Positions 1 through 64,000 of a stretch of 64,000 nt of DNA are shown here, in pieces. Made by a program: the position numbers and the translations under genes. The number at the start of each line of letters is the position of its first letter. Within the stretch, counting starts at the first letter, position 1. Source of the DNA: Bugula neritina (Eukaryota; Animalia; Bryozoa); NCBI GenBank assembly GCA_964035545.1, contig OZ037767.1, positions 25,932,628 through 25,996,627 of the forward strand, written 5' to 3'. The notes below the pieces were generated by a model. The model was not told where the DNA came from, searched no databases, and saw nothing but the letters and a program-made list of their open reading frames with translations.

Positions 1-151
1 CATCTATTACAATTATAAATTACAATTATGAAAAACTACAAGACAGTGAAACAAGAGCAAGAAAGTCTATAACTGCTGAAAGTTACAAGAAAAAGTTAAA
101 CATATAATTCACTACATTATAGATTATTAGCTAATAAAAGCAACAACTTGC

Positions 152-763
152 CTCCTGAACAGGCCTGTATGATGACCAGTTTGGGTCTACCGGCCATCTT
201 TGTGAACTTATAGTTGGACAGCAAATCTAGGATTTCCTTTCGTTGGACAGATATTTCATCTATACCACAGATGGTAGTCTCGTCACCATGTGTCATGATT
301 ACCAAAACAAACATACCATAGCAGCCATGTTCTTCATTTTGTGTTTCACTATGTATTGTATCTATCATTTCCTGTCAATAAAAAACACTAAAATTTAAAA
401 GAATAAAATAATGGTTTATCATATTGTTAAATAAAAATATTATAATAACAAAAGAAACCGGCTAAAAGTAGACTAATGTGAAAATCTATTAGTCTAATAA
501 ATTGATTACAAAGTATCCAAACATCAGTAAAGACAGCACCTATAGTTGAACCGTGAGCAAACTCATCAGTGATTGGCCAACTTAAAGAAGGTTGGACTAA
601 CCTGTGCTGTCAAGTCTTGATGCCGTGTACAATCGAAAGCAAGCGCAGTAAAAACATTTTCAATGTTTTGCGTATCGACATCAGAACCAAGTCTAGGAGG
701 ATCAAAGTTATAGTTGTTTATAATGAGACACCTTCCTCTATAAGGCTGAGATATCTGGTACAC
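152..763 (-). CDS. Caspase large (p20) subunit exons of the Roco-caspase gene
   Basis: Exons 763-602 and 371-152 join in phase 0: VYQISQPYRGRCLIINNYNF..RLGSDVD..VLVIMTHG..PKLVIIQACSG. Catalytic His and Cys are present, as are the Arg and Gln that form part of the caspase S1 pocket. Confidence 0.93.
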
Positions 764-3700
764 CTGCAAAGGTGAGAATGCATATCCAACCTGCGGACAA
801 TGCGAAAACAGCGTTTCATAAACTTTGGTAAAGTGATCTCTTTAAATACTAAAGTGTCCATCTAGAGTGGCTCAAAATCAACCAGTTGTTTAGTTTAGAA
901 AATTAGCCTGGTAACTTCAAAAAAATCATAAGTGATCCAACAATGAGTCAAAATGTCAAAACTACAAAGTAAATATTTTGCAAACCACAATATCTGTGTA
1001 CAGTCACGTTGACCGAGTGCCTTTGATTTATTTATAATGTAATTTCTATTTTAAAGCCAGAAACTAACTCATGCCTCCTTATAATTATCAGTATGAAAAA
1101 AGCTAAAAATCCTCATTTAAGTAGACTAACTCTATCTGATTGGTTGAAGAGTTGCCGGACATCTAGTGAAGTGCATGGCTTCATGTATATGTGAGGCTCC
1201 ATGATAGTAAGGTGGTCGTTCCTCTCATCCATAAACTCATCATCATCTGAGAAACCACCATCATCGTTATCTAAGAAAGCAGGAGCAAATTTACAAGACA
1301 TTTTAAAAACATCTATTTTCATTATGGAAATGGGTCATTTTATTTAATTTAGTACACACTGGAAATCTCTAATTTTTAGCTATTTTTCACAATTTAGCCA
1401 CTAAAGAAACATAGGTTTTTGCCCAACATTAGTAAAATATCAATAAATACTTCTAAGTAATCAAGGTTCTTTTTAATTTTGCTTGATTTCCCATGTTTTT
1501 CCTAATTATTCGGCTAATTTGGATTGCGGATCGTTGTTGGTTTTTTTAGTAACGGTCCGCAATCCAAATTAGCCAAATAAATAAGAAAAAACCTGGTAAA
1601 TCATGCAAAATTAAAAATAACCTTGATTATTTAGGTATATTTTTTAATATTTAACTAGTTTTGAGCAAAAACTCATGCTCATTAGCAGCTAAATTGTGAA
1701 AAATAGCTAAAAACTAGAGAGTTCCACTGTGTACTAAACTAAATACAATGAGCTAAATTAAAGTGACGCTCTCAAGCTTACAACACAGTCTGAGAATGAC
1801 ATTTACAAATAGCTGCTGTATATGGCTTTTGATTTTATAAGATTGTGCAATGAGTGAAAAAATTCGACTATGAATAAAGAACAAGTTTTTGATTATGTCA
1901 TTATGCCCATCCACAAGAATTAAATTTATAGAATCACTAAAACCATATTAATTATTAACATTGGTAATTGAATTATATATATTTAAATGAATTGCGACTT
2001 GCGTTTTTAAAAATTCCTAGTTTCTACATGTACTATGGTTTTCGAAAAAAAACATATTTTCAATTTTATTTTCAGAAATATCACTTGTTGAAAAACAAAT
2101 GTATTTTTATTTTCTATTTTTCTGTAGCCAATGAGCCTGCCAAAAGACAAGCTTACCAGACTAGTATAATTATGTAGATAACATTCTAAATTAAAACTAC
2201 ATAAATAGACGTGTGTAGGATAACTTGAACCAAATATAAAGGCTTACTTGAAGCTTGTACAGCTGTAACTGTGCTTGCTTGACCTAAAGCAAAATACATT
2301 TTGAAATTATAAAAATCCAACTACAAAAATATGTATGAAAGATACCCAACATACAGATAAAAATAACAACCATTGAGTAGAAAAATGCTCATAAAACATT
2401 TCAACATTTGTTTAAAAAAGAAGTTTTAATTTAAATTGACAAAAAACTGTTGGATTCAATTTTAACTTACTAAAACCACCCACTTATTTAAAAATGACTT
2501 TAGCTCAATTTTCCAAAGAATTTAAATTCCTGAGATTACCTTCACACATTGATGGAAAACGTTTAACCTCTTCCAAATACTTCGTCAACTGTTTGACATG
2601 ATTCTCATTTAACTCTTTACCTTAAAAGATCCAAGTTCCCATTTAAATTGAATCCAAAATTGCTAAACAAAAGCAGTAATATTATGGTACAAAGAATGCA
2701 AGCAGATACATAAAGAGTGCATGAGAATACTAAGGTATGAGCAAACGCATAGGCGAGATTATTCACCGATGTTTGTGAGGATAAAACCAGAACTTACATG
2801 GTTCAACCAATGGCAAGGGCACGTCTAGGTTGCCCTCTTTATCATTTTCCTTAAAACACTTGACCTGTGTATAACTTTTTGTACGAACATAATCAATTTC
2901 ATCTTCATTGAAATATGCCCAGTCTTTCATGGGTTGATATCCAGGCTCTTCAGCTCGAACATAGATGCAATGACAACAAAACAAATTCACCTCGGGACGA
3001 GTAGCTTTCCCGCACTTTTTAGCACAGCAGACAACCTTTTTGCATGTAATAGCTAACTTCTTCCATGACTGAGAAACCTGAGAGACTGGCGTCGTAACCT
3101 GTAGTATCAGACTGTGTTTTTTAAAGTCGTGGACCAAATGAAAGGAACATTCACCATGCTCAATAGTAGCTCCATTAGCATAGGACCATTTGTAGTACTT
3201 TTCTTCAGCATCGTTGAGCGTGTTAAACATGGCCACGGTGAGTAATTGGTGAACATACCTAGGCAAAGCTAAGCCCTTAAACAATATTTCAACTCTTAAC
3301 TGAAGCATGTTGCCAGCCTTCTTATATGAGTCATCTTTCAATTCAGGAGAGAAATATGGCAATATAAATTGAGGCCTTGGATGAGAATCAACAGGCCCGT
3401 GAACCAAGAAGAATGCTTGTAATACTTCCATCGCCACATTGTAGTCAAAGGCAGACTCGTGATCAAAGATTTGCTTTAAAACAAAGATATCAAGTATACC
3501 ATTAGTCCTAAAATTGTCTATCAAATGGTGATAATCTTCCTTATCCATCACCTTGCCATCAAAACGAACACCTTTGAATTTCTTGGCCATTTGATACCAT
3601 TCATGATAACCGGAGTGATGAAACAGCAACTTAACCATGTCAGTCACAGCCGTAATACGATGAAAAATAAAGTTCCTTAATGAGTCATGATCTTCATACC

Positions 3701-6700
3701 ACAAAATCCTTCCGATATTTCGCAGGTATCGAACTATGACATCAAGTTCATCTGCCCCAGAATACTTTCTCTCAAGATCAGAAAAAGTAAGAAAAGCTTT
3801 ATCTTTATTTTTCTCAATAAAGTCACCAACCTCTTGCCACCATTTTGGAATGAAGCCACTAAACTCTTGGCAATATTGTTCTAATGATTCCGTCAACTGT
3901 GAAAGATTTGGCAGGTCATCGGGGCTATCTCCTAACTCAAAGATATCAGAAAACGAAAACAATCGTCTACTAGTGTTCTCAAAGTAATCAATTTTCTGAA
4001 AGTCTTCCGGTAAGTCCAGTAACTCTTGTTCATCCAAAAATTTTTTTCGAAGTGCTTCAACATTCTCCAAAAGCTGTTCTTTTAAGGATTCGAAACTATG
4101 GGAACTATTTTCAAACTTGTCTTTGTGAGTGAGAACGAGAAGAGGGCGCTTCAACCTAGGACAATCAAGGTATAAGTGTGACAGCCAATCAAAACAAACC
4201 TTTTGAGTAGCTTTCTCTGGCTCATCAAATTCCAATTCAGTACGATATTGCTCCATGTTTACAACTATTAGAGGAATGCAGTGATCTTTCAGAGCCATTT
4301 GGTAGGCCATATGGTACACTTGATGGCCGCCAAAATCAACAAACCGCAAGCTACAATCTTTGAGATCAAGCTTGTTAAACTCAAAAACCTGGGTGGTGTC
4401 ATCTTTCTCTGAGCTGATGCAGCGTGTGGTAAACATCCTTCGTTTTTCTTTCAAACTACGTACCAAACTAGTCTTGCCGGACATCAACTCCCCGATGACA
4501 GCAACCGTGCCAGCAATAACTTTCACTTTACCCTTCTTTAGATCATTGTAAAACTTAAAAATCGCTCTTTTACCTTGCTCGCAAACCGCAAACGGAGGGC
4601 TATTGAGTGCCTCACAACGACGGCAGTCAATAGTGGACAGTTTTGTCAAATTTGTTAAATTCTGGTCTAAATTTTTGAGAACTTCGTTTGATTGAACAGA
4701 TCCCAAGCTGAGGACTCGTAGTTCTTTGAAAGAACAAACAACAGGAGGAAGAGTCTCAAACTTGTTCATTCCAAGACTTAATATCTCCAAATTCTTCAGC
4801 TGTGATAAACTAAAATAAATATGATGATTTTTCACATATAACGATACTTAGATTAATATTATATAATACAGATTATAACTAAAAGAATCAAGTTTTGTTA
4901 TTAGCTAATTATTGGGATATTAAAAATTCTCAGTTTGCAGAAGCTTTTGCACTTGATATTGCCAACATTAATACAATTTGTGCTAAAACATATAATATTT
5001 AGATGATAATATGCTCAGCAGTATTACCTCGCATCTATTTCTTTGAAAACATAATTTTAAAATAGTTGCTAACAAATACAAGCATTACATAACATTTCCA
5101 ACTATGCTATATCATAGTAAAGCAAATTTAGAGGGAAAAGTTTAGAAAAGTAGTTTACCTTTCAGGTAAATCGTTGAGATCACAATTTACAAGGCGAAGT
5201 GTTCTAAGTGAATGAATCTTCGCAACACCAGAGGGCAGACCTTTACTGAAATCATTATCCGACAGATCAAGGGATAGCAGACTCTCCAGGGCTTTACAGC
5301 TACAAAAACAGGGCATACTTAAAACATTAAACTGAGTGAGTAGTTAAAATTTCTTGGTAATGCCTAAATGATTAGAGCTATAATAACTTAGATGATATTG
5401 ACAAATAAATATATTTTAAATAAAGTTTGAAATATATTTTGTAAGCTTTTGAGATACACTAATAATATATGATATGAACATGCAGAGCAGACCTGTCAGG
5501 CAAACTATGGAGGTTACAGCTAGCAAGGTTCAGATCTTCTAATTCAGAGAGCTCTGCGAGGATAGGTGGTGGTGAGCCATTTTCAAAGTCATTGTAAGAA
5601 ATATCCAACTTCTTAAGACTAGTCATGAACTTGAGCCTTCAAATTGATCAATGCAGTAAATAACTTGAGTACATAAAAAACTTACTGCAGTATTAGAAAA
5701 TAGCTAACAATGAAAAGGTTTAAATATGTAAAGATGGAAACTGTTTAATAATTCGAAAGATATCCGTTTTAAAACATAACCATTAAATATAGAGAAATAC
5801 GATGATAACACAAGTTTCGTCCTAATAATTGAGGGCTCACTGTTAGTGTGAGCATAGGATAGCTTTTACACTTGACTAACTTTGGTATAATATAAAAACA
5901 CGTGTTGGCTATTCAGATCTCTGTTCCTCGCAAAGACTAAAACAGATATGGTGAGAAACGGTGAGAATAGTTTATGAACACGTCTGCATGTTCACTACTT
6001 ACGAAGGAAGGCTACGAAGATGAGATTTTTTCAGCTGAAGATCAGTAACTGATGTCAACTCAAAGATGCAGGCTGGCAGGGCACCTTCAAACCAGCTCTC
6101 GGATAAGTCTAGTGTTTTCAGCCCCACCATATTTTTCAAACTAAAGCAAGAAACAAATATATACATAATAAGCTGTACATAGCATATATAAAACAAGAGA
6201 TATGCATCCTATCTTTAACATAACAGCTTTTCTACAATAAAATATGTAAACTATACTGCTTATTTAACAATTTAATAGCTCAGATATCCTAACAACATGG
6301 TGAGTATTAACTAAAAAAGATGCAACAGGTATGATAGTAAATGCAACGCAGACTGCAACATGAAATGCTGTTTTTACATTTGTAATGCGCAATATTTCTT
6401 ATAAATTTTATAAACATTTTACAGGAATCATTACACTAATAAAACTACAGTAGCTACGTATTATGCATGCACCTAACATCTAAAGTCCGTCTATTGTATA
6501 GAAATATAGAAATGAGATGACCATATAAAATTGAAATCAGTGAAACATGCAGAGAGAGAAAATGTTTTGTGTGCCAGTTAACCACAATTACAAATATATT
6601 ATGTCATAAATAGTAAACTAAAATGAGATTAGAAATAGGTACCACTACAAGATGAAAAAACTTATAGCAGCAGTATATTAATAAAAACACATGGATACCA

Positions 6701-8912
6701 CTGGTTACCAGCAAACGATGTCAGTGGCAGTATTTGTATTACTAAGCTAATATGGTTAGCATTTCATATAAGAATGAGTGGCAGCTAAATTTACTTTGTT
6801 AGAGTTTACTATAGATATAATAGAGAAGGTGAGATGTTATTTACCTAGTTAAGTATGAAACTACAAATAACCATAAAATTTTAGTACTTGAGTTTTATGG
6901 AGCGTAGATATAATTCTAAGTACACTGGGAAATATAATGAACAAAAATATTATGTTATATAATATATGTTATAGATGTTACACAGGGTTAGCCAACAATT
7001 ATGTAATGTTTATAACTCTATTGCATTTAGCACAATGATCAATTATTATTAAATATAAAATTTAAATATAAAAGTTAAAAGTTTGAACACTGGTGATGCT
7101 AATCAATCATATTTTATTACAGGAAACCCTAACCTCTCATCACCTTATTTCTTGGAAAAGTAATACTGATAAAAATTGAGTAAGTGGGTTAATAAACATA
7201 TTCAAAATGATAAATGCAGAGTAAACAAATAATGAAATGACAGCAACAATATATACTTGATAAACCTGTACATATGATCCCACTACCCAAACAGGACAAA
7301 GTAGAGATATGTGAGGAAACCTGTACACATGATGCAAATGTTCCAACAGAATAACTTGTGTGTTTCTCTGTACTATATAGCATACATGTATATGTGATTT
7401 ACTCCATATAACATTGGCAGCAACATGGGGGCATGTTTATATCCAGAGGCACTACATATATCTTTATATTGACACAACACATATACTTACTCATACTATA
7501 TGCATACGTAGAGACACACTGGTGTAAAAATTGCCTTTCTATAGAATATGCTATATTTAGAGAAAAAAAACTGTATCTAGTAAATGAATTGTGTCTATAA
7601 ATAGTTTTAATCTAGCGAAACAGCTTATTTTATTCCAGAATATTTATTAATGAAGGACATGGTGTAAGGTTTGTTCCAGAATACTTATTTCACAAAGGAA
7701 ACAAAGCCAAGTATATTAGAGGTACCTGGAAGGAAGAGAAGAGAGTTCAGAGCGAGTAATTCTAAATACGCTAAGGTTGGACAAATCTGAAATGTAGTCA
7801 GGAATGCCATTCGGAAATTTACTGTCATTGATGTGCAGTGTTTGTAGTGATTTGAACCTACAACGCAAAACAGTTGTAGCACTAGGGTGACATTTTAGTA
7901 ACTAGCAGAAATTCAACTCTAACAAACTCTAATACTGAGCTAAAACAGTGTAATCTATATAGTTTAGATGAAATACAAAAACTAGGACTCATCAGGATAA
8001 AATTAATTATATATATATGCAAACGTACAAAATCACTAAATACGAACTTGAAAACCATTTTCTTAGCAACCATAAAAAAACAATGAAATGCAAAAAATTT
8101 TAAACTAAGGATAAAATAAACAAAACATAAAAACTGACTGCGAATTTTATATCTCTTAGATAACTATAAAATAATTTTTAATAAGCACTAACTTTCCTAA
8201 CACTGGTGGGAAAGCATTGATATTTTCCACTAGCATGTTGGTAACATGAGGAGCGACAGTATCTAATGAATCAGGGGGATCTCCTCTGATACACAAGTGT
8301 GTTATGATGTCATCTCCAACTTCCTCTTTCAACTCAGCCATGGTGATGCGTCTCAAATCCATCTCATCAGTCCGAGGCATCTCTGATAAGTTAGCATCAT
8401 CCAGAGCATACCAGACAAAAAACGTCGGACCTAACAAAACCAAATATATCTTATTCAGAATCAATTTATGATTCTAAAAATATGTTTTTAAACAAAATGG
8501 TTATTCCTAAAACAAGAAATTCACAAATATATATTAGTTTTATTCAACATGTAAACTATGGTAAACATTTTAAAAGCATATTAAACTTATTAAAATTCTT
8601 TCTAAATACTCATAACTCAATTATTTACTAACCTGTCTAACAATAACCCGATACAACTTGATACAACAAAACAGCTCAGTTAGTGTCATTAATCAAGTCA
8701 AAGACTAGCATTATATCATGTAATTCTAAGATACTATTCAATAATTTATCTCTATTTTCTACAGACTGTTGATCAATATATTATCTTAACTCACCAAAAC
8801 TATCAAAACCACCAACATACGAAGTTGGGAAGTCGTTAACAGGAACTTTGTTTATGGGCCTCACTTTTGGGCAAACCGCTTTCCGCTTCTTGTTTTTCTG
8901 CTGCTTACTCAT
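152..8912 (-). CDS. LRR-ROC-COR (Roco) GTPase fused to a C-terminal caspase (peptidase C14); 12 coding exons in window, 3'-partial (the p10 subunit should lie beyond base 1)
   Basis: Exons 8912-8795, 8430-8193, 7857-7726, 6140-6003, 5636-5493, 5299-5159, 4809-2798, 2620-2540, 2283-2248, 1270-1131, 763-602, 371-152. They total 3562 nt with no in-frame stop and compatible phases at every junction; introns are GT-AG except the last donor, which is GC. Motifs: LxxLxLxxN LRRs; PPFAVCEQGKRAIFKFY pre-ROC helix; G1 GELMSGKTS, G3 DFGG, G4 THKD; COR IPKWW and LRNIGRILWY; caspase YRGRCLIINN, RLGSDVD, MTHG, GRPKLVIIQACSG. Confidence 0.85.
1335..1751. mobile_element. Foldback/MITE-like long inverted repeat (arms about 200 bp, loop about 15 nt) in a Roco-caspase intron
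   Basis: Left arm TTAGTACACACTGGAA...GGCTAATTTGGATTGCGGATCGTT pairs with right arm AACGGTCCGCAATCCAAATTAGCC...TTCCACTGTGTACTAA, with scattered mismatches; no ORF. Confidence 0.8.
2798..4809 (-). CDS. 2012-nt exon encoding the last LRRs plus the ROC GTPase and COR domain
   Basis: Lies within ORF 2763..4835; acceptor at 4811-4810, donor GTAAGT starting at 2797. P-loop GELMSGKTSL, switch I Thr (DDTTQ), DFGGHQVY, VLTHKD, Roco-type COR motifs and a C-terminal CCHC. Confidence 0.92.
5159..7857 (-). CDS. Four symmetric (phase 2-2) LRR cassette exons, about two repeats each
   Basis: Exons 7857-7726 (132 nt), 6140-6003 (138), 5636-5493 (144), 5299-5159 (141). Examples: LKKLDISYNDF..LEDLNLASCNLHSLP and LLSLDLSDNDF..LRTLRLVNCDLNDLP. 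Confidence 0.88.
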
Positions 8913-9878
8913 TTTTATACGTAACAATAGGATAGACTTCAACTGGGAAATAATATCATAATTATTTATCAAGTATAGTTCAAAAACCTAGTTCATATAT
9001 TTTACCTGGTAGATTGAAAAACATTATACATATATAATTACAATGCTAAAATTTTAGGTTATTATTAGTACGACCATTTAATAATATTATTAATCAATAC
9101 ACTGTCAATATTACTATTATTTCTACGACTACAAACCATTGCTAACAATTTTCAATATATTATCTTGCAAATAAATTTGAAAAGAAGCAAGTAATAATCA
9201 CATGAAGATAAAAATGCAACAATTATCATAGGTTATTAATATTAATATTATATTGATAATGTCAACATGAAACTGAAAGTGAGTGTGAATACATATTAAT
9301 CTTAAATCATGCTTTAATCGTTATGGTAGCCGTAATGATAATCACATCATATTTATTGCCTATTACTATAAGTATAAGTATTAGTATGACTCGGACTGTT
9401 TAACCATATTTACACTTAATATTATTCACTTATTGGCTACAGTCACTAGCTCAGCTGCTGTTAATAACTGTAAAGTGTAACTGTAAGGTTTTACTGCAAT
9501 TATAACTATAACTAGTAGTTGTTCAGTTACCTGTGGGCAGGTCGATTCATTTTCATTTCATTTATAGCAGGACTTAATAATGGTAATACTTATAGTAATA
9601 ACTATAAGCAGTCAAATACAATCACTATCGTCCATTACTATCAGTATGAGTATGAGTATCAGAATGAGAATGAAAATCACAATCCTTTTTAACTTTTTAC
9701 ATTATTGATTACTTAAAGTTTATTCTATATAAATATCATATTAAATAAATTATTTGAGCGCGGTTGAGTAAAACAAAATATGCAATGCAATAACTATAAA
9801 AGTAAAACAACCAAGACAGGGAAGCAAGTACGACTTAGACTATCCCCATCACTACGCGAGACTTTTGAAACTGCAAGA

Positions 9879-9889
9879 GGGATATTCCC
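9879..9889. promoter_or_regulatory. NF-kB-type site upstream of the Roco-caspase gene
   Basis: GGGATATTCCC matches GGGRNWYYCC on both strands, about 1 kb upstream of the ATG at 8912. Function untested. Confidence 0.35.
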
Positions 9890-10129
9890 TAGAAACATGG
9901 AAAGCGCTTGAAACAGCACAAAATTGGTAGTCACTGAGTGCAGTAGCTAAGGGTATTGGCTTCAGAAGTTCGAGAAACGCTACTTACGTAAATACTGCAT
10001 TTTAATGATTCCCAACTTTGTGTTGCTTCTAAAGATTTTCTAGATAAAGCGCTTTCGTTTTGGCCTTGACCTTAGCCATTTATTACAAAGTCTGTTCCAC
10101 TTCCAAAGTTATTTTTTCACACCTGTTCC

Positions 10130-10566
10130 CAGTGTGGTATATTAAGAGTGTTGCCATTAGCAAATCTTACGGAATCATATGGGCGCCATTATGCCGAGAT
10201 TGGTACCGCGAGTTTATATAAGTTATAAGGGAAAAATTTTGCCACTTTTGTTATTTTATTTTTTTTCTATTTTATGTGTACATTTTTTTTAATTTTTTTT
10301 ATTGGTAAAGTTTTTAAACACATTTTTAATGCACATAAAATTAAAAGAAAAATTAAAACTCAATCATGCACATAAATACAAAGCTATAAAGTTCAAGCTT
10401 CGCTGTGATTTTAATGTGAATATGAATTGAATAATGCTTGCAATAACCATTATACACAAAATACGTTACAGTTGCTATAAATGTAAGACTAGTTAATTGG
10501 ATGCAAATAAGCACGGTAATACTACTTAATTTATGCTATTTTTGAATTTTGTAGTAAATATTTGGC

Positions 10567-10639
<73 letters not shown>

Positions 10640-11871
10640 ATATTATTATATATATATAATATATAATATTATTATATGTATATATATATATATATTATAT
10701 ATAATATCATTATATATATATAATGTATATAATTTAATATATAATATAATAATATATTATATATGATATTATTATATATATAATATAATATATGATATAA
10801 TAATATATTATATATATTATATATGATATTATTATATATAATATATATATATAATATATTATATAATATATTAATGCATAATATATTATTATAATATATA
10901 TATATCATATATAATATAATATATAATATAATAATATATTATACATGATATTATATATATATATAATATATATAATATACTATATAATATAATAATATAT
11001 AATATATTATTAAAAAATATATATATTATATATAATATTATTATACTTGTATAATATATATATAATATAATATAATATATAATATATAATAATATATAAT
11101 ATGTTATTATAATATATATATATATATTATAAATAATATAATATAATAATATATTTTATATGATATTATATATATATATAATATATATATAATATATATA
11201 TAATATAATATAATAATATATTATATTATTATATTATATAATATATTATTATAATATATATATATTATATATAATATTATTATACTTGTATAATATATAT
11301 AATATAATATAATATACAATATATAAAAATATATAATATATTATTATAATATATATATATATATTATAAATAATATAATATAATAATATATTTTATATGA
11401 TATTATATATATATAATATATATATAATAAAATATAATAATATATTATATTATTATATTATATAATATATTATTATAATATATATATATTATATATAATA
11501 TTATTATACTTGTATAATATATATAATATAATATAATATTATTATACTTGTATAATATATATAATATAATATATTATTATTATACTTGTATAATATATAA
11601 ATAATATAATATAATATATAATATATAATAATATATAATATATTATTATAATATATATATATATTATAAATAATATAATATAATAATATATTTTATATGT
11701 TATTATATATATATAATATATATATAATATAATATATAATATAATAATATATTATATTAATATATTATACAATATATTATTATAATATATATATATTATA
11801 TATATTATTATTATACTTATATAATATATATATAATATAACAATATATAACATAAAAATATATAATATATT

Positions 11872-11925
<54 letters not shown>

Positions 11926-12352
11926 CATGCCGAATATTTACTACAAATTTCAAAAATAGCATAAATTAAATAGTATCACCGTGCCTATTTGCATCCAATT
12001 TACTAGTCTTACATTTATAGCAACTGTAACATATTTTGTGTAAAATGGTTATTGCAAGCATTATTCAATTCATATTCACATTGTAATCACAGCGAAGCTT
12101 AAACTTTATAGCTTTGTATTTACGTGCATGATTAGGTTTTAATTTTTTTTTAAATTTTATATGTATTGAAAATATGTTTAAAAACTTTACCAATAAACAA
12201 AACTAAAAAAAATGGACACATAATGTAAAAAAAAAAATAAAATCACAAAAGTGGCAAAATTTTTCCTTTATAACTTATATAAACTTGCGGTACCATTAGC
12301 GACATAATGATTTTTCATGGTTTAAAGTCAACACTCTTAATATACCACACTG
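10130..12352. mobile_element. Non-autonomous hAT-like DNA transposon with long inverted arms and an almost pure AT core
   Basis: Termini CAGTGTGGTATATTAAGAGTGTTG (10130) and CAACACTCTTAATATACCACACTG (ends 12352) are exact reverse complements. Exact 8-bp TSD CCTGTTCC at 10122-10129 and 12353-12360. Inverted similarity extends about 430 bp inward (10130-10570 vs 11924-12352). No transposase ORF. Confidence 0.9.
10570..11922. repeat. (TA)n-bounded, almost pure A/T minisatellite core with higher-order units of about 240-300 bp
   Basis: (TA)n runs at both ends; the landmarks TTATACTTGTATAATATAT and AATAATATATTTTATATG recur. Confidence 0.9.
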
Positions 12353-13339
12353 CCTGTTCCCAGTGTGACCTATCTTTATTCTATAACATTTTGCCTGTTC
12401 CATGGTTTCGGTGATTATATTTTATTATTCATTGTGGTTCCTTTGTAGATTTTTAAGATAATAAAATTCTATGGTGTATACATCGCCGAAATATATAGTG
12501 CATGGAATTTAAAGAAATAGTCCAATTCAGTAATATAATCATGTGTCTCGTTTTCAGTTTTATAATAATATATAAGAACAAATTTGTCAAAGCTAAGGCC
12601 AAGGTTATAACTACTAAAATTTAAATGACAGTCACAGAGTGATATATCAATTATAAATATGAATGTGTATCTTTAACCATTTGTTATTAATTAATATATT
12701 TCTAACTATGATTAAAATTTTACTTTTTGTGATTATAACTTTACTTGTTTCTTGCAAATTACTGATTACATAATAACCTTACAGTTACTAAGTTAGCACT
12801 TGATTTTTCTATATTGATTATGATATTCATATTAAATAATTAATAATTATAATCATAATGATATTCATAATCATATTGATATTGCTAGGCCTAGTACTTG
12901 AAGTTTAAGTTTAATGCTTGGAGTAGGAGTGTATAGGCTACTAGCAGCAATTACTACTATAACTATAAAATTAAATGTAATTATTGTTTATTATATTTTA
13001 CCTCTGATACTGATAGTGATAGTCATAGCAGTAGTGGTAACTTTAATTTAAATTTAAATTTGTAATATAGGCTACTCACAAACATACTGTAACTATAGGT
13101 ATATGTCTATAACTATAAGTATGACTATGAGAATACTATGGCGATGAAAAATAATAGATTACATAAAAATAATTGTACAAGTAAAGTTTGACCCTTTTCT
13201 AAGTTTGATCAACATGTCTACTTCACTCAGCAACCTACACAACACACTAACACACGTTCAAGCATTACTATGCTAGCAATCCTAATGTTCATGCATCTAA
13301 TTCGTGCTACATAAAATCTCACTATAGTCACTATCCTTG

Positions 13340-13513
13340 TGAGAACCCCTGATGGAAAGGGTTTTCCAAAGCGGGCTAAGGACTTTTTTCTGATGTGGCA
13401 CAGGAGCAATTATGACTGGATGCTCTTCCTAACATCACCAATGATCTTTAATGGGAATCGAACCCATAACCTCGGGTTTACTAAGCAATGCGAGAACTCC
13501 TAGACCACAGCTG
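13340..13513 (-). mobile_element. tRNA-derived SINE copy
   Basis: Minus strand reads CAGCTGTGGTCTAGGAG (A-box-like) ... CTTAGTAAAC ... GGGTTCGATTCCC (B box), then a non-tRNA body GGTGATGTTAGGAAGAGCATCCAGTCATAA; no proper acceptor stem. Confidence 0.7.
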
Positions 13514-13575
13514 ATCTTTCCAATTTGCGCTACTATATGTTGGTTGTTTATTTTCGTTTTATAGGGAAGCTAAAC

Positions 13576-16500
13576 ATGCAAAGATTGCCATCATCTCTAG
13601 CATCACCTGAATGGGAGCTTATTGATCCAACTCCAGATCCTGTTGCTTTGTTCTTAGCATATAACCAACAGTTCTTTTGGGGAAAGCTTGAGTCTGTTAT
13701 TGTTAAATGGAGTCCTCAAATGACTTCGTAAGTAGAGTACCGATAAAATATTCAGTTATGACATTTCTATTGATATAACAAATTTTTAGCAAGAGTAGAT
13801 TTCACTTGTCAAATACACTTTGTAAATGTTTTTTGTCAAGATGTATGTTATTGCTGTAACTTTTAGATAAAAATTATATATGTGTATGTCATCTCTTGAT
13901 TCTAGCATACTTATGCCTTAAATTACTAGATGTAACACACATTAAAATGTAAAAAATATGTTTCTATTTAGTATAAAACAACATTCAAATTTCTTTGCAA
14001 ATCATTGCATTTATTCATCAACTGAAACTAGGTGAAAATGAAAAGTCAACAGAAGCAAATTCTTCACTGAAATATACACAGTGTATTTACTGGAAATGAT
14101 TTATAACCTTGACATTGCATTAGTGTTTAATACCTGCAGGTGTGCGGGTATCTGCTCATATGAAGGTAGGGGTGGTTTGTGTACAATCAGCCTGAGTGCC
14201 CCGCTACTGAAGTTACGACCCCGTAAAGATCTTGTAGAAACTCTACTACATGAAATGATACACGCCTATCTCTTTGTAACACAAAATAATCGTGACAGAG
14301 ATGGTCATGGTCCAGAATTCCAAAAACACATGCATCGAATTAGTTCAGAAGCTAAGATCAATATTACAGTGAGTTTTTAATTGTTGGTGGCATTTTTATG
14401 AGACTGGTGTAGCACAGCATTAAAATGTAAATGGTGCCTATTTCTATCCTAGCCATTTCCTTGTATTCTAAGCTAAATGTGGTGTTTATTTTGCAGTTAG
14501 AGTATAGGAGATCGATGTTTGTAAGATAGCATGGCACATTGTACCCAATAATTAAATGTTTTGCATTTGAAAATTTTATTGAATCTAATCAAAGTGTCTA
14601 TCTAACAGTCTGTAGTCCAATGATGTGGTTTTATGTTACTTTTTTTGCTTTAGTGGTAGTGACTAATACTTTGTAAATTAATCATCATTCATTTTCCAGT
14701 CTTTACCTTGTAGATTTACCATTCATTCAGAGACGAGGTCCGTCACTATCAGACTCATGTGTGGAAGTGCAATGGTCCGTGTCAGCACACTAAACCGTTT
14801 TATGGTATATTGAGGAGGTCACGGAATAGGCCTCCTGGACCCAATGATTTCTGTAAGTTTTTAGTGGTTGGGTCTAACTTGTACATAGGGAGTCTGACTT
14901 TGTGTCACTAAACAATTCTTGCAAAGCTAGCTATATCATCACGGTGCCACAGGATTTGCTTTTATTAGGTATGTTGACTTTTATACCTCCAGTTGTGCAT
15001 AGTACGGCATAGTTGTACTGGCTGACAAGATCATGAATGGTCTGGTGTTAAGGCAGCTACAATATCTCTTATCTTTGAGCATTCAAAAGCTTAAAGAGCA
15101 CTTCATTTGAAACAAAATGGCAGGCTGTTGATAACTAGCAACAGCATAAATTAATATTATTTCACTATGTGGTTTGTTTAATAGAAAATCTATATGATAA
15201 TTTATGCGTTAAATGCTTTGCTATATGTGAGAACACATTAATTGTAATTTGGTGCTTTGTCCTTTTTAGGGTGGTCAAGACATCAGGCATCATGTGGCGG
15301 AAAATACGTAAAGATCAGTGAACCCGAAGAGTTTACGAAGAAGCAGCAAGTGAAACGTAAATGCTGTAACTTCTCTTTACAAAATAGTGATCAATAGTCT
15401 GTCAACCATTGTATTTCCTCATCCTACACTATTCGATGATGTTAACACCTGTCGCTTTCAGCAGCTAAAATACTTGGCACAGTGTTTTCACTCTGCTTCT
15501 TGTAATACATCTCAATTTTAAATTTTTCAATTTTAATTGACTTCAGACAAAAAGAATTATTACGCATTTATGTAAAAAGCTTGTGTAGCAAGTTGTTTTT
15601 GCAAACTTTCATGTAAATTACATCTAACTTACCAAGAAAATTTTACATCTAACATCTGACACAGTCTCGCTGTTCTAGCTCATAAATTAATATACAATTC
15701 GCCACAAAATGTATTTAATTTTTTGTAGAGTCTAAAATTGAAGCTAAGCGTAAAAAGGAAGATGCAAAAAACAAATCAAAGATTACCAACTTTTTTCCGA
15801 CTAGTCCAGCACAAAAGGTGGGTGGAGTATATTTAGTAAGAAAATTGTCTAATTTACTTAATCAAATCAAATGGTTTGTTACGCAACACCTGGTGGTATT
15901 TGACAAAAGACCTGAGATGGATTGTTACTATACTCATACATATTGCACTTGTAAGACTAAACATATATTCTATATGCAGTCATGCTGTGTGTTATGTTTA
16001 TGTGTTTCCCAGTAACAACAGGTGAAGGCCATCGCCAATCAAACTTATTTATTCATTTTTGACTAATAATAACAGACCACAATAGATTTCACCAATTAAA
16101 TATTTTCTTGATATCTTCCCACTATAAAAATGTGTTGCTGAATGTGAATATATATTTTATTTTTACAGGGAAATTCTGTTCCGCCTTGTAACAACACACG
16201 CAGTAATAACATAACTCCAACAACTAAAATAACTCCACGTGGTAACACAACTCTAAGTAATAATATAGGGAGTCGACTAGGTGGAAACTCTTCCATTTCA
16301 AAGGTGAGACTAAAGTCTCATTACCCAGTTTCAATTTTAGTTTCTAAATCATCTATTTCCTGTTTGAGCCAGCAGCAGAACTTCATTTGTGTGTTTAATC
16401 ATAAAAGATTTTTATTCCAAAACATACAGCAAAGCAGTGTATCGAGATTTTATTTTATATTATTTTTTTCAAATGCCTGAGAAATTTATAGCTGTAGTTA

Positions 16501-18564
16501 TATAATCTGGATACTGCAAATGTTTAAAGTCGCCCATCAGCTCCTATCTCAACAGCAGCGAAGCTAGGCCTGGTTTTTTCGAAGTTTTGTTTATTTGGTA
16601 GACTGCAGAGTAAATTGCCCAGGCAATGTTACCTTCATGATCTATTTTGTTGGCTAGGCACCAAATCTTCCATTAGATTTTAATAGTGCTTGCAGTTTTC
16701 GCTTATTGGTTTATAAACTAAAATATTTATACTACTTGAGCTTTCAATACTCTGGAATGCTTCAATTCTTTTACAGGAATAAGTTTGCTAGTTTGGTGCT
16801 GGTTATGTTAGCTGCCTTATACTTGTATTTAAAGACTTGACAGTCTACACTGTATGCACTCGCCACGTCACGTATTCATTGAATTTGGTTAGCATTCTGG
16901 GAATGTTCTGTTACTGCTTATGCTACTAATTTATTGGTTACGGTGAAGCTCAAAGCTACATTTCAGGCACTGCTATAAAAGAAAATATCTATATGTGCTA
17001 TTTTTCTAGTTCTTTATTAACTTTTCTTTGTACCTGACAGGTTATGACAGTGCGGCGTATTCCAGGAATTGGAGAGATTCCAGTTCGAGTTGAGCCGCAA
17101 TCTAATCACTCTACAATCTCTCCGTCTACTTCCCAATCTCGTGTCAATAGTTTTACTCTTCCTCAGTCTAAGCGTACCAAATCTACTGCAACACCTTCTG
17201 CTAGGAGTAAGGTTGGAGCTATGAAGCCCACCTCATCAAACAAGATCTTAGAAACCCATTGCTATTCTTCTGATGAGGACATTCCTTTACTCAAGCGTCC
17301 AGCCAACACACCACGATATTCTACTGGGAAAATGAAGCTCAAAGGTATTAATGGTATAGTTGTACAATGCATTATGCTAGCCTAATATGTTTATGTGGAT
17401 ATAATGTACAGTGATTATTACACAAATACTAGTAACGTTATACATGCATGTACTTGCTAGAAATATAGCAGCTGTCAACTACGTGTATGTCCTTGACTAT
17501 TTCTTGTTTCATCTGTTTCTTAGAGTCCACTAGTTCCACGGTTATTCTCCTGTCGGATTCTGACGATGAAATTTTAGATGCAATGATCTCAACAGCCAAA
17601 CGAAAGACATGCACGAAGAGGTCAAGTTCTGCAGTTTCTTCAAGTATCTCTTCATCAGGTCAGCATTTTTTCTGCATCTAAGAGAAATAAATATCGTTTT
17701 AGGGTATACTGGCTTTGTAAGTACTATCTGTTACAGTGGTCAGTGTTTTATATATCTGTTTTTGTATCTGCTTCCCAAATATTTATAAAAACAAAATCCT
17801 AATTGGGCTAATTTTCTAGGCATAATTTGATACACCATTTTAAATGTATTTGAGAATTTAAATTGCAGCAGTTATAGTTTTGACTTTCATGTTTCTTTTA
17901 GCTTCTAGTTGATATGTTTATCAGTCATCTTTTTTCATAGATTACTTATAAACATGTACCTTTAGTTTCCCGCATCACTGTATCAGTATGCCCGTGACAA
18001 CGCACACATGTTAATAGCAAGTGATCTTTGTTAGATTGCAATACTGCCACTGGTGCTGATTCTAATGATGTAACTCTCCTTCCTACTTCTAATCCACACT
18101 CCTCAGTGCAGCCAGATAATCAAGTAGGCACTTGTCCGATTTGTGGAGTTGCCTTTCCAATGAGAGAGTTGCTACACCATGCAGATCTATGCTGTAGAAA
18201 AGACAACTCCTCCATAGTAAGTGTAAGTGTTTATAGTAGGCACACATTTATTTTGCAAGTCGTTTTTTCTGCTTGTCGTCCCAAGAATTTTTGTATATTT
18301 TTAGCTGCAAATGATTATCATAATGTTAATTTTAATGGCCAATAATTGAACTTGGATTAAAACTGCTGTTTTCTTGTAGATTCGTAACCAACAGTATTCT
18401 CTACAACTTGGTTATATGTTACTTGATTGCACACGTAAACATAGTATGTGTATGTGTTTTAGGCCAATAATAATGACATGCCGGTGTCGTGCCCCATGTG
18501 TGGGCAGAGAGTGTCTCTCAGTGACATTGATAGTCATATTGACAGATTCTGCAGTAACGGATGA
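13576..18564 (+). CDS. SPRTN: DNA-dependent metalloprotease Spartan (SprT family, DNA-protein crosslink repair), about 517 aa, 10 coding exons
   Basis: Exons 13576-13727, 14140-14368, 14714-14852, 15270-15356, 15729-15817, 16169-16303, 17041-17344, 17524-17658, 18035-18216, 18463-18564 (1554 nt, all GT-AG, in frame). Motifs WELIDPTPD, CAGICSYEG, LLKLRPRKDLVETLLHEMIHAYLF (HExxH), GHGPEF, zinc-binding WKCNGPC..HQASCGG and C-terminal UBZ4 fingers. The true start could lie in an upstream exon. Confidence 0.95.
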
Positions 18565-18698
18565 TTATAAATATTCCTAAGAAGACTTCTTGTAAGTTCC
18601 TGTTCCCAGTGGAAAGTCTACTGTAAGGCATTCAGTGCTATTTGGAGTTGTGTACTTACTGGTGTTTTATAATATTTTACCTTTCATTTTATTTAAAG

Positions 18699-18704
18699 AA
18701 TAAA
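18699..18704 (+). terminator. Probable SPRTN polyadenylation signal
   Basis: AATAAA about 135 nt after the stop codon, followed by a GT/T-rich tract. Confidence 0.5.
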
Positions 18705-19722
18705 CTCAGTGTTTTTTAAACTGAATATAGTATTTTTAAAGTTGTGAGACAGTTGTTTTTTCTTTTCCAACTTTTTGGTGCTAATAAGATGCTATTTTGT
18801 ACCAGTTTTTAATTGTGAACAATCTCTGAAATATATATATTTTACTTTAACAATATCTGGTAATGCTCTTGCTCTAAGCAAATAAATGTGGTTGAAATTT
18901 TTCATTGTATTCAAATAATGCCTCCGTGTTGTTCTAGAAACTTATTGTAGAAGTAATTTCAATGAGCTTTTAATTCCAACTAAGAGTTGTTTTCTCAGTT
19001 GTTACTGGGTTCCTATTACAGCTGCTATTCTAAGGTTAAATTATATAGATATCAATCACAGTAAGGCTGTCAAGCTCATTGGGAACCTAATGCATGCTTA
19101 CTCATTTGTCAAAACACATTCAAGTGTGGCCTGTGACTGCAGATAGGTGTATAAATAATAGAATGTAGGTAAGTTAAGTTGTTTTATCAAATGTAAATAA
19201 TTAGGAATAGTTGTACAATACTGATAATGTTTTCTCTTGTATTTGCTATATATTTATTTTATGAAGACTAAATCAATTCATAACACTTGCCTTTTAGGCT
19301 GTTATTTACTTTAAGGAAAGCTGTACTATCTAGTATTCTATTGTAATTCTTTAAATCATCTTCCATAAATATTTTTCATTGCTGAGTGAAATATCAAATT
19401 TAATGGTTATAATATACTTTATTTTTATTGTGGCGTATTTTTGAAGATTTACATGTGATGGGCCCATTTTATGATTATTATATTTCTGAAATTTTATATT
19501 GTATTTGTCTTTTAGATTAGACGTTTGTGAACACAAGGCATATAAGTGGATTAAATTTTAAGACAAAAATCGGAGTGAAGGTGTACCTTCTTTTTCTACT
19601 GACCTCGTAGCAAGTTGGATATCATTTAGACTGGACTCCCTTCTGTAGAAGAGTCATGCACTTCCTTTCACGGCAGAGTTCTTACTGTTAACAACTTAAA
19701 TTTTACTTCCTTTGCATGCATA

Positions 19723-42813
<23,091 letters not shown>

Positions 42814-45088
42814 CTCTATAGGTAGAGTAAATTATTACAGCTAGCCAAATTATTTGAATTTTTATATTTATTTTTGTCTTCCTGTTTTAAAAATATTTTT
42901 ATAAGATGTATTTGAACAAAGTATTAAATATTATATCGAGTAATTCTTAACAAACCTGTTGGAGTTGTCTTTCCAACAGTAATTATCACCACATTTACTT
43001 GTGATACTGCCAATTGTAGCTTGCCTCCTACGTTTTATGTTGCTACTTTTTTATTTTGTTTATGAGAGCATCATTTTTGTTTTTTTTGCATTCGCAATAT
43101 GAATTTTACTCATTTCACGGTTAGATGCGCACACATACCTACATGTATATACATTTTCTGTTAAATTTACTCATTGTATTTTAACCACCCACTAGCGGTT
43201 TATTTACATCGGAAATTTATAACTAAAATGAGATTTATTATTATTGAGCAGTTTTTTTCGAAGTTACTTTCTAGTATTTGCAGAAAAAGTAATGTTTTAA
43301 TTGCCACTCAGAATTTTCGCTTTGTTGATTGTTAGTTCTCATGGCTGACTTAGTTATTTTACGTCAACAAAAGTAAAATAAATCTTAATTCTTGAATGGT
43401 AGCTTTTAGTATATATTATTTATTTTTGTAATTTGAGTGGAAGATAAAAAAATGTGTTTTCGATTGGACAGTTATTAAATAGAAAACTATTTTTGTTTTA
43501 CAATGTATTTCACTTTATAGGATAGAATCACAGATTGCTGTATTTGCAAATCGTGGTTTACAAATGTACTTTAGTTAACTGAAAGTTTACATGACTGACT
43601 CTGTGCTTTGTTGTTGTACACTTATAAAAGTTAGAAACACCCAAAATTAGTTAAAAAAACTTTGACAATAAATTATATTCTCAACCAAACCTGCTTTCAT
43701 TCTCACTCCATTTAGTAATAACTTTGTGTATAGTCTTCTGGCTATCACTTGTAAACTATCTGAAATTTATTTATATATACATTTTGATTGAAATTTAAAA
43801 TTCAAGATATATTAGTTCAAATATTTGAGTAGACTATTATAGACAGTTTAAATGCAAGAGCAACCTTTGTTGCTTTAACATTATTAGCAGTTTTTTCGTA
43901 AAGATTGTTTTTGACTTTCACTGATTTTTTGCATAAACAACTATATGATGATTGTTGTTGGTACTTTATTTGGATAACTTGTCTAACCAACCACCAGCCA
44001 CAATAGCAAAAGTGTTTACAGCCATGGCTTATTCATCATAATGTGATAAACATAAATTGTATAATAACTAGTGGTGGTCAAATCCTTGTAAATTTGGTGG
44101 ATTTAATGGATTGCAAAAACAAGGTAGACATTTGGGAGACCAGCTAATGGAAAAAGGTGTTGCTAATCTTAGCACATTGTCAATTCAGCAAAGATGATAT
44201 CCTTTAGTTCATCAAGGCTTTAGAGACCAATAAAATGTATTTGTGAATGGAGCTAAACTATTTTTTCCAAAGTGGCAAATAGTAAAAAATTCACTCATCA
44301 TTGTGAGCATATGAGATAAAAAGTGAGTGAATTTGGCACCCCAAAAGTTTTCTTAGTTTTTATTGCATTTTATTAGCTTGGCTATTTTTCAATAAATTAG
44401 TTCAAATAACAACATTTCACACTTCAGGCATGCAGTTAGATTATTATTTTAATTTCTTTGCAGCAAAAAACAAGAAATTATGTTGCACATCTAGATTTAT
44501 ATTGATCAGACTTGACAGATGCATGCATCTTTAATAGCTATTTAAGTCAAATTTAGAGAAGCTAGTTTTTTCAATGCCAATATTTAACTAAGTTAATATT
44601 CAAAAATACAAAAAATCTTCCTGTTTGCTCCACGAGTTGAAAAAAATACTTAGTTATGCGATTTGCATAATAATTCGTTATTCCATTTGTCAAGTTTCAT
44701 ACTTGACATGAGGACTTTACACCTTACCAAAACCTCGAGTAAGTCACGACCTTAATAGTGCTGGCTTTTGAAAACTAACCTACTGGAAATATCTTTAAAA
44801 ATATTCACAGCACTAATTTATATATACTGTTGATTCATTTATAGCTATATAGTGTTAATTGAAGTCAAACTTAAATATATATATATAGCCCATAATGAAA
44901 TTTCTACTCTAAATGTTGTTTTTGTGCTTGCTGAAAGCCTTTGTTACAAATGTCTTCTCACTCCAGCTTATGTTGTTAACTCAGCTCTTTAACTACAAGA
45001 ACTAAACTCTACAGTTTCAAGTAGAACAAAAACAGTGCACTAACTATTCTCTGCTCCTTCTAGTGACTCAAGAGCCGTGCATTGAGAC

Positions 45089-48000
45089 TGTGGTAGATGT
45101 GGCAAGTTTGGTGGGAAGGTGTGGTGGAAGAAAATCTATTTTTAGCTCCATTTTTGATACTATTACAAAGAATAGCTCTTGAATCAAGTAATTAAATTAA
45201 TAAATACTAAAGAACAATAATGACAATGGAATACAAGCTTCTTAACTGAGAGCACAGAATTAAGGTTGTCCTTTTGTATCTGTTCCTATGATTAGCCTGC
45301 TTGATCAAAGAAATAAGTTAGCATAGAGTACTGTACATGGATAATGGAAATTTATTAAATTACAAAAACTTTTAGTGTTATTAGTAGGCATGTTATAATT
45401 AATACAAAGCTATTTTGTGTTCTACTATGGTTACTGTTGGTGCCTTTCAGACAGTTTAATGAGAAGAAACCTTTTACAGCATGTAGAGCTTTATAGCTCC
45501 CAAGTTATTGGATATAAGTATTTACATAATGAAATTCATTTTTGGTGGAGATTTTATTCTAAATAGTTCCAGAAAATTTGCTCAAGTCAAATAAAAAACT
45601 TTTGACTCCTTTGCTAGTTTGTTTATTTGTTGTCATCAAACATTTATACAAAAAGTGCTACAAAACTGCTGCGGGCAAAGTCAAAAGTTTGGTAATTCTG
45701 CTCATCAAAATAGAAATTATGCAGCGATTTGTTAAAGTCGTAACATTAAAAAGCAATAATTTTCCATTATGCAGTGTACAGTAAGTGCAGTAATCATGGA
45801 ATTAGAATAGTTGTATTGACTCATGATATATATGATATTACTTTACAAACGGCAAGTTGAGTTGTAGAGTTTTCAGGCAATTTTTGTTGTAAAAAAATTA
45901 TTTTATATTTAATTAAAATGGACTACTTTAAATCTAGCAAAAACTCCCTAGCCGCAGGTGCCTATAAATAACTTATAATACAGGGTGAGTTATTAGTAAG
46001 TTATGCATCTCATATGTCATTAAAAATTAATACCTTTACCGAATCAATTTATATTTGCAAAGTTTGTAATAATCAAGTGATTGGTGCGAGATTTTAAGCT
46101 ACCACAAATGAAATGGCTTACAGAAGAATTAAATTTATCAAATCTTTCTTTAATAACAGAATTTCATTGCCTTTCTTATTTCATGCTCCCATAATTTAGC
46201 TTCTGTGCTTCTTGTGCATTGCACATATATCGATATAATATATTGGTAGTTTGAATAATTTAACTATTCAAGAAATTGTATATGCTTGCATGCTGAAATC
46301 ATTTTTAGAAGCCAGCTATTGTTACATCATAGCAATAGCATGTAGCAAATATCTACCTTTCCTTGATAAACTGTTAAATAATCTTAAGAAACTTTGTACA
46401 AGTGAGAAGCAGGTTATATTACATGAGCTATATTCGACACTATAGGCTACTGGCTTCTAGCAAATTACAACATTTTGGCTTTCATGGAGATAAAGAAATG
46501 ATTATTAATACTTGTACATTGACCTTGTGTAATAAAACTGACAGTTAACTAGAAGACGTTGTGAGTTAATGATGTTATTTAAACCATTTAGATTCATGTT
46601 ATTCAGTTCATAGCATCGGCTTCACAACGGTTATCCGTGGTCGAATGTGGTTATATCAATGCATACCAATTAGACACTAACTAACTCTCTATCGTAGTCA
46701 CCTAGGCTAATATTCCTTGATCACAGTGTTGTTAATATTATAAGAGACTCCTACCTTTTATAGCATTGGTTACAAAGACAGGATAATAATTTCATAACAG
46801 TTGTACTGACCACCCTACTTAATAGTAAGACATGTAGGCTATCAATAGGTTTTGGGTGATGAGATTTATACTAGTGGTGATATTTGTGGTCTGCATGTTT
46901 TGATGGCTTGAGAAGATGTGGTAAGAATTTAGTTCTTATCAGAACGTAGCAGGCCTGCCTTGTTCTCTCTAGTCTATTACTATTAGCTTGTTTTTCCGAT
47001 TATGCATAGTAGTAAAATCTGCATATGCAGTGCTGAGCATCTAGCTGGATAACAACAACACCCTGTATTTCCCCTGGCTTTGGGGTAAGTTTTATATAAT
47101 AATGTTTGTTAGCAATAATTACACAAGTTTTATTTGATAATAATTAAATCATGATAACTGTATTTTTAGTACTATAGTAAAATTTCAGTTTGAGAAAATT
47201 TCACTGTGAATTTATTTCAATTATTACTGATTTGGCTATTATATTCGTTACCACAGTGATGATGCCATGTTTTACCATAATATTAATTTATTCATTTTAA
47301 CTATTTTATAAATACATTTATGAGTAGAAATATCAATTCTCAATGAAACAACTTTAGAATTTTATGCCAGTATAGAAATTGTTTTAGCGTTTTCTAACTC
47401 TAAGCAAAAGTCTAAGTAATAGCTGAGTTTTTGTAACTATATATACAATTATATTTATTGTCCTTGTAACTAATTGTCAAACAATATACTATACTTTTAT
47501 TAATAGTTATTAATTATTGTTAAGTATAATAAAGGAGCTTCATCAATAACAATAAACTATAAAGCTGGTGGATTGGTTTTTCAATCCACGACTCTACTTT
47601 GTTGTGACAGGCTGCATGTACACTTATAAGTTGTGGGCCAGGAAACTTTTCCACCTCTGCCTTAGTTCCTTGTAGCCTAACAGAATAAGACTTTAAAATG
47701 AAAAATATTAATTTTGACTGTTTTACCACAAACTAAAATTTATTAAGTAATAGTGTATGTGTATGCTTTTGAAAAGCATATATGATAATTGATATGCAAT
47801 ATAATTTACCAACTAGAAACTATATATATATAATATGGTAAATACTAATAGTAAATAAAGAACCTGGGAATAATATATACATTATCATTGCATTTGGCAT
47901 TTTGCCCTAAAACCTGTTCTTAAAACCTAGATTCACTCTGTTTAAAATTATTATTTTGACTTTAAGGTTAAAGTAACCCAATTTCATACTTTGTAAACGT

Positions 48001-49405
48001 TTTCTTATTTAAATTGGCAGTAATTGTAAAACTAGAATCATGTAATTATGGCATGAACAAGACTTCACTGCATATACTTTTGATCAAAATTGAAATGACA
48101 TCATTTAGCTATACTACAATAAACGCAGCATCATCCGGCACACTATATATATATAAGGTTATTGTTCAGCATTGCCGCTGCTGCTAAAAAATAAATTATC
48201 TAATATCTTGAGGTGCATGGAATGGTAAGTGCATATTGAGAAATAATTACATGAAATGAAATGCAAGTAACAAATCTAGATGTACACAAGTTTGGGAATT
48301 TGTCTGAGCAGGTAATTTTTTACTAGGACCGCTCTATGCTCTTGGTTTTACTTAGCTCTAATAATTTACTTATTAGTATAATATAATTATAATATACCCA
48401 AGAAGCCCTTGAATAAAAAAGTAGGTGGAGGAAAATATCCTAGCCAAGAGAGTGTGACCTACTTAAACTGGTCTGTACTGACACAATCTGCACCCCTCTT
48501 ACTCATGTGAGATGGGGGGGGGGGTATCAGGACCCTCAATTTATAGGCTGGTAAAAGTGACAACTACTTTGTTGAGCTAAGTTGCAAAATATAACTCGTA
48601 TCTAAAACTGTGTTACGGTTTAAAAAAATTCATGGTTAAATCAAACTTCCACATTTAGTTGGATAGCTATATTGTATATGTTACTTATTTTACTAGTATA
48701 GTTTTATAAATTTTGAGCAAAGTTTTGAAGTTATGTCGCAATGTTTGTGGCTGGTGCGCTGATTCAAGTAAGTGGCTAAACATTGTGACATTCAAAAAGA
48801 TTATCATTTAGTTTTCACTGGTTGATGTATGAAAATATGGTAATTGATTTCAAACCTTCACACATTGACACTTGCTAAAATAGACCTACTGTATGAATCA
48901 TAGCTACAGACATTGCTTTCCTTTATTTTCTAAATCACACCTTTGGAAAATCATTTTTGTCTTAGGTGCAATAATGAATAACATGGGAAAACAGTTTTAG
49001 GTCCAAGTTATAGCAAAATAACCACCTGCAACTCCATAGTATAGGCTGAATGCCAAATAAAAACTGCATAAGCTAAACTAAGAAAACATCGTGATAATAT
49101 TTGTAAACTGGTAGACATAGAGCTTATTTCAGCTGCTTAAAAATATTTTTTCAATTTGCATAAATTTTCTACTCATAAAAACATATTTTCATTATGATAG
49201 TTCAATACAATTTTCATCTGTTTAAATTTTCAATTAAATTCAAATTTTAGTTTCTAAATTTGTATTAGATGCCTTATTTTAATCAGCCAATGAAAGTTTG
49301 TGTTCTACAACATTTACTTCTGTTTCAGTCCATCTACTGTTGTATATCTGTATGTATAATATGCATTTACATTAGACTGCTGAATCTTTTAGCCTAGGTA
49401 CCACA
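45089..49405. promoter_or_regulatory. Cluster of RUNX core motifs (TGTGGT/ACCACA) upstream of Runx
   Basis: Sites at 45089, 45120, 46101, 46646, 46885, 46917, 47250, 47725 and 49400. Confidence 0.4.
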
Positions 49406-49528
49406 AAGATTTCAAAAGATATTACTAGAACTTTGACTGGACACATTCTATCACACTGCTGTGGGAATCTGTACAGAGGCTAAACCATCGTGACTGGCTG
49501 AGTGACTGGGCAATTTAACAGCAGTGCA

Positions 49529-62668
<13,140 letters not shown>

Positions 62669-64000
62669 GAGTGTCAAGGACCTTTTCAGGGTTAATATTG
62701 AACATATTAGCTGCGTGTTGAAGCTTGCAGATAATTTCTTCTTTCTGCTAAAACAGTTGCACATGCAGGCAGAAGAAACTACTAGTTTATTAACAGTTTT
62801 GGTATTTGAGAACAAGAATAATTCCTTCCAAAAAACCTCTACTGGCTGAACAGTATATCCTGAAAACTGTTGCTTTTAGGCAAATTGGCAAATTAATAGC
62901 AAATTGCATAAAAATGCATGTAGCACAAACGTATTTATGTGCAACAGTATTGCTTTCTCTATGCATTCTTTACTGTAGTTGAGATTTGTCAAACTTCCTC
63001 TGGTCTATGTTTGTAAATTGTACATTTTGTCCACCATAGATAATATTTATATACGTAAAAGATCTGCAACAGAATTGTTTATTTTCCTTAATATGTTACC
63101 TATTACCGATATATACATTGTATTCATTTCTGAAATTAAGTTATGTAGTGATGAAACATACATCTTTTAAATTTTCCTCTCCATTTCCTATGAGGGACAC
63201 ACTAGCAGTTCATAGCACACATATACAGCTTTTTTTCAAAATATATTATCAATATTATGAACATAATATTACAATAGTTAAACTACATTAATCTTTATAT
63301 TTTGATATCTTTTCATGTTAAATTTTTGTTTTATGTCTTATAAAAACTATATGTTGCAAAAATCCAAATCTCAGCTAAATATATAAATATTACGTAAACT
63401 CTGTATTTGATTAAATTATATTTCCATTAAAACCATGATTTACTCAGTCTTTGCTATTGTAGTATTATGTTTATTTGGCAACATGATGATTATTCAGAGT
63501 TTAGCAGTTCAAGAAATGTTTATAAATAATTGTTAACATAGCACTCTATTCCACAACGACATGCTGTGTAGTTACGGCTATTGATAGTTTGCAACTGCTA
63601 TGAACAGACCTGCATAATAAATGCTGGATAAACTGGGGAAATGTTTTTGGATAAAATTGGTATTTATTTATTAATTTTAAAAAAACACTTTAGTTTGGAC
63701 TAAATATATTCACATACACAATACATGCACAAAGGTAGTCTTACAGGTCAATCTGTGTTAAGTTATTTGCCCTTGTGCAAGAGAAGGCAATTTCTTTTTA
63801 GACAGCATATTATGATTAACCATAGTAGGATAGCCAAGCATAAGGAATGAGTGAACCATAAATATCACCAAGCAGTATTACAACAAAACAATTTAACAAA
63901 GAAAATGGAGTAGCGCAGAGCAGTAATAAAGGTGATAACTCCCAAACCTACACTATATTTTAGATAATTTATATAATCTAATCTAAACAAGTAAAAATGA

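Follow-up and report, generated by a model that had tools for sequence, protein, structure and literature searches.

Introduction

Does a locus of the bryozoan Bugula neritina encode a sensor, a GTPase and a caspase in one polypeptide chain, and what would such a protein do? The locus lies on contig C3 of the 216-Mb genome, in a stretch of 64 kb that is called the window here. A preliminary description of the window, made from the letters alone, proposed an LRR-ROC-COR-caspase fusion acting as an immune receptor. Its Roc-COR core is common to MFHAS1, LRRK1/2, DAPK1, and the Roco protein of Chlorobium. MFHAS1 has no enzyme after COR, unlike the Bugula gene, in which a caspase follows in the same transcript; LRRK and DAPK carry kinases instead of a caspase. 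MFHAS1, LRRK, and DAPK are single-copy. In the literature covered, from which subscription journals were absent, no study of a bryozoan Roco-caspase family and no functional test of any Roco-caspase was found. In this study, we describe the gene, its transcripts, its family, and its relatives.

Materials and methods

Exons were joined by script, and the frame was checked. Pfam was searched exon by exon. Public relatives (P0002, P0033, P0034, and P0166) were used for fold comparison and wider searches.

Four RNA runs from four studies were compared with the gene from its P-loop through its last exon. Window positions equal L023 positions minus 1428. The six junctions at the 5' end (exons 1-7) rest on splice signals, on the overhang of a 2348-nt RNA contig, and on the GenBank model KAF6024315.

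Results

Gene structure and neighborhood

The gene encodes LRR, Roc, COR, linker, and caspase (p20 and p10) regions on the minus strand in 15 exons (Table 1). The joined exons form a single open frame, stop-free across 1334 codons. Twelve exons lie within the window. Exons 13-15 are placed 112 to 1401 bases past base 1, and the gene ends approximately 1400 bases past that base. All introns have AG acceptors and GT donors, with the GC donor after the catalytic exon as the sole exception. The three linker exons have exactly the boundaries first proposed (81, 36, and 140 nt; about 86 aa). No signal peptide or membrane helix was apparent at the N-terminus encoded by exon 1. Two GenBank models of B. 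neritina, KAF6029336 and KAF6024315, both named CASP8, are 94-97% identical to the gene. The splicing of the linker in the GenBank model EB796_012341 is unlike that of the RNA contigs, and this model looks mispredicted there.

Table 1. Features of the Roco-caspase locus and its neighbors (window positions unless another locus is named).
Feature	Position	Strand	Description
Exon 1	8795..8912	-	ATG at 8912; basic, predicted disordered N-terminus
Exon 2	8193..8430	-	N-terminal cap with the first LRR turns; five other loci have weak matches upstream
Exon 3	7726..7857	-	Two LRRs, symmetric phase 2-2
Exon 4	6003..6140	-	Two LRRs, phase 2-2
Exon 5	5493..5636	-	Two LRRs, phase 2-2
Exon 6	5159..5299	-	Two LRRs, phase 2-2
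Exon 7	2798..4809	-	2012 nt; last LRRs, Roc GTPase, COR, conserved CxHC...C...PC cysteine cluster at COR end; RNA-backed
Roc P-loop (G1, GELMSGKT)	4470..4493	-	Followed by G2 Thr, G3 DFGG, G4 THKD
Exon 8	2540..2620	-	Linker, one predicted helix (model of Watersipora relative); RNA junctions
Exon 9	2248..2283	-	36-nt linker exon; RNA junctions
Exon 10	1131..1270	-	Acidic linker (SDDDE) with a pre-caspase motif; at least 12 of 18 paralogues have a counterpart; RNA
Exon 11	602..763	-	Start of caspase p20, first S1 arginine (RLGSDVD); RNA
Exon 12	152..371	-	Catalytic His codon 290-288, Cys codon 161-159 (QACSG); GC donor 151-150; RNA
Intron toward exons 13-15	1..151	-	Leads out of the window
Exons 13-15	L021 9316-9125, 8659-8550, 8167-8027	-	Intersubunit linker, p10 with second S1 arginine, then stop
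SprT-like (Spartan) gene	14042-18342	+	Upstream, divergent from the Roco gene
Agrin gene	19630-41000	+	Upstream; NtA, Kazal, laminin EGF, laminin G
Two tandem MFS transporter genes	L021 130-5550 and L022 5370-7680		Downstream; apparently SLC17-like

Three trivial origins were considered. A pseudogene was ruled out by the open frame and the spliced RNA, and an assembly chimera by the RNA and the GenBank alleles. Bacterial contamination or recent transfer was ruled out by the introns and the neighboring SprT-like, agrin, and MFS genes.

The introns contain repeated elements. A palindromic element of approximately 417 nt, with arms 82-90% complementary, occupies window positions 1335-1751 in intron 9 and is probably a miniature inverted-repeat transposon. 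Very high RNA depth at L023 positions of approximately 900-1070 (intron 13) and 2750-3100 (intron 9) comes from dispersed repeats, of which other copies are abundant in the RNA runs.

Transcripts

The transcript was present in all four RNA runs, including a symbiont metatranscriptome; the RNA source strain differs by a few percent from the assembly. In X1 and X4 (two studies), one 1690-nt RNA contig runs from window position 3374 in COR through exons 8, 9, 10, 11, and 12 to exons 13-15. The same junctions were found in shorter contigs in X6 and X7, the last junction being missing in X7. Every junction from 2798/2620 through the last exon is thus covered by RNA contigs. Several intron bins have no depth; hence, the RNA is spliced. 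Exons 13-15, which carry p10, are intact and transcribed. The single chain of the preliminary description is borne out by the open 15-exon frame and by spliced RNA from COR to p10. Further upstream, the 2348-nt contig overhangs the compared stretch by 1210 nt, where 1157 coding nt were predicted, and KAF6024315 is 94.7% identical over aa 1-431.

Alternatively, prediction alone may have joined two separate genes, a stand-alone caspase and a Roco whose frame closes at the read-through stop at 2763. An in-frame stop does lie 11 codons into the intron, and RNA contigs can drop rare isoforms. No form reading through the donor at 2798 was seen in these contigs, and the depth over 2797-2763 is what the exons alone predict. 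The COR-to-p10 contig in two studies, the conservation of the splice site in 18 paralogues, and the Watersipora RefSeq models with the fusion also argue against two genes. This reading is already refuted for the main transcript, and we give it next to no credence.

Domains and catalytic motifs

Pfam matches were obtained for LRR, Roc (E 4.9e-6, at the cut-off), COR-A (E 0.006, below the cut-off), and Peptidase_C14 (E 3.6e-8 and 1.1e-10). All four GTPase motifs, G1-G4, are present in Roc. COR follows Roc directly, as indicated by the weak COR-A match together with sequence matches to CtRoco, and over about 700 columns the predicted fold of a Watersipora relative can be aligned with those of LRRK1 and CtRoco. 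The N-terminal model of the GenBank allele begins with approximately 80 disordered residues, followed by an LRR solenoid of 13-14 repeats. The cysteine cluster at the COR end is possibly zinc-binding. No NACHT or NB-ARC STAND domain was found in the gene by profile search.

The caspase contains p20 and p10 subunits, and its His-Gly and Cys dyad is intact, as originally noted. The Arg, Gln, and Arg of the S1 pocket for a P1 Asp are also intact, as judged from an alignment with caspase-9 via the GenBank allele, which is 97% identical. The intersubunit linker is long, as in caspase-9. Among solved structures, the best matches of the caspase (caspase-9, CED-3, and caspase-3) score alike.

The linker was said at the outset to lack a death fold, and this agrees with the searches: no Pfam match was found in the linker, no CARD or DED match at the locus, and no death-fold pro-domain in the model of a Watersipora relative. 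In that model (XP_067940835, pLDDT 84), COR is connected to the caspase by one helix and a disordered stretch of about 50 residues; its best structural matches are LRRK1, the Chlorobium Roco, CED-3, and caspase-9.

A large family of Roco-caspases

The Roc query gave 111 matches, which define 110 loci spread over C1-C8; most of them are clustered on C1 and C6. Open frames of at least 600 codons contain 107 of the matches. The catalytic-exon query gave 138 caspase matches genome-wide, and the p10 query (36 residues) gave 88; such match counts are lower bounds. Paired by eye, all 110 Roc loci, some of which may be broken or allelic, have a same-strand caspase exon downstream, 107 within 10 kb and three, which are uncertain, at 12-17 kb. 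Approximately four-fifths of the caspase loci of B. neritina are of the Roco-caspase type.

Paralogue sequences were compared at 18 loci of the 110. All 18 have intact G1-G4, and 17 have the catalytic Cys. The donor that closes the big exon is kept in 18/18, and the read-through tails vary from 2 to 44 codons. In 15 of the 18, Glu or His stands in place of the S1 Gln; hence, some paralogues may not cut after Asp. The one exception at the catalytic residue is L032 (G000:C6:6124500-6134400), which has Ser for Cys and intact GTPase motifs, and a role as decoy or regulator is possible for it. The window gene is a dispersed, divergent singleton, with 34-38% Roc-COR identity to the paralogues read. 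It is an old copy and probably has a fixed specificity.

Caspase exons also occur apart from Roc. Ten catalytic exons without a Roc match are clustered at G000:C9:9322758-9412889. This cluster includes the closest relatives of the caspase exon of the window gene (47-50%) and may therefore contain either sources of the fused caspase or copies derived from the fusion. Stand-alone relatives of the caspase were also searched for, with two matches. Exon-2-like matches at G000:C1:35497861 and C8:4843764 are separated from the nearest Roc exons by about 20 kb or more; the LRR cassette arrays of some paralogues may be very long.

These data bear on the part played by Roc-COR. It may be mainly a scaffold, in a constitutive dimer that the LRRs hold off; the caspase would then be unlatched by ligand binding, or freed when another protease cuts the acidic linker, with no nucleotide-driven change of oligomer. 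The conserved acidic linker exon before the caspase, the long disordered tether, and the clustering of stand-alone caspases of the same type on C9 fit such a latch. The retention of the G motifs in 18/18 paralogues, with Roc as the best-conserved part, argues instead for a working nucleotide cycle, and we regard the latch as unlikely.

A domain census of the genome, made exon by exon so that split or divergent domains can be missed, gave one partial NACHT, 4 CARD, 3 DED, 9 TIR, and no NB-ARC matches. Several lophotrochozoan groups are reported to have lost Apaf-1 (PMC11463336). Given this loss elsewhere and the limits of an exon-wise search, only the scarcity of NACHT is notable.

LRR diversification and caspase exchange

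A 144-nt LRR cassette varies in copy number among clustered paralogues. Among 18 cassette exons (9 loci), framework positions hardly vary, and the differences fall at exposed positions of LxxLxLxxN/CxL. At ten exposed positions, assigned by the LRR motif after the exons had been seen, pN was 3.9 times the all-site pS (resampled 2.5-5.5) and 2.0 times the same-site pS (1.0-4.4). For comparison, pN/pS was 0.58 in the LRR framework and 0.27 in Roc-COR; the test counts changes among related copies in non-independent pairs and is not a site model. The concave LRR face of the paralogues is under diversifying selection. This selection was seen in the paralogues only. The LRR exons of the window copy are symmetric (phase 2-2) and do not belong to the hypervariable cassette type; of 13 allelic differences in aa 1-400, only about 1 affects an exposed position.

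The caspase has a different history from the rest of the chain. At L030, L033, L035, and L038, Roc-COR is 89-93% identical to that of the neighbors L028, L031, L036, and L041, whereas the caspases of the two sets are 36-39% identical. The caspases of the former four share 64% identity with the caspase of L024, whereas for Roc-COR the identity to L024 is only 33-37%. The Roc-COR tree and the caspase tree conflict with strong support. As judged from these comparisons, caspase modules have been swapped between paralogues.

Two further roles were weighed against these findings. B. neritina is a colonial animal with a bacterial symbiont, and the variable LRRs might read self and non-self at colony contact, or resident bacteria, and kill locally rather than serve as a general pathogen sensor. 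Diversified LRRs fit any recognition race, the transcript occurs in the symbiont metatranscriptome, and bryozoan allo-incompatibility has been named as a cell-death setting (PMC8195603). Lacking a signal peptide and a membrane helix, the protein would have no direct contact with the surface of another colony, and 110 loci on eight chromosome-scale contigs are unlike a single histocompatibility locus. Allorecognition or symbiont control is an outside chance, in our judgment. Caspases have an established role in tissue remodelling. A protease of development or tissue turnover (metamorphosis, polypide regression), with LRRs binding host proteins, was also considered. It suits the window copy, a conserved singleton expressed in all four RNA runs, but leaves the 110 copies, the replacement excess on the LRR face, and the module swapping unexplained, and we consider it improbable.

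Relatives and origin of the fusion

The preliminary description named no characterised animal protein with this architecture, but there are precedents for it. Watersipora RefSeq proteins show the full LRR-Roc-COR-caspase architecture (relatives are named 'MFHAS1 homolog'), and 12 records from Branchiostoma species combine COR or Roc with Peptidase_C14. Similar layouts have also been noted in passing for bacteria, amphioxus, and Owenia. For amphioxus, Zhang et al. (2008; PMC2575513) proposed that an 'LRRs-caspase' couples recognition directly to apoptosis; we infer that their proteins are the Branchiostoma records. Amphioxus LRR-Roc-COR-caspases (e.g., BRAFLDRAFT_67388) have the same domain order as the Bugula gene, with about 25% identity, a shorter linker, and QACRG in the one amphioxus protein read. 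Two Branchiostoma belcheri records, P0197 and P0194, combine COR and caspase with glycosyltransferase or Death domains, the same effector set as in bacterial conflict systems.

In a Roc-COR tree (LG+G4, unrooted, with long branches), the bryozoan proteins formed one group (100/100), two metagenome rows being counted as bryozoan on similarity alone. The amphioxus Roco-caspases nested among amphioxus Rocos without caspase, and a joint clade of bryozoan and amphioxus Roco-caspases was rejected (p-AU 0.017, LG+G4). The two fusions therefore probably arose separately, which we hold with moderate confidence.

An Owenia fusiformis caspase with a ROC pro-domain, one gene in the caspase-Y clade, was reported in 2024 in a caspase study in which bryozoans were not among the sampled groups (PMC11463336). 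Owenia is also lophotrochozoan, and both proteins have Roc and a caspase; compared by description, the Owenia protein is mentioned without COR, LRR, or mechanism. Bacterial LRR-AP-GTPase-COR-effector conflict proteins, with caspase among at least 24 effectors (Kaur et al., 2021; PMC8195603), share fast-evolving LRRs, Roc-COR, and an exchangeable C-terminal effector with the Bugula gene, which differs as an intron-rich animal gene with a p20/p10 caspase; both systems are known computationally only. The nearest identified non-bryozoan matches are animal Rocos. Brown algal ROCOs form an expanded family of up to 47 genes per species, with LRRs on symmetric exons and diversifying selection on the concave face; they have one LRR per 72-nt exon, whereas Bugula has two per 132-144-nt exon, and they carry no caspase (PMC11378527, PMC3341825). 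An unrelated protein at L044 217-2967 (P0200, ENA ERZ1738535) has a pannexin-like LRRC8 membrane domain, LRRs, and a caspase, and could be a chimera.

Discussion

The gene is real and expressed, and its family is very large; its layout is a new variant of one already glimpsed elsewhere, not a categorically new one. We consider it probable that its products are intracellular, single-chain, NLR-like receptors, each activating its own caspase by proximity. The reading draws on the RNA from COR to p10, the 110 paired loci, the conserved donor, the intact motifs, the LRR hypervariability, the module swapping, and the single, partial NACHT match. The receptor role first proposed gained support from the family of about 110 members and the hypervariable LRRs; the window copy itself, which lacks the hypervariable cassette, counts against it.

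In the proposed mechanism, the LRR solenoid would bind a non-self or damage cue, and cue binding would shift Roc-COR toward a dimer, or toward a cluster held by the ligand. The caspase domains, each tethered flexibly by approximately 85 residues, would be drawn together and dimerise; the long disordered tether would favor proximity over allostery. The dimerised caspases may then cut themselves at Asp-rich linkers, with cell death or the cleavage of immune substrates as the presumed output. The Chlorobium Roco is a monomer with GTP and a dimer when nucleotide-free (PMC6337361, PMC11052575), so 'GTP = on' cannot be assumed for a dimer switch. By analogy, a GTP-bound monomer would be the off state and a GDP-bound or nucleotide-free dimer the on state.

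A bryozoan Roco-caspase would thus do the job of an NLR plus its caspase. Sensor repeats, a nucleotide switch, and proximity activation of a caspase are shared with the NLR inflammasome and the Apaf-1 apoptosome as a functional analogy. The Bugula gene differs from both in having a GTPase rather than a STAND ATPase, an N-terminal sensor, and the protease in the same chain, with no CARD, PYD, or DED. As a tentative extension, which we think rather doubtful, cheilostomes may have largely dropped NACHT-type NLRs, with intracellular immunity run by about 110 Roco-caspases through LRR-cassette shuffling, protease-module exchange, and a Roc-COR cycle gating the caspase.

Caspase activity reads out proximity directly; hence, a Roco-caspase would be a natural reporter for the debate in the LRRK2 field over which nucleotide state dimerises Roc-COR, and with what effect. 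For animals, the family points to a third build of intracellular immune receptor, beside NLRs and Apaf-1, and to a large-scale use of Roco-caspases in a phylum whose immunity is nearly unstudied.
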